From contig JAEOSU010000081.1 of the NCBI GenBank assembly GCA_016840165.1, positions 1 through 53,751 on the forward strand: a DNA stretch of 53,751 nucleotides, given 5' to 3'. The DNA is from Promethearchaeota archaeon. GTDB taxonomy: Archaea; Asgardarchaeota; Lokiarchaeia; Sigyniarchaeales; SOKP01. This document shows, one piece after another, positions 1 through 53,751 of the stretch (the first letter of the stretch is position 1; every line of letters starts with the position of its first letter). The notes below the pieces were generated by a model. The model made no database searches. It saw only the letters and a list, made by a program, of their open reading frames with translations, and was not told the origin of the DNA. The position numbers were made by a program, and so were the translations under genes.

Positions 1-1
1 T

Positions 2-247
2 AAAGCTGCAGAAGAACTAGAAAATGAAGAGGGTGTTGACATGGAAGAAGTGGAAAAATGGAATTTGAAAGCGGAAAAATATAAAAAACTGGAAAAAGAA
101 GCAATACGGCAGTTAGACACACTTGAACTAGAAAAAGGGATTAAAACAGATGAAGAATCTCTATTTACGGAAGTAGATGGAAGTGATATTAAAAAAGAGA
201 AGAAAATAGAGGACATTTTTGACGATCCCGGGTTTTTAGAGTTCTAA
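2..247 (+). CDS. 3' end of a hypothetical charged protein (5' truncated by the window edge)
   Basis: The frame is open from position 2 (KAAEELENEEGVDMEEVEKW...) to TAA at 245-247. It ends in an acidic/aromatic tail, EDIFDDPGFLEF. Confidence 0.6.
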   Translation, partial: KAAEELENEEGVDMEEVEKWNLKAEKYKKLEKEAIRQLDTLELEKGIKTDEESLFTEVDGSDIKKEKKIEDIFDDPGFLEF

Positions 248-1896
248 AGATCAAGATTACTAATTATTCTCCTTTTAACATATATTGGAATATATTTCCA
301 AATCGGTAATTTTAGAATAAATTCAAAAAAATGATCAATTGATATTCTCTTCTTTTTTATAAAATATGCCCAGTTATTAAATGCTAAATTATTAAAATGT
401 CTCATCAAATTAACTCCAAATAAATTATAGCGTGAAGCGAAAAATCGCGCAATAAATGTTCCTAATCTTTTTCTTTCTGGAGTTGCTTCTGGATAGATAG
501 TTTCTGATAGAGCTCTATTAAAAATTTCATAGATTGAAAAAATAGGAATAAGTTTATTAATATAAGTTATAGCATTTTTGTTAAATGAGGCATTATTATC
601 AAGTTGAGTACTTACGTTATTTAATTCTTTTAATGCATTATTAATATAATTATCTCTAAATTTTAGCCACATCTTTCCCATTAAATTCCTTAAGGATTCA
701 ATATATTGGATAACTTCGGATTCCTTGAAATGAAAATTTTTCTCATTTTCCTCATACTTAATATATAAGAGGAATATGGAATCAATTTTATCTTGAGGAT
801 TATAATTATTAAAATCTAATGATTTAAATTCAAAAGTAGTTAATGAGTGATATGTATGACATTGAAGAGGTGTAATCCAAATTAAATCAATTAATTTCTC
901 CATTAATTTTATAGATTTAATGCATCTGTCTATATTGATGAAATTTTCAGACTTATCAATACTCTTTAAAGAAAAATATTTTGATTGATTAATTCTAAAT
1001 TTTACTTTTTCTAACCATCTTAATGTACTAATTATACTCTTTTTTTGTTTTTTATATTCAAGAATTTTTTTTATCAGTAATTTTTGAAATGAAAATAATT
1101 GAAGAGTATATGAATAAAAATCTATATTATAAATTTCTTTAATTTCCTGATGACAAATTAATGGAATATATTTTACTTTATCAGGTGTTTTGGTTTCTAC
1201 TTTAATAGCATGATCTCCTACAGAATAAGAAAAAGCTAAGTTTTCTAACGCTTTGTCTAATGAGGAGTAAATCCCCAGTGTTTTTGGATCTCTTGTAAAA
1301 TAACCATGTAATAAAGTGCTTATTCCTTTAAATATTCCATTTTTATATTCTGAAATTATGGCAGATTCGTATTCTCCGAGATGATGTCTATTTATGTTAA
1401 ATAGAGTGTCAAATAAAAAAATTGCTTGATTCGCCCGATGACAAACCGTATGACTCCATTTGAAAAGTGGTTCTAAAATTTTCCCATATTTTAGGATATA
1501 TCCGTAAAATTCTGGGCCAAAATAAATTGGGAATCCAAAACCTCTTGAAGTAGAGAAGGTAAATTGGAACAAATTCCTTTTTTTCTCCCCTTTTAAAAAA
1601 CCTGGAAAGAGATAATGTAAAGCTAATCGTGGATATAAAGCATCCATACCTAAATTCATCCATTTCTCAAAGAGAAGAGTACTATCCGGAAATTTGTATG
1701 AGTCTTTATAATCTGAGAAATAATATTTTAATGAGTCTCCCTTATTATTTTTATAATCAATCCGAGTTTTCTTGAAATAGAAATAGTTTATTACTCTTAT
1801 AAGGGACGTTATTTCTAATATCTGTCGTTGAAAATCATGAGAAACCTTTAGTTTGATATTCAAAGGTTTATTTTTATGTTGCAATAATGAATTCAC
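244..1896 (-). CDS. hypothetical protein, 550 aa
   Basis: Long ORF in AT-rich DNA with no recognisable motif. Confidence 0.7.
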   Translation of the reverse strand: MNSLLQHKNKPLNIKLKVSHDFQRQILEITSLIRVINYFYFKKTRIDYKNNKGDSLKYYFSDYKDSYKFPDSTLLFEKWMNLGMDALYPRLALHYLFPGFLKGEKKRNLFQFTFSTSRGFGFPIYFGPEFYGYILKYGKILEPLFKWSHTVCHRANQAIFLFDTLFNINRHHLGEYESAIISEYKNGIFKGISTLLHGYFTRDPKTLGIYSSLDKALENLAFSYSVGDHAIKVETKTPDKVKYIPLICHQEIKEIYNIDFYSYTLQLFSFQKLLIKKILEYKKQKKSIISTLRWLEKVKFRINQSKYFSLKSIDKSENFINIDRCIKSIKLMEKLIDLIWITPLQCHTYHSLTTFEFKSLDFNNYNPQDKIDSIFLLYIKYEENEKNFHFKESEVIQYIESLRNLMGKMWLKFRDNYINNALKELNNVSTQLDNNASFNKNAITYINKLIPIFSIYEIFNRALSETIYPEATPERKRLGTFIARFFASRYNLFGVNLMRHFNNLAFNNWAYFIKKKRISIDHFFEFILKLPIWKYIPIYVKRRIISNLDL

Positions 1897-2042
1897 GATC
1901 TAATTATCATAAAAACTGTTTAGATAATTAATACCTTTTTTAGTTATTATATTTATCAAAAATAATCTATATTTGATATATTGAATTGAATCAAGAGAAA
2001 ATTAGAAAATTAAGTTAATTCGGTTTGAGATGGTAAAATATT

Positions 2043-2495
2043 TTATTCCGGAGTTTTTCGTTTATTGAATAATTGCTTCAATTCACTCATGATTGCCCCT
2101 CTTAAACTAACGGGACTGGCAGGGCGTGCAGCACCAGGTCCTCCAGGCGGTCCTCCAGGCGGTGGGGGTGGCCCTCCAGGTGGCCCACCAGGTGGTCCTC
2201 CGGGAGGTCCGGAAGAAGGTGGTGGGGCGCTAGCGGGTGTTTTAGGTGTCGCAACTATAGGTGTTGATAAACTACCCCCTTTACTTATAGTATTTAATTC
2301 ATTATTAATTGTATTAATTCTAGTCTCTATTGTTGAAATCTTTTGATTTATAACGTTTAATGATTGTTCAACCAAATCTGGAATTTTTAAAATCATAAAC
2401 ATCATTTTTTCAACAATATCTCCAAATGAATTAAGTTTCTCATCAAGAGGCTCTTTTCTTGTCTCTTGCATAAAATTAGCGAATTCTTCTGCCAT
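2043..2495 (-). CDS. coiled-coil + polyproline + C-terminal amphipathic basic helix protein (putative actin regulator, VASP/WASP-like architecture)
   Basis: Heptad coiled coil VEQSLNVINQKISTIETRINTINNELNTI, then (GPPG)n and GPPPPP, then C-terminal LRGAIMSELKQLFNKRK. The CDS is secure; the function is inferred. Confidence 0.6.
   Translation of the reverse strand: MAEEFANFMQETRKEPLDEKLNSFGDIVEKMMFMILKIPDLVEQSLNVINQKISTIETRINTINNELNTISKGGSLSTPIVATPKTPASAPPPSSGPPGGPPGGPPGGPPPPPGGPPGGPGAARPASPVSLRGAIMSELKQLFNKRKTPE
2133..2230 (-). repeat. imperfect 12-nt GC-rich coding repeats encoding GPPG units
   Basis: cctccaggcggt / cctccaggtggc / ccaccaggtggt / cctccgggaggt units on the + strand, with synonymous variation between copies. 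Confidence 0.8.
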
Positions 2496-2632
2496 AGTAT
2501 TCTCTCAATTTTAGATTATTAGGAAGATTGCTAGTATTTTTTCTATTAATTATATATTTGATATGTTTAATAAATTTAAGTTCATCCTTAATACTTAAAG
2601 ATAAAAAAATAATTAAGATTCAAAATTAACTT

Positions 2633-3256
2633 CTAACTTGATTTAGAGACAGAATTTTTTAATTGAATCCATAATTCATTAATCTCATCCCTGACTTGGA
2701 TAAACTGATGGATCTTTTTAATTAAAACGTCTCTTGCTCTGTCAAATTCCCTCTGATAGTCATTTAACTCAGAATCTAGTATCTTTAATTTCTCTCCTTC
2801 TATTAATTTATTTTTTGCTTTCTCAACATTCAGAGCTTTTTTAATTAAAGCTCCTCTTTTCCCAGCAACCTCATCTAAAGCATTTGCTAATTCAATTTTT
2901 TTTTGAATAAAATAGTCTTTATTGACTGTAAGGTTTTTAATAGCATCAATGTATTTATTGTTTGCCTCAATATATTCATCATTTTTATGAATAATATCTT
3001 GGAATAAGTTAACCTCCTCATCTTTAATATTTGAACGTTTTTCTCTTACCAAAGTCTGCATTTGTTTTAAAACATCCCTAAAGGTTCTATTTAACATTTC
3101 TCTTTCTAAGTTAGCTTTTCTAAGTGTTTCTGCATATTTATTTTGGGCATCTATTAGGTTATTCTGAGCTTTAGCTAGCTTTTTAATGTGATTGACTAAA
3201 TCTTTTTCAGTATTTGCTAATTCAAGTTCATCCTCATGAGTTATAATTGGACACAT
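2633..3256 (-). CDS. all-alpha coiled-coil protein, possibly BAR/IMD-like
   Basis: 207 aa, continuous helical heptads, a single Pro near the N-terminus. The segment KKALNVEKAKNKL...EKLKILDSELNDYQREFDRARD recalls the SNX-BAR helix 2-3 tip. Confidence 0.5.
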   Translation of the reverse strand: MCPIITHEDELELANTEKDLVNHIKKLAKAQNNLIDAQNKYAETLRKANLEREMLNRTFRDVLKQMQTLVREKRSNIKDEEVNLFQDIIHKNDEYIEANNKYIDAIKNLTVNKDYFIQKKIELANALDEVAGKRGALIKKALNVEKAKNKLIEGEKLKILDSELNDYQREFDRARDVLIKKIHQFIQVRDEINELWIQLKNSVSKSS

Positions 3257-3344
3257 TTTCCTCAGTTCTTATATAGTTTAATAAAATCTCGATAGTATTT
3301 TAATGGAAATTCATGATTATAATGTTTTAGGTTTTTATATTATT

Positions 3345-4382
3345 TTATTTTGTAGGAAAAGAGGCCGTTATTATGTTATCCCTATAGTTTGCTTTTATCA
3401 CTTTTACTGCTAATTTTTTTCCGATTAAGTCAGGAGTGAATTTAAAAGGTTTTCTCATTAGGATCTTTATACCTAAATTTTCATTTATTTTACCAATACA
3501 CTCTCTTTCCCATCGACCTTCAGATATAATAGTAACTTCAATTATCATATTTTTTTTTAGATATGAAGTTGAGATACTTTTTCTTTTATGAATATTAAAA
3601 TCAATTGGTCCGAGTTTTAACTTTATATTATACTTCTTTTCAAGTTGAGATAGTTGATAATAAAAGTATTTCCATGATTTCGGCCTGATTTTTTTCAATT
3701 TACGCCCTGTTTTGTATATTAAATATTTCTGAATTCCTATTTGTAGTTGCTTATCGGTATAACCTTTTTTTCTTAATCCTATTACAAATTTGATAATAGC
3801 CTCAATGTCTTCATCATTTTCCGATGGAAACCAAACAGGTGCTATTAAAACATCAATGTTAGCGTCTAGGAGCTTATGGATATTGCTTAACAATACATCC
3901 ATACGATAGTTATCGCAAGCACATAAATAGCGCGCTTTATTAGCATCTAATGTATTTAGGCTGATGTTTAATCGACAATGTTTTCTGAACTTCAATTTAT
4001 AGATAATTTCATCATTTAACAATAAACCATTAGTTTGAATAGATATAGTATCAATTCCTTCAATATTAATTAGTTTTGATAATAAATCAAAAAATTCTGG
4101 ATATAATAATATTTCACCATAAGGAGAGAAATGAATCTCGATTTTATAATTACCTTTAATAGCTATTATTTCTTGAATTTGCTTCATCAAATAGGAATGA
4201 TTTATAATAAAATTGTTGGTGTAATCACCAGCCCTTACAAAGCAATATTTACATTTAAGATTGCATAGTGTTAGAGGTTTTACTTCAATTACGTTTGTTC
4301 CTCGATCTATTACACCAAAAAAGTCAATACCCATTAAAGGTATACTTGAATTATCATCGATGTAAAATAATTTATTTTTCAT
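3345..4382 (-). CDS. radical SAM protein with C-terminal TRAM-like domain (COG2100-like)
   Basis: CNLKCKYC motif, N-terminal GVIDRGTNVIEVKP, and QTNG. Confidence 0.85.
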   Translation of the reverse strand: MKNKLFYIDDNSSIPLMGIDFFGVIDRGTNVIEVKPLTLCNLKCKYCFVRAGDYTNNFIINHSYLMKQIQEIIAIKGNYKIEIHFSPYGEILLYPEFFDLLSKLINIEGIDTISIQTNGLLLNDEIIYKLKFRKHCRLNISLNTLDANKARYLCACDNYRMDVLLSNIHKLLDANIDVLIAPVWFPSENDEDIEAIIKFVIGLRKKGYTDKQLQIGIQKYLIYKTGRKLKKIRPKSWKYFYYQLSQLEKKYNIKLKLGPIDFNIHKRKSISTSYLKKNMIIEVTIISEGRWERECIGKINENLGIKILMRKPFKFTPDLIGKKLAVKVIKANYRDNIITASFPTK

Positions 4383-4414
4383 AGTTAATTTAATAATAGG
4401 TTAACTTTAAGAGA

Positions 4415-5488
4415 TTAAATTTTATATCTTAGTATTGCGACCAACGAGCCTAAATCGATAATTTGTTGTCCAGTGAGTTGCTCACTGCTAAGAATATTAA
4501 TTTTAGCATTTGATTTCTCAGCAAGGTTGAGTAAATTCTCAATTTGCATTTTTTTGTCTGTACTGACGCCTCTTATTAAGGTATCAGCGCAAAATAATTC
4601 ATTAATTGCACCTGATTCTGCCGCTTTTGTTACTTCGTTAAAACCAATAGCAATTAAATCAGGATCAATACTAAAAAGCCTAAAAATTTCTTCAATTTTA
4701 GCCATTTCTTGAATTATTTTTACCTTATTTTTCAATTTTATTAATTTATCAGATTTTAAAGTTTCAATTATGGCGCTTTCTGTGCCGGAACTAGCATGAA
4801 TATTTTCGATAGGAGGGAGTTTAATATCGCCTAGCTTATTTTGAATATCTTTTAATAGGTAATTACGAACGTTTCCTGGCCCACAAATAACAATCAAATC
4901 TATTTTTCTTGATTTAACATTCTCTTCAATAATTTTTATGATATTAGAAAAAAATTCCTCGTAGGCTTTATTACGGTAACGTGTTTCATATCTCTTTCCA
5001 GGAATCGTTTTTTTAATAGTTGCTATTCTTGTATTACTATAATTAGATACAAGAAAAATTGTTGCTAAACCAGTCTCAATCGCAATCATAAATATGAGAA
5101 AATTCTTTTCAAAAATTGACAACTCTTTAATCCTTTTTATCTCTGTATTTAACCACTTTTCCTTTTTGATCGATAAAATAGTCCCTATCTCTATATTTAA
5201 CGTATGATAACTCCCGAAGCTGACATAATCTTCAGGTCCTTCCAGTATTGTTCCTTTAATTCTTAATCGATTTGAAAACTCATGAAATGATAGGGATTCA
5301 ACATTTATTGTTAATCGCATAGGCTTTCTCTCTCCTTTGCTCCCTTCTCTCAATACAACTCTTCGGTGAGTCTGTGATGTGACTTTATCTTCTTTTCCAA
5401 TAACATTATAGAGAGCCCATAAATCATTTAAATTTTCAGTCTTTAGGACCATATCTTGTTTCTTTTTATCAAATTCAATGATTTTCAT
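4415..5488 (-). CDS. pelA: mRNA surveillance protein pelota (aDom34)
   Basis: ENLNDLWALYNVI, FHEFSNRLRIKG, GSYHTLNI, IPGKRY, GPG, and C-terminal LGSLVAILRY. Confidence 0.95.
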   Translation of the reverse strand: MKIIEFDKKKQDMVLKTENLNDLWALYNVIGKEDKVTSQTHRRVVLREGSKGERKPMRLTINVESLSFHEFSNRLRIKGTILEGPEDYVSFGSYHTLNIEIGTILSIKKEKWLNTEIKRIKELSIFEKNFLIFMIAIETGLATIFLVSNYSNTRIATIKKTIPGKRYETRYRNKAYEEFFSNIIKIIEENVKSRKIDLIVICGPGNVRNYLLKDIQNKLGDIKLPPIENIHASSGTESAIIETLKSDKLIKLKNKVKIIQEMAKIEEIFRLFSIDPDLIAIGFNEVTKAAESGAINELFCADTLIRGVSTDKKMQIENLLNLAEKSNAKINILSSEQLTGQQIIDLGSLVAILRYKI

Positions 5489-5625
5489 AAGGCTAACACA
5501 AATTTAATTTATACAACTTTATAATAGTAAAAATCTACAAAATTGATTAATTTTTTGCTAATTAGGACTTATTTTGCTTCAATTAAAGAAATAAAAAAAA
5601 TATAAAAATAAAAATCACTTATACT

Positions 5626-5778
5626 TCATTGCTCTCCTAAAGCTTCCTTGATTTTGTTTAACTCCTCCATTCGTTTCTTTTTTTCCTCTTCACGCTTTTT
5701 CATTTCTGCTTCATCTACTTTCTGGAGAGTGACACCTTTTCTAATTTCATTCTGTAATTCCTTATCGATAGGAGCCAT
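5626..5778 (-). CDS. 50-aa WH2-motif microprotein (not in the ORF track)
   Basis: ATG at 5778 to TGA at 5626 translates to MAPIDKELQNEIRKGVTLQKVDEAEMKKREEEKKKRMEELNKIKEALGEQ. AAAAGGT lies about 11 nt upstream, T-tracts lie downstream, and the ORF fills an otherwise empty gap of about 400 nt. Confidence 0.8.
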   Translation of the reverse strand: MAPIDKELQNEIRKGVTLQKVDEAEMKKREEEKKKRMEELNKIKEALGEQ

Positions 5779-5883
5779 TATTCTTCAATACCTTTTTAAG
5801 TATTATTTTTAAAAAATACGATAATATTTTTTCAGAGATATTATAATAGAATTCATTTATAAGTTTTAGTTTATGGAAAAAGG

Positions 5884-6327
5884 TTAGATTTTTAATTCCA
5901 TTAAGTAAGCGCTTTCATTATGTCTATAATAATCCTCTATTCTCTCTATTATTTCAAATCCAAATTTTTTATACAATTTTATCGCTTTTAAATTGGTTGT
6001 TTTCACATTTAATATTATTTTATTAATTTCTGTATGGTTGTTTACGATATTTAGTGTTTTTTGCATTAATAGGGAACCATAACCTTTATTTTGATATTTC
6101 TTTCTGATAATAAAGTTAATAAGATTGAATCTATGGTCATCATCCTTAATTAAGATTACATAACCGATTATATCTTCTGCTTTTTTAGAAACTACTATCT
6201 TTAAAAACAAGCTATTAGAATTAATTAAATTTTGTAATAACTTTCTCGAAAAGGAATCTGATTTAAAAATCCTTTTTTCAATTTTATAAATTTTGTTTAG
6301 ATCGCTTAGTGTCACTTTTTTAATCAA
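5884..6327 (-). CDS. rimI: GNAT N-acetyltransferase (RimI/Ard1-like)
   Basis: YQNKGYGSLL acetyl-CoA motif, NLKAIKLYKKFGF, and IEDYY...AYLM. Confidence 0.85.
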   Translation of the reverse strand: MIKKVTLSDLNKIYKIEKRIFKSDSFSRKLLQNLINSNSLFLKIVVSKKAEDIIGYVILIKDDDHRFNLINFIIRKKYQNKGYGSLLMQKTLNIVNNHTEINKIILNVKTTNLKAIKLYKKFGFEIIERIEDYYRHNESAYLMELKI

Positions 6328-7471
6328 AATTATATCCCTTCTCTTCCATAAAAACGTTTAAAGGCACTTTTTCGGTTGTTTGTGCATACTTCTCATCTAT
6401 AAATGGTGTTTTCTCAACAATGTATGCTTTAAGTGTATATTTTTGTAGTAAATTTGTGATTTCCTCGCGTATCATATCCTTTATTGGCAATTTGATCATA
6501 TTATTTTCAAATTTTATTCTCTTTGAGGGATTTTTAATCATTTCACTCACAGTATCATAAAATTTTCTTAATTTTTCACCATTACCTTCGATCTGGGCAA
6601 ACCATAATAAACCTTCTTCTGTAATTATTTCATATGGCTTCTTAATTGATTTTGCTCTTCGTAAATATCTTTTGGATAATTGCCAGTAGTCTTTAGCAAT
6701 AATAGTACAAAAATGGATTTTAATAGATACTTTATCAACTATTTTATTTATAAGTTTAAGAGCAAATTCTCTACTATTTTCCACGGATGCTATTGTTCCT
6801 TTCTTTAATTTAAACCCCTTTTCTTTTAAGGAATCAGTATTGGTAACACACATTTCAAATTCGTTTAGATTGATAAAATCGGCTCCTATTCGGTCGAGAT
6901 AATATATAAATTTTTCAAGGTTATTGATGTAATCTCGAGAGGGAATTACAGGAACCTCAGCTCCCACTTTGAAGCCCTTTTCTAAAGCAGATTCAATAAT
7001 AGCCCATTTATCTTTGGGGGGATTAAATCTTATCTCATCCAAACCAGCATCACTTAATTTTTGAGCGATGGATGCATCAAAATTAAGTCCATTAGTATAA
7101 AGATGGATGTGGAATTTTTTTCCTTTCTTCTTCTTAACATACTTTATGTATGAGAGAGTTTTGTCTAAATTCGGTTCAAATAATGGGTCTCCTCCAGTAA
7201 TACTCATTCCTTTCGCATGAGTAAGATTAATCTCTTCAAGCAATTGCTCCTTGTTGTTAATTTGTATTTCATTTGCATAAGTGAATTTTTTATTTTTTCT
7301 TTCCTCAGAAATAGGGCAATACCATCGGCAATGATTAGGATTTTGACATATTCCATTTAGGAATAAAACAGTTTTAGCACCTTTAAGGCAGTATTTGCAT
7401 CCCATTGGGATTCCCTTATTCTTAATATAATATGTTTCCTCTTTCGATTGGCAAATTTTGGTTTTTTTCAT
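6320..7471 (-). CDS. radical SAM protein (COG2108-like)
   Basis: GCKYCLKGAK, CQNPNHCRWYCPIS, ITGGDP, FHIHLYTNG, GLDEIRF, and NLNEFE. Confidence 0.85.
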   Translation of the reverse strand: MKKTKICQSKEETYYIKNKGIPMGCKYCLKGAKTVLFLNGICQNPNHCRWYCPISEERKNKKFTYANEIQINNKEQLLEEINLTHAKGMSITGGDPLFEPNLDKTLSYIKYVKKKKGKKFHIHLYTNGLNFDASIAQKLSDAGLDEIRFNPPKDKWAIIESALEKGFKVGAEVPVIPSRDYINNLEKFIYYLDRIGADFINLNEFEMCVTNTDSLKEKGFKLKKGTIASVENSREFALKLINKIVDKVSIKIHFCTIIAKDYWQLSKRYLRRAKSIKKPYEIITEEGLLWFAQIEGNGEKLRKFYDTVSEMIKNPSKRIKFENNMIKLPIKDMIREEITNLLQKYTLKAYIVEKTPFIDEKYAQTTEKVPLNVFMEEKGYNFD

Positions 7472-8187
7472 TTCAAATATAGCTTTTTTCTTATAATTGC
7501 ATTAGAATTTGCTAAAGATTTCAACACTTCTTCAGTAGTTTGATTCGTACCGATTTCTTTTTTTAAAAAAACTCCTGTTTTTCCCATTTTTTCTCGCTTT
7601 AATAAGATTTTTTTCCTTTCATTTATTGTTTTAAGGCTAATATTGACTTCCTTGGCAGCTAAATGCTCTCTTCCGATGATGGGATATTCTGTATGGCCTG
7701 TTGCATTTGGTTTAATTAATACCAATCTTTTATCTATTCCAGGAACTCGAGTACCATTTTTTAATTGTTGATATTCGATTTTTCCTCCGAAATCATAAAA
7801 TTCGATATTATTTTTTTCCAGTTTGGTTATTGGTATTGTAATCGTTTCCAGTTCGTTTAAATAGATGTATAATTTGATGGAATCTTTAGGTGTTGCCATA
7901 ATTATTTCCCGAAATAATTGGTCATAACCATTTTTATGTAATATAAATTCTATTTTGTATGAAGGTATATTTTGAAGAAATATGATATCAATATCACTGT
8001 CCTGATGTACATTCCCACGTGCTACACTTCCATAGATATAGGGTATAAAAGATTCATTAGAAAACATCTCTAAGATTTGAAGTGCTCTTAATCTCTTTGA
8101 CTCCAATAATTCCCATTGTTTATCTGAATAAATAATCGAATTGTAGGTTTCTCTTTGTATTTTTTCTTCTGGCATCTTTTTTGTCAA
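7468..8187 (-). CDS. predicted nucleotidyltransferase (COG2413-like)
   Basis: YGSVARGNVHQDSDIDI polymerase-beta motif, EFYDFGG, RVPGIDKRL, and GKTGVF. Confidence 0.85.
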   Translation of the reverse strand: MTKKMPEEKIQRETYNSIIYSDKQWELLESKRLRALQILEMFSNESFIPYIYGSVARGNVHQDSDIDIIFLQNIPSYKIEFILHKNGYDQLFREIIMATPKDSIKLYIYLNELETITIPITKLEKNNIEFYDFGGKIEYQQLKNGTRVPGIDKRLVLIKPNATGHTEYPIIGREHLAAKEVNISLKTINERKKILLKREKMGKTGVFLKKEIGTNQTTEEVLKSLANSNAIIRKKLYLK

Positions 8188-9003
8188 TTAATTATTATCT
8201 TGAATGGAAGTCATTATTTTCGCTAATAAGATCGTTTCATTATTTTTAAAAAATATATTTGCTTTTTCTAAAACTTCTAAATTTATATTTATTGTGGTTG
8301 TTTGTGAAAAAATTTTCATAAATTTTTCGATCTTTCGATTTCTAAACCATAAGTAAGAGTTCTTACTGAAGATTACGTTCAATCGAGCTTTTTTATCGGA
8401 TGGGACCAGATTTAATACCATCTTGGAATGATATTGATTTAATGACGGGTTGATGAGAATTAGTCCAATTTGCTTGAAGGAGTTGTTGTGTAATTCTTCA
8501 AAAGAAAGATAAGAATTAAAATCAATAACCCAATATTGAGAATTTAATTCGTACTCATTTGATTTTAGATATTCAAGAGCTTTTTTTATAATATTCTGGG
8601 ATTCCTGATTAATGAGTGAATTAGTTTTTTTTAAACTCCACCACTTTCTCCTAATATCTAAATAAATGATATTAAATCCGTGGGTACATAATCCTTCAAC
8701 AAGAGCATGTGGTAGATAATGTAATGAGTGTGAATTACTGATAAAAAGAAATGGCAAGTTCGGTTTGATTTTTATCATTAATGGGTTGAAAAGCAAATTC
8801 CATTTTTTAACATAAATTTTCTTATCTTCAAATTGTAAAAAACATGGATCAAGTGCGAGTTCAGTGATAGAATTGTTAGTTATATAATTTCTCCACCTAT
8901 GTTTAATCTTGTATATTTTCACAGAAAATAAAACAACGATTAAGATAATAATAATAATAGAATCAACTAAGATCCAGTCTACTCGAAAAATATCAAAATT
9001 CAT
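8188..9003 (-). CDS. membrane-anchored hypothetical protein, possibly a degenerate alpha/beta hydrolase fold
   Basis: N-terminal hydrophobic helix; LCTHGFNIIYLD and GLILINP strands; no GxSxG. Confidence 0.55.
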   Translation of the reverse strand: MNFDIFRVDWILVDSIIIIILIVVLFSVKIYKIKHRWRNYITNNSITELALDPCFLQFEDKKIYVKKWNLLFNPLMIKIKPNLPFLFISNSHSLHYLPHALVEGLCTHGFNIIYLDIRRKWWSLKKTNSLINQESQNIIKKALEYLKSNEYELNSQYWVIDFNSYLSFEELHNNSFKQIGLILINPSLNQYHSKMVLNLVPSDKKARLNVIFSKNSYLWFRNRKIEKFMKIFSQTTTININLEVLEKANIFFKNNETILLAKIMTSIQDNN

Positions 9004-9024
9004 GTTATTAAATCAATATTTTAT

Positions 9025-9342
9025 TCAGTTTGAAATAGCTTCATTAATCCAATCAATATATATTTTTGAACCATCCTCAATCTTTACGCCAACGCATTCT
9101 GGAAGCTCATAACTATGATTTTTATTTACAATATTTATTAATTCTTCTGATTTTTTTTCTGATGTTTTTATAATCAATAAAACTTCGCTGGCCTCTTCTA
9201 TTTTACCCTTCCAATGATAAATAGAAGATATGTCTTTTATTAAATTAACGCATGCCGCAGCCTTACTTTCAACTAAAATACGAGCGAGTCTTTTTCCATC
9301 TTCAAAATTAGGAACAGTAACATAAAATATCAAATTCTTCAT
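9025..9342 (-). CDS. cutA: divalent-cation tolerance protein CutA
   Basis: AACVN, SIYHWKGKIE, and HSYELPE. Start probably at MKNLIF (the ORF track extends to 9390). Confidence 0.9.
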   Translation of the reverse strand: MKNLIFYVTVPNFEDGKRLARILVESKAAACVNLIKDISSIYHWKGKIEEASEVLLIIKTSEKKSEELINIVNKNHSYELPECVGVKIEDGSKIYIDWINEAISN

Positions 9343-9452
9343 ATTAATTTTTTGATAATCTTTGAAATCATTTAATATTTTGATTTTCAAAAAGAAATCA
9401 TTCTGAAAATTAAAAAATTAGTGTATCATATTAATTTAGATTTATAATAAAG

Positions 9453-9764
9453 TTGATGAAGAGTAGTTTTGAAGAATGGTGGTATGATAAGATTTTTAAA
9501 GTATATTCCAAATCATACAAAAATCCACACGAAGTTTTATGGTTGTATAAAATCCTCAATCGACTCAAATTTCTTTTGGAAATTACGAATGATATCGAAT
9601 TGGTAAAAAATAGTTTGATTATTCTTATTAATCTTTTAGATAATGGCCCCTTAGATATTTATGAAAAATTTGGGAAAGATATTAGAAATTTACCTACAAA
9701 TGAACGTAAGAAAGTCAAAGAACTATTAAAAAAAACACTTATTCTGGAAAAAATAAAAAATTAG
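9453..9764 (+). CDS. hypothetical protein
   Basis: 103-aa helical ORF with no motif. Confidence 0.5.
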   Translation: MMKSSFEEWWYDKIFKVYSKSYKNPHEVLWLYKILNRLKFLLEITNDIELVKNSLIILINLLDNGPLDIYEKFGKDIRNLPTNERKKVKELLKKTLILEKIKN

Positions 9765-9946
9765 TGATTTTTGAATTAAATCTTTGAAATTAATATCAAT
9801 ATAAAATCGGTTCCTTTCAAAAAAAGAAATTATAAATATTTAGAATATTATTAATTATAAAAAAAATAACAGATTTTTAAAAATCTACCCGTTATTTCTA
9901 GTTATTATAAATATGAGAGTTGAAATATTCCTGAAGGTGATTCAAG

Positions 9947-10672
9947 ATTTTACATAATTTTTACCTAATACATCAATATACAGGTATTTGCTTAATTCAT
10001 AGAAAATACGGAACTATAGAATTTAACCAAGATTTAGTTTCGGGCTTTTTAACCGCACTTAAAGATTTTAGTGTCGAATTTTCCAAAGGAAGCGGAGAAC
10101 TCAAAATCATAGATATGCAGATTTTCTACCTATTATTAGTATTCAAGGAAGGAATTCTCTGTACTGCAGCAGCTGATAAAAACGACGATGCAAAGATTAC
10201 CCACAAGGTTTTAAGTGATATTATTGATAAATTCACTGATGAATTTGGAGGATTGATTGAAAATTGGTCAGGGGATGTAAGGATTTTCAAGGGCTTTGAA
10301 AGCGTTATTGATGAAATGTTAATGATTGGTAAAGTTGCGGAAATCCAATTGAAGATCCCAATATTAAAAATATATGAAAAAGATTTTCGCAAATCTCAAC
10401 AAAAAATCATGAAAAAAGGCTTAATTTTGTCAGAAGAAGATCTACGGGTAGCTCAAAATCAAAAACCAAAGTGGACTCTAAAAAGACTTCCTGCCCAAGT
10501 CATTACCCAAGGGTTTTTGGATAAGGAAATGTATAAAATTGCACATTTAGCTGATGGCTTTCATACTATTCCGGATATTGCTGAAGAGAGCGGAAAACCA
10601 GTAGGAGACATCCAAGTGTTAATTGATGATCTCGATGATTTAGGACTGTTAAAGTTTATTGAAATTAAATAA
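9947..10672 (+). CDS. longin-domain protein with C-terminal winged helix; probable ATT start
   Basis: The frame stays open 56 codons upstream of ATG 10115: (I)LHNFYLIHQYTGICLIHRKYGTIEFNQDLVSGFLTALKDF, an Asgard longin-type pattern. AGGTGA lies 6 nt before ATT 9947. The C-terminus TIPDIAEESGKPVGDIQVLIDDLDDLGLL is wHTH-like. Confidence 0.7.
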   Translation: MLHNFYLIHQYTGICLIHRKYGTIEFNQDLVSGFLTALKDFSVEFSKGSGELKIIDMQIFYLLLVFKEGILCTAAADKNDDAKITHKVLSDIIDKFTDEFGGLIENWSGDVRIFKGFESVIDEMLMIGKVAEIQLKIPILKIYEKDFRKSQQKIMKKGLILSEEDLRVAQNQKPKWTLKRLPAQVITQGFLDKEMYKIAHLADGFHTIPDIAEESGKPVGDIQVLIDDLDDLGLLKFIEIK

Positions 10673-10700
10673 AGTATCCTATCTGGTTGAAAAATACTTT

Positions 10701-10880
10701 TTAGATGAATTTGTAATATTTAACATATTCTCTTAAGAAAGGATTATATCTAAAACCTATTTCATAATGGTAACGACATTTGGGGCATACATAGATCGTA
10801 GCATTAACGCCAAAAGTTCCTTCACATGGTTTCTGATTCATGAGCGCTCCACATTTATCGCAATATACTATTTCTGACAT
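10701..10880 (-). CDS. 59-aa zinc-ribbon microprotein (not in the ORF track)
   Basis: MSEIVYCDKCGALMNQKPCEGTFGVNATIYVCPKCRYHYEIGFRYNPFLREYVKYYKFI, with CDKCG...CPKC. Confidence 0.75.
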   Translation of the reverse strand: MSEIVYCDKCGALMNQKPCEGTFGVNATIYVCPKCRYHYEIGFRYNPFLREYVKYYKFI

Positions 10881-10993
10881 ACTCTTACTTTAAACTTTAG
10901 TAATAAAAACTCCTCAGATTTTTGCTGATTAAAATGGTGAAACAGAAAAAGATTCAAAAAATTTATGAAATTAAAAAAACTTATTTGTTTAGA

Positions 10994-12466
10994 ATGAATG
11001 TGAATAAAATTGAAGAAAATATTTATGAAATTTCACCCTCAACATTAATGGCTCGTGTAGAGGGAACAATTAAGAAATTTCAGATGAAAGTTCCTGTTCA
11101 TATTTATGCTAATGAGTATATCTTAGAAAAAATTAAAAAAGACAGAACTCTTGATCAAATTTGTAATGTGGCATGCTTACCAGGGATTCAAAAGCATGCT
11201 ATAGCACTTTCAGACGCACATCAAGGATATGGTTTTTGTATCGGTGGTGTGGCAGGAACAGATGCTAATGAAGGTATGATTTCGCCTGGAGGTGTAGGCT
11301 ATGACATAAATTGCGGAGTTAGGTTGTTAAGGACAAACCTTTTTCTAGATGATATAAAACAAAAACTTCCTTCACTCCTCAATAGGATGTTTAAAAATAT
11401 TCCTTCAGGTTTAGGCTCAAAAGGAAAATTAGATATTAGCTATAGAGATTTGGATGAGGTTTTAGATACTGGTTTAAACTGGACACTAAAAAATGATTAT
11501 GCCATTGATCAGGACTTAAAGCATTGTGAAGAGAATGGATTTTTGAAAGATGCCAATTCAAAATTAATTTCTGATAAAGCTAAACAAAGAGCAATAAATC
11601 AACTTGGATCATTAGGTAGTGGAAATCACTTTTTAGAAATTCAGAGAGTGGATCAGATATTCAATAAGGATATTGCTAAAAAATTAGGTATTGTAGAAAA
11701 AGATCAAGTTACCACGATGGTCCATACGGGATCGCGTGCTTTAGGTCATCAAGTATGTTCAGATTCACTCAGAAATATCGAAAAGGCAATGAAAAAGTAC
11801 AATATTGAAGTTCCGGACAGAGAGTTAGCTTGTGTTCCAGCAAACACAAAAGAAGCTAAAGATTATTTAAGTCAAATGGCGTGTGCAGCAAATTTTGGAT
11901 TTTGCAATCGCCAATTAATAACTCACTGGTTACGAGAATCATTTCAACAAGAATACAATAAGACTATAGATGATATAGATTTTCACCTTATATATGGTGT
12001 TTGCCATAATATTTTAAAGATTGAAGAGCATGAGATTAATGGAAAAAAGATGTATTTGAATGTGCATAGAAAGGGTGCAACTAGAGCGTTTCCTCCCGGT
12101 CATTCTGAAATACCTAATGATTATAAAAATATTGGACAGCCAGTATTAATACCTGGAACTATGGGATCTGCCTCATATCTATGTGTAGGAAAACCAAAAG
12201 CTATGGATCTTTCTTTTGGTTCTACAGCGCATGGCTCAGGTCGAGTGATGTCAAGATCGAAGGCAACTAAAAAATATTGGGGCTCTAAAGTAAAGGATGA
12301 TCTTAGTAATAAAGGTATATTAGTAAAAGCAGCATCAATGAAAGTTATCGCTGAAGAAGCTCCTGGGGCTTATAAAGATATTGATCAGGTTGTTCAAGTA
12401 AGTCATGATCTTAATATTATTGAAAAAATAGTTAGATTAGTCCCTGTTGGAGTCGTTAAGGGATAA
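10994..12466 (+). CDS. rtcB: RNA-splicing ligase RtcB
   Basis: DAHQGYGF, GVGYDINCG, LGSLGSGNHFLE, HTGSR, HN, HRKGATRAF, HGSGR, and EEAPGAYK. Start probably at ATG 10994 (the ORF is open from 10922). Confidence 0.97.
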   Translation: MNVNKIEENIYEISPSTLMARVEGTIKKFQMKVPVHIYANEYILEKIKKDRTLDQICNVACLPGIQKHAIALSDAHQGYGFCIGGVAGTDANEGMISPGGVGYDINCGVRLLRTNLFLDDIKQKLPSLLNRMFKNIPSGLGSKGKLDISYRDLDEVLDTGLNWTLKNDYAIDQDLKHCEENGFLKDANSKLISDKAKQRAINQLGSLGSGNHFLEIQRVDQIFNKDIAKKLGIVEKDQVTTMVHTGSRALGHQVCSDSLRNIEKAMKKYNIEVPDRELACVPANTKEAKDYLSQMACAANFGFCNRQLITHWLRESFQQEYNKTIDDIDFHLIYGVCHNILKIEEHEINGKKMYLNVHRKGATRAFPPGHSEIPNDYKNIGQPVLIPGTMGSASYLCVGKPKAMDLSFGSTAHGSGRVMSRSKATKKYWGSKVKDDLSNKGILVKAASMKVIAEEAPGAYKDIDQVVQVSHDLNIIEKIVRLVPVGVVKG

Positions 12467-12469
12467 GGC

Positions 12470-12907
12470 CTAAATATCAAAAACGATATCGATTTGAACT
12501 CTATCTTTTTTTTCCTCAATATTCATAAAAGAATATGTGATAGCTTTGACTTCAATTCCTATTTCATGATATTGCTTGTTAAATTTTTCTCCTTTAGCTA
12601 GAGCTTTTAAGTAATAGCTATTATCTTTTAAAATAATTGATTGCACCTCAATTTCACTAAAAAGTAATCCTTCAACATCGAAGATATAAAGAAATTCAGT
12701 TAAGAAATCAATAGCAAGTGCATATTTATCTTCTGATTCGATCTTAAGTTCCTTTGATACCTTATGCTTTATTTTATCTAGGTTTGGTGAGATCGTAGCC
12801 ATAAGACTTAAAGCTACTTGAGAAAAAGCTTCTTCAAGATTTCTTCCCCAACTTCTTACTTTTACATCAGCAGTATGTTCTATAAATTCATAACCTGCTT
12901 TCTTCAT
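12470..12907 (-). CDS. archease
   Basis: YEFIEHTADV, EVKAITY, and C-terminal VFDI. Confidence 0.95.
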   Translation of the reverse strand: MKKAGYEFIEHTADVKVRSWGRNLEEAFSQVALSLMATISPNLDKIKHKVSKELKIESEDKYALAIDFLTEFLYIFDVEGLLFSEIEVQSIILKDNSYYLKALAKGEKFNKQYHEIGIEVKAITYSFMNIEEKKDRVQIDIVFDI

Positions 12908-13020
12908 TATTTATGACTCGTTCTTAAATATTATCAATTAGAGAATTTGCTTTTTATTAAATTTTTTCTAAAAATATTTTCTTAGGACTTTAAATTTTTC
13001 AATCAAAATTATTCTATTGT

Positions 13021-13518
13021 ATGCTATATACAATTCTGGATGATTTAATCTTTTATCAAGTCTTAAGAGTTGTTAATAAATTAATGAATTTCGAAATAAG
13101 ACTATATCAGTATTTTCATCAAAAAACACGTATCTATCCTCAAAATGTAATTCATATCAATAAATTTATCTTCTTTATTGTTAATAATGAGGATTATTTC
13201 ATTGCTAAAGATTACCTCAATAGTATTCGGAAAGAATTAGTTAAAAAAGTACTTATTATTCGAGCAGAAAATACACTTATAAACTTAATATATAGCCTAT
13301 TTCCAGATCTCTATATTCATGATATAAAAATTGAATGGAATGTTTATTCTGGAAAAAGAGAGATTTCGATATGTTTTCTTTCATTTAAGGAACGAGGAGT
13401 CGCGGTTGGATGTAATGGTGATTATATTAAGACTGTAAATCAACTTTTAGAAAAAAATGTTAAATTTCAAAATGATGAAAAACCAATTAAAATTAATTGT
13501 ATATCTTATAGTAATTAA
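13021..13518 (+). CDS. NusA-like KH-domain protein (divergent paralog)
   Basis: LIYSLFPD and ERGVAVGCNGDYIK (GxxG KH loop); the first KH GxxG is absent. Confidence 0.6.
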   Translation: MLYTILDDLIFYQVLRVVNKLMNFEIRLYQYFHQKTRIYPQNVIHINKFIFFIVNNEDYFIAKDYLNSIRKELVKKVLIIRAENTLINLIYSLFPDLYIHDIKIEWNVYSGKREISICFLSFKERGVAVGCNGDYIKTVNQLLEKNVKFQNDEKPIKINCISYSN

Positions 13519-13524
13519 TTATAA

Positions 13525-14313
13525 TTACCATGGAACATCCTTTAAACCTATAAAATATGCAACTGTATTTGCTATGATACCGACTGAAGGGGTTAAAATG
13601 AGAAGAAAGGTAATCATAAATATGTCAGGTGCCAAATAAGTATCGGGGATAAAAAAGCTGGGAATTGATGCGAAGATTATTGCAATTCCAGCAAAATCTA
13701 ATGAGTCTATCACCCAAAAGGGTTCTCCGCTTTCAATTTTAAATCTTCTCTTTAAAAATGAGCCTACCAAATCTCCAATTCCTGCACCATATGAACATAG
13801 AATAATTCGTAATACTATGATAGCAAATCCAAAGGGCATAGTTCCACCTATAAAATAATATTGATAATAGAATATATCATTATAAAGTTTATATATTCCA
13901 AGAGGTATTCCAATATCAGGAATAAACCTGATAAAATCCCATAAAAGTAGAAATAACAAAAATATACCTAATGAAATAGGGATTCCAATATAAAGAGGAC
14001 CTTTTATTAATCCATTCCAAGTTTTATGGTCTCCTAATATTCTTCTTCCATCTCTCCAGTTTTTCCCCCCATCTACAGGTTTTCCTTTCCCAACAATCAC
14101 CATTCCAGCATTCGATATGTATGCAGGAACAATAAATAACAAACTAAAAATCAATAGAGCGATCCAATCCGCCCACGAATAAAGTAATGAGATGAATACA
14201 AAATCTAAAAAGAGCAAACATGTAAAAAATATTGTAAGATATTTTGCAATGTTTGTATTTCGTTTCTTTTTATCATCTTGATTGTTAGTTGTATCCATTA
14301 TTGTTTCAATCAA
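13525..14313 (-). CDS. carS: CDP-archaeol synthase
   Basis: PAYISN, PVDGGKNWRDGRRILGDHKTWNG, GDLVGSFLKRR, DSLDF, and GLKDVPW. Confidence 0.93.
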   Translation of the reverse strand: MIETIMDTTNNQDDKKKRNTNIAKYLTIFFTCLLFLDFVFISLLYSWADWIALLIFSLLFIVPAYISNAGMVIVGKGKPVDGGKNWRDGRRILGDHKTWNGLIKGPLYIGIPISLGIFLLFLLLWDFIRFIPDIGIPLGIYKLYNDIFYYQYYFIGGTMPFGFAIIVLRIILCSYGAGIGDLVGSFLKRRFKIESGEPFWVIDSLDFAGIAIIFASIPSFFIPDTYLAPDIFMITFLLILTPSVGIIANTVAYFIGLKDVPW

Positions 14314-14601
14314 TTATATCTCAAATTAGATATTCTAATATTAAATGAAAATTAAAGGTTATTAAAGTAGTTTGATTGTACTAGAGTATTAATAATATTG
14401 TTCCGCAAATAAAAATCTTTTAAAAGCCCGACAATAATATTATCAATTACTGACTTGGTTATAGTTAATTGTAGTTTTAAAATGATATTAATTATTTATC
14501 ATCCAGTCAATAATTTTTAGATTAATAATTAATCTTATATAGGAGTTTTGCATTCGAAATTATAGTTGTTCGTATGGAAAAAATTAATATGGTGACGATG
14601 A

Positions 14602-15924
14602 TTGTTGACTAATCCTAACAAAAATGAAGATATGTCCTTTAATATCGATAAATTTTATAAAGATTATCTAAAAGGACCAACTATTTTTAAAAAACGAGAG
14701 GCTCTTGAGCCATCATTTATACCTAACGAACTACCTCATAGAGATTACGAAATAGAGAAAATAGCTGCCATCACAGCATGTGCTTTAAAAGGAGATGTCC
14801 CCCCTAATCTACTCTGTTATGGAATGACCGGTACTGGAAAAACAGCTACTATAAGATATATAAGTCAGAAACTGGCCCAACATTGTAAAGGACATACGCC
14901 TTGGTGGGTTTATATTAATTGTAATGTAGTATCAACACCTTATCGAATATTAGCCCATATTTATAATACAATTAGCCAAAAAGAAAAAATTCCTCCAACA
15001 GGATTACCAAAAGATATAATTTTCAAAAAATTGTTAGGTTTATTGGATATTCGTATCAACAATTGTATCTGTTTTCTTGTATTAGATGAAATAGATATAT
15101 TGATAGGGAAAAAGGGAGGAAATGAGATACTATATGACTTGACTCGGTTAAATGAAAATTTAGATTATTGTCGCACCAGCCTAATAGGGATATCTAATAA
15201 ACTAAAGTTTATCGACTATTTAGATTCAAGAGTAAATTCCAGTTTAGGAGAGGAAGAACCTATAGTTTTCCATCCCTATAATGCAAACCAATTAGCGGAT
15301 ATTCTCAAACAAAGAGCAGAGATTGCCTTTCCCGATGGAGTAATCGAGGATGGAGTTATTAAATTATGTGCAGGATTAGCTGCTAAAGAACATGGAGACG
15401 CAAGGAAAGCTTTACAGCTTTTACGCAAGGCAGGGGAGATAGCTGAAAGGAAACATAATAAAACAATTTTAGAGTCTTATGTTCAGAAAGCTCAAAGAGA
15501 TATTGATAAAGATCAAGTTGTTGAGTATATTCTTTCAATGCCACTTCAATCTCAACTCACCTTAACTGCGATCTTTTTATTACAGAAATATGGAAAGGGA
15601 CATATAATTACTTCGGGAGATATATATGATGTACATACAGAACTCTCTAATAGAATTCCGGGGGTGAAACAATTAACTAAAAGAAGAATTAGTGATTATA
15701 TTAACGAATTAGCTTTAGCAGGACTAATTTCAGCTATTACAAAATCTATGGGGCATTATGGTAGGACCAAAATTATTAACCTTGATATCAACATGAATTT
15801 GGTGGAACGCATCTTGAACCAAATACCTAAAATAAAGATAGCTAATTTGCTGAATATCAAACCAACTCTTTTACAAATGGATAAAGTAAGGTTAAAAAAT
15901 AACGTTTTCAAAAAACTACTTTAA
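14602..15924 (+). CDS. cdc6: Orc1/Cdc6 replication initiator
   Basis: LPHRD, Walker A GMTGTGKT, Walker B LDEID, GDARKAL, and a C-terminal winged helix with GHYGRT. The exact start is uncertain. Confidence 0.96.
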   Translation: MLTNPNKNEDMSFNIDKFYKDYLKGPTIFKKREALEPSFIPNELPHRDYEIEKIAAITACALKGDVPPNLLCYGMTGTGKTATIRYISQKLAQHCKGHTPWWVYINCNVVSTPYRILAHIYNTISQKEKIPPTGLPKDIIFKKLLGLLDIRINNCICFLVLDEIDILIGKKGGNEILYDLTRLNENLDYCRTSLIGISNKLKFIDYLDSRVNSSLGEEEPIVFHPYNANQLADILKQRAEIAFPDGVIEDGVIKLCAGLAAKEHGDARKALQLLRKAGEIAERKHNKTILESYVQKAQRDIDKDQVVEYILSMPLQSQLTLTAIFLLQKYGKGHIITSGDIYDVHTELSNRIPGVKQLTKRRISDYINELALAGLISAITKSMGHYGRTKIINLDINMNLVERILNQIPKIKIANLLNIKPTLLQMDKVRLKNNVFKKLL

Positions 15925-16604
15925 GAAGAGAAATCCCAGTTATTTATTTGGTTTATAATATTCTCAAGAAAGTAAATAGCTAATTCCTCATTTTCTTTTT
16001 TTAGATATAAAAATAATTTAATAAGATGTTTGCAAAACATCTTAGCTTTAGCTCTCCTTGTTTCAAAATCGTGGCAATTATGTAATAATCTTTGTTCTTT
16101 AATATTTATATTTACGATATAACTCTTTTCTGATGTTCCTTTAATTTCTGCTTCAAGAATTCCCTTTTTTTTATCAATGATAGTAATATCAAGAGCATCA
16201 TCTGAAACAGTCACAGCTCGATTTAAGGCTCCATTATCAGCAATTTTTTTTATGAGATGATTGAAGTTATTTTCATTATTAATTTGAATCCTTTTCACTA
16301 TTTTTTCTCTCCTCTTTCGATTCATGATATTTTCTTTAATTTTAATTTGTCGCAACCTCTGCCATTCTATAAATTTTTGGTTTAACTCATCTGAGAGCCT
16401 AAGAAGTGAATTTTCCTCCGAAACGAGTAATCCTTTTGTTAATGCATCTTTGATGAACACTGATGCCTCTTTAGGATCAAATATAAAGTATTCAAATATC
16501 ACTTTATATAAGAGATCTTCATAAGAAATAGAGGGTAGATCAATTATTTTCCAAGTATAAAGAATCATATCATCTGGATTATCACGAGGGACAGAAATTT
16601 TCAT
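15921..16604 (-). CDS. hypothetical protein with a winged-helix-like N-terminus and a C-terminal SWIM-type zinc finger
   Basis: YIVNIN...HNCHDF...FCKHLIKL. Confidence 0.65.
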   Translation of the reverse strand: MKISVPRDNPDDMILYTWKIIDLPSISYEDLLYKVIFEYFIFDPKEASVFIKDALTKGLLVSEENSLLRLSDELNQKFIEWQRLRQIKIKENIMNRKRREKIVKRIQINNENNFNHLIKKIADNGALNRAVTVSDDALDITIIDKKKGILEAEIKGTSEKSYIVNINIKEQRLLHNCHDFETRRAKAKMFCKHLIKLFLYLKKENEELAIYFLENIINQINNWDFSS

Positions 16605-16633
16605 TGATAATAACCTAAATTGTGTTTAACTTA

Positions 16634-18346
16634 TTAATTTAAAATGGTTTTTATATCTAAGGGATAAAACCGTAAATTATCAAGTTCAATTATTGGAACA
16701 ATTCCAGGTGTAGGTATGATGCCAAAACTTCTCATGAAATCGGTTTGTGCTTGAAAACATCCAGAATTCACTAATGAAACATGACGATAACGGTCAAATC
16801 CATTAATATGGACATGTCCAGTATGAAAAATATCTGGGATTTTATCTATAACTAACCAATCTTTATCGGTTGGCGCAATCTGAGTTTTTTCACCAAATAC
16901 TGGAGCTAGATGCCTAGATATAAGTAATTCCTTCATAGTCTCAGTGGGTTCATTAATATTAAAATCATGAATAAGCATATTTAAGTCATGAATACTCTCC
17001 CCATGATAAATTAGTGTATTTACATTATGAGTTTGGATATATGAGGGATTTCCTAAGCAAATAACTCCAAGATCAAATATATCTTCACAATATTTCTTCG
17101 GAACTGCTGGTCGAGGAATCGCATTTCTTACTGGTTCATGATTTCCCGCTGTGTAAAAGATCTTAATATGTTCAGGAATTTGAGCAATAAATTCGGATGC
17201 TTTTTCGTATTGTTTATAAATATCAGAGATATTAAGGTCTTTCTCTTGATTCGGATAGACCCCTATTCCATCTACTAAATCTCCATTTATCACAAGATAT
17301 TTGATTTTTGATGCCATCTCCCTGTGTTTAGCGTTACCTAATTTTCCATTTAAGAACGAGATAAATCTACTAAATAATTTCTCTTCAAATTCTTTGCTTC
17401 CTATATGAGTATCTGATATAAGAGCAATTGATAAAGGAACATCGGAATTATTAGGTTGATAATCAGTAGGGATGTCGATTTTTGTTATATAGTCAGCAAA
17501 AATGATTCCTCGATTTCGACTATCGCCTGGATTATATGTTCCTTGGACATACAACATCTGATCATATACAAGATGATTGAATAAATTATGGATAGTTTGA
17601 TTTTCACTATCTTTACGGATTAATACATTAATAGAACCAGTAAGATCTTCAATTTCAAAAAAGAAGTTCTGATTTTTTGTCTGACGAAAATTTTTTACTA
17701 AACCTATGGTAGATACATCGGAACTGCTAGAAAGCCTTAAAATATTATTAATATTAGTTGCTGAAAGCACATCGGGACGCTTTCTCATTAATTTATTTAA
17801 ATTTCTAAATTTGTCTAATGTCATATTATAGAATTCATCATAATCTCCGTTGGTATATATTTTTCCCGTTGGATCTTTTAAAATTTTATAATCAGAATCA
17901 TATTCCTTAGCTATTGGTCGAAATAATGAATGTGATTTAGTAGTTTCATAAATTCTTGAAGTCTCCTTCGATTTCAAGGAGTTTGATGCAGAAAAACCCT
18001 TCTGGTTTTTTAATTTTGATTTTGGTTCTATTGAAGCTTTTAACGTTCTCTCTTTTTCATTTATTTTGAGATCATTTTTTGAAATAAATCCTTCTCTTGG
18101 ACTAATTTGGTCTTTTTTTAGAAGAATTCTATGTAATTCTTGGTTCGAAATTTTTTTTAGAATTTCGGGCGTTATATGACTATGAAATTGGGGGATAAAA
18201 CTTATTTCTCGAATTATTAATTCTAAAGATTGGTGGGGATTGTCCATATTTAATATCATTTCTAAAACTGAAGGAGTTATATTAATCTCAGAATTAATCA
18301 ATTTCTGAACAATGAGATATTTCTGGTCTAGCTTATCGTCTTTCAA
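16634..18346 (-). CDS. polB: DNA polymerase D small subunit DP1
   Basis: OB fold (IEDLTGSI); SDTHIGS, GDLVDGIGVYPNQ, GNHE, YHG, RHLAP, and HTGHVH phosphoesterase motifs. Confidence 0.96.
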   Translation of the reverse strand: MKDDKLDQKYLIVQKLINSEINITPSVLEMILNMDNPHQSLELIIREISFIPQFHSHITPEILKKISNQELHRILLKKDQISPREGFISKNDLKINEKERTLKASIEPKSKLKNQKGFSASNSLKSKETSRIYETTKSHSLFRPIAKEYDSDYKILKDPTGKIYTNGDYDEFYNMTLDKFRNLNKLMRKRPDVLSATNINNILRLSSSSDVSTIGLVKNFRQTKNQNFFFEIEDLTGSINVLIRKDSENQTIHNLFNHLVYDQMLYVQGTYNPGDSRNRGIIFADYITKIDIPTDYQPNNSDVPLSIALISDTHIGSKEFEEKLFSRFISFLNGKLGNAKHREMASKIKYLVINGDLVDGIGVYPNQEKDLNISDIYKQYEKASEFIAQIPEHIKIFYTAGNHEPVRNAIPRPAVPKKYCEDIFDLGVICLGNPSYIQTHNVNTLIYHGESIHDLNMLIHDFNINEPTETMKELLISRHLAPVFGEKTQIAPTDKDWLVIDKIPDIFHTGHVHINGFDRYRHVSLVNSGCFQAQTDFMRSFGIIPTPGIVPIIELDNLRFYPLDIKTILN

Positions 18347-18614
18347 GAAAAATCATTTATAAAAGAATTATGATATTAATAATCCTTATAATTAAATTAT
18401 TTATTATTAAAGAAAAAACATCTTTTCTATTTATAAAAAGAGACTAATAGAGATAACTAATTATCATGAAAAATTGTTAAACTCTAATTATTCAAATATT
18501 AGAATAGAATTAGCCTATTAATAGAATTATTTAATTTTATTAAAAAAAATTGAATAATATAGCGTTAGTTTCATCTTGATAGTTTTAATATTAATTGTCT
18601 AAGGACGTGTAAAA

Positions 18615-21600
18615 ATGGCTGAACTAAGTGAAGAGATGGAAGATTATTTCTCGAAAATACAGAATGAAGTTGATAAATGTTATCAAATAGCTGAGAAAGC
18701 ACGAAAGAAGGGACTCGATCCTGAACAGTTTGTTGAATCACCCCAAGCAAGAGATTTAGCCGGAAGGGTTGAAAAATTGGTAGGCCCTAAAGGCGTTGCT
18801 CAAATAATCCGCAATTTAAAAAGAGAAGGTAAAAGTGATGATGAAATTGCTTTTCAAGTCGTTACTGATATTTTGGATGAAAAAATTGGCAATATTAAAT
18901 CTTTAGATGACCGTGTGGAAAGAGCCATAAGAGTTGGTTTAGCGATTAAAACCATGGGAGTAGTAAGCGCTCCATTAGAAGGAATTTCAAAAATAATAAT
19001 AAAAACTGATCAACAAAATAGAAAGTACTTATCATTGTACTTTGCTGGTCCTATTAGAGCAGCTGGAGGGACTACAGAAGGATTATGTGTATTAATTGCT
19101 GATTATGTGAGGAAGAAGTCAAAGATTCCAAAATATAAGGCAACAGAAGCAGAAATTGGTAGATATCTTGAAGAGGTTAAAATATATGATCGAAGAGTTC
19201 ATTTACAATATCCCTCATCAAATGCAGAGATTAGATTTACTGTTGAGAACCTTCCTGTCGAAATTAATGGAGATTCTACTGAAGATGAAGAAGTATCCGC
19301 ATTTAGAAATCTACCTCGAATTGAAACTAATAAAGTTCGTGGTGGAGCATGCTTAGTTTTAAATGATGGAATAATCTCAAAATCTCCAAAACTTTTAAAA
19401 ATAGCCAAAATGATGAACTTAGATGGCTGGGATTGGCTAGCTGAATTAAAAAGTATTGGACAAAGAGAACAAGAAAATAAAAAGAAAAAAGAACAAGAAA
19501 AGGAGCAAAATAAGAAGATTACTCCGAATTCAAAATACATTTCAGACATTATAGCGGGTAGGCCAGTTTTTAGTCATCCATCTAGAGTTGGTGGCCATCG
19601 AATTCGTTATGGAAGATCAAGAAATACCGGTTTAGCAGCAACAGGTATTCATCCAGCTACAATGGCTATTTTGGATGATTTTATAGCAATAGGCACTCAA
19701 TTGAGAATTGAAAGACCCGGGAAAAGTACAAGTGTCTGCCCTGTAGATTCAATTGAACCACCTTTAGTTAAATTAAAAAATGGAAATGTTATACAAGTTA
19801 AGAATAGAACTAGCGCCAAAAAAAATTTTCCTAACATAAAGGAAATCCTATTCCTTGGAGACATTTTATTTGGTTATGGAGAATTTGCTGAAAATAATCA
19901 CAGATTAATCCCATCTGGCTATGTAGAAGAATGGTGGGTTTTAGATTTGGAGGAAAAAATTAAAAGTCTCAAAATTAAGGAATCTGAACTAATACAATAT
20001 GTAGAACATCCATTTACAAAAATTCCTAATGCTCAACAAGCAATTGATTTATCCCTAAAATATGAAATTCCATTACATCCGAAATATACTTTCTTCTGGG
20101 ATAAATTCGAAATCAAGGAATTGGAAAAATTAAGAAATTCGTTAATCAAATGCTACAATCATTCTGAAAATAAGATTTTACTCTCTAAGGAAAGCGAGGT
20201 TAAATTCCTACTTGAGAAAGCTTTCATTCCCCATAAAATAAAAGATGATAAAATTATATTTAATAAAGAAATTAACTATACGCTTATTCACATATTCAAT
20301 CTTGAAAACCATGTAAAAGAGAAACCTAAAGAGAATTTAACTCCATTTGATTATTTTTATCATTATTCTTTAATCATTATGAAGAGTAAGTATCCTTATT
20401 TTATGGGAACTCGAATGGGGAGACCAGAGAAGTCAGAAAGAAAAAGTATGAAAGGAATTCATACTTTATTTCCTTTAAGTGATAAAGTTGGAAGTTCAAG
20501 ATTAGTTGAAAAAGCTATGGAATTAGGGAAGGTCAAAATTGATGTATGTCGAAAGATTTGTCCTAAATGTAATAGCATATCAATTTTTAATCATTGTCCC
20601 AATTGTGGTTCTCATACTATTTTACAAAAAATCTGTGAAAAATGTAAAAAAAATTACCCTAAAAATGAAGAAAAATGTCCACAATGCGGGGAAAAGCTAA
20701 AATTTTCATCAGAGGCTTTATTTAATTTTAAAACGCATATTAATAAAACACTAGAAAAACTAGGAATGACTCTACCAGAAAAATTTAAAGGAATCATTGG
20801 ATTGACCAATCAATTTAAAATACCAGAGCCAATTGAGAAAGGACTTTTAAGAGCGAAAAATGGACTATTAGTCTATAAAACAGCAGAAATTAGATATGAT
20901 GCAACGGATATTCCATTGACCCATTTTAAACCGAAGGAAATAAAAACGCAGATCGATACATTAAGGCATCTAGGGTATATAAAGGATTATAAAGGTAATG
21001 ATCTAAAAGACGAGGAACAGATATGTGAACTAAAAGTTCAGGATGTTATACTTTCTGATGATTGTGCTGAATATTTCAAGAAGATTGCAAATTTTATCGA
21101 TGATGAACTGGAAAAAATATATAAAATGGAACGATTTTATAATATTTCTAAAAGGCAAGATCTCATTGGACAGTTGGTTGTAGGTTTAGCTCCTCATACT
21201 AGTGCGGGGATCATTGGTAGGATTATTGGCTTCTCTCCGGTAAGATCAATCTACGCTCACCCTTTTTGGCACGCTGCGAAACGACGCAACTGCGATGGAG
21301 ACGAAGATGGTATCATGATGCTTTTGGATCCTCTTTTGAATTTTTCAAGATACTATTTACCGAGTAAAATCGGTGGTAGAATGGATGCCACATTAGTAAT
21401 TTCTACAAAATTAGAACCTAATGAAATTGATACTGAGGCTCATAATATTGATACACTTTACAAATATCCAAAAGAATTCTATGAAGCAACGCAGAAATAT
21501 AGTAATCCATCGAAAATTGAGAGTTTTATGAATTTAGTTGATAAGCATCTAAAAGAAGGAAAGAAATATGAGGATATTGGATTTAATATTCCTACTTCCG

Positions 21601-22049
21601 ATATTAATGAAGGGCCCATAACCACTTCATATAAAACTTATGAAAATATGGATGATAAAATCGATGCTCAACTGCATCTAGCTAGAATTATCAGAGCAGT
21701 GGACGAGAGGAACGTAGCAGAGAAAATTTTATCTACTCATTTTAATCCTGATATCCTTGGAAACCTTAGAAAATTTGCCATCCAAGAATTTAGATGTGTG
21801 AAATGCAATCAAAAGTACAAACGACCTCCTATTTCAAACGCCGGAAATTGTCCAAAATGTGGTGGAAATATTATTCTAACAGTTAATCGAGGAGGCATAG
21901 AGAAATATATTCCAAGGGCTATAAGTTTATGTAAAAATTTCAATTTAGATGCTTATACCGTTCAACGTATGGAATTGATTGAAGAGTATGTTGAAAGTTT
22001 AACGAATAATCCCAAAATAAAGCAACAAAAATTATCAGATTTTCTTTAG
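18615..22049 (+). CDS. polC: DNA polymerase D large subunit DP2
   Basis: FAGPIRAAGGT, RYGRSRNTG, RMGRPEK, catalytic AAKRRNCDGDED, and zinc fingers; no intein. Confidence 0.98.
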   Translation: MAELSEEMEDYFSKIQNEVDKCYQIAEKARKKGLDPEQFVESPQARDLAGRVEKLVGPKGVAQIIRNLKREGKSDDEIAFQVVTDILDEKIGNIKSLDDRVERAIRVGLAIKTMGVVSAPLEGISKIIIKTDQQNRKYLSLYFAGPIRAAGGTTEGLCVLIADYVRKKSKIPKYKATEAEIGRYLEEVKIYDRRVHLQYPSSNAEIRFTVENLPVEINGDSTEDEEVSAFRNLPRIETNKVRGGACLVLNDGIISKSPKLLKIAKMMNLDGWDWLAELKSIGQREQENKKKKEQEKEQNKKITPNSKYISDIIAGRPVFSHPSRVGGHRIRYGRSRNTGLAATGIHPATMAILDDFIAIGTQLRIERPGKSTSVCPVDSIEPPLVKLKNGNVIQVKNRTSAKKNFPNIKEILFLGDILFGYGEFAENNHRLIPSGYVEEWWVLDLEEKIKSLKIKESELIQYVEHPFTKIPNAQQAIDLSLKYEIPLHPKYTFFWDKFEIKELEKLRNSLIKCYNHSENKILLSKESEVKFLLEKAFIPHKIKDDKIIFNKEINYTLIHIFNLENHVKEKPKENLTPFDYFYHYSLIIMKSKYPYFMGTRMGRPEKSERKSMKGIHTLFPLSDKVGSSRLVEKAMELGKVKIDVCRKICPKCNSISIFNHCPNCGSHTILQKICEKCKKNYPKNEEKCPQCGEKLKFSSEALFNFKTHINKTLEKLGMTLPEKFKGIIGLTNQFKIPEPIEKGLLRAKNGLLVYKTAEIRYDATDIPLTHFKPKEIKTQIDTLRHLGYIKDYKGNDLKDEEQICELKVQDVILSDDCAEYFKKIANFIDDELEKIYKMERFYNISKRQDLIGQLVVGLAPHTSAGIIGRIIGFSPVRSIYAHPFWHAAKRRNCDGDEDGIMMLLDPLLNFSRYYLPSKIGGRMDATLVISTKLEPNEIDTEAHNIDTLYKYPKEFYEATQKYSNPSKIESFMNLVDKHLKEGKKYEDIGFNIPTSDINEGPITTSYKTYENMDDKIDAQLHLARIIRAVDERNVAEKILSTHFNPDILGNLRKFAIQEFRCVKCNQKYKRPPISNAGNCPKCGGNIILTVNRGGIEKYIPRAISLCKNFNLDAYTVQRMELIEEYVESLTNNPKIKQQKLSDFL

Positions 22050-22073
22050 ATAAATGTTATCGATTTAAAATAA

Positions 22074-22158
22074 TGCAGGAGGAGGGATTCGAACCCTCGA
22101 ACTCCTATGAGACTAGAGCCTCGGTCTAGCACCGTTGACCAGGCTTGGCGACTCCTGC
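22074..22158 (-). tRNA. tRNA-Leu(GAG)
   Basis: GCAGGAG/CTCCTGC acceptor stem, anticodon arm CTAGA-CCGAGGC-TCTAG, long variable arm, TTCGAAT T-loop, and discriminator A. Confidence 0.93.
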
Positions 22159-22363
22159 AGGATAATGAAGATTTAAAATCTTAGGAAAAAATATCTGTTT
22201 TATTAATATTTTAGTTTAACCTATTAAGGAACTGAAATCTTAAAAACCTTATTTGTTAGGTATTTAGAAAGTTTTTAATCTAAAAGTATTTTTATCATAG
22301 GAATTTTAATGCATTTATATAGTTAACTTAAAATGTAAAAGAAGAACTGGCGGTTGTGGATAG

Positions 22364-23377
22364 ATGTCTATTGATACGAAAAAGCTACAGGCACTCCTCC
22401 AATGGTATAAACAAAGTGTCGGTGAAAATTTAGTTGCTACTCTTGTAGTAAATCGAGAAGGACTTGTAATAGATGCACTAACTGGCTCTGAAGAAGAGAG
22501 TGTAGATGAGGAGATTATTGGAGGAGTAAGCGCCTTAGTAGAACCAGTTTTAACTAGAATCACAAAAGAATTCAGTTCGGGCTCGTTTGGCACAGGTACG
22601 TTTGATACTGAAGAATATCGTTTTATATTTTGCGAAGCAGGTCCTGAAGCAGTATTTGTAACCATACTTAAAGCAATTGCAGGAGTGGATCCGGTATTTC
22701 CATATGCCTATTTAGCGGCAGAAAAAATCGCTCGCATTTTTGACGGGAGAACTGTTAGTCCTGTTATTCCAAAACTCATTGCTAACGATAACGTCAAGAG
22801 TATTGAAAGAAAAATTGAAAAGTTACAAAAATTAAAAGTAAAATCTGAAGAGTATGCTTTCAAGTTAATATTAGGAGGTGATGGTGCGGTTGGAAAAACC
22901 TCTCTTGTCCATCGATTTGTTGAAAATTCATTTGCAAAAGACTATAAATCAACAATTGGCACTTCAATTATGAAAAAAGAATGTAATTTTAAAGAATTAG
23001 GAAGCAATGTCAGATTTATCATATGGGATTTGGCAGGTCAGAGTCAATTCAAGAGGGTAAGAAAATCCTATTTAGCTAATGCAGAAGCAGGAATTTTAGT
23101 ATATGATGTAACAAATCATCAATCTTATGACAATATAGGAAATTGGCACGATGAAATTATAAACGCATCTCCAAATATCTCACTCATCTTAGTTGGAAAT
23201 AAAATAGATTTAAAAGATGAACGAGATGTTAAATTGCAAGAAGGAAATAAGTTAGCAGAAAAATTAGGCTTATCTTACATTGAAACGTCAGCAAAAACTG
23301 GTGAAAATATCAACGATGCGTTTAAAATGCTCGCATTATTAATGATTAAAAAATATGTTATCACTGAAGAAGTATAA
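22364..23377 (+). CDS. roadblock/LC7 (MglB-like) domain fused to a Rab-like small GTPase
   Basis: N-terminal ATLVVNREGLVI roadblock pattern, then GDGAVGKT, STIG, WDLAGQ, NKID, and ETSAK. Confidence 0.9.
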   Translation: MSIDTKKLQALLQWYKQSVGENLVATLVVNREGLVIDALTGSEEESVDEEIIGGVSALVEPVLTRITKEFSSGSFGTGTFDTEEYRFIFCEAGPEAVFVTILKAIAGVDPVFPYAYLAAEKIARIFDGRTVSPVIPKLIANDNVKSIERKIEKLQKLKVKSEEYAFKLILGGDGAVGKTSLVHRFVENSFAKDYKSTIGTSIMKKECNFKELGSNVRFIIWDLAGQSQFKRVRKSYLANAEAGILVYDVTNHQSYDNIGNWHDEIINASPNISLILVGNKIDLKDERDVKLQEGNKLAEKLGLSYIETSAKTGENINDAFKMLALLMIKKYVITEEV

Positions 23378-23381
23378 ATAG

Positions 23382-23497
23382 AGCCCCTGGGGGGAATTGA
23401 ACCCCCGACCGATTGATATCTCGTTGTTCTTTCAAATATAATTACGAATCAATCGCTTTCGGTGTTTAAAGTAACTATACCACTAAGCCACAGAGGC
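23382..23497 (-). tRNA. tRNA-Thr(CGU) with two BHB introns (D-arm, about 22/23, at 23458-23476; canonical 37/38 at 23418-23442)
   Basis: Acceptor GCCTCTG/CAGGGGC, discriminator T, and T-arm GGGGG-TTCAATT-CCCCC. Removing the 19-nt and 25-nt inserts gives a 72-nt cloverleaf. Confidence 0.88.
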
Positions 23498-23548
23498 AAA
23501 AAGTTGATCTTATTAATATAAATTTTAAAAAATTATAAAATTTTCCCA

Positions 23549-24559
23549 ATGAGTTCTAATAATCAAATCAATAATATTGGAGAGGCTCAATTAATCAAAA
23601 TCATTGAAGATTTAATTTTCAAGGAAACAGGCTATGAATTAACAAGGGATGATGCGTTCTTTTTTGATTCTCAGGAAATGGAAAATTCTATTATTTTCAA
23701 TTCTGATATGTTTATTTCTTCCACCGATGCTCCAATTGAAATGAGCTATTTCCAAATGGGGCGAAAATCAGTGGTTATGAATATAAGTGATTTAGTAGTA
23801 AAAGGAGTAAAACCAAAAGGAATTATTATTTCTCTAGGATTGCCAATGGATTTATATGTATCCGAGTTTGAAGAATTAATAAAAGGTATAGTTAACTATT
23901 CAAAAAGTTGGGATATAAAATATCTTGGTGGAGATTTGAATAGAGCAAAAGAATTAATAATAACTCCTACAGTTTTTGGGTTTAAAAATCCTGAATATAT
24001 AACTCATCGGGAAGGGCTCAAAGCGGGAGATATTCTGCTAATTAATGGTAAATTTGGTTTAACGAGTGTTGGTTTTGATATCCTTCTAAATAGAAAAGGA
24101 GATATAAGCACTTATCCAAACTATAAAAGATCAATTAATAGTGTTTTAGAACCAAATATAATCGGGAATGAAGGTTATTTATTATCAAATAAAAAGTTAG
24201 TAAGTTCTAGTATTGATTCATCTGATGGTTTAATAAAATCATTAAGAGATCTAATGCTATCAAATAAAGGTATGGGTTTTGAAATTGATTTCAATGAAAA
24301 TTTAATTGATCGAGAAGCAATCGAATATGCAAATGAATTTAAGATTTCTTTAGATAAATTAATTTTAAATGGAGGAGAGGAGTTTATTCACTTATTTACG
24401 ATGCCGGTTAAAAATTATGAAAAAGCTGCTGACTTAGCTGAATCTGAAGGTGGCTTCTTGATTAAGGTTGGAAACGTGATCCCTGAAGAAAAAATCTACT
24501 TTTTAAAAGATAATAAAAGAGTAGCAATAGAAGATAACGGTTATGACCATTTTAAGTAA
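23549..24559 (+). CDS. thiL: thiamine-monophosphate kinase
   Basis: GEAQLI, DDA, NISDL, GGDLN, DSSDGL, GGEEF, and GYDHF. Confidence 0.93.
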   Translation: MSSNNQINNIGEAQLIKIIEDLIFKETGYELTRDDAFFFDSQEMENSIIFNSDMFISSTDAPIEMSYFQMGRKSVVMNISDLVVKGVKPKGIIISLGLPMDLYVSEFEELIKGIVNYSKSWDIKYLGGDLNRAKELIITPTVFGFKNPEYITHREGLKAGDILLINGKFGLTSVGFDILLNRKGDISTYPNYKRSINSVLEPNIIGNEGYLLSNKKLVSSSIDSSDGLIKSLRDLMLSNKGMGFEIDFNENLIDREAIEYANEFKISLDKLILNGGEEFIHLFTMPVKNYEKAADLAESEGGFLIKVGNVIPEEKIYFLKDNKRVAIEDNGYDHFK

Positions 24560-24697
24560 ATATTTTTTATAGAAAAATAACCAATAAGAATTTTAAATCT
24601 TAGGGATAATATCTGATATTTCTGGACTGCAATTTATTTAAATATCACAAAAAATTTATGAAACCAAATTATAATTAAAAAAAGAGATGAATGCATA

Positions 24698-25261
24698 TTG
24701 GCACAAGTTTTATTATTATATGGAACAAGATATGGAACAACTAAAGAAATATCAGATGAGATAGAGAAGATCATTCAAGAAAAAGGGTTTGAGACCGAAA
24801 GTTACGATTTAAATGACATTAGTATAAAAGATATACCTCCCTTAGATAAGTATAATGGTGTTATCTTAGGTTCGGGAATTAAAATAAATAGATGGACTAA
24901 AGCTGCCAAAAAATTCCTAAATAAAAGAATTTCGGAATTAAAGACAATGCAAAATACAATGGGGCTGTACGTATGTTGTGGAGAAGCTGCAAAAAAATCA
25001 GATATAAAAGGTGCGATAGAAAAATATATTACAGCAAAGCTTGAGGATACTGCATTAAAGCCTTCTTTAATTGACGCTTTTGGTGGTGCTTACGATTTAA
25101 GGGAAGGATCGGCTATAAAAGGTATGACAAGAAAAATTGTTATAGGGATTATGCAAAAAGAGGAAGGAATTGAGAATCCAGACGGAAAAATGCATGATTT
25201 CAGGGATTGGGGACAAATTAAAGCATTTGCTACTAAATTCATTGAATTATTGAATCAATAA
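24698..25261 (+). CDS. flavodoxin-domain protein (HemG-like)
   Basis: YGTRYGTTKEI FMN loop, AFGG, and DFRDW. Confidence 0.85.
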   Translation: MAQVLLLYGTRYGTTKEISDEIEKIIQEKGFETESYDLNDISIKDIPPLDKYNGVILGSGIKINRWTKAAKKFLNKRISELKTMQNTMGLYVCCGEAAKKSDIKGAIEKYITAKLEDTALKPSLIDAFGGAYDLREGSAIKGMTRKIVIGIMQKEEGIENPDGKMHDFRDWGQIKAFATKFIELLNQ

Positions 25262-25401
25262 CAGAATTATCTGATAACTTAAATCACAAATGGCAAGACT
25301 CACAATAAAAGAAAAACTTTAAGTTAAATTACCCATTTTGAAATTATAGGTTCATTAATTAATCACTCTTGAACTATAAACATGTTTAAGAGCTATTATC
25401 T

Positions 25402-25506
25402 GGGCCATTAGCGCAGGCAGGTAGCGCAGCAGGCTTTTAACCTGAAGGTCGTGGGTTCAATACAAATCTGGGGTTTACCCGGAATGCGAAAATCCCACAT
25501 GGCCCG
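25402..25506 (+). tRNA. tRNA-Lys(UUU) with a 31-nt T-loop intron (about 59/60; 25462-25492)
   Basis: GGGCCAT/ATGGCCC acceptor, GCGC D-stem, CAGG-CTTTTAA-CCTG anticodon arm, and GTGGG-TTCAAT[intron]T-CCCAC T-arm. The mature tRNA is 74 nt. Confidence 0.88.
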
Positions 25507-25619
25507 CTTATTTTAAAGGATATCAACATAAATCAAATAGTAAAAATAATAAATTTTAGGAAATACTATAATGCTAAAATTTGAGTTTATAATTAATTAA
25601 AAGAATATTTCTCAGAGTA

Positions 25620-26642
25620 ATGGAAAAAGATACTGATAAATTACCATCTGATGAACCGGAACAATTATTAGTCAAATCTCAAGAAAATACCGACCCAGAT
25701 TATGGAACAGAACCAAATAAAAGAAGCATTGAATCTCTATTAGAATATGGTGTTATAAATCTTGATAAACCAAGTGGGCCAACTAGTCATGAAGTTGTTT
25801 CATGGATAAGGAAAGTCCTTGATATTCCTTTAGCTGGTCATGGAGGTACACTGGATCCAAAAGTAACCGGAGTTTTACCTTGTGCTTTAGGAAAAGCAAC
25901 AAGAGTTTTATCAGCGTTGCTAACTGCAGGTAAAGAATATGTCGGAATTATGTGTTTGCATTCTCCCGAGAAGAGAAAGAAAATAGAAAAAGCATTTAAA
26001 TTATTTACTGGAAAAATTTATCAAACGCCACCCTTAAAGTCATCTGTTGTTAGAAAATTAAGGATTCGCGAAATTTATTATAATCAGTTACTTGAAGTAG
26101 AAGATAATTATGTTCTATTTCGCGTAGGATGCGAAGCCGGAACATATATACGAAAATTATGTTTTGATATTGGTGAGGTTTTGTGTTCAGGAGCACATAT
26201 GTTAGAATTAAGAAGAACGAGAGTTGGAAATTTTAAAGAAGATACTAGTCTAGTGACTCTTCAGAATATTAAGGATGCATATAGAATATATAAAGAAGAG
26301 GGAGATGAATTATATCTAAGAAAAATTGTAATGCCTATGGAAAACATGGTTTCTCATGTCCCGAAAATATATGTTAGAGATACTGCAGTAGATGCTATAT
26401 GTCATGGTGCAGATTTAGCAGCTGCTGGAGTTTGTTTAATAGATGCTAGAATAAATGCTGGTTCAAATATCGCTCTTATGACTCTAAAAAAAGAACTTAT
26501 TGGTTTTAGCATAGCAAAAATGCACGCGATGAAAATTTATAAAGCTAAATCTGGTATTGTGGCAAATTCGAATAAAGTTTTCATGGAAAGAGGGACTTAT
26601 CCTAGATGGACAGAGATTAAAAGTAAAAATGAAATAGGATAA
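25620..26642 (+). CDS. cbf5: H/ACA pseudouridine synthase Cbf5
   Basis: LDKPSGPTSHEV, GHGGTLDPKVTG, GTYIRKLC, and a PUA domain. Confidence 0.96.
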   Translation: MEKDTDKLPSDEPEQLLVKSQENTDPDYGTEPNKRSIESLLEYGVINLDKPSGPTSHEVVSWIRKVLDIPLAGHGGTLDPKVTGVLPCALGKATRVLSALLTAGKEYVGIMCLHSPEKRKKIEKAFKLFTGKIYQTPPLKSSVVRKLRIREIYYNQLLEVEDNYVLFRVGCEAGTYIRKLCFDIGEVLCSGAHMLELRRTRVGNFKEDTSLVTLQNIKDAYRIYKEEGDELYLRKIVMPMENMVSHVPKIYVRDTAVDAICHGADLAAAGVCLIDARINAGSNIALMTLKKELIGFSIAKMHAMKIYKAKSGIVANSNKVFMERGTYPRWTEIKSKNEIG

Positions 26643-26652
26643 CCTAATAAAT

Positions 26653-27285
26653 ATGGATAAAAAAGAAGATCATTATTTTAATGAATATTCAAACTCCTCA
26701 GTAAAGTTTTATAGCGTTTCTGTTAGCTTAAGAAGGCATCTTTATATTTTCAAGACAGCTTCAGGAATTTTTTCTTATAAGAAATTAGATTTAGGAACAA
26801 AAGTATTAATCGAAAATATGTTTATACCCAAAAGTAAGCAAATTTTACTTGATTTAGGATGTGGTTATGGTGCAATTGGAATTGTATTAGCATATGAATC
26901 TCCTAAAAGTAAGATCTATTTAGCAGATATTAATCGGAGAGCTTTATGGTGTGCTAAACAAAATGTACAATTTAATTTACCTCAAGAAAAAGGGAGAATT
27001 AAAATACTCTTTGGTAAAGATTTTGAACCGTTTAAAAATAAAGGTATACAATTTGATGGAATTTATATGAATCCTCCAGTAAGATTAGGTAGAAAACAAT
27101 TTTTAAAGCTTTTTGAAGATTTACCACATTTTTTAAAAAAAAAAGGTAATTTCCAGTTTGTATTAAGGAAGAAAATGGGTTCGGAATATGTTTATAATTA
27201 TTTGAAAGAGGCTTTTTCTGAGCAACAAATAAAGATAATATGCAAGAGAAGTGGATACTGGGTCTTTAATTACATTCAAGATTAG
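26653..27285 (+). CDS. class I SAM methyltransferase (RsmC/MTS family)
   Basis: GIFS..LDLGT, LDLGCGYG, and NPP. Confidence 0.88.
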   Translation: MDKKEDHYFNEYSNSSVKFYSVSVSLRRHLYIFKTASGIFSYKKLDLGTKVLIENMFIPKSKQILLDLGCGYGAIGIVLAYESPKSKIYLADINRRALWCAKQNVQFNLPQEKGRIKILFGKDFEPFKNKGIQFDGIYMNPPVRLGRKQFLKLFEDLPHFLKKKGNFQFVLRKKMGSEYVYNYLKEAFSEQQIKIICKRSGYWVFNYIQD

Positions 27286-27392
27286 ATTATTTTTAGGAGT
27301 TTAGTGTGTTCTAGGAACTGTAGAAAAAAAGTAAAATTTTTTAGAAATAGAACACTTTTTTAATAATAATTTGCGAGAATAGATGATTTTTT

Positions 27393-27650
27393 TTGGCTAA
27401 AAAAAGAAAGATCGATGTTTTACTCCATGAATTAGTACCTAAACACTATCTTCTAACAAAAGAGCAATCACAGCAAATACTTGAAAAATATAAAATAACA
27501 ACAAATGACTTACCTCAAATGTTTGAAAAAGATCCTGTTGCCATAGCTATTGGAGCAAAAGATGGAGACATTGTGAAGATCGTTCGAAATTCTCATACAA
27601 CGGTAAAATCAGTAGATTATTACCGATATGTTAAGAAAGAAAAAGTTTAA
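27393..27650 (+). CDS. rpoH: RNA polymerase subunit Rpo5 (H)
   Basis: HELVPKH, LPQM..DPVA, GDIVKIVR, and YYRYV. Confidence 0.96.
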   Translation: MAKKRKIDVLLHELVPKHYLLTKEQSQQILEKYKITTNDLPQMFEKDPVAIAIGAKDGDIVKIVRNSHTTVKSVDYYRYVKKEKV

Positions 27651-27695
27651 CGAGTTTTATTAGAATAAATTAATTAATTAAAAGGAAAGAATATT

Positions 27696-30600
27696 TTGAT
27701 TTCTGAAAATTTATCAAACAGCGATAAGTGGGTTGTCCTCAAGAGTCTTTTTGATGAAAAAGGCTTAGTACGCCAACATCTGGATTCATATAATAACTTT
27801 ATTCAACATGAAATGCAGGAAATTGTTGATGAATCAGGCGAAGTTATTCCAGATATTCCAGGGTTTAAAATTAAGTTTGGGAAAATAAATGTCGGTGTGC
27901 CCAAAGTAAGAGAAGCAGATGGAGCTACAATGGAGATTACTCCTATCGAAGCTAGAATTCGAGAATTGAGTTACGCTGCAGATATTACTTTAGAGATGAC
28001 ACCAATAACCATCGATGAGAGAACACAGAGGGAAGAGGCTGAAGAAACACTAGATATCTATATTGGAAAGATACCCATTATGTTAAAAAGCTGTCGATGC
28101 CCTTTAGAATCCCTTACTGAACAGGATCTTATCAATAGAGGTGAAGATCCCTTAGATCCAGGAGGATATTTTATAATTAATGGAACAGAACGAGTTTTAG
28201 TTACTCAAGAAGATTTGGCTCCAAATCGAATTCTTGCAGAAGAAGCTAGTCGAAGTTCAAGTGCAACTCATCAGGCAAAGGTATTTTCCACCCGAAGTGG
28301 ATTTAGAGCGCCAGTTACGATTGAAAGAAAAAAAGATGGGAATTTAAGGGTCTCATTTCCATCAGTTCCAGGTAAAATACCGTTAGCTATACTGATGAGA
28401 GCTTTAGGATTACATTCTGATAAAGAAATTTTTGAAGCAATCTCAGAGAATGAGGAAATTCAAAAAGAACTGATACCTGTAATCGATGTAGCGTCTGAGA
28501 TCCAAGTATTAAAGGATCCTGAAAAATCAGAACAAAATGCTCAAGACTACATAGGAAAACGTGTTGCCATAGGACAAACAAAAGATTACCGTATTCGAAG
28601 AGCACTACAAGTATTAGATCGATACTTACTACCGCACATTGGAAATAATGAAGAAGATAGGATAAAAAAAGCTTATTACTTAGGACAAATGGCTCAAAAA
28701 GTTATGGAATTAGCTTTAGGGTTTAGAGAACCTGATGACAAAGATCACTATGCTAATAAGAGATTAAAGCTAGCGGGTGAATTATTCACATCGCTTTTTA
28801 GGGTAGCTTTTTTGAATCTTGTAAAGGATATAAAATATCAATTAGAAAGAACTGCTGTTCGAGGAAGAGCTCCAAACATTAAAACTGCAGTCAGAGCGGA
28901 CGTAATAACTGAAAGAATTAGGCATGCGCTAGCAACAGGAAACTGGGTTGGAGGAAAAGCAGGAGTTAGTCAGTTATTAAATAGAACCAATCATGTTGGA
29001 ACATTAAGTCATCTTAGAAGAGTTATATCTCCTCTGAGCAGAAGTCAGCCTCATTTTGAAGCTCGTGATTTACATCCTACCCAATGGGGAAAGATTTGCC
29101 CCGCTGAAACGCCAGAAGGGCCAAATTGTGGTTTAGTTAAAAATCTTGGATTAGCATCAATAATATCTGTCGGTGCGGATGAAAAAATAATTGAAAATAT
29201 CCTAATTGATTTAGGAGTAATTCCTATTAATGAAGTAAAAAATGTTCGCGGTGATAAGGTAAAAGTTTTTTTAAATGGTAAACTTGTCGGTATCCATCAA
29301 AAATATAATCCATTCATTCGACAGTTAAGAGAAAAAAGGAGAAAAGGTGAGATCGGACAACATGTTAATCTCGGTTATTATCATGATTCAAAGGAAATTC
29401 AATTAAACTGTGATGCAGGAAGAGCAACTCGCCCTTTATTTGTCATTAAAAATAAAAAAACCCTTATTACTAAAGAAGATATTGAAAAAGTTAACCAAGG
29501 AAAGTATATCTGGTCAGATCTCATTCAAAAAGGGGTCATTGAATATTTAGATGCCGAAGAAGAGGAAAATGCGTATATCGCAATGTTTGAGGAAGATATC
29601 ACCGAAGAACACACTCATTTAGAAATCTCTCCAGCAGCTATCTTAGGAATTTGTGCTTCAATAATTCCTTTTCCAGAACATAATCAGTCTCCTAGAAATA
29701 CATATGAGGCAGGAATGGTTAAACAAGCTTTAGGTTTATTTGCTGCAAATATGCATCTAAGATTGGACACCAGAGGACATACGCTTCATTATCCACAAAA
29801 ACCTTTAGTTAAAACTAGCCCCATGGAAATTATTGGTATAAATGAACGTCCTGCTGGACAAAATTTCATAATAGCTATGATGAGTTATGAGGGATACAAC
29901 ATTGAAGATGCCATCATAATCAATAAAGCATCAATAGAAAGAGGATTAGCAAGAAGTCATTTCTTTAGAACTTACGATGCGGAAGAAAGAAAATATCCTG
30001 GTGGTGAGGTTGACAAGTTTGAGATTCCAGAAAGGGGGGTTCGTGGATTCAAATCTGCTGAGTCATATCGTTTATTATCTGAAGAGGATGGAATTATAGA
30101 ACCTGAAACCTCCGTAAATGGTGGAGATGTGTTGATTGGAAGGACCTCTCCTCCAAGATTTATAAAATCTTATGAGGAATTTGAATTAATGCAACCTACA
30201 AGAAGGGAGACCTCAAAGAATATGCGTCATAATGAAAAGGGTATTGTTGATACAGTGATAATATCTGAAACTGTCGATGGAAATAAACTTGTCAAAATAA
30301 AAGTAAGAGATTTAAGAATTCCAGAATTAGGGGATAAATTTTCCTCTCGTCATGGGCAAAAAGGGGTACTAGGACTAATTCAACCGGGTGAGGATATGCC
30401 ATTTACATCAAAAGGTATAATACCAGATATTATTGTAAATCCTCATGCTATGCCATCAAGAATGACCTTAGGACAACTATTTGAGGGAATTAGTGGTAAG
30501 ATCGCATGTGTTACAGGGAAATTAGGAGATGCAACTGCTTTTGAATGGAAAGACATCACCAAATTACAGGAACAATTAGTGGATTCAGGTTTTGAATTCA

Positions 30601-31067
30601 ATGGTAGGGAAGTCATGTATAATGGAATTACAGGAGAAAAATATGATGCAGGAATTTATTGTGCTCCAATTTATTATCAAAAGTTATATCACTTAGTAGC
30701 GGATAAACTTCATGCTCGAGCTAGAGGTCCGGTCCAAATACTAACTCGGCAACCAACTGAGGGTCGAGCTCGGGAAGGAGGATTACGTTTTGGAGAAATG
30801 GAGAGAGATTGCTTAGTTGGCCATGGTTCTGCCTTATTATTGAAAGAGAGATTACTAGATGAGTCAGATAAAACTGTAATTTTAGTATGTGAAAAATGTG
30901 GCTTATTAGCGGTTTATGATAGAAATCGAGATAAGAGATATTGCCCGGTGTGTGGAGAGGGAACTATTATCTCTAAAGTAGTTTGTTCATATGCTTTTAA
31001 ATTATTATTACAGGAAATGATGTCCTTAGGTTTGGCGCCGAGACTTAAATTGAAAGAGAAGATATAG
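27696..31067 (+). CDS. rpoB: RNA polymerase subunit Rpo2 (B), unsplit
   Basis: GGYFIINGTER, ETPEGPNCGL, GDKFSSRHGQKG, GLRFGEMERD, and a zinc finger. Confidence 0.98.
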   Translation: MISENLSNSDKWVVLKSLFDEKGLVRQHLDSYNNFIQHEMQEIVDESGEVIPDIPGFKIKFGKINVGVPKVREADGATMEITPIEARIRELSYAADITLEMTPITIDERTQREEAEETLDIYIGKIPIMLKSCRCPLESLTEQDLINRGEDPLDPGGYFIINGTERVLVTQEDLAPNRILAEEASRSSSATHQAKVFSTRSGFRAPVTIERKKDGNLRVSFPSVPGKIPLAILMRALGLHSDKEIFEAISENEEIQKELIPVIDVASEIQVLKDPEKSEQNAQDYIGKRVAIGQTKDYRIRRALQVLDRYLLPHIGNNEEDRIKKAYYLGQMAQKVMELALGFREPDDKDHYANKRLKLAGELFTSLFRVAFLNLVKDIKYQLERTAVRGRAPNIKTAVRADVITERIRHALATGNWVGGKAGVSQLLNRTNHVGTLSHLRRVISPLSRSQPHFEARDLHPTQWGKICPAETPEGPNCGLVKNLGLASIISVGADEKIIENILIDLGVIPINEVKNVRGDKVKVFLNGKLVGIHQKYNPFIRQLREKRRKGEIGQHVNLGYYHDSKEIQLNCDAGRATRPLFVIKNKKTLITKEDIEKVNQGKYIWSDLIQKGVIEYLDAEEEENAYIAMFEEDITEEHTHLEISPAAILGICASIIPFPEHNQSPRNTYEAGMVKQALGLFAANMHLRLDTRGHTLHYPQKPLVKTSPMEIIGINERPAGQNFIIAMMSYEGYNIEDAIIINKASIERGLARSHFFRTYDAEERKYPGGEVDKFEIPERGVRGFKSAESYRLLSEEDGIIEPETSVNGGDVLIGRTSPPRFIKSYEEFELMQPTRRETSKNMRHNEKGIVDTVIISETVDGNKLVKIKVRDLRIPELGDKFSSRHGQKGVLGLIQPGEDMPFTSKGIIPDIIVNPHAMPSRMTLGQLFEGISGKIACVTGKLGDATAFEWKDITKLQEQLVDSGFEFNGREVMYNGITGEKYDAGIYCAPIYYQKLYHLVADKLHARARGPVQILTRQPTEGRAREGGLRFGEMERDCLVGHGSALLLKERLLDESDKTVILVCEKCGLLAVYDRNRDKRYCPVCGEGTIISKVVCSYAFKLLLQEMMSLGLAPRLKLKEKI

Positions 31068-31148
31068 AAAAATTATATTAATTCATCTTTTTTTGTTTCA
31101 TATATAAATAAAAAAAAAGTAAAAATTTGTTTTTTCAGTTATTAGGGA

Positions 31149-31568
31149 TTATACTACAAATCCAAGAAAGCTCGCTAGTCCCGGTATGAGCGTATACAAA
31201 AGGAATAAAAAGAACAACGTTAATAATGATATCCATAGAGCATTATCCCAAGGAACATCCAATAGATATTTAGCAAGTAGCAATATGATTAAAAAGCCAA
31301 TTATTGGCACTAAAAGCATCAAGTAATTGCCATCACTCCAAGGGATGAGGGATCCAATAACTCCTAATACTGAACTAATTGCTCCTAATACAATAGGTAT
31401 TATTAAAACAAAAATAATAGCTAATATAATTATTATAATTATTTTATCCTTGGCTTTCGTTTTTGATTCTATAAGCAATACTGCTATAAATAGTATTAAG
31501 GCAACGATGATCGTGGCAAGAACAAACCATAAAATGAAAAATAAAGTATCTTCTAATTGAAACAGCAT
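31149..31568 (-). CDS. 4-TM membrane protein
   Basis: Four hydrophobic segments. Confidence 0.7.
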   Translation of the reverse strand: MLFQLEDTLFFILWFVLATIIVALILFIAVLLIESKTKAKDKIIIIIILAIIFVLIIPIVLGAISSVLGVIGSLIPWSDGNYLMLLVPIIGFLIILLLAKYLLDVPWDNALWISLLTLFFLFLLYTLIPGLASFLGFVV

Positions 31569-31699
31569 TTTTATTCTTTCTCCTGTTTATTTGATTCAAA
31601 TTTTATAATTTGATTATAGCTAAATTAACATTCTTCTTTTTTAAATATTGAGGATATTATTTATTGAAAAAAATTTCGGATTGAAAAAAAAATTTCAAA

Positions 31700-31939
31700 T
31701 TAGATACCGAAATTAAGAAGGAAGAAATGAATGGCAAATCCCATTAGAATAGCCGCAATTGCGATGGTAATGACGGAAAGTTTTATAGAGATTTCCCTAC
31801 CGTATCTCGTATATATAATTAATATAGCTAAAGTGATAAGCCCAATTATTAAAAAAAGCCAAGCAAAGATCCACAAACTTAAAGAGGGGACTTCGAAATC
31901 AGTCAATTGCATAATTGATAATAACATGAGACTTTTCAC
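31700..31939 (-). CDS. small 2-TM membrane protein
   Basis: Two hydrophobic helices separated by YTRYGREIS; start uncertain. Confidence 0.6.
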   Translation of the reverse strand: MKSLMLLSIMQLTDFEVPSLSLWIFAWLFLIIGLITLAILIIYTRYGREISIKLSVITIAIAAILMGFAIHFFLLNFGI

Positions 31940-32153
31940 TTTTTTTTAGTGATAGATTAATAAAATAAATATTTTTTTTTTAATTTTATCATATTCTTTT
32001 TCAATAACTGAGATAAAATTTAATTATAATTTATCTTCATTATCGTCTAAAAAGAAAAAAATTTAACTTAGTTAATATTAACATCTTAAAGCAAATAAAA
32101 CTTAATAACTTAAAGGAATATTAATATAATTTTTAAATCGAGTTGCACATTTA

Positions 32154-32936
32154 ATGCATTTCTTAAAAGAATTAATAGAAAAGCCGGAATTAGATAACCC
32201 AGCAATGAATCACATGAATATCCATCGCCATTTCTATCGATATTCTAAAGGTGATTTTATTGGTCCCGCTATTAAAATTTCTCAAACTAGTTCAAAGATC
32301 ACTTTAAAAGGAACTCATGAGTATGAGGATTTAGTAACTGAACTTGTTTTAAGATCGATAACTGATGACAAAAAAATGATAGAGATCGAGGGAAATTTAA
32401 TTTCAGGTTTAGATATTAGTAAAATGTTAGAAAATAATAATATAAACTGGGATTTGCACGAATCTTCTGGTAAAACAAAAAATTTCAAGGCTGCGATAAA
32501 AGATACAATTAATAGTGAACTATTAGTAGAAATTATAGATCAACTACGCGATAATAGTTATTTATTAATCTCATTTCAATTAGATCCATTAATTAAGGTT
32601 AAAACTAAAAAAAATATTCCACAACCATCGAAAAAAAAAATCGGAGAAGATGATGTTAATAAAAGAATTAGTTTTTGTACAGGTTATTTAAAGAATACAG
32701 AAGAGAATCTCAAAAGAGTAATTGAGAACACAATTCCAGATTTTATATCAGAATTGCCGAAAAAATGGAAAAATATAACTCTTTTAAATAATTACAAGAT
32801 AACTGATATTCAATTGCCAAAGGATGTTAAAAATTCAAGATTATTACGAATTTTATCCGTAAGAAAGGGTAGAGTTTTTCGTTCAATTGAAATTGATTCT
32901 GAATTAATTGAAAAACAATATTCTATCGTTGTTTGA
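32154..32936 (+). CDS. hypothetical protein upstream of tfe
   Basis: 260-aa ORF with IHRHFYRYSKGDF.GP and RKG motifs; family not recognised. Confidence 0.7.
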   Translation: MHFLKELIEKPELDNPAMNHMNIHRHFYRYSKGDFIGPAIKISQTSSKITLKGTHEYEDLVTELVLRSITDDKKMIEIEGNLISGLDISKMLENNNINWDLHESSGKTKNFKAAIKDTINSELLVEIIDQLRDNSYLLISFQLDPLIKVKTKKNIPQPSKKKIGEDDVNKRISFCTGYLKNTEENLKRVIENTIPDFISELPKKWKNITLLNNYKITDIQLPKDVKNSRLLRILSVRKGRVFRSIEIDSELIEKQYSIVV

Positions 32937-32985
32937 ACTGTAATGAATAATTTTAAAATATAACTGAAGATATAAGGTAATAAGC

Positions 32986-33579
32986 ATGAAGGAATTAAAC
33001 CCATTATTAAGATCTTTATTGTTTATCATTGGAGGAGATATTGCGATAGAAATTGGAATAGAATTGTTAAATTCAGAAGATCAAGACATAACTGATGAAG
33101 ATATTACTGAAAATATTCTAGCTCGAATAAAATCTGAGGGAAGAGATGTTGATTTTGAACCAGATGATACTGAAAAACTAAAATTGAATACTGTACGTAA
33201 AACATTATATAAATTATATGGTGAGAAACTTGCTCAATTTAGAAGAATTCGTGATAAATCTACGGGTTGGTTTATTTATTATTGGTGGCATGAATTTGAT
33301 TTACTTGAGGAAATTCTTTTGGAAAAAAAAAAGTTAGTGGAGGAGAAATTAAGAGAGAGATTAGAATTTGAACAAAACAATTACTTTTTCATTTGTAATG
33401 AGTGTGTAAATAATAATATTAAATATAACTTTGAAGATGCTTTTGAAATGAATTTTCGATGCCCAGATTGTGGTGGAGCCTTAATAGCACAAGAAAACGA
33501 TGATTTGATCAATTTCCTCAAGGAAAAGATTGCTAGATTAGAAAAGTTCGATTTAACTGTTGATTCTGTTAAAAAATAG
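32986..33579 (+). CDS. tfe: transcription factor E alpha
   Basis: TDEDI...LNTVRKTLYKL, RDKSTGWFIYYW, and C..C...FRCPDCG zinc ribbon. Confidence 0.95.
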   Translation: MKELNPLLRSLLFIIGGDIAIEIGIELLNSEDQDITDEDITENILARIKSEGRDVDFEPDDTEKLKLNTVRKTLYKLYGEKLAQFRRIRDKSTGWFIYYWWHEFDLLEEILLEKKKLVEEKLRERLEFEQNNYFFICNECVNNNIKYNFEDAFEMNFRCPDCGGALIAQENDDLINFLKEKIARLEKFDLTVDSVKK

Positions 33580-33650
33580 TTCAGAATTTTATTTTTAGAA
33601 AAAAAATTGAGTATTTTTACTTTATATTAAAAATTTTAACTAGAAACTGT

Positions 33651-35666
33651 ATGATTAAAAGAATAGGCACTTGTTCGAAAGATTGTTATGGATCTTGTGT
33701 TTTTATTGGAGAATGGGATGACCAAGCTCAAGAACGAAAATTTTTAAATGCTAAACCTGTAAAAAAACATCCTTTTACTAATGGTTTTTTCTGTGAGAAA
33801 TTAGTTAAAAGAGAATCTTTAATTTATCATCCAGAAAGATTAAAACACGCTTTGATTCGAGCGGGACCGAAAGGTTCGAATAATTTTGATAGGATTCCCC
33901 TAGATGAAGCAATAAAAATTATTGCTAATCGGGTGAATAAAACTATTGCAAATTTTGGAAGTAAATCAATACTCGGTGCCTATAATTCTGGAAACAACGG
34001 TTTATTATCAAGATTTGCGCCATTTCGATTTTTTGGAAAGATAGGTGCTACGATCACCAGCGGTGGTATTTGTAATGAAGGAGGTTGTGTAGGATTAAAT
34101 CAATTATTTGGAACTTACTCCACAACTAATCCACTTCAATTGATAAATCCAAAAACCAATATAATTGTGAACTGGGGAAGTGATGTGGCAAATCGGAACG
34201 TTCACACGCATTATTTGATTAAAAGAGCCATAAAAAATGGTATAAAATTAATCTCAATTGATTCAAGGAAAACTCAAAATTTTAAGGATTCTGATCTATC
34301 CTTTATAATAGCTCCTGGGAGGGATCATCTATTTGCTCAACTTATACTAAAACAAATTTTAGAGGAGCAAGCTTCTGATAAAGATTTCTTAATTAATCAT
34401 ACCTCTAACTGGGAGCATATTTTGAAAGAATTAGGGAAAATTAATACAAAAAAGATATTAGATCAACTCAACTTAGAAATTAATGAATTCCAAGATTTAA
34501 TCAATATCATTATAGAAAATAAAGATCATACAATTTTTAATATCGGCTATGGAATACAAAAAGATTTCTTTGGCGGTCGAATAGTCCAAACTATCGCCCT
34601 TATTCAGATTTTGCTTGGTAATTTAGGAAAGTCTGGTACGGGTATTATCTATTCCCAAAGCGACTTTAATATACCGTTAATCAATCCTTTAATTGATTTT
34701 ATTACTCAAAAAAACACTTATGAACCACTTAAAAATATCAAGTTAATTAGTTTAGGACGTGAATTATCGACAAATGATTATAAAATGCTTTTTATTTATA
34801 ATTTTAATCCAGTAAGTTCACTACCAAATCAAAATCAATTAAAACGCAGTTTTTTAAGGAAAGATTTATTTACAGTGGTTCAAGAGATTTTTTTGACAGA
34901 GACAACTAAGTATGCAGACATTGTAATTCCATCAAAATTTGATTTAGAATCTGATGATTTGTTTTCCCCTTATTATATCCCCGGGATTTCAATTAACCAA
35001 GCAGGCCCTTGTCCTTACGAGAATTGTCTAACTAATTATGAGTTTTTTCAAGGATTAGCTTTAAACTTGGGGTGGCAGAATTTAGCTATTCTAAAAGAGA
35101 ACGATTTAGAAATTGTGCAAAAATGCTTAAATCTTCTTCCTAATATTGCAAGAAATAATGTTAAAATACATGGTTATCATTTGTTATTTAAAAATGAGGA
35201 TGTTCCTTATGAGAAGCTTCAGTTTCCTACAGTTGATGGGAGAATTCATTTAAAAAAGATTTCTTTTAACTTTGGAGCCAAACTACTAAATAAAAGAAAT
35301 AATAGAGAATCTCATGAGTTTTTACTTATTACACCATCATTTAAGTATTTTCTTCATTCTCAATTAGGACAGTTAAATAGCCAATTTTTAATGGTTTTTG
35401 AAAAGATTTACTTAAATCCATTAGACATTGAGAAGCTGAAATTAAAGATAGGAAGAAAAGTAAAAGTAAGCAATGATCTTGGAAAGGCAGATTATACATT
35501 AGAAAGTCTTGATTCCATTAATCAGGGTGTAGCATTGATCTACTCAGGATCTCCAATGGGGATTAATAAAAACCATAATCCCAATATTTTTATTTCTGAC
35601 AAACCAGAAGAGTTAGGTTATTCGGGAGCTTATAATTCTGCCATTATTAATGTAGAAAAAATATGA
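33651..35666 (+). CDS. molybdopterin (bis-MGD) oxidoreductase
   Basis: CSKDCYGSC...HPFTNGFFC 4Fe-4S motif, ERLKHAL, TETTKYADIVIP, and a C-terminal molybdopterin dinucleotide-binding domain. Confidence 0.88.
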   Translation: MIKRIGTCSKDCYGSCVFIGEWDDQAQERKFLNAKPVKKHPFTNGFFCEKLVKRESLIYHPERLKHALIRAGPKGSNNFDRIPLDEAIKIIANRVNKTIANFGSKSILGAYNSGNNGLLSRFAPFRFFGKIGATITSGGICNEGGCVGLNQLFGTYSTTNPLQLINPKTNIIVNWGSDVANRNVHTHYLIKRAIKNGIKLISIDSRKTQNFKDSDLSFIIAPGRDHLFAQLILKQILEEQASDKDFLINHTSNWEHILKELGKINTKKILDQLNLEINEFQDLINIIIENKDHTIFNIGYGIQKDFFGGRIVQTIALIQILLGNLGKSGTGIIYSQSDFNIPLINPLIDFITQKNTYEPLKNIKLISLGRELSTNDYKMLFIYNFNPVSSLPNQNQLKRSFLRKDLFTVVQEIFLTETTKYADIVIPSKFDLESDDLFSPYYIPGISINQAGPCPYENCLTNYEFFQGLALNLGWQNLAILKENDLEIVQKCLNLLPNIARNNVKIHGYHLLFKNEDVPYEKLQFPTVDGRIHLKKISFNFGAKLLNKRNNRESHEFLLITPSFKYFLHSQLGQLNSQFLMVFEKIYLNPLDIEKLKLKIGRKVKVSNDLGKADYTLESLDSINQGVALIYSGSPMGINKNHNPNIFISDKPEELGYSGAYNSAIINVEKI

Positions 35667-35681
35667 TGAGAAATATTTTTT

Positions 35682-36209
35682 TTATTTTTTCTTTTTAATG
35701 AATGCAATATCTCCAAGAGTAGAACTATTTGATTTTTTCATATATTTACTGCTCTGAGCACTTGGTTCTAATTTGTCAATTTCTTTTATTAATTTGATTT
35801 GATAAACTTTTTCTATTTTTTTTGCAAGTTCAAGAGTAGGTTCTACTTTTCCTGCCTCAATTCTTCTTAATAATGATGGTTTTTCATTTAGTTTTTGAGC
35901 GAACTGATCTTGGTTCAAACCTCTAGAAATCCTTGCATTATGAATGAGATCAGCATAATTTGGGATAATCTCGATTTTTTCAAATTTTTCCGCTTCCCTA
36001 TATAACTTAGTTGACGTATGAGGTTTAGATTTTATCGCCTTTTTTTGAAAACTTCTTTTTGGTGGTTCATAGACTATTTTTCCTTCTTTAGCGCAGCTCT
36101 GACAAACCATTATTTTAGCGCCCTCAATCAAAACCTTCTGACCTTTCCAAATTATCCCCCCACAAATTGGACATTCCTTATCATATTCAATTCTTTTTTT
36201 TTTTGCCAT
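35682..36209 (-). CDS. multiprotein bridging factor aMBF1
   Basis: CPICG...CQSC zinc ribbon, HTH GLNQDQFAQKLNEKPSLLRRIEAG, and TLGD. Confidence 0.92.
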   Translation of the reverse strand: MAKKKRIEYDKECPICGGIIWKGQKVLIEGAKIMVCQSCAKEGKIVYEPPKRSFQKKAIKSKPHTSTKLYREAEKFEKIEIIPNYADLIHNARISRGLNQDQFAQKLNEKPSLLRRIEAGKVEPTLELAKKIEKVYQIKLIKEIDKLEPSAQSSKYMKKSNSSTLGDIAFIKKKK

Positions 36210-36450
36210 AGATTGACCTCAAGTAATAGTGTTATAGAGGATATGGGATATATATTAAATTGAGTGGAGAACTCTTATAATTTTCGGTTTTAAAGAAAAA
36301 TTTGTTATAAAATATAACCTATAAACTTTTTAGAAATCGACATTTTTATGATACTTGTGTATTACCTTAAATTTAAATGAAAGAAAGTTTATTATTAAAT
36401 TAAAAAAGTATCTTAAAAATAAAAACTAGTTAAGAAGGGGTAAGTTCTTT

Positions 36451-37659
36451 TTGACCACGATTAAAGACAAGAAAAAGAAGGAAGATACTAAGGATGGAGA
36501 ATACTTAATAACTTATACTAGACATCTAGAAAAGAGATTACGTAATTTAGAAACTGAAAAGCAATTATTAGATGCTGAAAGATTGCGTTTAGAACAAGAG
36601 CTTCACAGTCTGAGAAATGAAATTGATAGATTGAGGGAACCTCCTTTAGTGTCTGCTACCATCATAGACTTTTTAGATGAAAAAGGAAGAGCGATAGTTA
36701 AAAGTTCTACAGGACCCAGTTTTGTAGTAAATATGAGTAGAAAGGTCAAAAATGAAAAACTAACACCTGGTACGAGAGTGGCATTAAATCAAAGAACATT
36801 TGCTATAATGGAAGTATTACCCACGAAGTTAGATCCATTCGTGAAAGGTATGGAAGTCGTAGATTCTGTTCCAGATATTTCTTATGAAGATGTTGGAGGG
36901 CTTGAAGAACAGCTTCAGGAAGTAAGAGAGACAGTAGAATTACCCCTATTGAAACCTGAGTTATTTAAAAAAGTTGGAATTGATCCTCCAAAGGGAGTAT
37001 TACTTTATGGTGCCCCTGGTACAGGAAAAACCTTAGTTGCTAAAGCAGTTGCACATGAAACAAATGCAACCTTCATTAGAATAATTGGTTCAGAATTAGT
37101 ACAAAAATTTATTGGTGAAGGCGCACGTTTAGTAAGAGAAATATTCAATTTAGCTAAAGATAAAGCTCCAACAATTCTATTTATAGACGAGTTAGATGCA
37201 ATCGGATCCCAGAGGCTAAAAATAGCGACATCTGGAGATCGTGAGGTTCAAAGAACCCTAATGCAGCTCCTAAGTGAATTAGATGGATTTGAACAAAGAG
37301 GAGATGTAAAAATTATCGGTGCTACTAATAGAATTGACATATTAGATCCTGCTCTTTTAAGGCCAGGGCGATTTGATCGCATGATAGACTTTCCTATTCC
37401 AGATGAATCAGGACGAATTGCAATTTTTAATATTCACATGAGAAATTTAAATATAGATGAAAAAATCAATGTAAGAAAATTGGTTGACGCCACAGAGGGA
37501 GCAACGGGAGCTGATATAAAAGCAATATGTACGGAAGCAGGTATGTTTGCTATTCGGAAGGAGGCAGAAATGATAATAGAGGATGATTTTATACAAGCAG
37601 TAAATAAGGTTATGCATAAGCTTAAAGATCAAAACATGGAATCAAGATTATATTCTTAA
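36451..37659 (+). CDS. pan: proteasome-activating nucleotidase
   Basis: Coiled coil + OB domain, [28 protein letters not shown], and C-terminal HbYX (LYS). Confidence 0.97.
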
Positions 37660-37725
37660 CTTTTTCTCCTTACTATTAAAATAGTTTACTAATTTAATTA
37701 TATAATAAGGAAATCATATTATTTC

Positions 37726-38220
37726 TTGAAAATGTGCTCTCATTTTTTAGATCTAAGAAAAGTTAAAGCAATATCTGATTATCAATTCAGTTCGACAGTT
37801 ACAGATATTCTATTTGAGCCTGAAGGTGCTATAAAAATAATATATTCTAAAAATACTAATAAAATTAAATATATTTATTATAATCAGGATCTATTGCTCT
37901 CATTCAGACCTACGAACGGTTTTTTCACTTTAAGTCTATTTGCTGCCAGTAAAATATTGGCAAATACTCAAAAACCATTGATGAGAGCAGTAGTGTTAAG
38001 TGAAATCTCTGAATTCATAAAAAAGGGAAGAAACGTTTTTTGTAAACACGTTATTGATATTGATGCCCATTTGAGAGCATTAGATGAGGTAATAATTGTA
38101 AATGAAGAGGATGAACTTTTAGCGGTAGGGAGATTAATGATACCTGTCCCTTATATAAAAGCATTTAATATAGGTGTCGCAATAAAAGTAAGAAAAGGAA
38201 TCTTTAAATCAAAATTATAA
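37726..38220 (+). CDS. PUA-domain protein (archaeosine TGT C-terminal-like)
   Basis: ISDYQF, FIKKGRNVFCKHV, and GVAIKVRKG. Confidence 0.85.
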   Translation: MKMCSHFLDLRKVKAISDYQFSSTVTDILFEPEGAIKIIYSKNTNKIKYIYYNQDLLLSFRPTNGFFTLSLFAASKILANTQKPLMRAVVLSEISEFIKKGRNVFCKHVIDIDAHLRALDEVIIVNEEDELLAVGRLMIPVPYIKAFNIGVAIKVRKGIFKSKL

Positions 38221-38272
38221 ACCGCAATTAATTATTATATCATAATATCAGAATTAGAGACTCAAGATTATT

Positions 38273-38752
38273 ATGGTAAAATTACCGAAAGAAATGCAAA
38301 AAAAGGAAAAAAGTAAACCTAAGCGTCCAACTCCAGTCGCAAAAAGAGAAGGCCAACATTTTGGTTCAAGACAAATGCGACGTCGAATGCAGCAGCAGGG
38401 AATAGAAATGGATCAAATCAATGCAACCAGAGTCATCATTGAAGGTCCCGAAAAGAATCTGATTATTGAACAGCCCGAAGTAGTACTGATGAAACAAATG
38501 GGACAAGAGATATATCAAGTAATTGGTGAGGCAAATGAATATGAGCCGAATGAAATTTCTATAGAGCATACAGAATCTGAAGAGGGAGGGGAAGAGAGCG
38601 ATTATTTAGAAGTGAAACCTACTATCACTGAAAATGATATAATGCTTGTTGCTACTCAAGCTAATGTTCAAAGAACCGAAGCAGAAGCAGTGTTGAATGA
38701 ATGTGGTGGAGATATTGCTAAGGCGATCTTACTTTTAAAAAATAGACCTTAA
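38273..38752 (+). CDS. nac: nascent polypeptide-associated complex protein
   Basis: RQMRRRMQQQGI NAC domain and C-terminal UBA (DIMLVATQA...GDIAKAI). Confidence 0.92.
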   Translation: MVKLPKEMQKKEKSKPKRPTPVAKREGQHFGSRQMRRRMQQQGIEMDQINATRVIIEGPEKNLIIEQPEVVLMKQMGQEIYQVIGEANEYEPNEISIEHTESEEGGEESDYLEVKPTITENDIMLVATQANVQRTEAEAVLNECGGDIAKAILLLKNRP

Positions 38753-38824
38753 TATAAAAAATAAAAAAAAAGTTAAGAATTATCCATTATTTTGAATTTA
38801 TATATTTATTTCGGAATATAAATC

Positions 38825-39178
38825 ATGTCAAAAATTAAAAAGAAAAAAGGAAGTTATGATTCAACAATTTCAAAGGAAGATATCAAATTTGAAAAAATTA
38901 TCCAATTTTCAGGATATACCTTTCTTATTGCTCTAATTCTTTTTCTAGGAGCATGGGTGGTATTAGACTTTTTTTTAGATTTAATAGAAATGGAATTAAA
39001 TGCCTCTTCTTATGCGATAATTTTATTTACAGGAATAAATAGTGCATTAAGTTTTGCTTTAGCTTCAAAAATAAAAGATAATCGAAATGAAAAAAAGAAA
39101 TTATATTTCGATTGGTTAATTGGCGTGTTTTTAATTTCTATGTTAGCTATTTTTACAGTAAGCGTTTATCAGTGGTAA
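38825..39178 (+). CDS. 3-TM membrane protein
   Basis: Three hydrophobic segments. Confidence 0.65.
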   Translation: MSKIKKKKGSYDSTISKEDIKFEKIIQFSGYTFLIALILFLGAWVVLDFFLDLIEMELNASSYAIILFTGINSALSFALASKIKDNRNEKKKLYFDWLIGVFLISMLAIFTVSVYQW

Positions 39179-39210
39179 ATATTCACAATTTTTAATATTA
39201 AGTTTATTAA

Positions 39211-39537
39211 TTACTTATAATCTGTTCTTGAGGGATTAAAAACATCAATCACTTCTGTATCTTCCATAATAGTAGCTCCATGTTTCTCATTTGATTGAAA
39301 AATATAACTATCACCCTCTTGTACAATAAAATCTCCAAATTCTGTGATAAATTTCATTTTTCCTTTAATAACATAACCTACTTGATGTTCTTTATGTTTA
39401 TGTAATGGCAATTTCGAGTCCTTTTTGAGAATAAAATGACAAAGCATCAGATCATTATTAAAGCATAATGTTCTTCTATATATTCCCTTTAACATTTTAA
39501 CTGGTTGAATTTCATTTAATCTTTTTAAATTATTCAT
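39211..39537 (-). CDS. cupin-domain protein
   Basis: PLHKHKEHQVGYV, GDSY....NEKHG, and IDVFNPSR. Confidence 0.88.
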   Translation of the reverse strand: MNNLKRLNEIQPVKMLKGIYRRTLCFNNDLMLCHFILKKDSKLPLHKHKEHQVGYVIKGKMKFITEFGDFIVQEGDSYIFQSNEKHGATIMEDTEVIDVFNPSRTDYK

Positions 39538-39935
39538 TTTGAAATCACTTATTGTATTTTAATTATGATATTTATCACTAAATTTAAAACCATAGGTGTA
39601 AAAATCATAAAATCGGCAATGACGACATTTTTATATTTTCATTGGGATTACTTGAAAGAGGAGTATATTTAACGAATGACTATGTTAGCGATTAAGCATT
39701 TGTATCAAGGAGATTATCAAGACTCTCACGATAATATATTCAATTGATAAAATAAATTTAAATTGGAAAGATAAATAAATTTTTATATCAGAAAAGGTTA
39801 AATATTAACCATAATGACTAACTAATTAGTCAAGTATTTCGGTTCAGATAGCCGACAAATTTAGTTAATATTTTTGCCTTATTGTAACATTCTATGATAT
39901 GAAAGCAATACATAGGTTAAGAGTGAGATATTATT

Positions 39936-42062
39936 ATGGTTCTAATACCGGAACATAAATTGTCTAAAAACAGAAAAGAATTAAGGAACTATTATTTAAA
40001 AACACTATTACCGAGAGTTTTCAGAACTGAAGGTGATGTTGTTCCCTTTGATCCTTTAAAAATCGAGGAAAGTCTCACTAAAGAAACTGGTTTAGATCAA
40101 GTTGTAGCTCATCAAATAACTGAATTAACTGTTAGAAGAATCATCTCTTCAGGTATAAAGTTTCTTTCAGGTCCTCATATCCGAGAAATTGTATGTTCGA
40201 TTTTGTCAGAAGAGCATTTTGAAGAAGAGAGAAAACTTTATACAAGGATCGGTATGCCTTTAATGGATTACGAGGCAATATTAGAAGATGGAATCGATGA
40301 GAATGCAAATCAGGATATGAATCCAGAGAGCATTCATCATTGGGCAGCAAATAGAATTTCTGATGAATATGCTCTTTTAAGAATATTAGATTCGGAAGAA
40401 GCTCATGCTCATCTATATGGGGATATTCATGTCCATATGCTTCGTTATTTCGATTTAAGACCCTTTTGCCAGGAATGGGATCCAAGAATGATATTAGAAC
40501 ATGGACTTCCCCCTGTAGATAGTTGGGCTCATTGTAATAAATCAGGTCCCGCAGGAAGCTTACGTGTGGCAGTGACTCATCTTGCAAAATGGCTTGGAAT
40601 AATTCAAGGAGAATTTAGTGGTGGTCAAGGTTATGATTACATAACCACCTTTTTAGCCCCTTATGCTAAAGGAATTTCTCAGAAAGAGATAGAACAATCA
40701 ATGCAATGTCTGATTTATGAAACTAATCAGATATTCGCGGCAAGAGGTGGTCAAGTACCATTTACTTCAATATCTTGTACTCCAACTGTACCAGATGGTC
40801 TGCTAGATATACCTGCTATTGGCCCTTATGGGAAAGTTATTGGAAGATATGGGGATTATAAGGAAGATTGCCTTAGGTTGTTTGATGCCTTAACTAAGGT
40901 GTATACAGAGGGAGATTATAATGGAAAGTTATTTGCATTCCCGAAACATGAAATAAAGATAAAAAAGGAATGGTTGGATCAGTTTGAATCTTCATTTCTA
41001 AAAGTAATGGAAGAGGCTGCTACAATGGGTACTCCTTACTTTCTTAATATGTGTCCTGATTGGATGCCTGATGAAATACATAGTCAATGTTGTAGAAAAT
41101 TTCTTAGTGGAGATCAAATTGTTAGCAGATGTATTTTAGATCCTGAAAAAAGAAAAAATGCAAATGTATGGGAGAATTATGTAACAATAGGCTCACTTCA
41201 AAGTGTCAGCCTAAATCTTCCCAGATATGCATACATTGCAAAAAACGAAGAAGACTATTTTAATGTTTTAAATAAAAAAATGGAATTGAGTGCCAGAATT
41301 TTAAAAAAGAAATGGAATTTGATGGAAAGACGTCTTAAATCGGGACATTTACCATTATGTAGCGGTAAAATCAAAGGTCAATCGATTTTTAAACTTAAGG
41401 ATCAGAATCTTTCAATTGGATATACTGGATTAAACGAAGCCGTTAAATTCATTATCGGATTTGAACTACATGAAAATAGTACAGCTTATAATTTTGGAAA
41501 AAAAATATTAGAATATATGGTTGCTAAATGCAATTCGATGACTGAGAGAGATAATAAGACTTACTCTCTGTGGCAACAACCTGCGGAATCAACTGCAAGA
41601 AGATTAGCCTTATTAGATTTAAAGCATTTTCCAAAGCAGGCTATACCTCGATCAGAAGGTTTATCTGTTTACTATACTAATTCAGATCATATTAGATATG
41701 ACGCTAATATCCCTCTGTCAAAAAGAATACAGTTACAAGGAGATTACCATCCTATCGTAAGTGGTGGTGTTATTACTCATATATGGTTAGGAGAGCAGAA
41801 ACCTGATGTTAAAGGATTATGGGAACTCACAAAAAATATTTGTCTTAATACAAATACCGCCTACTTTGCATATACCATCGATTTTACTTACTGCTCTCAG
41901 TGTAGAAAGATGTTTAGAGGCGGAAAGTGGACTTGTCCTCAATGTCATTCCAACGAGGTTAAAGTATATTCTCGAATAACTGGATATTACAGCGAGGTTA
42001 ATAGATACAATCCTGGAAAACGTGCAGAATGGGAGTCACGTAAGAGAGAAAAACTAAGTTAA
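39936..42062 (+). CDS. nrdD: class III anaerobic ribonucleoside-triphosphate reductase with ATP-cone
   Basis: ATP-cone (FDPLKIEESL), SGGQG, RGGQVPFTS, finger-loop CC, YYTNS, CSQC/CPQC, and glycyl-radical motif RITGYYS. Confidence 0.95.
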   Translation: MVLIPEHKLSKNRKELRNYYLKTLLPRVFRTEGDVVPFDPLKIEESLTKETGLDQVVAHQITELTVRRIISSGIKFLSGPHIREIVCSILSEEHFEEERKLYTRIGMPLMDYEAILEDGIDENANQDMNPESIHHWAANRISDEYALLRILDSEEAHAHLYGDIHVHMLRYFDLRPFCQEWDPRMILEHGLPPVDSWAHCNKSGPAGSLRVAVTHLAKWLGIIQGEFSGGQGYDYITTFLAPYAKGISQKEIEQSMQCLIYETNQIFAARGGQVPFTSISCTPTVPDGLLDIPAIGPYGKVIGRYGDYKEDCLRLFDALTKVYTEGDYNGKLFAFPKHEIKIKKEWLDQFESSFLKVMEEAATMGTPYFLNMCPDWMPDEIHSQCCRKFLSGDQIVSRCILDPEKRKNANVWENYVTIGSLQSVSLNLPRYAYIAKNEEDYFNVLNKKMELSARILKKKWNLMERRLKSGHLPLCSGKIKGQSIFKLKDQNLSIGYTGLNEAVKFIIGFELHENSTAYNFGKKILEYMVAKCNSMTERDNKTYSLWQQPAESTARRLALLDLKHFPKQAIPRSEGLSVYYTNSDHIRYDANIPLSKRIQLQGDYHPIVSGGVITHIWLGEQKPDVKGLWELTKNICLNTNTAYFAYTIDFTYCSQCRKMFRGGKWTCPQCHSNEVKVYSRITGYYSEVNRYNPGKRAEWESRKREKLS

Positions 42063-42107
42063 CATAAACTTGCTTTATTTAAATACGTCTATGAATTAAC
42101 TTTAAAT

Positions 42108-42428
42108 ATGCCTAAAAAGTTAACTTTAGATAACATTCAAAATCTAGTTGAAGAATGGATACATAAACATGGGGGTTATTGGACCCCTCTCTCCATGCTG
42201 AGTGCTGCTATGGAGGAACTAGGGGAAATTTCGAGAGAGATCAACCATTTAGAAGGTTTTAAACCAAAAAAGGAGCAGATAAAACATAACATACATTTAG
42301 ATGAAGAACTTGCAGATCTCATTTTTAGTGTGATTTGTATCGCTAATTATTATAACATTAATTTAAGTACAAGTTTTCATAAAATTATAGAAAAATATTC
42401 TAAGAGAGACTCAAAAAGATTTGATTAA
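42108..42428 (+). CDS. MazG-like nucleotide pyrophosphohydrolase (YpjD-like)
   Basis: EELGEISREINH and EELADL. Confidence 0.88.
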   Translation: MPKKLTLDNIQNLVEEWIHKHGGYWTPLSMLSAAMEELGEISREINHLEGFKPKKEQIKHNIHLDEELADLIFSVICIANYYNINLSTSFHKIIEKYSKRDSKRFD

Positions 42429-42500
42429 AGAATTTTCTGCAAAATTTTAATTGTTTAGATCTTTTTCCTTTATGAGAGTTATTTTAAAATTAAGTATAGG

Positions 42501-43680
42501 TATGTTAAAGCAAGGATTAGAGAAGGAAAAAATACTTAGGTTAATTGATGAAAAACTTGAGTTAGACCATAAATATGATGATGGATCAATTTTAGGTTCG
42601 ATGTGTACAGAACCTTTAGAGTTTGGAAGAGAAATATACCTAAAGTATCTATCTAAGAACCTTGGTGATCCCGGATTATTCCAAGGTACAGCGAATCTTG
42701 AAAAAGAAATTGTTTCTGAACTTGGAGAATTATTCGGAGAGAAAAATGTTATTGGAACCTTAACGACTGGTGGTTCAGAGGCAAACCTTATTGCAATGAG
42801 GATCGCTAAGAAATTACGTCCTGATATAAAAAAACCTGAAGTTGTTGTTCCTATATCTGCACACATTTCATTTGATAAAGCCGCTGATTTGTTAGATATA
42901 AAATTAAGGAAAGCAAGATTGCTTGAAAATTATGAATTAGATTTAAATCATTACAAGAAATTAATAAATGAGAAAACATGTGGAGTAATTGGAGTGGCAG
43001 GAACCACTTCATTAGGTTTGATAGATCCCATCGAAAATATAGGAGATTTAATAGAAGGGAAAAATATCTATTTTCACGTTGATGCCGCATTTGGGGGCTT
43101 TGTTTTACCGTTTTTAAAATATTTAAAATATGATATTGAACCATGGGACTTTTCTGTTAAAACTGTTAGCTCAATCACAGCAGATCCCCATAAAATGGGG
43201 TTAGGAGTAATTCCTACAGGCGGATTTTTAGTACGTAATTCCCAGATTCTGCAAAAAACAGGATTTGAAATTCCTTATTTGGCGGGGGGAAATTTTAAAC
43301 ATTTTCATATCGTAGGTACCAGACCCGGTGGAACTGTGATATCATTCTGGGCAATAATGAAATATCTTGGTTTGAATGGATATATTAATATTGTTAAGAG
43401 ATGTATGGAAAAAACTCATTTCTTATCAAAAAAAATTGCTGAACTGGGTGGAGTCAGATTAGCGGTTCAACCAAAAATGAATGTTGTTGGAATAACGACA
43501 GAAAATGGAGAAAGCATCTGTAAAATCGACGAGGAACTTAGGAAAAAAAATTGGATGTTGGGAAAGTTTCAAGATTTTAATTTAATCAGAGTGGTGGTAA
43601 TGCCACATGTTAAGAAAGAACATTTAACCTTATTTATTGAAGATTTAAAGAAAATCATAAAAAAGATTGGGTTGGCTTAA
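42501..43680 (+). CDS. mfnA: PLP-dependent tyrosine/aspartate decarboxylase MfnA
   Basis: ILGSMCT, NLGDPGLF, GGSEAN, HVDAAFGG, DPHKMG, and GTRPG. Start probably at ATG about 42502 (the ORF is open from 42451). Confidence 0.92.
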
Positions 43681-43948
43681 GAATTTAATTTGAATTTCTT
43701 CAATATTAATGGTTTATTTCAATATTAGAAGTGTTTCTTGGTTAAAAAATCTGGTTTCAAGCAATAAACCAATTGCTTGTATAATAATGGCTATTTATAT
43801 ATAAAATCACTACCTTCTTTTCCAATAATTCTAATTATAGAAATAGTTAATAAAGAAGAATTGTATAATATTCTTCTGAAATATATTTATAAAACAAAAA
43901 ATAAATTAATTATTAGGGTTAAAATTCTCATAAAAAATGAAATAGAGA

Positions 43949-44752
43949 ATGGCTAAAGATAAAAAGAAGTCTATTGGAATTAAAACTACGAGATACTACA
44001 CAAAAACATGTAGTAAATGTAAATTTGAATATCCCAACTGGTTTACAAATTGTCCGAAATGTGGAGTGGCATGGGATGAGGGAGATTTAGAAGAAGCAGC
44101 TATCAAAGGTGAAACTCCCAAAAAGACCATTAAAATCGTGGTAAAAATCACAGAGGAGGATTTTGATGAATCAATAGGGAATGTAAAATTAATCTTTAGC
44201 GCAGATCAAGGAAATAATTGGTACCAAATTGATATGGAAAATAAGGAAGAATACTTTATCGCAGAAATTTTAGAAGTACCAATAGGATCAATTATTATTT
44301 ACTATATTGAAGTTTTATTACAGAATATGGAAAAAGTTATTGAAAATAATGAAGGAAAGTATTATTATTATAAAGTGGGAACGACTATCGAGCAAGAAGG
44401 GGCGATTCAACGAGAGAATTTTACGTCAGAACCTGTAAAAGAAAAATACTTTGCCACAGGAAGGAATATACCATTATCTCAATCTAATGAATATACTAAA
44501 CCTAAAGTAGCTGAAAAAGTTAATTATTTTAAATCTGAAGAACAACAACCCGTAAAGTTTGTATCATTTAATAAATCCCAGACGGTCATGAAACCAACTG
44601 AAAAACCTAAATATTACCAACCAGAGGATAATTTAACGATTTTTGGAAAACCACAAACTCAGATTGATCCAGATTTAAAAATATGCCCATATTGTAATTC
44701 AAAAATTAAAAAAGTTTGGAGTACTTGTCCTATTTGTGGTAAAGATATTTAA
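43949..44752 (+). CDS. protein with N- and C-terminal zinc ribbons and a central beta-rich domain
   Basis: CSKC...CPKCG and CPYC...CPICG; central YYIEV beta-sandwich-like segment. Confidence 0.7.
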   Translation: MAKDKKKSIGIKTTRYYTKTCSKCKFEYPNWFTNCPKCGVAWDEGDLEEAAIKGETPKKTIKIVVKITEEDFDESIGNVKLIFSADQGNNWYQIDMENKEEYFIAEILEVPIGSIIIYYIEVLLQNMEKVIENNEGKYYYYKVGTTIEQEGAIQRENFTSEPVKEKYFATGRNIPLSQSNEYTKPKVAEKVNYFKSEEQQPVKFVSFNKSQTVMKPTEKPKYYQPEDNLTIFGKPQTQIDPDLKICPYCNSKIKKVWSTCPICGKDI

Positions 44753-44780
44753 AATATCTCAGATTCATTAAAAAACTCAT

Positions 44781-46505
44781 TTATAATTTCGAACCACATT
44801 TATTACAGAATGCATAATCCGATGATAGTGTAGCTCCACATTGTTTACACACTAATAACTCTTTGGATTTTTCTGGTTCTGTTTGTTTATTTTCGGTTTC
44901 AGCTGGTGCAAAGACAGTAAATGATGATGGTTCATTTTCAATATCGGTAACATTAGGGATAATTCTCAAGGTCGAAGATTCTTCTTTAGAAGCTTCTTCT
45001 GAACGTACAAACGGTATCAAGGTATCCCTACTTGTTTCTTCAACAATATCATCGATATTTTGAGAGAGTGTTTGAAATAATGGGTTAGTAGTCAGTGCTT
45101 TTGGCTTCTCCTCTTTTAATTCGCCTTTCTTTTCTTTCTTTGATTTTTTTGACTTTTTCATAGCGTCAATTAATTGTTCCTGTTTTTCTCGAGTTATTTT
45201 TAACTTTTCTTCTTTTTCTTGTTTTTTCTTTTGCTTTAGTAAACGTTTTTTCTTTTTCTTTAAATCTGTTTCTTGGGGCATATAATCTGTTAAAGATTGA
45301 GAAAATGGTCTTTCAGGAGGAATTTCTTGGGTGGGTCCTAAATCCATTGACGCTGGTTTAGGTTTAATTGGCTCTTCTCTTTTAGAAACTCTAAATGGGG
45401 CACTAGAATCCTCTTTTTGAGATGGAATTATGGGTTTTTGGAAACCTTCTGGAGCTGGTACGGGAGAGGGTGTTTTTGAAGAAAAAGGAACAGATTTTGG
45501 TTTGTAATCCTCCGGTGATGATGAGCTGGTTGGTATAGGAAAAGAAGGAGTTATGGATTCTAGCTGTTCATTTTTGTTGATTTGGGATAAGATTTCTTCA
45601 GGAGTTTTAAATTCTATTTCCTTAGACTCTGGAGTTTTAATCTCAGGTTTTCCTTGTAATTCTATTTTTGGTTCTGGAACAGGAGGCGCTTCAAATTCAA
45701 ATTCTGGTTCTTTACTCAATGGCTTTATAGGATCGAATTGTTTTGGAGTTGCGGGTTCTGGAACAGGAGGGGCTTCAAACTCGAATTCTAGTTCTTTACT
45801 CAATGGCTCTATAGGATCGACTTGTTTTGGAGTTGCAGGTTCTGGAACTGGTGGAGCTACATAATCAAATTGAGGTTCTGGAGCAACTATTGGTTTTGAC
45901 GTCATAATAGGTATAGAAAGAGTTACTTGTCCTGGAGGAAATACCGTATTATTGGCTAACAATTGTTTTGGGACGCCTTGTTCGATCATTAAACATGCTA
46001 AGATATAAAAACAATCTCCAACGCCATCTCCTGTTTTTGCTGAGGTTTCCATATAATATAAATTGAAATCTTTAGTAAATTGATTTATTTCTTTAATAGA
46101 GATCGTTCTCTGATCCATAAGATCACTTTTATTTCCTACAAGTAATAAAGGGATTTCATTCTTGATATTCGCTCTTACCTCTTCGATCCATTGAGGTAAA
46201 TGTTCAAAACTTGCATAATTTGTTAAATCAAATACTAAAACTGCTCCTAATGATCCCCTATAATACATAGGTCTTATTGAACTGAATCGTTCTTGACCAC
46301 CTGTATCCCAGAGTTGGAGTTTACACCGTATTGAACCCTCTTCAGTGTCTAATTCAATTGTTTTTACGTGAAAGTCTACGCCAATAGTCATCTTATAATC
46401 TTCTGTAAAAAAACCTTTTGAAAAACGCAATGTAAGAGCAGTTTTACCTACTCCACCATCCCCCACTACGATTGATTTAAATAGAAAATCATATTCTTCA
46501 GCCAA
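44781..46505 (-). CDS. Rab-like small GTPase with long Pro-rich tail, basic helix and C-terminal zinc ribbon
   Basis: YDFLFKSIVVGDGGVGKT, TIGVDF, KLQLWDTGGQERF, YYRG, NKSD, ETSAK; C-terminal CKQCG...CNKCG. Confidence 0.9.
   Translation of the reverse strand: MAEEYDFLFKSIVVGDGGVGKTALTLRFSKGFFTEDYKMTIGVDFHVKTIELDTEEGSIRCKLQLWDTGGQERFSSIRPMYYRGSLGAVLVFDLTNYASFEHLPQWIEEVRANIKNEIPLLLVGNKSDLMDQRTISIKEINQFTKDFNLYYMETSAKTGDGVGDCFYILACLMIEQGVPKQLLANNTVFPPGQVTLSIPIMTSKPIVAPEPQFDYVAPPVPEPATPKQVDPIEPLSKELEFEFEAPPVPEPATPKQFDPIKPLSKEPEFEFEAPPVPEPKIELQGKPEIKTPESKEIEFKTPEEILSQINKNEQLESITPSFPIPTSSSSPEDYKPKSVPFSSKTPSPVPAPEGFQKPIIPSQKEDSSAPFRVSKREEPIKPKPASMDLGPTQEIPPERPFSQSLTDYMPQETDLKKKKKRLLKQKKKQEKEEKLKITREKQEQLIDAMKKSKKSKKEKKGELKEEKPKALTTNPLFQTLSQNIDDIVEETSRDTLIPFVRSEEASKEESSTLRIIPNVTDIENEPSSFTVFAPAETENKQTEPEKSKELLVCKQCGATLSSDYAFCNKCGSKL
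45670..45857 (-). repeat. 84-bp (28-aa) tandem coding repeat, about 2.2 copies
   Basis: ggttctggaac starts at 45670, 45754 and 45838. The unit encodes APPVPEPATPKQ.DPI.PLSKE.EFEFE. Confidence 0.9.
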
Positions 46506-46731
46506 TTGAGATCAACCATCATTCAAGATTTTTTTTATAATACCATCAATTTTTACTTTCTCTTTAAGTTAATATAATAAATATAAATTTAATTAATTAT
46601 ACTTTTGTAAATTTTAAAAGATTGATCTCATCTCAAGTATTAGCATTATGCTCGGAATTCTCAGATATGGATTTTATTCAATTGTTTTATCAATATGGAT
46701 AAAATTCAGCTGGTGATATTAATATCTAAAA

Positions 46732-47622
46732 TTACTGCTTCATTTTATAGCTATTAATTTCTTTAAACGATTGACTTGTAGCCCATTTTTTAATTTCTTC
46801 TAACTCATCAGAAGGAAATTCATAAGAATGAATTAAATCTGGATATTTCTCCTCTTCTACTTCCCATTTATATTTTTTAATAGCATTTTGCATTCGATCG
46901 CCAAGATTTTCAAAATATTTGAGAAACTTGGGTTTAAAATCTGTGAAAATTCCTAACATATCATGAATGACCAGAATTTGACCATCACAATATGGACCCG
47001 CCCCAATACCGATAGTTGGGATATCGAGCGATTGTGTAATTATTTTTGCTATTTGCCAGGGGATGCTCTCAAGAACTATTGAAAAAACGCCTGCATTTTG
47101 AAGATTCTGAGCAGCAATAATTAAATTTTTGGCAGTTTCAACCGTTTTTCCTTGTACAAGAAACCCTCCAATCTGATAAATCGCCTGCGGTGTCAATCCA
47201 ATATGTCCCATAACTTGAATATCTGCCTTTATCATTGCTTCAATTATTGGAATAATTTCTGTTCCTCCTTCTACTTTAACTGCTTCTGCTCCACCTTCTT
47301 GAATAAACCTTCCTGCATTTTTTACCGCTTCATTTATATCGATTTTATAAGATAGGAAAGGCATATCACCTACTATCATAGCATTATCTACTGCTCGAGA
47401 GACTGCTTTAGTGTGATGAATCATCTCATCCATAGTGACTGCCAAGGTATTATTATATCCTAAAACCACCATTGAAAGAGAATCTCCGACCAAAATTAAA
47501 TCAATACCACATTGGTCAACTATTTTGGCGAATGCGTAATCATATGAAGTCAATGTAACTATTTTTTCTCCATTTTTCTTTTTTTCAATTATTTTATTGG
47601 CAGTAACTTTTTGTAAAGACAT
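46732..47622 (-). CDS. panB: 3-methyl-2-oxobutanoate hydroxymethyltransferase
   Basis: LTSYD, LVGDSL, GDMPF, VKVEGG, GHIGLTPQ, and IGIGAG...DGQILV. Confidence 0.96.
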   Translation of the reverse strand: MSLQKVTANKIIEKKKNGEKIVTLTSYDYAFAKIVDQCGIDLILVGDSLSMVVLGYNNTLAVTMDEMIHHTKAVSRAVDNAMIVGDMPFLSYKIDINEAVKNAGRFIQEGGAEAVKVEGGTEIIPIIEAMIKADIQVMGHIGLTPQAIYQIGGFLVQGKTVETAKNLIIAAQNLQNAGVFSIVLESIPWQIAKIITQSLDIPTIGIGAGPYCDGQILVIHDMLGIFTDFKPKFLKYFENLGDRMQNAIKKYKWEVEEEKYPDLIHSYEFPSDELEEIKKWATSQSFKEINSYKMKQ

Positions 47623-47804
47623 ATTTTGAATTAACTATCCTCCTTTGAAAAAGATTGTGAATATATTATTTTATTTTTATTTTAATTTTCTTCTTTTAAT
47701 ACGAGAAGAGATTTCTATGAGATTATAAGAATCAATATCAATAAGATTTTTTAATGTAAAATTCATTAAATTACACTAATAATAGATTATGAGTTTTTTT
47801 TAAG

Positions 47805-48830
47805 ATGGATGTGAAAGAGATTGATTATTATTCATTAGGTTTCGAATTTATTGAAACTAAATCTATGTATATTTCTGACTATAAAGATGGAAAATGGGAT
47901 GAAGGTCAACTCGTTCCTTTCGGTAATTTTGAAATCTCTCCAGCAGCATGTATATTAAATTATGGGCAAGGAATTTTCGAAGGGATGAAAGCCTATAGAA
48001 CTAAAAAGGGAGAAATTGTTCTTTTTAGACCTGAAGAAAATGCTAAGAGATTTAATAATAGTGCTGATAGAATGCTTATGCCTAATTATGATACGTCAAG
48101 ATTTCTTGAAGCTATAAAAAAGGTAGTTAAAGCGAACGAAGAATATATACCTCCTTACGACAGCGGAGGGGCTTTATATATACGCCCCTTAATGATTGGA
48201 AGTGGTCCTATAGTAGGAGTGAAACCCGCTTATGAATATAAATTCATTATTTTTACTGTACCTGTAGGTCCCTATTTTCCTGAAGGTTTCAAAGGAGTGG
48301 ATTTAGAAATCACCAAGGAATATACAAGAGCTGCGCCTGGAGGAACTGGTGCTGCAAAAACATGTTGTAATTATGCTGGTTCTATGTTACCAGCAAAAAT
48401 TACAAAGGATAAAGGTTTTGCTCAAGTAATTTTCTTAGATGCGGTACATATGGAATATATTGAAGAAGTTGGAACAGCTAATTTCTTTGCGATGATAAAT
48501 GGGAATTTAGCTACCCCTCAATCTACTGGAACTATTTTACCGGGGATTATACGAAAATCAATAATGATCTTAGCATCAGAAAAGTTAGGTATAAAAATTG
48601 AAGAACGCGATATTTCATATAAGGAATTATTTAAGGATTCATGTACAGAAGCTTTTTGTAGTGGTACTGCAGCTGTAATTACTCCAATAAAATCTGTCGT
48701 TCTTAATGATAATAAAAGAGTTTTTAGTGAGGGAGAACCAGGAGAGATTACAAGAAAATTATATGAATTATTGACTGGAATCCAACGATTAGATATAGAG
48801 GATGAATTTAATTGGATTGTGAAAGTATAA
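47805..48830 (+). CDS. ilvE: branched-chain amino acid aminotransferase
   Basis: LNYGQGIFEGMKAY, LYIRP, GAAK...NYA, EEVGTANFF, ILPGI, and GTAAVITP. Confidence 0.95.
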   Translation: MDVKEIDYYSLGFEFIETKSMYISDYKDGKWDEGQLVPFGNFEISPAACILNYGQGIFEGMKAYRTKKGEIVLFRPEENAKRFNNSADRMLMPNYDTSRFLEAIKKVVKANEEYIPPYDSGGALYIRPLMIGSGPIVGVKPAYEYKFIIFTVPVGPYFPEGFKGVDLEITKEYTRAAPGGTGAAKTCCNYAGSMLPAKITKDKGFAQVIFLDAVHMEYIEEVGTANFFAMINGNLATPQSTGTILPGIIRKSIMILASEKLGIKIEERDISYKELFKDSCTEAFCSGTAAVITPIKSVVLNDNKRVFSEGEPGEITRKLYELLTGIQRLDIEDEFNWIVKV

Positions 48831-48860
48831 AGAAATTACTTTTTTTAAATCTATTTTCAT

Positions 48861-49379
48861 TTATGGTTTTGCATGTGAAATCTTATTGATTAACATAAAA
48901 AAAGCTTGATTAATATTATAACCTGTTTTTGAAGAGATTTTTATATATTCGAGAACATTTTCATTTTGCTCAGCAATTTGATCAACATAATCGTCGATCA
49001 ATTTGATATTTTCTCGATCCATCAAATCTAATTTATTTCCTAAAAGTAGGATGGGAATATCTCCCAGCTCTTTTAATTTATTAAGCCAATTTAGGATACG
49101 ATCTAATGTACTTAGTCGTGAAAGATCAAATAAAATAAGAGCTGCTAGGGATCCCTCGACAAAATTATCTACAATCTCGCTAAAACGCTTTTGTCCCCCA
49201 AAATCCCATAAAATAAAATTGTATTCGGTTCCATTAACCTGGATGATTTTAGAGAAAAAATCCACACCACGAGTTAATTCATTTTCTTCATCGAAATGAT
49301 TATAGATCAGTCGATTCAGAAATGAGGTCTTTCCTACTCCACCATCCCCCGAAACCACAATCTTTACAGTTTTACGCAT
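48861..49379 (-). CDS. Rab-like small GTPase
   Basis: GDGGVGKT, TRGVDF, WDFGGQ, NKLD, and SSK. Confidence 0.9.
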   Translation of the reverse strand: MRKTVKIVVSGDGGVGKTSFLNRLIYNHFDEENELTRGVDFFSKIIQVNGTEYNFILWDFGGQKRFSEIVDNFVEGSLAALILFDLSRLSTLDRILNWLNKLKELGDIPILLLGNKLDLMDRENIKLIDDYVDQIAEQNENVLEYIKISSKTGYNINQAFFMLINKISHAKP

Positions 49380-49617
49380 AGGTTTTATTAAGTCCTTTCT
49401 AAATTTAAAAGGTTGTTTTTACTATAATTTATGTAATAATAGATCATAATAAAACTTTATTAAAATAGAGGAATTAGATATACTAAATAATGAATTTAGC
49501 TAATATTATCACTAAATTTTATTCTTTTCATAGAAATCATTATTTCACTTGCAAAATATATATAATATTATTTTTTAAAGATAAAGGAAGTATATTTCTA
49601 AACTCTAAATAGATTAA

Positions 49618-50415
49618 TTGATTAATATGAAAGTTGGTTATATTCAAACATCCCCGATTTTTGGTGAAAAACAACAAAATTTTGACAATATTGATCTGAT
49701 TATTTCGAAAACAAAAGCAGATATATTAGTATTGCCTGAACTTTTTGCTACGGGATACACTTTTAGCTCAAGGAAGGAAGTTGCCGCATTAGCAGAGAGT
49801 GTAGAAGGGAAGACTGCTGGTTTTTTAAAAAATCTCGCGAAAAAAACAAATGCACTGATTATCGGAGGATATATTGAAAATTATAATGGGAAAATATACA
49901 ATTCAGCTATGATCGTATCAAAAGAAGGAGTATTAGGAAATTATCGTAAAATTCATTTATATTATAAGGAAAATTTATGGTTTGAACATGGAGATATGCC
50001 ATTAAAGGTTTTCAAATTTAAAGAATTTACTTTAGGTGTAATGATATGCTTTGATTGGTTTTTTCCAGAAACAGCTCGTAGCTTAGCTTTACTTGGTGCA
50101 GATATTATTGCTCATCCGTCTAATTTAGTCCTTCCATATTGTCAAGATGCGATGGTGACTCGTTGCTTGGAAAATAAAGTTTATGCTATTACCTCTAACA
50201 GAGTTGGAGTAGAAAGACGAGGTGGAGATTCTTTTAAATTCACAGGAAAAAGCCAAATAACATCATATAATGGTGAAATCTTATCATCTGCTCCGAGATC
50301 CGAAACTTTTATAGATATAGTAGATATTGAATTAGGAGAAGTGAGAGATAAATCTATAAATGCTTATAATCATATATTTAAAGATCGAAAGGTGGAATTT
50401 TACAAAAATAAATAG
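49618..50415 (+). CDS. carbon-nitrogen hydrolase (nitrilase superfamily)
   Basis: Catalytic triad motifs LPELF, YRKIHL, and ICFDW.FPE. Confidence 0.92.
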   Translation: MINMKVGYIQTSPIFGEKQQNFDNIDLIISKTKADILVLPELFATGYTFSSRKEVAALAESVEGKTAGFLKNLAKKTNALIIGGYIENYNGKIYNSAMIVSKEGVLGNYRKIHLYYKENLWFEHGDMPLKVFKFKEFTLGVMICFDWFFPETARSLALLGADIIAHPSNLVLPYCQDAMVTRCLENKVYAITSNRVGVERRGGDSFKFTGKSQITSYNGEILSSAPRSETFIDIVDIELGEVRDKSINAYNHIFKDRKVEFYKNK

Positions 50416-50417
50416 TT

Positions 50418-51806
50418 TTATATCTCCTCTCGAAGTTTTATAATTTTTTTTTTAATTTTTTTTATTTGAGAATCCGCATCGGATAAGTCGTATATCAAAA
50501 AATTTTCATAAATTTTGATTGCCTTTTGAAAATTATTAATACTATTAATAAAATCTCCTTTCTTTTCATATTTTTCTGCCATCTCTAATAAAAAGTCTAA
50601 TTCAACCTTTTTTGATTTAAATTCTTGCTCAAATAATATTTGGGAGATTTTTGTTACATCGCTTTTTAATTTGAACTTTTTTGCGATGAATAGAGCTTTA
50701 TTATATTCTTTTAACGCGACTTCATAAGCAACATCCTTAGCAGCATTTTTCCCTCTTTTTATATACTCTTTAATTAGTTTTTTAGCTGTAATAATATCAA
50801 TTGTTTTCACCTCTTCCTCTAGCTCTCTTAAATCCCCATTATTTATTGTAATAGCGGATATTGATCGCATTTTGGATTTTTTTACATTAATCGCATCTTT
50901 TTTATTTTCCATATCACTATAGAGAGCTTCTAATTTAATTGGAATTATCACTTGATTCTCAAGAAGTTGAAAAATCTCATACAAAACGACCTTGGCATCG
51001 ATACTAACGATTTTTTTAACTCTATTCAAGAGATTGTTGATATAGAAAAAAGATTTTGATATTATCATTTCGTTGACAATGTTAAATATTGCTTTTCGGA
51101 TAGGGCTCTCATTTATTGCTTCTAGAAATTCTGGTTGAATAGAATGAGCTAAAGTAAGTGGAAATACTAATTTGATATTAAAAGACTTAATTAAAAAATC
51201 AATCATATCGCTGTTTTTAATTTCACCGGTTTCTTGAAAGTTGAGTAAATCATTCTCAAATTGATTCTCAAATTGATATAAAAATTGAAACATTTGAGAT
51301 TTCAAGTAGTCTGAAGGTCCTTCATCAAGGATTAAGCATACTCTTATAAAATTACCGTTCTTAAGAAAAATATTAAAATTTTCATATTGAAATTCATAGA
51401 ACTGGGTTCCTAAATTTATATTTGTGTTTTTTTTAGTAATATTTCCTGACTCTGAAAAGGTTATATTTGCTTGGATAAAACCACTTAATAGATTTGTATC
51501 AATTTCTACATCAGAAACAGCATAATTCAAGATTGTAAGACCAGATTCCTTATCTATGATAATTATATGTTTAATGTTCAATATATCTAAAAATTTATTC
51601 CAAATTACCTCTCTTCTCATTTCTAGATCTTTTTCATATGATTCAATTCGAAAAATCTCAAAACTAGCATCTATTTCGAAACCTAACTTCTCCAGTTGGA
51701 GTTTTATACATTCAATACAAGATTTTCCTTTGTCTAGACAGCTATTTATGTCATTTCCACAATTATAACCTAATCCATTTAATTTGAAATAAACCGTGAA
51801 ACTCAA
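50418..51806 (-). CDS. Cys-rich N-terminus + longin-like domain + winged helix + TPR protein
   Basis: IKHIIIIDKESGLTI...DTNLLSGFIQA longin pattern; TPR-like ALKEYNKAL and GDFINSINNFQKAI. Confidence 0.7.
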   Translation of the reverse strand: MSFTVYFKLNGLGYNCGNDINSCLDKGKSCIECIKLQLEKLGFEIDASFEIFRIESYEKDLEMRREVIWNKFLDILNIKHIIIIDKESGLTILNYAVSDVEIDTNLLSGFIQANITFSESGNITKKNTNINLGTQFYEFQYENFNIFLKNGNFIRVCLILDEGPSDYLKSQMFQFLYQFENQFENDLLNFQETGEIKNSDMIDFLIKSFNIKLVFPLTLAHSIQPEFLEAINESPIRKAIFNIVNEMIISKSFFYINNLLNRVKKIVSIDAKVVLYEIFQLLENQVIIPIKLEALYSDMENKKDAINVKKSKMRSISAITINNGDLRELEEEVKTIDIITAKKLIKEYIKRGKNAAKDVAYEVALKEYNKALFIAKKFKLKSDVTKISQILFEQEFKSKKVELDFLLEMAEKYEKKGDFINSINNFQKAIKIYENFLIYDLSDADSQIKKIKKKIIKLREEI

Positions 51807-51928
51807 CCCAAAAATTATTTTCCTTGTCTTAATTTGTAGTAAATCAAAAGTTTTTAAATCTTGTTATGAATGAATAATACTAGACAAGATATCTCGGAAA
51901 AAAAAGATTAAATAAAAGATCTAGTCAA

Positions 51929-52366
51929 TCAATAGGCATTTTTTATGGTTTCAAAGTTTTTCTCATAATCTTCAGGATTTCCCCCCTCCATAATAAAATC
52001 AATGAAGACAACCAAGCTTTTCATAAATAAGTCCGCAGCAATATCTAGAACACTCATTTGGCTTTCTAATTCAAACTCAGTCCAGATCGTAACTTCTGTC
52101 TTTTCACCTTTTGATTCAAAGATATAACCAATCTTTTCCATAGGGCTTCCTTCTTGGGTGGAACTCATTTTTTTAAGAGGGATATTTTCTATTTCAGTAT
52201 TGATGATATCTCCTACATTCGTCTTTAGAAAGTATTTTTTTGGTTCCATTTCGGTTACCTCATTGACCACGATATTCCAAACGGGTAAGCTGTCATAATT
52301 GTTTAAGACTTCATAGACCTTTTCTACTGGGGCGGTTAATAAATGTTTTTTTTCTATTCTAGGCAT
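51929..52366 (-). CDS. SRPBCC/START family protein
   Basis: APVEKVYEVLNNYDSLPVW and GEKTEVT. Confidence 0.8.
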   Translation of the reverse strand: MPRIEKKHLLTAPVEKVYEVLNNYDSLPVWNIVVNEVTEMEPKKYFLKTNVGDIINTEIENIPLKKMSSTQEGSPMEKIGYIFESKGEKTEVTIWTEFELESQMSVLDIAADLFMKSLVVFIDFIMEGGNPEDYEKNFETIKNAY

Positions 52367-52728
52367 GATAATCGTTTAATTTGATTATTTTTTATCATTA
52401 AATTGTGAATCTATTATATTAATCTTTATTGTTTTTTCCTAATTATTTTAAAACCAAAAATAAAGCAAATTAGTTTTTTCAAAATCGAAATTAGACAGAA
52501 AATAAAAAGTAAGATAAAATTGTATCCAGAACACACTCCCATTTTCTCATAACTAAAATTTATCTAATTATCTCCTTTTACAAAATCCTTAATACTCTAA
52601 GCCTGAATCCTATAATCCTCTTTCGATTGCCATACACTCGCGCTGTTGAGAATGGCGGGCTAAATAGGTCGCCCGGAAGCTTCCTACGTACACCCCCATC
52701 TCAGCAACCCCGTCTTTTACGGGTGCGC

Positions 52729-52899
52729 TCGTCTCTTCCCCATGGTTCGCGTCACCGCGCCCCACTCTTGTTATTTAACATGTTATTCATTTTAATTATG
52801 ATATTTTCTAAGAAGTTAGCGTCTGATAAACACAGGAAATCTTACTAACTTTATCAACTAAAATAGACCTCATTGATTATAACGTTTTGGGACAAGATT
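52729..52899 (-). other. expanded H98/ES39 region of 23S rRNA (about 170 nt, AU-rich core)
   Basis: Lies between the H94 3' strand (AGTCATCC, 52900-52907) and H99/H100. It is closed by a TCTTGTCCCA/TGGGGAAGA helix. Confidence 0.75.
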
Positions 52900-53077
52900 G
52901 GATGACTATTTTCAGGACCGGCTTCGTGCTTAGATGCTTTCAGCACTTATCCGTTAGCGCGTAGCTGCCCGGCATTGCCTTGTCAGACAACCGGTACACC
53001 AGAGGCGCCGGCAAAATGTTCCTCTCGTACTGATTTTCCCTTACCTTCAGTCATCCCACATACCTGGTAGATAGAAT

Positions 53078-53120
<43 letters not shown>

Positions 53121-53209
53121 TTAATGGGCGTACAGCCCCACCCTTGGCAGTTATGTGCGCTGCCAGGATAGGAAGAGCCGACATCGAGGAAGCAAGCCAC
53201 GAGGTCGAT

Positions 53210-53244
53210 TTATCCAATCTACACTTTATTATTGCTCCAGATTT
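53210..53244 (-). other. 35-nt BHB intron in 23S rRNA helix 89 loop
   Basis: rRNA sense reads GA-GTCC-CT^A-AATCT...AGATT-GGAT-AA^A-TC. Excision restores AAGAGTCCCTATCGAC. Confidence 0.85.
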
Positions 53245-53751
53245 AGGGACTCTTACTCGTGACAACTCTGTTACCCCCGGGGTAATTTTTCTATCACCTC
53301 AACAACCCACACGAGGTTTGTTAAGGATCGCTAGACCAGGCGTTAGCCTCAGGATTCCTTAGTGATCAGAATCCAGTCAGGCCAGCTTTTGCTCTTAAAC
53401 TCTACAGCGGATTCCTGACCCGCCTGAGCTGACCATTGGTTTCTCTAGATATTTTTTCTAGAGAGAGCCGCCCCAGCCAAACTGCCCACCTGCTGATGTT
53501 CGACATTTGTGATGCCGTTAGTGATTCCAGGAAAGAAAACCGGTGTTCCAATGATGCTCCCCATCCACCGAAATGGATGGATCTATGCTCCCGGCTACGC
53601 TCTGTATCTAGCCCAAAACCACAACAACAAGCTGCAGTAAAACTCCACGGGGTCTTCTCGTCCCACCAGGTATCTCCGGACCGTTCGCCGGAGTGTAATT
53701 TCAATCGTCAGAAGGCTGGGACAATAGGGAGAACGTTGGACCATTCATGCA

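Follow-up and report, generated by a model that had tools for sequence, protein, structure and literature searches.

The gene at the locus and its family

The open reading frame under study lies in a window of 53,751 nucleotides, i.e., the whole stretch of DNA that was analysed, and codes for a protein of 150 amino acids with a conserved N-terminal block, a coiled coil, a disordered arm and a conserved tail (Table 1). The preliminary description of this DNA had noticed a coiled coil, a Pro/Gly tract with an exact GPPPPP and a C-terminal helix, and all three parts are present. A sequence search with the 150-aa protein returned 188 homologs at E ≤ 0.01, the best at 2.5e-78, and wherever the source gives a name, these are hypothetical proteins of Asgard archaea. 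The tail motif LRGA[ILV][ML]xEL[KR]xLF is kept in 119 of the 121 homologs retrieved. Because of these homologs, the conserved tail and the spread among genomes, the open reading frame is a real gene and not a chance one; it occurs as a single copy in its own genome.

Table 1. Features of the 150-aa gene, its upstream neighbour and other loci that carry parts of the same module. Positions without a prefix are those of the window.
Feature	Position	Strand	Basis or remark
Whole gene, 150 aa	2043..2495	(-)	ATG start; stop codon 2043-2045
Conserved N-terminal block, residues 1-45	2361..2495	(-)	Alignment, phylum-wide conservation, AF2
Ile/Asn-rich heptad coiled coil, residues 46-73	2277..2360	(-)	Heptad register, PDB profile matches
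Disordered length-variable arm, residues 74-130	2106..2276	(-)	pLDDT, ortholog variation
Pro/Gly tract, residues 96-121	2133-2210	(-)	Sequence
GPPPPPG, residues 108-114	2154-2174	(-)	Exact match in sequence
Conserved tail, residues 124-147	2055..2126	(-)	Alignments, tail-only profile
E138-L139-K140 core of the end helix	2076-2084	(-)	Phylum-wide alignment
Upstream co-directional neighbour, 207 aa	2633..3256	(-)	137 nt away; predicted BAR-like fold
Arf/RagA-like GTPase, 416 aa	C1:26320-27582; L007:340-1590	(+) for C1	Head and tail profiles
Tail-bearing membrane-protein loci	L121:1612-2676 and 2811-4904; L122:2381-4393		Tail sequence

Across 301 Asgard genomes sampled throughout the phylum, a full-length profile found matches in 154 genomes, and a tail-only profile built from distant family members found matches in 202. 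The family is present with an identical layout in the Loki, Thor-type, Odin and Baldr lineages, among others. Members from distant lineages, including named ones of Odinarchaeia and Baldrarchaeia, preserve the order of head, coil, arm and tail. Three larger lineages gave no match (0/28, 0/11 and 0/11 genomes, respectively). When 1.84 billion representatives were searched exhaustively with a profile, 544 proteins were recovered at E ≤ 0.001, and among the best 150 of these 544 the majority are 70 to 220 aa long; longer proteins that share the tail were recovered by the per-genome and the exhaustive profile searches. A word-index search with residues 111-150, a query very short for the size of the database, gave no match at E ≤ 10. 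Structural look-alikes in the ESM Atlas are unnamed Asgard clusters only. The family is Asgard-specific, and a literature search found no paper describing it. In one genome from another family of the class, two diverged copies of the gene stand in tandem (L035:5998-6387 and 6402-6830).

Architecture of the 150-aa protein

An alignment of 29 sequences served as input for an AF2 model of the 150-aa protein, in which a short helix (residues 2-12) and a long helix (residues 17-73) are predicted with pLDDT above 90, followed by a disordered stretch (residues 74-130) with pLDDT below 50 and an end helix (residues 131-147) with pLDDT about 78. In the alignment of 29 members, conservation is seen in the first 45 residues and in the tail; the arm between them varies in length and sequence. 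The N-terminal block runs from helix 2-12 through the conserved P16 into the long helix, whose first half it includes; conserved positions there are F/L24-G25-D26, I27, V28 and L36. Taken together, model and sequence bear out the layout first proposed by comparison with VASP, i.e., an oligomerising coil, a proline-rich arm and an end helix.

Residues 46-70 place Ile, Leu or Val at the heptad a and d positions. With few exceptions, the family profile matched trimeric coiled coils in the PDB (E 2.5e-5 to 0.01), among them Lpp, viral fusion proteins and trimeric autotransporter adhesin/GCN4 fusions. Since these matches are trimeric and Ile occupies both a and d positions, the coiled coil is probably a parallel trimer.

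The same helix had been likened to the small coiled-coil subunits of the WASH and WAVE complexes, CCDC53 (WASHC3) and BRK1/HSPC300, of which the family would then be a distant relative. CCDC53 and BRK1 are likewise small proteins whose N-terminal helix forms a trimeric coiled coil, and CCDC53 has a low-complexity middle part. Sub-threshold matches to Pfam CCDC53 (PF10152) were obtained for 4 of the 29 members (best E 0.018), and an Arf-fused relative reached 21 bits; in genome searches, the PF10152 match in the own genome falls on an open reading frame of family size, as does the single listed PF10152 match in the genomes of seven relatives (about 155-190 aa). However, the Pfam cut-off of 24.6 bits was never reached, the 150-aa protein itself scoring 13.6 bits, and PF10152 stayed below cut-off in all 41 genomes searched. 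At E ≤ 1, it also matched 6 of 14 unrelated control genomes, and matches among close relatives are not independent. Generic coiled-coil families scored higher (Baculo_PEP_C, for example, in 21 of the 29 members), and BRK1 is not in the best 60 of the 123 PDB matches of the profile. The resemblance of the coil to CCDC53 and BRK1 is therefore below the Pfam cut-off and no better than that to generic coiled coils, the matches found being to generic trimeric coiled coils only, and common descent with these subunits appears most improbable.

The Pro/Gly tract of the arm holds three GPPG units in addition to GPPPPPG. Its coding DNA is a GC island (68-69% GC vs. 16-30% in the flanks) that contains 12-nt tandem units at 2137-2201. 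A run of at least five prolines occurs in 99 of the 121 retrieved homologs, which are close relatives. Throughout the family, such runs are found in the Loki order only; in other classes the longest run is one to four prolines, and the arms of Thor-type, Odin-type and other members are rich in Ala, Ser, Gly or Gln. Hence the GPPPPP singled out in the preliminary description is exact, yet it is confined to the Loki order, and the recruitment of profilin through this motif cannot be the function of the family as a whole.

The end helix is the most conserved part of the protein. The tail consists of RPASPVS followed by the end helix, residues 131-147 (LRGAIMSELKQLFNKRK), a defined peptide of 17 residues, three of them nearly invariant. 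All of 31 sequences aligned from across the phylum have L139 and K140, and 30 of them have E138; R132, L142, F143 and P128 are strongly conserved as well, and positions 129, 133, 141, 144 and 148 vary. The objection that the helix might not be conserved among orthologs thus fails. On a helical wheel, the conserved residues gather on a single face, where E138 and K140 border a hydrophobic arc, and the variable positions 133, 141, 144 and 148 are on the opposite one; the pattern points to a helix docking onto a specific surface.

Reuse of the module in GTPases and other proteins

In the own genome, the best non-self match of the head profile and that of the tail profile are one and the same protein, an Arf/RagA-like GTPase of 416 aa whose C-terminal 90 residues comprise a head, a coil, a linker and the tail ELKQLFDKKRK. 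This GTPase also bears an extra N-terminal domain. The whole module follows the GTPase domain in relatives of 394-464 aa from other genomes, one of which is named ADP-ribosylation factor-like protein by NCBI; the Arf-like protein P0187 combines the tail SLRGAIMGELKELFAKKK with a Pro-rich arm. The head motif, the coiled coil and the end helix occur in these GTPase tails in the order known from the 150-aa protein, which differs from its Arf-like relatives in that it stands alone, lacking both their GTPase domain and their N-terminal domain of about 110-130 aa. C-terminal module tails are not described in the literature on Arf/RagA-like GTPases that was searched.

The two ends of the module also occur separately. 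A membrane protein and, in a sister genome, a Rab-like GTPase have the tail without the head. The head without the tail occurs in three fusions, namely to a Ras-family GTPase, to a wHTH protein and to a protein of 491 aa. To judge from these arrangements, the unit of head, arm and end helix is portable.

Some details of the tail-only proteins are worth recording. The Rab/Ras-like GTPase of the sister genome G104 (L039:5392-6738, about 450 aa) contains the exact peptide PVSLRGAIMSELKQ in mid-protein, followed by a long helical C-terminal region. The membrane protein, of 671-705 aa with a C-terminal transmembrane segment, carries PPPPG and then TLRGGMT[EQ]ELK[TK]LF; at the L121 locus, in one genus, its gene begins 135 bp after a gene for a two-repeat gelsolin with a zinc ribbon.

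Gene neighbourhood

The 207-aa gene lies directly upstream of the family gene in 78 of 80 Loki loci. AF2 predicts three long helices for its product (pLDDT 90), and the top Foldseek matches of the model are BAR domains, with a TM score of 0.66-0.69 to arfaptin-2, E-values of 7e-3 or weaker, and further matches to SNX1, Lsp1/Pil1 and I-BAR proteins. In three Loki genomes examined with full flanks, the gene order runs Pelota, radical SAM, 207-aa gene, family gene, a gene for about 570 aa and Elf1. A homolog of the BAR-like gene exists, in a non-adjacent position, in both closed genomes of a sister family, taken to be those of L. ossiferum and MK-D1; none was detected in three more distant genomes. 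Adjacency to the BAR-like gene is limited to one Loki genome family and, because the whole region is syntenic in that family, may reflect inheritance and not function. The 207-aa neighbour is taken as context for the family gene and at most as a candidate partner. Outside Loki, the neighbours include phosphoglucomutase, PIG-L and glycosyltransferase genes; Ras-family GTPases lie at a distance of one to three genes, and no actin-related gene occurs in the neighbourhoods examined there.

Two other genes of the window may be noted here. The downstream gene (244-1896, minus strand) codes for 550 aa without a Pfam family and adjoins the family gene in at least 50 of the 80 Loki loci, as counted in 3-kb flanks. 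Farther away, an open reading frame of 50 aa (5626-5778, minus strand) carries LQNEIRKGVTLQKV, which resembles a WH2 motif; it gave no match in a Pfam search and, in three further Loki genomes, keeps its place between GNAT and Pelota at 68-78% identity, one of its relatives having LAPP in place of LQKV.

A lipid or a protein as the target of the end helix

An amphipathic helix at the extreme C-terminus, behind a flexible linker, calls to mind the membrane-targeting helices of MinD and FtsA. The 150-aa protein could accordingly act as a peripheral tether on membranes, and its helix could likewise anchor the Arf-like GTPases that bear it. Its net charge of +3 to +5 and the hydrophobic arc formed by I135, L139, L142, F143 and M136 fit such a role, as do the BAR-like neighbour and the location of the helix at the C-terminal position of small GTPases, which is the site of the membrane anchors in eukaryotic Ras and Rab proteins. 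Nevertheless, the hydrophobic moment is modest (0.25-0.43) and reached by 19% of shuffles in the case of the 150-aa protein, and the mean hydrophobicity is low (0.1-0.3). Lipid-binding helices usually conserve only their physical chemistry, so that a near-invariant E138 and an L139 and a K140 kept exactly across classes are unusual for them. The motif is moreover found inside two longer proteins, the Rab-like one and one that possesses a transmembrane segment already. Next to a hydrophobic face, the conserved E138 is, we infer, more in keeping with a contact to protein than with one to anionic lipid, and a membrane anchor is, on this evidence, unlikely.

Among known docking helices, the MIM1-type helix of ESCRT-III was considered and rejected on the basis of its charge pattern: the MIM1 consensus has Arg at the position matching E138 and Lys or Arg at the position matching F143.

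Comparison with actin-assembly factors

Asgard archaea possess actin, profilins and gelsolins, and it has been stated in published work that no machinery for filament nucleation or elongation is known in them. The 150-aa protein could belong to that machinery as a minimal Ena/VASP-like actin factor, in which the end helix would bind Lokiactin in the manner of the F-actin-binding (FAB) helix of VASP or of a WH2 helix, the GPPPPP arm would recruit profilin-actin, and the multivalency of the coil would bundle filaments or speed up their elongation. Ena/VASP proteins consist, in order, of an EVH1 domain, a Pro-rich region, GAB, FAB and a tetramerising coiled coil. With these, the 150-aa protein has in common an oligomeric state (probable here), a proline region of the GPPPPP type and a short basic helix, and its parts equal those of the EVH2 half of VASP in a different order. 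On the other hand, it is without an EVH1 domain and without a GAB/WH2 motif, its coil is N-terminal and trimeric-looking whereas that of Ena/VASP is C-terminal and tetrameric, and polyproline is not conserved family-wide.

The likeness of the end helix to FAB was evaluated with the VASP peptide of the preliminary description, as printed in PMC10340426. The peptide aligns without gaps in the register first proposed, and the Thor-type tails (GGLMGELKSLLAARRKK) look closer still. Against the phylum-wide tail profile, however, it scores a weak 4.3 bits, a value equalled by 2.2% of its shuffles (0.9% with a Loki-only profile), and the invariant ELK of the tail corresponds to EMN in VASP.

Domain searches, for their part, returned nothing from these families. 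Pfam WH1 gave no match at E ≤ 1 for the 150-aa protein or any of the 29 members, VASP_tetra none for the same proteins, and WH2 none for the 150-aa protein, the 29 members or 21 isolated tails (E ≤ 10). In the PDB, the tail profile matched no WH2-actin chain, its sole matches being a designed coil and twinfilin-2 at E 0.5. Membership in the Ena/VASP, WASP or WASH families, to whose architecture the preliminary description had likened the protein, is thus not borne out. The resemblance to VASP is best described as one of layout and composition, and homology is not demonstrable from the sequences compared.

WH2 proteins, such as the V region of WASP/WAVE and thymosin beta-4, also combine a short amphipathic helix with a Pro-rich stretch before it and basic residues after it, and the same holds for the helix and the Pro-rich stretch that accompany the WH2-like LKKT motif of 2DGel gelsolins. 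The WH2-like motifs known from Asgard archaea (LRRV, LKHV, LVDV and LKDV) are located between gelsolin domains. Unlike WH2 proteins, the 150-aa protein has no LKK[TV]-type motif behind the end helix, and a GAB-type L[KR][KR][TV] after the helix is absent from its sequence. It also differs from WASP, WAVE and WASH factors, which bear a WH2, a C helix and an acidic tail with Trp; it ends in KRKTPE, acidic tail and Trp being absent, and the presumed L. ossiferum ortholog has six Asp at its C-terminus and likewise no Trp. Domain X of the Thor 1DGelX protein, a predicted coiled coil according to published work, was considered as a relative but found no support, most Thor-type genomes having a single tail match, located in a small open reading frame.

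The genomic evidence on an actin-related role is divided. A Pfam Actin search of the own genome found four actin-family genes, two of them Lokiactin-like. The Pro-rich stretch directly precedes the helix in the free-standing family, in some Arf-like tails and in the 671-705-aa membrane protein, and the gene of the latter adjoins a gelsolin gene in one genome. Still, the distribution of the family does not track that of gelsolin: the three lineages that lack the family (f7, f16 and f29) have gelsolin repeats in 26/28, 11/11 and 9/11 genomes, and in one lineage that bears it (f5) gelsolin repeats were found in none of four genomes. The four gelsolin-domain proteins of the own genome are without the module, and the best 150 profile matches include no fusion of it to gelsolin or profilin. 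Lokiactin itself is present in all 46 genomes sampled, so that its presence does not discriminate. As to the Loki arms with five or more prolines, Loki profilins were reported not to bind polyproline.

Published proteomics of a cultivated relative adds to this picture. A genome taken to be that of L. ossiferum B35 holds a 152-aa ortholog adjoining an Elf1-like gene, whose product (L120:7238-7858, computed mass 24.01 kDa) corresponds by mass to GNAMCCOK_02218, a tag that is also near the number expected from two gelsolin anchors; the ortholog would consequently be GNAMCCOK_02219. In a Lokiactin co-immunoprecipitation (bioRxiv 10.1101/2025.11.30.690169), the rows listed give GNAMCCOK_02218 a log2 ratio of 1.36 (adjusted p 0.034). 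The presumed ortholog GNAMCCOK_02219 was quantified in all 16 published proteomes at a mean log2 of 18.47, but it is absent among the co-immunoprecipitation rows listed, from the top ratio down to -1.06 (bioRxiv 10.1101/2025.11.30.690169). This absence is mild evidence against a stable association with Lokiactin; it weighs little because the mapping is indirect, the rows extend to -1.06 only and binding of the motif type may not survive co-immunoprecipitation. The 'Arf GTPase' among the co-precipitated proteins was considered as the tail-bearing one and rejected: by its mass of 38.10 kDa and its position, it corresponds to the 329-aa L123 protein, which has no such tail. The C-terminal extension of that protein (L123:1183-2169, minus strand) differs from the module. 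Taken as a whole, these observations make a minimal Ena/VASP-like actin factor distinctly unlikely.

Proposed function and implications

The 150-aa protein may represent the free-standing form of an Asgard-specific module in which a flexible arm joins an oligomerising head to a docking helix. We tentatively propose, with a confidence just short of an even chance, that it is an adaptor, probably trimeric, whose arms present the docking helix in the remodelling of membrane or cortex by small GTPases and BAR-type proteins. The N-terminal helix and the Ile/Asn coiled coil would assemble the head, probably as a parallel trimer, from which each chain would extend a disordered Pro/Gly-rich arm of about 55 residues. 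At the end of the arm, the short basic helix would dock the face formed by I135, L139, L142 and F143, flanked by E138 and K140, into the groove of a conserved partner, and the trimer could thereby cluster or tether several copies of the partner protein. In this proposal, the oligomeric state, the docking to a protein and not to lipid, and the pathway are the parts reached by inference. A setting in GTPase- and BAR-type remodelling is considered the most likely because the module forms the tail of Arf/RagA-like GTPases and the gene follows a BAR-like gene, but fusions and proximity to small GTPases carry limited weight, since these GTPases are so abundant in Asgard genomes.

A bolder proposal, which we regard as very unlikely, would make the family the missing actin assembly or bundling factor of Asgard archaea, a trimeric analogue of Ena/VASP whose helix binds Lokiactin filaments, whose GPPPPP arms in Loki feed profilin-actin, and whose fusion to Arf-like proteins amounts to GTPase control near BAR-like proteins. 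According to published work, no link of small GTPases to cytoskeleton or membrane is known in Asgard archaea; if this proposal were true, a connection from GTPase to actin to membrane would predate eukaryotes.

For the adaptor proposed above, the interest lies in what its end helix binds. This partner is probably a hub in the organisation of Asgard cells, because the family is Asgard-specific and present in most of the lineages searched, its presumed ortholog is expressed in a cultivated species, and the module is reused on Arf-like GTPases.

Follow-up and report, generated by a model that had tools for sequence, protein, structure and literature searches.

The 207-residue protein P0001, encoded in the 53,751-nucleotide stretch of Promethearchaeota archaeon DNA that was analysed as a whole (hereafter the window), is tentatively read as a BAR-shaped, probably homodimeric scaffold of a single archaeal order which is tied functionally to the polyproline protein P0002 encoded beside it, and for which a role at the membrane or cortex is plausible; we give this reading a probability of about 0.45. 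According to this proposal, P0001 would form a bundle of roughly 100 Angstrom made of three long antiparallel helices, standing alone in its gene and mostly present as a single copy, which would probably pair in antiparallel fashion, using helix 1, the beginning of helix 2 and the final two-thirds of helix 3. The resulting compact six-helix rod would be a rigid dimeric scaffold that acts in concert with the coiled-coil/polyproline protein encoded next to it, while the two ends of the dimer, where the Lys-rich helix-2/3 turns and the basic helix-1/2 loops are expected to lie, may hold P0001 at the membrane or cortex. Fold, taxonomic range, selective constraint and kept gene neighbourhood are computed results and the dimer is a prediction; attachment to the membrane or cortex, an interaction with P0002 and a link to actin are what we infer from the features described below, the positions of which are collected in Table 1.

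Table 1. Features at and around the P0001 gene (positions in the window).
Feature	Positions	Strand	Remarks
orf550, 550-aa Lokiarchaeal protein	244..1896	(-)	third member of the conserved block
P0002, 150-aa coiled-coil / polyproline / C-terminal basic-helix protein	2043..2495	(-)	linked candidate partner
15-mer CTTAAATTTATTAAA	2566..2580	(-)	about 70-85 nt upstream of the polyproline gene start
T7 tract	2603..2609	(-)	24 nt after the P0001 stop codon
P0001 CDS, BAR-shaped three-helix protein, 207 aa	2633..3256	(-)	
Upstream intergenic region of P0001, 88 nt	3257..3344	(-)	sequence reading by eye

The open reading frame of P0001 is a real gene and no chance ORF, because it has 505 homologue clusters (E <= 0.01 in a word-indexed search), nearly all of them exactly 207 aa long and 70-99% identical, and because its comparison with the nearest species gives a dN/dS of 0.03 (dN 0.049, dS 1.7). 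Its start codon is likewise fixed by the homologue alignment, since the N-terminal pattern M-x-P-I-I/V-T is kept from residue 1, and R134 and W196 are invariant or nearly so among the homologues. The initial annotation had described a nearly Pro-free protein of 207 aa and long helices, co-oriented with the 150-aa gene at a distance of 137 nt, and this description holds: the protein has one Pro (P3) and three Gly, AlphaFold2 predicts three long helices and both the strand and the gap are as described. An exhaustive HMMER scan over 1.8 billion representatives yielded only 35 clusters at 50% identity, including divergent full-length members (206-214 aa) down to 18-25% identity, and family length is almost invariably 206-209 residues. 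Within genera g1 and g2, P0001 is the best-conserved product of the local five-gene block, with a median identity of 70.5%, the corresponding values being 58% (Pelota) and 62% (radical-SAM gene). Named homologues are entered as 'hypothetical protein' of Lokiarchaeota/Promethearchaeota MAGs, a literature search found no paper describing the family, nothing on BAR/IMD turned up in text searches of Lokiarchaeota papers, and an ESM Atlas feature search with P0001 returned its own Promethearchaeota clusters only and no named cluster.

The taxonomic range of the family is narrow and densely filled. Its profile matched 72 of 301 Asgard genomes, namely 64 of 68 in family f1 and 6 of 7 in f2, which both belong to the window's order, the window's own genome and one genome of another family, in which the match is weak and contains a stop codon. 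In a class-level sample, it was found in 131 of 151 genomes (f1 114/126, f2 12/13, f31 1/1, f32 3/3), these being all four families of the window's order, while a profile search of genomes from other orders of the same class gave 0/7. From these counts it follows that the gene is near-universal in one order of Lokiarchaeia and is found only there among the sampled genomes.

The family is usually single-copy, and a few f2 and f31 genomes carry divergent paralogues of 209-222 aa (G165:C27:58412-59011, on L038 at 4992-5621; G285:C413; G301:C85, C233), which do not adjoin a polyproline gene. The paralogue of G165 comes after a 155-aa gene with a weak Longin-domain match (E 4e-4, below the cut-off), and one divergent member, P0131 (L002 475-1008 (-), 37% identity), has a small GTPase gene of the Arf/Ras/Roc type beside it in back-to-back orientation, in one lineage only. 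No longer fused form of the family was found among proteins of at least 376 residues. The only longer form is a metagenomic protein of 344 aa (P0138), a single sequence on a 36-kb contig, with a 140-residue N-terminal extension that contains a C-x-x-C motif and has no Pfam match.

The predicted shape of P0001 is the first line of evidence for the scaffold reading. AlphaFold2, given a 19-sequence alignment, modelled P0001 as a three-helix bundle (pLDDT 91.6, pTM 0.76), with helix 1 at residues 7-70, helix 2 at 79-149, helix 3 at 154-205 and short turns between them, so that the model has the general layout of a BAR domain, i.e. about 200-250 residues in three long antiparallel helices. The homologue alignment revealed no conserved Pro or Gly kinks in the helices, and P0001 has no N-terminal amphipathic helix. 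A Foldseek search of the PDB gave as top matches SNX1-SNX5, arfaptin (TM 0.55-0.60), Lsp1, FCHO2, IRSp53, a Galdieria BAR protein and FAM92A, with a best E-value of only 7e-3, and in the ESM Atlas the best TM (0.69) was to a PX-domain (SNX-like) protein. When 48,161 representative chains were compared with VIA-align, a tool in which their arrangement alone often gives helical bundles a Z of about 13-14, arfaptin came first (Z 13.5, rmsd 4.9 Angstrom, 186 of 207 residues), followed by SNX1, Lsp1, IBARa and ACAP1. Re-alignment of Foldseek's top 1000 chains placed BAR-superfamily entries in all of the best 20 positions (Z 11.1-13.5 over 151-195 of the 207 residues), and the first non-BAR entry was SipB, which ties at Z 11.1 but over 131 residues, with Tsr also at Z about 11. 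The likeness to BAR folds that the initial annotation expected from such a comparison was thus recovered among the best 20 solved matches, though at Z scores that overlap those of generic bundles. Since the scores lie within the range of generic bundles and no gap separates BAR from non-BAR matches, we conclude that the predicted shape of P0001 is BAR-like and that the fold match alone is no proof of kinship.

The predicted homodimer is a second line of evidence. The ipSAE was 0.76 in three runs vs 0.00 for the best of three controls, with a contact agreement of at least 93% and a partner pLDDT of 85. In calibration, 20 of 30 solved homodimers scored this high, as did 1 of 23 proteins whose solved structure is a single chain. 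The lowest-error contacts join residue 20 with 58-62, 27 with 48-55 and 37 with 41-44, giving residue sums near 78-82, and therefore centre the antiparallel pairing of helix 1 with helix 1' on residues 39-40, halfway along the helix. At the predicted interface lie residues 6-72, residues 76-91 from the beginning of helix 2, residues 134 and 137 near its end and residues 171-203 of helix 3. In BAR domains the dimer core is built from helix 1, the first part of helix 2 and the final part of helix 3, and the prediction for P0001 is an antiparallel homodimer through these same segments. BAR monomers are staggered, and their three-helix arms project beyond the dimer core; the dimer predicted for P0001 appears to be a fully overlapped six-helix rod, about one monomer long and without arms, because the N-terminus (residues 6 and 9-10) and the end of helix 2 (134, 137) both touch the partner. 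Of the crescent-shaped antiparallel six-helix dimer envisaged at the outset, the antiparallel pairing is therefore predicted, but the contact list implies an overlapped rod with no obvious crescent. The interface is somewhat more hydrophobic than the rest of P0001 (0.44 vs 0.35) and no more conserved (mean top-residue frequency 0.48 vs 0.47 elsewhere), so that conservation lends the dimer no independent support.

The distribution of charge bears on where such a rod might be held. P0001 has a pI of 8.4 and a net charge of +2. Its Lys-rich stretch spans residues 133-151 and EKLKILDSELNDYQREFD spans residues 155-172, and given the helix boundaries of the model the Lys-rich patch covers the last part of helix 2 and the turn leading into helix 3, in agreement with its original description as preceding the last helix. 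Per 15 residues this region carries +3 to +4, in contrast to the acidic beginning of helix 1 (-4 to -5; residues 7-20 net -5), and the two should pack beside each other. Basic positions kept in divergent members are R60, R71, K107, R134 and the K146-K150 turn region (K146/K148/K150), together with R169, R173, K180 and K181 on helix 3 and with R175, R189 and K200. Each end of an overlapped antiparallel dimer would carry the Lys-rich helix 2-3 turn of one chain and the basic helix 1-2 loop of the other (R71, K73, R74, K78). The basic tip noted by the initial annotation has its counterpart in the conserved Lys/Arg of the helix 2-3 turn, but the protein is near-neutral as a whole and the acidic start of helix 1 should lie beside the basic end of helix 2.

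The third line of evidence is genomic and concerns the polyproline gene. In the 30 examined loci of the window's family, the gene order is Pelota, radical-SAM/TRAM, BAR-like, polyproline and orf550; the upstream pair (Pelota and radical-SAM/TRAM) is missing in three loci, in which the other three genes persist, and the BAR-like and polyproline genes are adjacent in 30/30. In an f2 genome (G165), the order is swapped, with the polyproline gene followed by the BAR-like gene, co-oriented; in an f31 genome (G301) and the metagenomic contig L068 the two genes are convergent; and in two f32 genomes (G302 and G304) the polyproline gene is followed by a 150-aa gene (L073 4737-5189 (-), L074 2552-3007 (+)) and then by the BAR-like gene, after which comes an archease gene. 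A Pfam search with the intervening 150-aa protein gave no match. That the adjacency survives four different gene arrangements supports a functional link between the BAR-like and polyproline genes. On the other hand, in genera g10, g12, g13 and g77 and in some metagenomic contigs the polyproline gene lies elsewhere, at a distance of 259 kb in the closed genome G213, so that the partnership with the neighbouring gene suggested by the initial annotation is backed by kept adjacency but faces several genera in which the pair is unlinked.

The third member of the block, orf550, belongs to a Lokiarchaeal-only family and had no Pfam or PDB sequence match; its AlphaFold2 model (pLDDT 74) is beta-rich towards the N-terminus and helical towards the C-terminus, and a structural search with this model gave no meaningful match (best Foldseek E 0.2). 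As for the polyproline gene itself, in locus L035 (G210) the codon aligned with its Met1 is ATA, three codons after an in-frame TGA, and no ATG, GTG or TTG lies between the TGA and the aligned ATA, so that the start at this locus may be non-canonical. Loci L027 and L028 have an in-frame ATG three codons upstream of the aligned ATA and thus ordinary starts.

Much of the above could also be accommodated by a soluble coiled-coil adaptor devoid of any membrane role, which might for instance serve a small GTPase or the polyproline protein as an arfaptin-like effector or platform, the BAR likeness being then a matter of common three-helix geometry. We hold this to be doubtful, although it has several observations on its side: the structural Z scores overlap those of generic bundles, the protein is near-neutral and its uniformly high whole-surface conservation suggests several protein partners, charge and conservation being explained equally well by such an adaptor. 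The GTPase gene back-to-back with P0131, the additional gene between the polyproline and BAR-like genes of f32 and the paralogue that follows the weak-Longin gene point in the same direction. However, the window has no GTPase gene close to P0001, the GTPase neighbour is confined to a single lineage, and the f32 gene matches no Pfam family.

A further explanation holds that P0001 is a true, extremely diverged member of the BAR superfamily, whose curved dimer would sense or generate membrane curvature and which would share its ancestry with the eukaryotic BAR domains. Sequence and profile tests were directed at this question. With Pfam and NCBIfam, no family exceeded the cut-off for P0001 or for any of 19 diverse members of its family; below the cut-off, the searches with the single sequence, the 19 members and the profile gave scattered coiled-coil noise (e.g. 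Syntaxin_2, COG6_N, Taxilin, Mod_r), and FCH matched 2 of the 19 members at E 0.055. A PDB sequence profile search with the family returned designed coiled coils only, and neither sequence nor profile of the BAR-clan families (BAR, Vps5, Arfaptin, IMD, FCH, FAM92, Pil1) matched P0001. PF09325 (Vps5) found nothing over the cut-off in 301 Asgard genomes, nor at the P0001 locus. PF06730 (FAM92), on the other hand, matches 24 of 81 genomes of the order, 20 of them over the cut-off, at loci which differ from those of the P0001 family, but has no match in the genome to which the window belongs (G000). These FAM92-like BAR proteins (at G189:C786, G270:C161, G132:C85 and others; L056-L067) are stand-alone and about 211-220 aa long, and they served as a positive control: an alignment of nine of them matches CIBAR1 (9uhd) at 3e-18 and weakly also IRSp53 and amphiphysin, from which it follows that genuine Lokiarchaeal BAR proteins are recognisable by the PDB profile test. 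In hhalign, the P0001 family and the Lokiarchaeal FAM92-like family were related with a probability of only 1.7%. Because the Pfam/NCBIfam, PDB-profile, hhalign and PF09325 tests are all negative, P0001 cannot be assigned by sequence to any of the known BAR families, and it appears to differ from the BAR proteins previously described for Asgard archaea (PMC10307638; PMC13716822).

Descent from a BAR ancestor accordingly appears unlikely. It does draw on the best 20 solved matches, which are all BAR domains and cover nearly the full length of the protein, on a size equal to that of minimal BAR domains such as arfaptin and CIBAR1, on a dimer predicted through the helix segments of the BAR core, and on the occurrence of bona fide BAR proteins in the same order; in addition, a co-immunoprecipitation with Lokiactin from L. 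ossiferum recovered BAR proteins, albeit without significant enrichment (PMC13716822). Weighing against it are the profile tests, in which the FAM92-like family readily reaches CIBAR1 but the P0001 family reaches no Pfam or PDB profile and scarcely the FAM92-like family itself, the full overlap without arms implied by the contact list together with the lack of conserved kinks, and the restriction to one order, which fits local invention better than ancient inheritance. Of the 'BAR/IMD-like' label originally given to P0001, the predicted shape of three long helices thus stands, but no profile places the protein in BAR, I-BAR/IMD, F-BAR, SNX/Vps5 or FAM92.

Comparison with individual BAR systems makes both the likeness and its limits more concrete. 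The best structural match, the BAR domain of Arfaptin-2 (PDB 1i49, 4dcn), resembles P0001 in its size, its three long helices and its lack of extra domains, but sequence identity is 7-12% with no profile signal, and no GTPase link emerged for P0001. Arfaptin is an elongated crescent with arms beyond the dimer core, in contrast to the fully overlapped dimer predicted for P0001. CIBAR1/FAM92A (PDB 9uhd, 8ceg; PF06730) is matched at Z 12.9 over 191 residues of 9uhd, and its Lokiarchaeal FAM92-like relatives are, like P0001, stand-alone proteins of similar size in the same order, whereas they occupy other loci and carry an amphipathic N-terminal stretch (MFKKF...) which is absent from P0001. The SNX-BAR proteins (SNX1/SNX5, Vps5; PDB 8a1g, 4fzs, 6h7w) are the top Foldseek match and reach Z 11.8-12.5 in VIA-align, and the basic helix 2-3 turn of P0001 lies at the position that the initial annotation likened to the SNX-BAR tip, but P0001 has no PX domain. 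The Asgard 'Vps5-BAR' has been described mainly from Thorarchaeia and is often fused to Vps28 (PMC10307638), unlike the P0001 family, which was not found outside one Lokiarchaeial order and gave no fused long form among proteins of at least 376 residues.

With the I-BAR/IMD domains (MIM 2d1l, IRSp53 1wdz/2ykt, IBARa 4nqi, PinkBAR 3ok8; Z 9.5-11.5), P0001 shares straight, unkinked helices and a dimer that looks like a rod rather than a strong crescent, but it is shorter, has no fourth helix and gives no IMD Pfam signal. MIM joins its I-BAR domain to Pro-rich and WH2 regions, which in the present case are not fused to P0001 and lie in separate genes, and the analogy with MIM drawn by the initial annotation finds no support in homology. 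The eisosome BAR proteins Pil1/Lsp1 (PDB 3plt, 8qb7-9; Z 11.4-12.1) show the lowest rmsd (3.0-3.8 Angstrom) and the highest identity (14%) to P0001 among the BAR matches, with only 166-168 residues aligned and no Pil1 Pfam signal. The high whole-surface conservation of P0001 would be consistent with a scaffold that forms a lattice.

The gene neighbourhood also invites the view that P0001 is a housekeeping factor for RNA or translation quality control, which we regard as very unlikely. In genera g10, g12, g13 and g77 and in some metagenomic contigs, the BAR-like gene is the last of a Rrp41-Rrp42-L37Ae-Pcc1 row, in the window's family it follows Pelota and the radical-SAM/TRAM gene, and it is near-universal, mostly single-copy and strongly constrained, all of which would suit such a factor. 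Nevertheless, archaeal housekeeping superoperons often carry unrelated genes, P0001 has no nucleic-acid-binding or prefoldin-like feature, and the polyproline gene is the only neighbour kept across rearrangements, those that suggest the housekeeping role differing from lineage to lineage. P0001 also appears to have a promoter-like box of its own in the 88-nt gap before it: read by eye, this region holds the A/T-rich box TTTATTAAAC...TATATAA some 20-35 nt upstream of the ATG, with a GAGG about 6 nt from the latter, which would represent the promoter and ribosome-binding site of P0001.

On its downstream side, the T7 tract may be an archaeal terminator-like signal, and almost every orthologous locus has a similar oligo-T tract after the stop codon. 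The 15-mer CTTAAATTTATTAAA occurs only once in the window, recurs nearly unchanged at the corresponding position in loci of several genera, and is probably a promoter or regulatory element of the downstream polyproline gene. Because the oligo-T tract follows P0001 and the conserved CTTAAATTTATTAAA precedes P0002, the sequence suggests that the two genes are transcribed separately, and the co-transcription that the initial annotation had proposed to check looks unlikely.

A polymerising coiled coil of the ESCRT-III/PspA or prefoldin kind is highly improbable, for while P0001 is all-helical, about 200 aa long and resembles Lgd-Shrub weakly over part of its structure (Z 9.5, 109 residues), its model is an up-down-up bundle of three near-equal helices with no beta hairpin, and none of the 19 members gave a Snf7, PspA or prefoldin Pfam signal. 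ESCRT-III/PspA/Vipp1 identity was rejected on this lack of Pfam signal and on three near-equal helices in place of a hairpin followed by shorter ones, and prefoldin identity on the lack of beta strands in the model and of a Prefoldin Pfam match; the two-helix or parallel coiled coil (PspA/ESCRT-III- or prefoldin-like) named by the initial annotation as the contrary outcome is thus absent from a model of three near-equal antiparallel helices.

Returning to the reading of P0001 as a BAR-shaped scaffold tied to the polyproline protein, its BAR shape comes without sequence support and should therefore not be counted towards an Asgard origin of the BAR domains of eukaryotes by inheritance, for which the FAM92-like family of the same order makes the better case. 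To our knowledge, no proteins are known that link membrane shape to Lokiactin. It is conceivable, if quite improbable, that a compact BAR-like dimer, made by Lokiarchaeales or diverged beyond recognition, and a polyproline tether together couple membrane shape to Lokiactin in protrusions; if true, the two proteins would be a lineage-specific analogue of the eukaryotic modules that connect BAR domains to actin regulators. Cultured Loki-type archaea build dynamic, actin-filled protrusions (PMC13716822). In conclusion, near-universality, strong constraint, a BAR-like predicted shape and dimer and a kept adjacency to a proline-rich gene make the P0001/P0002 pair a concrete and easily expressed candidate for the biochemistry of archaeal membrane or cortex scaffolding.

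What the first reader, a model, noticed from the sequence alone, without database searches (positions are those of the whole stretch)
5626..5778. Unannotated 50-aa stand-alone WH2 (actin monomer-binding) microprotein
Seen: the ORF MAPIDKELQNEIRKGVTLQKVDEAEMKKREEEKKKRMEELNKIKEALGEQ is too short for the ORF track and has an AAAAGGT motif upstream and T-tracts downstream. Established: WH2 domains are an amphipathic helix (L..xIR.G) followed by LKKV/LRKV. As I recall it, WAVE1 reads LLEAIRKGIQLRKVEEQ, which lines up with ELQNEIRKGVTLQKVDEA. The following E/K helix ending in RMEELNKIKEAL sits where the WAVE C helix or the thymosin-beta tail would be. Asgard archaea encode actin, profilin and gelsolin. 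Inference: this is an archaeal WH2/thymosin-like actin-sequestering or delivery peptide that gene callers would easily miss.
Basis: partly seen in the sequence, partly recalled or inferred. Interest (0 to 1): 0.95.

Follow-up and report, generated by a model that had tools for sequence, protein, structure and literature searches.

The report
WH2-like microprotein of Lokiarchaeia
A real, strongly conserved 50-residue protein from one order of Loki-type Asgard archaea has a first half that matches the eukaryotic WH2 actin-monomer-binding motif, and the same module is naturally fused to Asgard profilin, so it is a good but still unproven candidate for an undescribed archaeal actin regulator.

Summary
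The ORF exists as described, on the minus strand at 5626-5778 between pelota and a RimI-like acetyltransferase. It is a genuine gene. pN/pS is 0.14 in its frame, the lowest of six frames. It has a conserved promoter-like block, an SD-like site and a T-rich 3' end. It was found in 24 of 24 sampled genomes of the genus and in most genomes of one Lokiarchaeial order, but in none of about 225 other genomes of the phylum.

The bare motif in one sequence is at chance level. The family profile is not. Its best matches among solved structures are the WH2 domains of N-WASP, Spire and MIM. In a search of 1.84 billion proteins, its only non-family hits were three Pfam-certified polyPro-WH2-C-A proteins and one unrelated repeat protein.

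Pfam's own WH2 model never reaches its cut-off on any family member. The same about 45-residue module occurs in arrays of 9-10 copies and fused to an Asgard profilin domain, LRR, a Ras-like GTPase or RHH.

Public gene callers already call the ORF "hypothetical protein". This scan has reached the same reading on other genomes. My best reading is a WH2/thymosin-like Lokiactin-monomer binder, probability about 0.5.

The parts
5626..5778 (-). 50-codon protein-coding gene (includes the stop codon)
   Evidence: ORF list and translation. pN/pS 0.14 with pS 0.69 across 20 orthologs, the lowest ratio of six frames. 24/24 genus genomes have it. More than 120 database relatives of 49-55 aa.
5713..5766 (-). 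WH2-like half (residues 5-22): amphipathic helix 6-14 with L8 and I12, then G15, then L18-Q-K20-V21
   Evidence: AF2 model has H6-14 followed by a non-helical stretch 15-22. I12, G15, L18, K20 are invariant; K14 and V16 are at least 90% conserved. This is the only stretch aligned to the N-WASP, MIM and Spire WH2 chains and to Pfam-certified WH2 proteins.
5638..5712 (-). Long C-terminal helix (residues 23-47), E/K/R-rich. Invariant R29 E30 E31 K33 R36 E39 K42 K44 A46. R36 is near-invariant across all module copies.
   Evidence: AF2 H23-47 with pLDDT 90-95. Invariant columns in A1. L18 and R36 are the only columns conserved at 90% or more in the broad module alignment A4. No specific match in solved structures, only generic coiled coils.
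5838..5872 (-). Conserved A/T-rich promoter-like block (AAACTAAAACTTATAAAT... and TATTATAATAT) in the rimI-to-ORF spacer, 60-95 nt upstream of the ATG
   Evidence: Alignment of seven genus orthologous spacers shows a run of invariant columns here, while the rest of the spacer varies. Reading it as BRE/TATA is inference from general knowledge of archaeal promoters.
5790..5796 (-). Shine-Dalgarno-like AAAAGGT, 11 nt before the ATG
   Evidence: Sequence. GG[TA]G-type purine motifs sit at the same place in orthologs.
5581..5614 (-). T-rich tracts after the stop codon (terminator-like)
   Evidence: Sequence. Function is inferred from general knowledge of archaeal oligo-T termination.
4415..5488 (-). 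Neighbour: pelota (aDom34). Context only, not part of the feature.
   Evidence: Pfam eRF1_1/2/3. The order rSAM-rimI-small-pelota-rSAM is kept in the genus, in other genera of the family and in one genus of a second family.
5884..6327 (-). Neighbour: GNAT / RimI-like acetyltransferase. Context only.
   Evidence: Pfam Acetyltransf_1, E 1.8e-16.

Best explanation
The gene encodes a stand-alone copy of a Lokiarchaeial 'WH2-plus-helix' module that binds monomeric Lokiactin.

Proposed mechanism (inferred, not shown):
- G15 ends the helix.
- The extended L18-x-K20-V21 segment runs along the actin surface, as in eukaryotic WH2 and beta-thymosin.
- The highly conserved long helix (23-47) presents one face, basic then hydrophobic (R29, K33, R36, M37, L40, I43/K44, L47). 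This face either makes a second contact on actin, as the beta-thymosin C-helix does, or recruits another partner.

As a free 50-mer it would sequester or buffer actin monomers. The same module in 9-10 tandem copies, and fused to profilin, LRR, Ras-like GTPase or RHH domains, would build larger actin regulators in related genomes.

Shown here: the gene is real and under strong purifying selection; the motif residues are invariant; there is profile-level similarity to WH2; natural fusions to Asgard profilin exist.

Inferred: actin binding, the binding site, and sequestration.
For: (1) Real gene. pN/pS is 0.14 in frame. It is more conserved (66-92% identity) than the flanking pelota (60-80%) and rimI (43-67%) across the genus. 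It has its own conserved upstream block and SD-like site.

(2) WH2 layout. AF2 gives helix 6-14, a non-helical stretch 15-22 and helix 23-47. I12, G15, L18 and K20 are invariant.

(3) Profile against all PDB sequences.
- With 28 orthologs, 3 of the top 4 hits are WH2 chains from actin complexes: N-WASP 3m3n_W E 8e-6, MIM 2d1k_C 0.042, N-WASP 2vcp_D 0.092.
- With a broader module profile, 6 of the top 10 are WH2 chains: N-WASP 3m3n_W 1.6e-5, 2vcp_D 0.0047, 6uhc_H; Spire 3mn7_S 0.0039, 3ue5_B, 3mn5_S.

(4) Exhaustive HMMER search of 1.84e9 proteins. Only 81 hits at E<=1e-3. The non-family hits are three proline-rich WH2-C-acidic proteins (E 1.5e-5, 5.4e-5, 2.5e-4), matched only on profile positions 2-28, plus one unrelated secreted repeat protein, P0313 (E 5.6e-5). 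Pfam certifies the three as WH2 at 35-64 bits.

(5) Pfam WH2 is the top or near-top sub-threshold family for divergent members: G029 ortholog 13 bits; tandem-array proteins 16.8, 13.3, 12.3 and 11.3 bits.

(6) Fusions. One, two or four modules follow a domain that matches solved Asgard profilins: 5zza_P E 2e-9, 5yed 2.6e-7, 5zzb 7e-6, 7pbh 7e-5.

(7) Tandem arrays of 9-10 modules are predicted as helices joined by low-confidence loops at the G..LKKVD motif, with pTM 0.18. That is beads on a string, not a compact repeat fold.

(8) A language-model feature search puts a Thymosin (PF01290) cluster as the first named neighbour, score 0.87. This is a lead only.

(9) The groove is a proven docking site in archaea and in Lokiactin's relatives. 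Loki gelsolin and profilin bind it on rabbit actin (PMC9433394), and arcadin-2 binds it on crenactin (PMC5173319).
Against: - Pfam PF02205 gives no hit on this protein, either at E<=10 or in a six-frame search of the genome. It never reaches its 23.1-bit cut-off on any family member.
- PF01290 never hits.
- Single WH2-domain scores are weak: 7-23 bits, with per-domain E above 1. The significant E-values come from summing 2-4 repeats in one target.
- The bare motif occurs at chance frequency in this genome.
- The most conserved part of the module, including the near-invariant R36, lies in the second helix. The WH2 definition does not include that helix.
- In LRR, GTPase and some RHH fusions the N-helix is altered or carries a 3-residue insertion before the Gly.
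- Fusion to RHH DNA-binding-type domains is not what an actin binder would lead one to expect.
- Gene neighbourhoods show no actin link: pelota/rimI, or MoxR-AAA/VWA in other families.
- The family is confined to one order, so convergence cannot be excluded.
Confidence: 0.5

Rival explanations
1. The module is a lineage-specific helix-loop-helix adaptor that binds some other partner, not actin. The likeness to WH2 is a coincidence of a short, compositionally easy motif in a K/E/I/L-rich proteome.
For: - The second helix, which is not part of WH2, is the best-conserved part, and R36 is near-invariant.
- Pfam WH2 and Thymosin models stay below threshold.
- The bare motif is at chance level in the genome.
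- The module is fused to very different domains: RHH, Ras-like GTPase, LRR, hexapeptide transferase, Zn ribbon.
- Neighbourhoods show no cytoskeletal genes.
- One non-WH2 repeat protein (P0313) and aEF-1beta (1gh8_A) also score with the profile.
Against: - Two independent databases searched with the family profile return WH2 domains as the leading non-family hits.
- Profilin-module fusions recur with 1, 2 and 4 module copies.
- The residues that are invariant in the N-half are exactly the WH2 contact residues.
Confidence: 0.3
2. It is a translation- or ribosome-rescue-associated small protein, working with its conserved neighbours pelota and the RimI-like acetyltransferase.
For: - The order rimI-small-pelota-rSAM is kept across the genus, across other genera of the family and in one genus of a second family.
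- There is a weak profile match to archaeal EF-1beta, 1gh8_A, E 0.1-0.5.
Against: - The gene has its own conserved promoter-like block and terminator-like tract.
- In other families the homolog sits next to MoxR-AAA/VWA genes with no pelota nearby.
- None of the fusion partners is a translation factor.
- Pelota and RimI-type genes are near-universal in archaea (general knowledge), whereas this gene was found in only one order of the phylum.
Confidence: 0.07
3. It is a purely structural, self-associating coiled coil or single-alpha-helix spacer with no specific ligand. The tandem arrays would then be long flexible rods.
For: - E/K/R-rich helix of 25 residues.
- Generic coiled coils (SYNZIP5, flagellin) match the C-terminal half.
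- The array model is all-helical with no tertiary packing.
Against: - Invariance of specific charged residues and of I12/G15/L18/K20 over 65-98% identity is far more than a spacer needs.
- The loops at the motif are conserved in register in every repeat: E-[IL], L, then R 18 residues later.
Confidence: 0.08

Closest known systems
WH2 (WASP-homology 2) domain, Pfam PF02205 (N-WASP, WAVE, MIM, Spire, WIP, Cordon-bleu)
   Same: - A short N-terminal amphipathic helix, a Gly, then an L-x-K-V/T segment, with the same spacing: hydrophobic at -4, I, +3 G, +3 L, +2 K, V.
- It occurs singly, in tandem arrays and appended to many other domains.
- The family profile retrieves WH2 chains and Pfam-certified WH2 proteins.
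   Different: - The Pfam model does not reach its cut-off on any member.
- The module always carries a second, more conserved helix of about 25 residues with a near-invariant Arg 18 residues after the motif Leu. WH2 lacks this.
- The host is an archaeon of one order.
- Actin binding is untested.
Beta-thymosin / thymosin beta-4, ciboulot, actobindin (Pfam PF01290)
   Same: - A stand-alone peptide of about 45-50 residues with an N-helix, an LKKT-type motif and a C-terminal helix.
- Repeat versions exist in eukaryotes (general knowledge).
- The nearest named cluster in the ESM Atlas feature search is a Thymosin cluster, score 0.87.
   Different: - No PF01290 hit at E<=10 on any member tested.
- phmmer of the MK-D1 homolog finds no thymosin chain among solved structures.
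- The C-helix starts directly after the motif and is much longer and more highly charged.
WH2-like LKKT-type linker motif inside Asgard two-domain gelsolins (PMC9433394; bioRxiv 10.1101/2025.11.30.690169)
   Same: An Asgard protein segment described as WH2-like that contacts actin. It shows that the Lokiactin and rabbit actin surface accepts such motifs.
   Different: That is a four-residue motif (LVDV/LKDV/LRRV) between two gelsolin domains, without the WH2 amphipathic helix. Here there is no gelsolin domain, and the full helix-Gly-LxKV layout is present.
Arcadin-2 C-terminal peptide of Crenarchaea (PMC5173319)
   Same: An archaeal short helical peptide that binds the hydrophobic groove of an archaeal actin and sequesters monomers. 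It is the only archaeal precedent for this mechanism.
   Different: By the authors' account it has no sequence likeness to WH2 or thymosin and binds in the reversed orientation. It belongs to a different lineage, and the peptide is part of a larger protein.
Tandem-WH2 actin nucleators and LRR-WH2 proteins (Spire, Cordon-bleu, bacterial VopL/VopF/TARP; leiomodin) - from general knowledge
   Same: The relatives with 9-10 tandem modules, and the LRR+module proteins, mirror these architectures.
   Different: - The window's protein is a single module.
- The repeat spacing is fixed at about 45-48 residues by the extra helix.
- No nucleation activity has been shown.

Membership tests
WH2 domain (Pfam PF02205) | Scores at or above the curated gathering cut-off (23.1 bits) of the Pfam WH2 model | tested here: not met
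   - No hit at E<=10 on the window protein.
- The six-frame search of the whole genome does not report this ORF.
- Best scores on relatives are 13 bits (G029 ortholog) and 16.8, 13.3, 12.3 and 11.3 bits (tandem arrays).
WH2 domain (Pfam PF02205) | N-terminal amphipathic helix of about three turns, followed by an extended LKKV/LKKT-type motif | tested here: met
   AF2 gives helix 6-14, then a non-helical stretch 15-22 containing L18-Q-K20-V21. L/M8, I12, G15, L18 and K20 are invariant or conserved. Orthologs in another family have a canonical LKKV. The structure is predicted only.
WH2 domain (Pfam PF02205) | Detectable sequence relationship to bona fide WH2 domains | tested here: inconclusive
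   - Family profiles rank N-WASP, Spire and MIM WH2 chains first among PDB sequences.
- They find three Pfam-certified WH2 proteins at library-wide E 1.5e-5 to 2.5e-4.
- Single-domain scores are only 7-23 bits, and significance comes from summed repeats.
- Homology cannot be separated from convergence.
WH2 domain (Pfam PF02205) | Binds G-actin in the groove between subdomains 1 and 3 | not testable with these tools
   The complex prediction with the genome's own Lokiactin was not folded, because the actin chain was judged eukaryote-like. No biochemical data exist in the searched literature.
Beta-thymosin (Pfam PF01290) | Match to the Pfam Thymosin model | tested here: not met
   No PF01290 hit at E<=10 for the window protein or for five orthologs.
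Beta-thymosin (Pfam PF01290) | Stand-alone peptide of about 45 residues with an N-helix, a central LKKT-type motif and a C-terminal helix | tested here: inconclusive
   The outline is the same in the AF2 model, and a Thymosin cluster is the first named ESM-feature neighbour at 0.87, below the tool's 0.9 bar. The C-helix differs in length, position and composition.
Asgard gelsolin WH2-like linker | The motif lies between two gelsolin-homology domains | tested here: not met
   There is no gelsolin domain in the protein or among the fusion partners seen.
Asgard profilin (for the fused relatives only) | Sequence match to solved Asgard profilins | tested here: met
   The N-domain of L032 hits 5zza_P at E 2.1e-9, 5yed_A 2.6e-7, 5zzb_A 7e-6 and 7pbh_A 7.2e-5. 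Pfam Profilin is the top family but below its cut-off, at 16.6-21.6 bits.

The most novel reading that the evidence does not exclude
One order of Lokiarchaeia, which includes the cultured Promethearchaeum syntrophicum, has built a whole actin-regulatory toolkit from a single WH2-type module:
- a free 50-mer that buffers Lokiactin monomers;
- proteins with 9-10 modules that nucleate or sequester;
- profilin-(module)1-4 fusions that hand monomers to filament ends;
- LRR and GTPase fusions that place the module under signalling control;
- RHH-module proteins, and a profilin-TrmB protein encoded next to an actin gene, that couple the monomer pool to transcription, as the eukaryotic RPEL/MRTF system does.

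The module would then be either a relic shared with the eukaryotic stem or a striking case of convergence on the same actin groove.
Probability: 0.25. Interest if true: 0.9.

Novelty: new variant of a known kind. Interest (0 to 1): 0.72.

Why it matters
WH2 and beta-thymosin modules are regarded as eukaryotic inventions, copied by a few bacterial pathogens. The known Asgard actin regulators are profilins and gelsolins. Current reviews and the 2025 Lokiactin pull-down study list only these.

A stand-alone WH2-like peptide, its tandem arrays and its profilin fusions would add a third class of regulator in the archaea closest to eukaryotes. A homolog, DSAG12_00453, is present in a cultured strain. 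The question is therefore directly testable with a synthetic 50-mer.

The family's restriction to one order limits what it can say about eukaryogenesis. Convergence, gene transfer and loss elsewhere all remain open.

Tried and rejected
- Complex prediction of the small protein (alignment A1) with the genome's own Lokiactin (alignment A2) was not folded, because the actin chain was judged eukaryote-like. There is no verdict either way, and I did not attempt it by another route.
- Foldseek of the 50-residue model against PDB gave no match.
- The search for homologous proteins in 'longer' mode was unproductive, with 2 hits. Fusions were found instead through whole-genome searches and the exhaustive HMMER search.
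- An exact look-up of the two tandem-array proteins did not find them in the collection.
- Supplementary Table 2 of the L. ossiferum Lokiactin Co-IP preprint is held, but it uses private locus tags (GNAMCCOK_) that I could not map to the array protein.
- phmmer of the MK-D1 homolog against PDB gave no thymosin hit, although its EIEEHDKSKMAKV stretch recalls thymosin beta-4 from memory.
- I looked for gelsolin, actin or profilin genes next to family members in seven further loci and found none.
- The antisense ORF 5648-5812 (+) was rejected as a gene, because substitution patterns fit the minus-strand frame.
- 'Not a gene' was rejected for the same reason.

Full report
**Observation**

The ORF is real and sits at window 5626-5778 on the minus strand. 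Downstream is pelota (4415-5488, eRF1 domains 1-3). Upstream is a GNAT/RimI-like acetyltransferase (5884-6327). Radical-SAM genes flank both. AAAAGGT lies 11 nt before the ATG, and T-tracts follow the stop.

**Is it a gene?** Yes.
- Homologs of 49-55 residues with no internal stops were found in 24 of 24 sampled genomes of the genus.
- More than 120 clusters at 90% identity exist in the 5.8-billion-protein collection.
- Across 20 genus orthologs the ORF frame has pS 0.69 and pN 0.096, a ratio of 0.14. That is the lowest of six frames.
- The product is 66-92% identical across the genus. That is more conserved than pelota (60-80%) or rimI (43-67%) in the same loci.
- The rimI-to-ORF spacer holds a block of invariant A/T-rich columns (ACTTATAAAT..., TATTATAATAT) and a purine-rich SD-like site. 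I read this as the gene's own promoter and leader; that reading is inference.
- The gene is not unannotated. Public callers list it as 'hypothetical protein', sometimes with a spurious 'efflux pump' name. The homolog in cultured Promethearchaeum syntrophicum MK-D1 is DSAG12_00453.

**Is the motif more than chance?**

In one sequence it is not. A WH2-type regular expression hits 4 ORFs of this genome, against 3-9 in shuffled ORFs. The signal lies in conservation and in profiles.
- In 28 diverse orthologs I12, G15, L18 and K20 are invariant. K14 and V16 are at least 90% conserved, and position 8 is always L or M.
- AlphaFold2 on that alignment gives helix 6-14, a non-helical stretch 15-22 and helix 23-47, with mean pLDDT 84.8. 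This is the WH2 layout followed by an extra long helix.

**Similarity to WH2**
- The curated Pfam model PF02205 does not hit this protein and does not report the ORF in a six-frame scan of the genome.
- On relatives it is repeatedly the top or near-top family, but always below the 23.1-bit cut-off. It scores 13 bits on an ortholog that carries a canonical LKKV. It scores 16.8, 13.3, 12.3 and 11.3 bits on four of nine tandem-array proteins.
- In the other direction the signal is clearer. A profile of the 28 orthologs searched against all PDB sequences ranks an N-WASP WH2 construct first (E 8e-6). The MIM WH2 peptide is third (0.042) and N-WASP fourth (0.092).
- A broader profile of 37 module copies (small proteins, single repeats, fusions) gives WH2 chains of N-WASP and Spire as 6 of the 10 best hits.
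- An exhaustive HMMER search of 1.84 billion representatives with that profile finds only 81 proteins at E<=1e-3. Apart from family members these are three proline-rich proteins and one unrelated secreted repeat protein.
- The three proline-rich proteins have two to four WH2 motifs, a connector helix and an acidic, Trp-containing tail. Their E-values are 1.5e-5, 5.4e-5 and 2.5e-4. Pfam certifies all three as WH2 at 35-64 bits.
- Caveat: the best single-domain scores are 23.0 and 20.9 bits, and the significant values come from summing repeats.
- A language-model feature search names a Thymosin (PF01290) cluster as the first annotated neighbour at 0.87.
- PF01290 itself never hits.

**The module in other proteins**

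Whole-genome searches and the exhaustive search show the same unit of about 45 residues in several architectures.
- Arrays of 9-10 copies occur in proteins of about 480-500 residues in a sister family, including MK-D1 and a 6.0-Mb single-contig genome.
- One, two or four modules follow an N-terminal domain that matches the solved Asgard profilins: 5zza_P E 2e-9, 5yed 2.6e-7, 5zzb 7e-6, 7pbh 7e-5.
- The module also follows LRR arrays, Ras-like GTPases and RHH domains. Occasionally it accompanies a hexapeptide transferase or a zinc ribbon.
- Every repeat keeps E-[IL], then L seven to ten residues on, then R exactly 18 residues after that L.
- The array protein is predicted as helices of about 36 residues joined by low-confidence loops of about 9 residues at the G..LKKVD motif. 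With pTM 0.18 it shows no compact fold. The alignment had only seven rows, so this is weak evidence.
- The profilin fusions are the main functional link to actin.

**What argues against the actin reading**
- The second helix is the most conserved part: R29, E30, E31, K33, R36, E39, K42, K44 and A46 are invariant. It has no place in the WH2 definition.
- In several LRR, GTPase and RHH fusions the N-helix is altered or has a three-residue insertion.
- RHH partners are unexpected for an actin binder.
- Gene neighbourhoods give no cytoskeletal hint. rimI-small-pelota is kept across the family and in one genus of a second family. Elsewhere the neighbours are MoxR-AAA and VWA genes.

**Distribution**

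With the ortholog profile at E<=1e-3, the gene was found in 63 of 68 genomes of its family and 6 of 7 of a sister family. It was found in none of about 225 genomes from 28 other families of the phylum. In a smaller sample, all five genomes from two further families of the same order had matches at E 1.6e-8 to 2.5e-5. The family therefore belongs to one order of Lokiarchaeia as far as these searches see. It cannot be placed in the ancestor of eukaryotes.

**Literature**

The searched library holds no report of a stand-alone WH2-like protein in archaea. What is in print:
- a four-residue 'WH2-like' linker inside Asgard two-domain gelsolins (PMC9433394; bioRxiv 10.1101/2025.11.30.690169);
- arcadin-2, a crenarchaeal peptide that occupies the actin groove (PMC5173319);
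- the 2025 Lokiactin pull-down study, which names only gelsolins, profilins, an Arf GTPase and BAR proteins.

**Earlier notes of this scan**

The same family has been found and followed up on several other genomes, with the same reading (real gene, WH2-like, profilin fusions, tandem arrays). A later check cut the spread to one order and called the likeness 'on its own letters' weak. My own tests agree on both points.

**What could not be done**

The complex prediction with Lokiactin was not folded. Binding and expression therefore remain untested here.

**Verdict**

The most likely reading (about 0.5) is a WH2/thymosin-like Lokiactin-monomer-binding module with an added conserved helix. It is best filed as a new variant of a known kind, not as a member of Pfam WH2. 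The main rival (about 0.3) is a lineage-specific adaptor for another partner.

Noticed in passing
window 2043-2495 (-): A 150-residue protein with an N-terminal coiled coil, a Pro/Gly tract (GPPG repeats with a run of five Pro) and a C-terminal basic amphipathic helix (RGAIMSELKQLFNKRK). It was found in 39 of 41 sampled genomes of the order. In the genus it always lies 3.1-3.6 kb from the small ORF; in other families it is 78-110 kb away. Pfam gives only weak hits (CCDC53/WASH subunit, E 0.09). The scan lists it as a separate finding.
   Followed up: partly
Pfam gives only weak, mixed hits: Syntaxin_2 0.013, Talin_R4 0.12, GMIP FCH 0.21. A homolog follows the radical-SAM gene in other genera too.
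   Followed up: partly
L029:2663-3865 (+) = G000 contig C54, directly after an actin paralog (L029:1426-2616): A 400-residue protein with an N-terminal Asgard-profilin domain (5zza_P E 6.6e-8, 7pbh_A 7e-7) and a TrmB-type winged-helix DNA-binding domain (E 1.6e-12), encoded 47 nt after an actin gene. This could be an actin-sensing transcription regulator.
   Followed up: partly
G000 contigs C77, C54, C15, C4 (L028-L031): The genome has four actin-family genes above the Pfam Actin cut-off, two of them Lokiactin-like at 442 and 428 bits.
   Followed up: no
L035, L036, L037; P0309, P0306, P0297, P0315: There is a recurrent composite architecture: Ras-like GTPase or LRR, then module, then RHH (NikA/DUF6290-like), then a second module-like helix. 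RHH-module proteins of about 120-140 residues also stand alone (L025, L038, L040, P0322). The role of the RHH (dimeriser or DNA binder) is unexplained.
   Followed up: partly
L032:1498-2253 (-), P0251, P0267, P0276: Profilin-module proteins end in a conserved domain of about 50 residues (IIIKTEFKTDYIYDDFQLLKVKHEIE...) with no Pfam match. Its function is unknown.
   Followed up: no
L061:3243-3410 (+) = P. syntrophicum MK-D1 DSAG12_00453: The MK-D1 homolog reads EIEEHDKSKMAKV where others have EIKKGVxLxKV. From memory this resembles thymosin beta-4 (EIEKFDKSKLKKT), but neither Pfam nor phmmer against PDB confirms it.
   Followed up: partly
P0313 (from the representative library): A 259-residue secreted-looking protein with four near-identical 56-residue repeats scores E 5.6e-5 with the module profile. 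It has no WH2 hit in Pfam and is probably a false positive driven by repeats. It serves as a caution on summed-repeat E-values.
   Followed up: partly
window 5648-5812 (+): A 54-codon antisense ORF overlaps the gene. Substitution patterns fit the minus-strand frame, so it is most likely spurious.
   Followed up: yes

What the first reader, a model, noticed from the sequence alone, without database searches (positions are those of the whole stretch)
53210..53244. 35-nt BHB mini-intron in 23S rRNA helix 89 next to the peptidyl-transferase centre
Seen: a textbook BHB with central helix GTCC/GGAT, 3-nt bulges CTA and AAA, inner helix AATCT/AGATT and outer GA/TC. Removal restores the conserved H89 loop at about E. 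coli 2477/2478. There is no homing endonuclease ORF. Established: archaeal rRNA introns are spliced by EndA and RtcB and are best known from Thermoproteota and DPANN. I do not know of this site being described in Asgard archaea.
Basis: partly seen in the sequence, partly recalled or inferred. Interest (0 to 1): 0.7.

Follow-up and report, generated by a model that had tools for sequence, protein, structure and literature searches.

The report
Mini-intron in Asgard 23S helix 89
The only 23S ribosomal RNA gene of this Loki-type Asgard archaeon carries a 35-base protein-free intron, of the kind cut out by the tRNA-splicing enzyme, in the tip of helix 89 beside the ribosome's catalytic centre; at least 13 other Asgard genomes carry unrelated introns at exactly the same spot.

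Summary
The 23S rRNA lies on the minus strand (52626-53751, cut by the contig end). It has a 35-nt insert at 53244-53210, between E. coli positions U2477 and A2478, in the 7-nt loop of helix 89.

The minimum-energy fold is a canonical bulge-helix-bulge (BHB) motif:
- outer helix GA/UC
- central helix GUCC/GGAU
- 3-nt bulges CU|A and AA|A
- 6-bp inner helix

Cutting there gives GAGUCCCU|AUCGAC. The closest intron-less relatives have exactly this sequence, and every congener with the site assembled lacks the insert.

Pattern scans and a 400-genome Asgard survey found inserts of 30-339 nt at the same spot in 13 other genomes from at least 7 GTDB families, plus metagenome contigs. The intron's 3' end tracks the exon sequence: GUCC with GGAU/GGAC, GUUC with GAAC, GCUC with GAGU/GAGC. 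In nine aligned sequences 97.7% of cells pair, and 12 pairs show changes on both sides.

The genome encodes a two-subunit EndA and RtcB; the RtcB gene is in this window.

Verdict: this is a genuine ORF-less BHB intron, a new member of a known kind. Splicing itself has not been shown, because no RNA data were available. This scan had already flagged the same site in other Asgard genomes. I found no paper describing it.

The parts
52626..53751 (-). 3' part of the only 23S rRNA gene copy in the assembly (model positions 2066-2987); the 5' end is cut by the contig end
   Evidence: cmscan RF02540, 788.9 bits. BLAST of a congener's full 23S finds only C49:1-984 and this contig in the genome.
53245..53252 (-). 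5' exon half of the BHB: outer helix G53252 A53251, central-helix strand GUCC (53250-53247), and the first two bulge bases C53246 U53245. The 5' splice site lies between 53245 and 53244.
   Evidence: Sequence; minimum-energy fold
53210..53244 (-). 35-nt ORF-less BHB intron. It consists of bulge base A53244, inner helix 53243-53238 paired with 53221-53216, an AU-rich loop, central-helix strand GGAU (53215-53212), and bulge bases A53211 A53210.
   Evidence: Absent from all aligned relatives at exactly these borders. Single copy in the genome. BHB confirmed.
53207..53209 (-). 3' exon half of the BHB: third bulge base A53209 (= A2478) and outer helix U53208 C53207. The 3' splice site lies between 53210 and 53209.
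   Evidence: Sequence; fold
10922..12466 (+). RtcB RNA ligase gene, the presumed exon-joining enzyme (trans-acting; the start codon is uncertain)
   Evidence: PF01139 full-length match, 556 bits, at 11156-12463; ORF

Best explanation
The 35 nt are an archaeal bulge-helix-bulge (BHB) intron in the 23S rRNA gene.

Proposed mechanism:
- In the precursor, the helix 89 stem serves as the outer helix.
- The first four bases of the 7-nt H89 loop (GUCC) pair with the intron's 3' end (GGAU).
- The intron's own 6-bp hairpin forms the inner helix.
- This presents two 3-nt bulges four base pairs apart.
- The splicing endonuclease EndA, here a two-subunit alpha/beta type, cuts after the second base of each bulge.
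- RtcB joins the exons to give the normal loop GUCCCUA. It probably also circularises the 35-mer.

The intron sits after the sixth base of a 7-nt hairpin loop. That is the same geometry as the canonical tRNA 37/38 intron, so the H89 tip acts as a mimic of the anticodon arm.

What is shown: the motif, the exact borders, the empty-site alleles, the covariation and the enzyme genes.

What is inferred: cleavage, ligation and circularisation in the cell. The gain looks recent in this lineage, because all congeners with the site assembled lack it.
For: 1. The canonical hBHBh' is the minimum-energy fold. The chance frequency is about 2.6e-5.
2. Excision gives GAGUCCCU|AUCGAC. This is identical to the intron-less alleles of the closest relatives: syntenic JGI contigs L054-L056 and congener G261.
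3. The other 13 congeners in which the site is assembled also lack the insert.
4. The same site carries inserts of 30-339 nt:
   - three GenBank Asgard MAGs
   - three distinct introns on nine metagenome contigs
   - 13 other genomes among the 170 of 400 surveyed Asgard genomes that have the region
5. Across 13 distinct introns, 51 of 52 central-helix positions pair, and they track the exon variants. Only about 5e-5 of shuffles do as well.
6. On a 9-sequence alignment, 97.7% of cells are paired and 12 pairs change on both sides. Slid controls reach at most 46%, and 0 of 500 shuffles reach the observed paired fraction or covariation score.
7. The enzymes are encoded:
   - The EndA alpha-like gene on C14 is closest to the Aeropyrum pernix chain 3P1Z_B, and residues at the expected Tyr/His/Lys positions are kept.
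   - A second paralogue on C4 lacks the His.
   - RtcB lies in the window.
8. This is the only 23S copy in a 99.7%-complete assembly, and the flanking rRNA is well conserved.
9. ARAGORN finds only 13 tRNAs, 8 of them with introns. This fits the heavily interrupted tRNA genes reported for Asgard archaea (PMC11291895; bioRxiv 10.64898/2026.10.13.758758).
Against: - No RNA-level data were available: no spliced read and no circular intron.
- This exact intron sequence was seen only in this assembly. The scans may hide records of the same genome.
- The central helix has one G.U pair, and the inner helix is AU-rich.
- The 23S gene is incompletely assembled; about 1.2 kb in the middle is missing. A second, intron-less copy cannot be strictly excluded.
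Confidence: 0.9

Rival explanations
1. EndA cuts at the BHB but the exons are not re-joined, so the mature 23S rRNA is fragmented at the H89 tip. This would resemble bacterial intervening sequences or the fragmented rRNAs of some eukaryotes.
For: The sequence evidence shows only that the cleavage motif is under selection. It does not show ligation.
Against: - RtcB is encoded.
- All characterised archaeal rRNA BHB introns are ligated (established knowledge; summarised in PMC4496867).
- The predicted ligated junction equals the sequence of the intron-less relatives. This is what selection for a restored loop would produce.
Confidence: 0.05
2. The 35 nt stay in the mature rRNA as a small lineage-specific expansion of helix 89.
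For: Asgard 23S rRNAs do have unusual expansions, ES9 and ES39 (PMC7594248). The window has an ES39-type variable region.
Against: - The H89 loop has a fixed length in the archaeal Rfam model and in all intron-less relatives.
- It lies in the conserved core beside the peptidyl-transferase centre.
- A retained hairpin would not need a 4-bp helix with the exon and two 3-nt bulges that covary across unrelated inserts.
- All congeners with the site assembled lack the insert.
Confidence: 0.03
3. The insert is an assembly artefact, or it sits in a dead rRNA gene copy.
For: - The gene lies at a contig end and the 23S is split over two contigs.
- The pattern scans also returned bacterial contigs with local tandem duplications in this region, which look like artefacts.
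Against: - The insert does not duplicate neighbouring sequence and has no other copy in the genome.
- It forms a perfect BHB.
- Independent assemblies show the same architecture at the same site.
- The flanking rRNA scores as intact, and no other copy of this region exists in the assembly.
Confidence: 0.02

Closest known systems
Short (<50 nt) hairpin-forming BHB introns in 16S rRNA genes of Thermoproteales (Jay & Inskeep 2015, PMC4496867)
   Same: ORF-less, under 50 nt, a simple hairpin plus a BHB at the exon junctions, patchy presence among close relatives, inserted in conserved functional rRNA regions, and presumed to be processed by EndA and RtcB.
   Different: Here the host gene is 23S, not 16S. 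The site is the H89 loop (2477/2478), and the lineage is a Loki-type Asgard archaeon rather than Thermoproteota. No neighbouring homing-endonuclease intron that could co-convert it is present in the assembled 3' part of the gene.
Classical 23S rRNA BHB introns of Desulfurococcales and Thermoproteales (e.g. Desulfurococcus mobilis, Pyrobaculum; my own knowledge; referred to in PMC4496867)
   Same: Same splicing motif and enzymes, and the same preference for domain IV/V functional sites of the 23S rRNA.
   Different: Those introns are usually hundreds of nt long and often encode LAGLIDADG homing endonucleases. This one is 35 nt. The 259-339-nt introns at the same Asgard site show no convincing sense-strand ORF.
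Canonical tRNA intron at position 37/38 and the abundant tRNA introns of Asgard archaea (PMC11291895; bioRxiv 10.64898/2026.10.13.758758)
   Same: - Identical local geometry: a 7-nt hairpin loop, the intron after the sixth loop base, the first four loop bases pairing with the intron's 3' end, and the stem acting as the outer helix.
- Similar length, about 30 nt.
- The same two-paralogue EndA background.
   Different: The host is an rRNA hairpin next to the peptidyl-transferase centre, not a tRNA. Neither paper deals with rRNA: the preprint does not contain the terms 'rRNA' or '23S', and the first paper mentions rRNA genes only for taxonomy.
Group I introns in archaeal LSU rRNA (Nawrocki et al. 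2018, PMC6125680; sites 1923, 1931, 2500, 2593)
   Same: Located in domain IV/V of the LSU rRNA. Some occur in the same genes as BHB introns.
   Different: Group I introns are self-splicing ribozymes of several hundred nt. The 35-nt insert cannot hold such a core, and it gives no Rfam hit other than the host rRNA.

Membership tests
Archaeal BHB (splicing-endonuclease) intron | [quoted passage not shown] | tested here: met
   GUCC/GGAU with bulges CUA and AAA. This is the minimum-energy fold.
Archaeal BHB (splicing-endonuclease) intron | Flanking helices h (exon-exon) and h' (intron-intron) | tested here: met
   The outer helix GA/UC is the closing pairs of H89 in the Rfam consensus and continues into the 8-bp H89 stem. 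The inner helix has 6 contiguous pairs.
Archaeal BHB (splicing-endonuclease) intron | Cutting inside the bulges restores the uninterrupted host RNA | tested here: met
   The product GAGUCCCUAUCGAC equals the intron-less alleles in L054-L056 and G261. It differs by one base from the other congeners.
Archaeal BHB (splicing-endonuclease) intron | The motif is maintained by compensatory change across homologous or analogous introns | tested here: met
   The exon variants GUCC, GUUC and GCUC are matched by GGAU/GGAC, GAAC and GAGU/GAGC. 12 pairs change on both sides and 97.7% of cells are paired.
Archaeal BHB (splicing-endonuclease) intron | The host encodes EndA and an RNA ligase (RtcB) | tested here: met
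   Two EndA-domain genes. One is closest to the A. pernix chain 3P1Z_B and keeps residues at the expected catalytic positions; the other lacks the His. RtcB scores 556 bits.
Archaeal BHB (splicing-endonuclease) intron | The intron is absent from mature RNA, and a circular intron is released | not testable with these tools
   No RNA data for this organism could be reached. Exact-ORF look-ups found nothing.
Mobile rRNA intron with homing endonuclease | A LAGLIDADG (or other) endonuclease ORF inside the intron | tested here: not met
   35 nt cannot encode one. The 259-339-nt introns at the same site have no convincing sense-strand ORF: the longest are 64 aa in L098 and 54 aa in L101, and none of 45 aa or more in L100. 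These ORFs were not scanned against Pfam.
Group I intron | A P1-P9 ribozyme core, typically more than 200 nt | tested here: not met
   The insert is 35 nt. cmscan at gathering thresholds reports only the LSU rRNA.
rRNA expansion segment | Retained in mature rRNA, at a peripheral variable site | tested here: inconclusive
   Retention cannot be tested here. The site is a fixed-length core loop in the Rfam model and in all intron-less relatives, which argues against membership.

The most novel reading that the evidence does not exclude
The H89 loop may be a hot spot for repeated gain of ORF-less mini-introns in Asgard archaea, without any homing endonuclease.

The idea rests on the geometry: a 7-nt loop on a stable stem copies the anticodon arm. 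Short BHB hairpins could therefore persist, or even insert, wherever the splicing enzymes can act. One possible route is reversal of EndA/RtcB splicing followed by copying into DNA.

The 23S intron would then be one product of a genome-wide burst of roughly 30-nt introns that also hits tRNA genes. According to unchecked notes of this scan, the burst also hits 5S rRNA and protein-coding genes of this same genome.
Probability: 0.3. Interest if true: 0.75.

Novelty: new member of a known kind. Interest (0 to 1): 0.5.

Why it matters
- **Annotation.** The intron interrupts the ribosome's catalytic domain in the sole 23S gene, so every ribosome of this organism would depend on tRNA-type splicing. 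It also makes rRNA annotation and alignment fail locally.
- **Biology.** Together with the other Asgard cases found here, it shows that one precise core site is used again and again by unrelated ORF-less introns, each adapted to its own exon sequence. This is a clean natural experiment on how protein-spliced introns arise and persist in the closest prokaryotic relatives of eukaryotes.
- **Testable question.** It also makes it possible to ask whether a hairpin that mimics the anticodon arm is enough to define an intron site.

Tried and rejected
- **Rfam search of the own genome.** The search with RF02540 returned no match although the window holds one. I treated this as a limitation of that tool on cut genes and used BLAST instead.
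- **Multi-source cmscan.** This call failed.
- **Exact-product look-ups.** Two spurious ORFs over the rRNA gave nothing. A homology search with one of them did lead to the intron-less syntenic relatives.
- **A 44-nt, 84% match to the intron in congener G022.** It lies at the 3' end of an exosome Rrp42-like gene, runs across the exon-intron border, and has no counterpart in the own genome. I rejected it as a chance match in AT-rich DNA.
- **Other copies of the intron in the own genome.** None found; the best match is 15 nt, E = 0.15.
- **The roughly 30-nt insert in the next hairpin downstream in several congeners.** I tested it as a canonical BHB. No register gives both the standard product and adjacent helices, so it is left unresolved.
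- **Bacterial hits of the two pattern scans.** These are local tandem duplications, not introns.
- **Homing-endonuclease ORFs in the long H89 introns.** None convincing.
- **Literature.** Four searches found no paper on BHB introns in Asgard rRNA or on an intron at this H89 site. Tocchini-Valentini 2011 (PMC3064391) is not held.

Full report
**What is there**

Rfam's archaeal LSU model matches window 52626-53751 on the minus strand (789 bits, model positions 2066-2987, cut by the contig end). The window is a whole contig (C64) of a 3.6-Mb assembly with 31.6% G+C and 99.7% completeness.

In the terminal loop of helix 89 the model expects 2 nt, and the window has 37. Read on the minus strand, the sequence is ...GUAAGAGUCCCU, then 35 nt, then AUCGACCUCGUG....

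An E. coli 23S gene was used to check the numbering. It runs +2 relative to the standard landmarks A2451 and U2504-U2506, which I know from memory. After that correction the insert lies between U2477 and A2478.

**The motif**

RNAfold's minimum-energy structure of 53190-53270(-) is a canonical hBHBh':
- Outer helix GA/UC. These are the two closing pairs of H89 in the Rfam consensus structure.
- Central helix GUCC/GGAU.
- Bulges CU|A and AA|A.
- A 6-bp inner helix and an AU-rich loop.

In 1,000,000 shuffles of the 35 nt with the exons fixed, a 4/4 central helix plus at least 6 adjacent inner pairs arose at a frequency of 2.6e-5.

The H89 loop is a 7-nt loop, and the intron follows its sixth base. 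The first four loop bases pair with the intron's 3' end. This is the geometry of the canonical tRNA 37/38 intron. That comparison rests on my own knowledge of the tRNA motif, which is also described in bioRxiv 10.64898/2026.10.13.758758.

**Empty sites**

All 14 congeners in which this stretch is assembled lack the insert, as do same-order relatives. Most congeners read GAGUUCCUAUCGAC.

The closest relatives were reached in two ways. One route was a spurious ORF over the rRNA, which led to three syntenic JGI contigs, L054-L056. The other was the genome survey, which gave G261 with 97% identity over 241 nt. Both sets read GAGUCCCUAUCGAC, which is exactly the predicted ligated product.

The intron is single-copy in its genome, and this is the only copy of this part of the 23S gene in the assembly.

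**The same site elsewhere**

- *Species-representative genomes.* A pattern scan for inserts of 11-41 nt in front of UCGA in H89 returned three Asgard MAGs, labelled Thorarchaeota or Promethearchaeota, with inserts of 30, 32 and 36 nt. It also returned three bacterial contigs that are tandem duplications.
- *Metagenome contigs.* The same pattern gave a 39-nt intron on one contig and two variants of a 33-nt intron on eight contigs, i.e. nine contigs in all.
- *Asgard survey.* A BLAST survey of 400 Asgard genomes found the region in 170. Many alignments broke at query position 119/120, which is the splice site. Fetching those places showed inserts of 32-339 nt at the same position in 13 other genomes from at least 7 GTDB families. 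Two of these genomes belong to the window's own family.

In all 18 sequences examined the cut sites are the same. The central helix is 4/4 in 17 of them and 3/4 in one, and it follows the exon:

| Exon strand | Intron 3' strand |
|---|---|
| GUCC | GGAU or GGAC |
| GUUC | GAAC |
| GCUC | GAGU or GAGC |

Across 13 distinct introns, 51 of 52 central-helix positions pair. Shuffling the partners reaches this in about 5e-5 of trials, although related lineages are not independent.

On a MAFFT alignment of nine short introns, the BHB plus the H89 stem has 97.7% of cells paired and 12 pairs with changes on both sides. Slid controls reach at most 46%. None of 500 shuffles reaches the observed paired fraction or covariation score.

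The inner helices are unrelated in sequence. The longer introns (259-339 nt) show no convincing sense-strand ORF.

**Machinery and background**

- Two genes carry the EndA catalytic domain.
  - The first is closest to the Aeropyrum pernix chain 3P1Z_B and keeps residues at the expected Tyr/His/Lys positions.
  - The second lacks the His.
- RtcB is encoded in this window.
- ARAGORN finds only 13 tRNAs, 8 of them with introns. This is consistent with heavily interrupted tRNA genes (PMC11291895).

**Identity of the organism**

- One survey genome has the exact length (2,808,651 bp) of Atabeyarchaeia-1 from PMC11291895.

The host is therefore a Loki-type Asgard archaeon.

**Interpretation**

The best reading (0.9) is a genuine ORF-less BHB intron that EndA removes and RtcB seals. 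It was probably gained recently in this lineage, since its congeners lack it.

The rivals are:
- cleavage without ligation (0.05)
- retention as an expansion segment (0.03)
- artefact or dead gene copy (0.02)

The covariation between exon and intron across unrelated inserts is hard to explain unless the motif is being used. Even so, no RNA data were available, so splicing itself remains an inference.

**Comparison and novelty**

The closest described relatives are the hairpin introns under 50 nt in Thermoproteales 16S genes (PMC4496867) and the classical crenarchaeal 23S introns. Four literature searches found nothing on BHB introns in Asgard rRNA or on this H89 site. The Asgard expansion-segment paper only mentions removing known intronic regions.

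This scan had already flagged H89 introns in other Asgard genomes (e1-5394700, e1-5483751, e1-5519005). I re-derived that pattern independently here.

I therefore rate it a new member of a known kind, of moderate interest. The recurring use of one anticodon-arm-like core loop by unrelated mini-introns is the part that deserves follow-up.

Noticed in passing
window 52772-52893 (minus strand): AU-rich, highly variable stretch of about 120 nt near the 3' end of the 23S, at the ES39/H98 position. It does not align even among congeners, where it is 122-147 nt or more.
   Followed up: partly
G000 C49:1-984 and window 52626-53751: The 23S gene is split over two contigs, and about 1.2 kb (roughly positions 987-2189 of a congener's gene) is missing from the assembly. 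The first 986 nt show no large insert.
   Followed up: partly
L073 (G017), L070 (G021), L071 (G009), L076 (G008); equivalent to window ~53155-53160: Several congeners carry an insert of about 30 nt in the loop of the next hairpin downstream (H91 by my reckoning); G024 (L016) has 55 nt there. The window's genome and G023 lack it. No register gives both a canonical BHB and the standard product. It could be a relaxed intron or a small expansion. The G024 insert contains a string resembling an H89 loop.
   Followed up: partly
L104 (G044, complete genome of 2,808,651 bp): A 32-nt insert between GGCUUGCUA and CCUCGAUG, at about E. coli 2498/2499, in a genome whose length equals Atabeyarchaeia-1 of PMC11291895. 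Its motif was not analysed.
   Followed up: no
L091 (G131) and L092 (G125), about 1678-1880 in rRNA orientation: Besides a ~70-nt H89 intron, these 23S genes have an insert of about 200 nt splitting the conserved GGGG/(U)AACAG string next to A2451. Two introns therefore lie within about 30 nt of the catalytic centre.
   Followed up: no
L037 (JARRLT010000216.1) 6289-6406: About 115 extra nt relative to the window's 23S, at the equivalent of window ~53086. Possibly another intron.
   Followed up: no
whole genome G000; window 23381-23497: ARAGORN detects only 13 tRNA genes in a 99.7%-complete genome, 8 of them with introns. Most tRNA genes are probably hidden by multiple or non-canonical introns.
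   Followed up: partly
L021 (G022:C36) 1501-1543: A 44-nt, 84% match to the exon-intron junction plus the intron lies at the 3' end of an exosome Rrp42-like gene of a congener. I judged it a chance match in AT-rich DNA, though the per-genome E-value was 3e-5.
   Followed up: partly
L010 (G007), L095 (G207), L096 (G066), L099 (G065): In several relatives the contig ends within a few bases of the H89 site, and what remains is intron-less sequence. These may be assembly breaks, possibly from mixed intron-plus and intron-minus populations.
   Followed up: no
L034, L035, L039, L043-L045, L049, L050, L052, L053: The bacterial and other non-Asgard hits of the H89 pattern scans are local tandem duplications of the rRNA itself. 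They look like assembly artefacts.
   Followed up: partly
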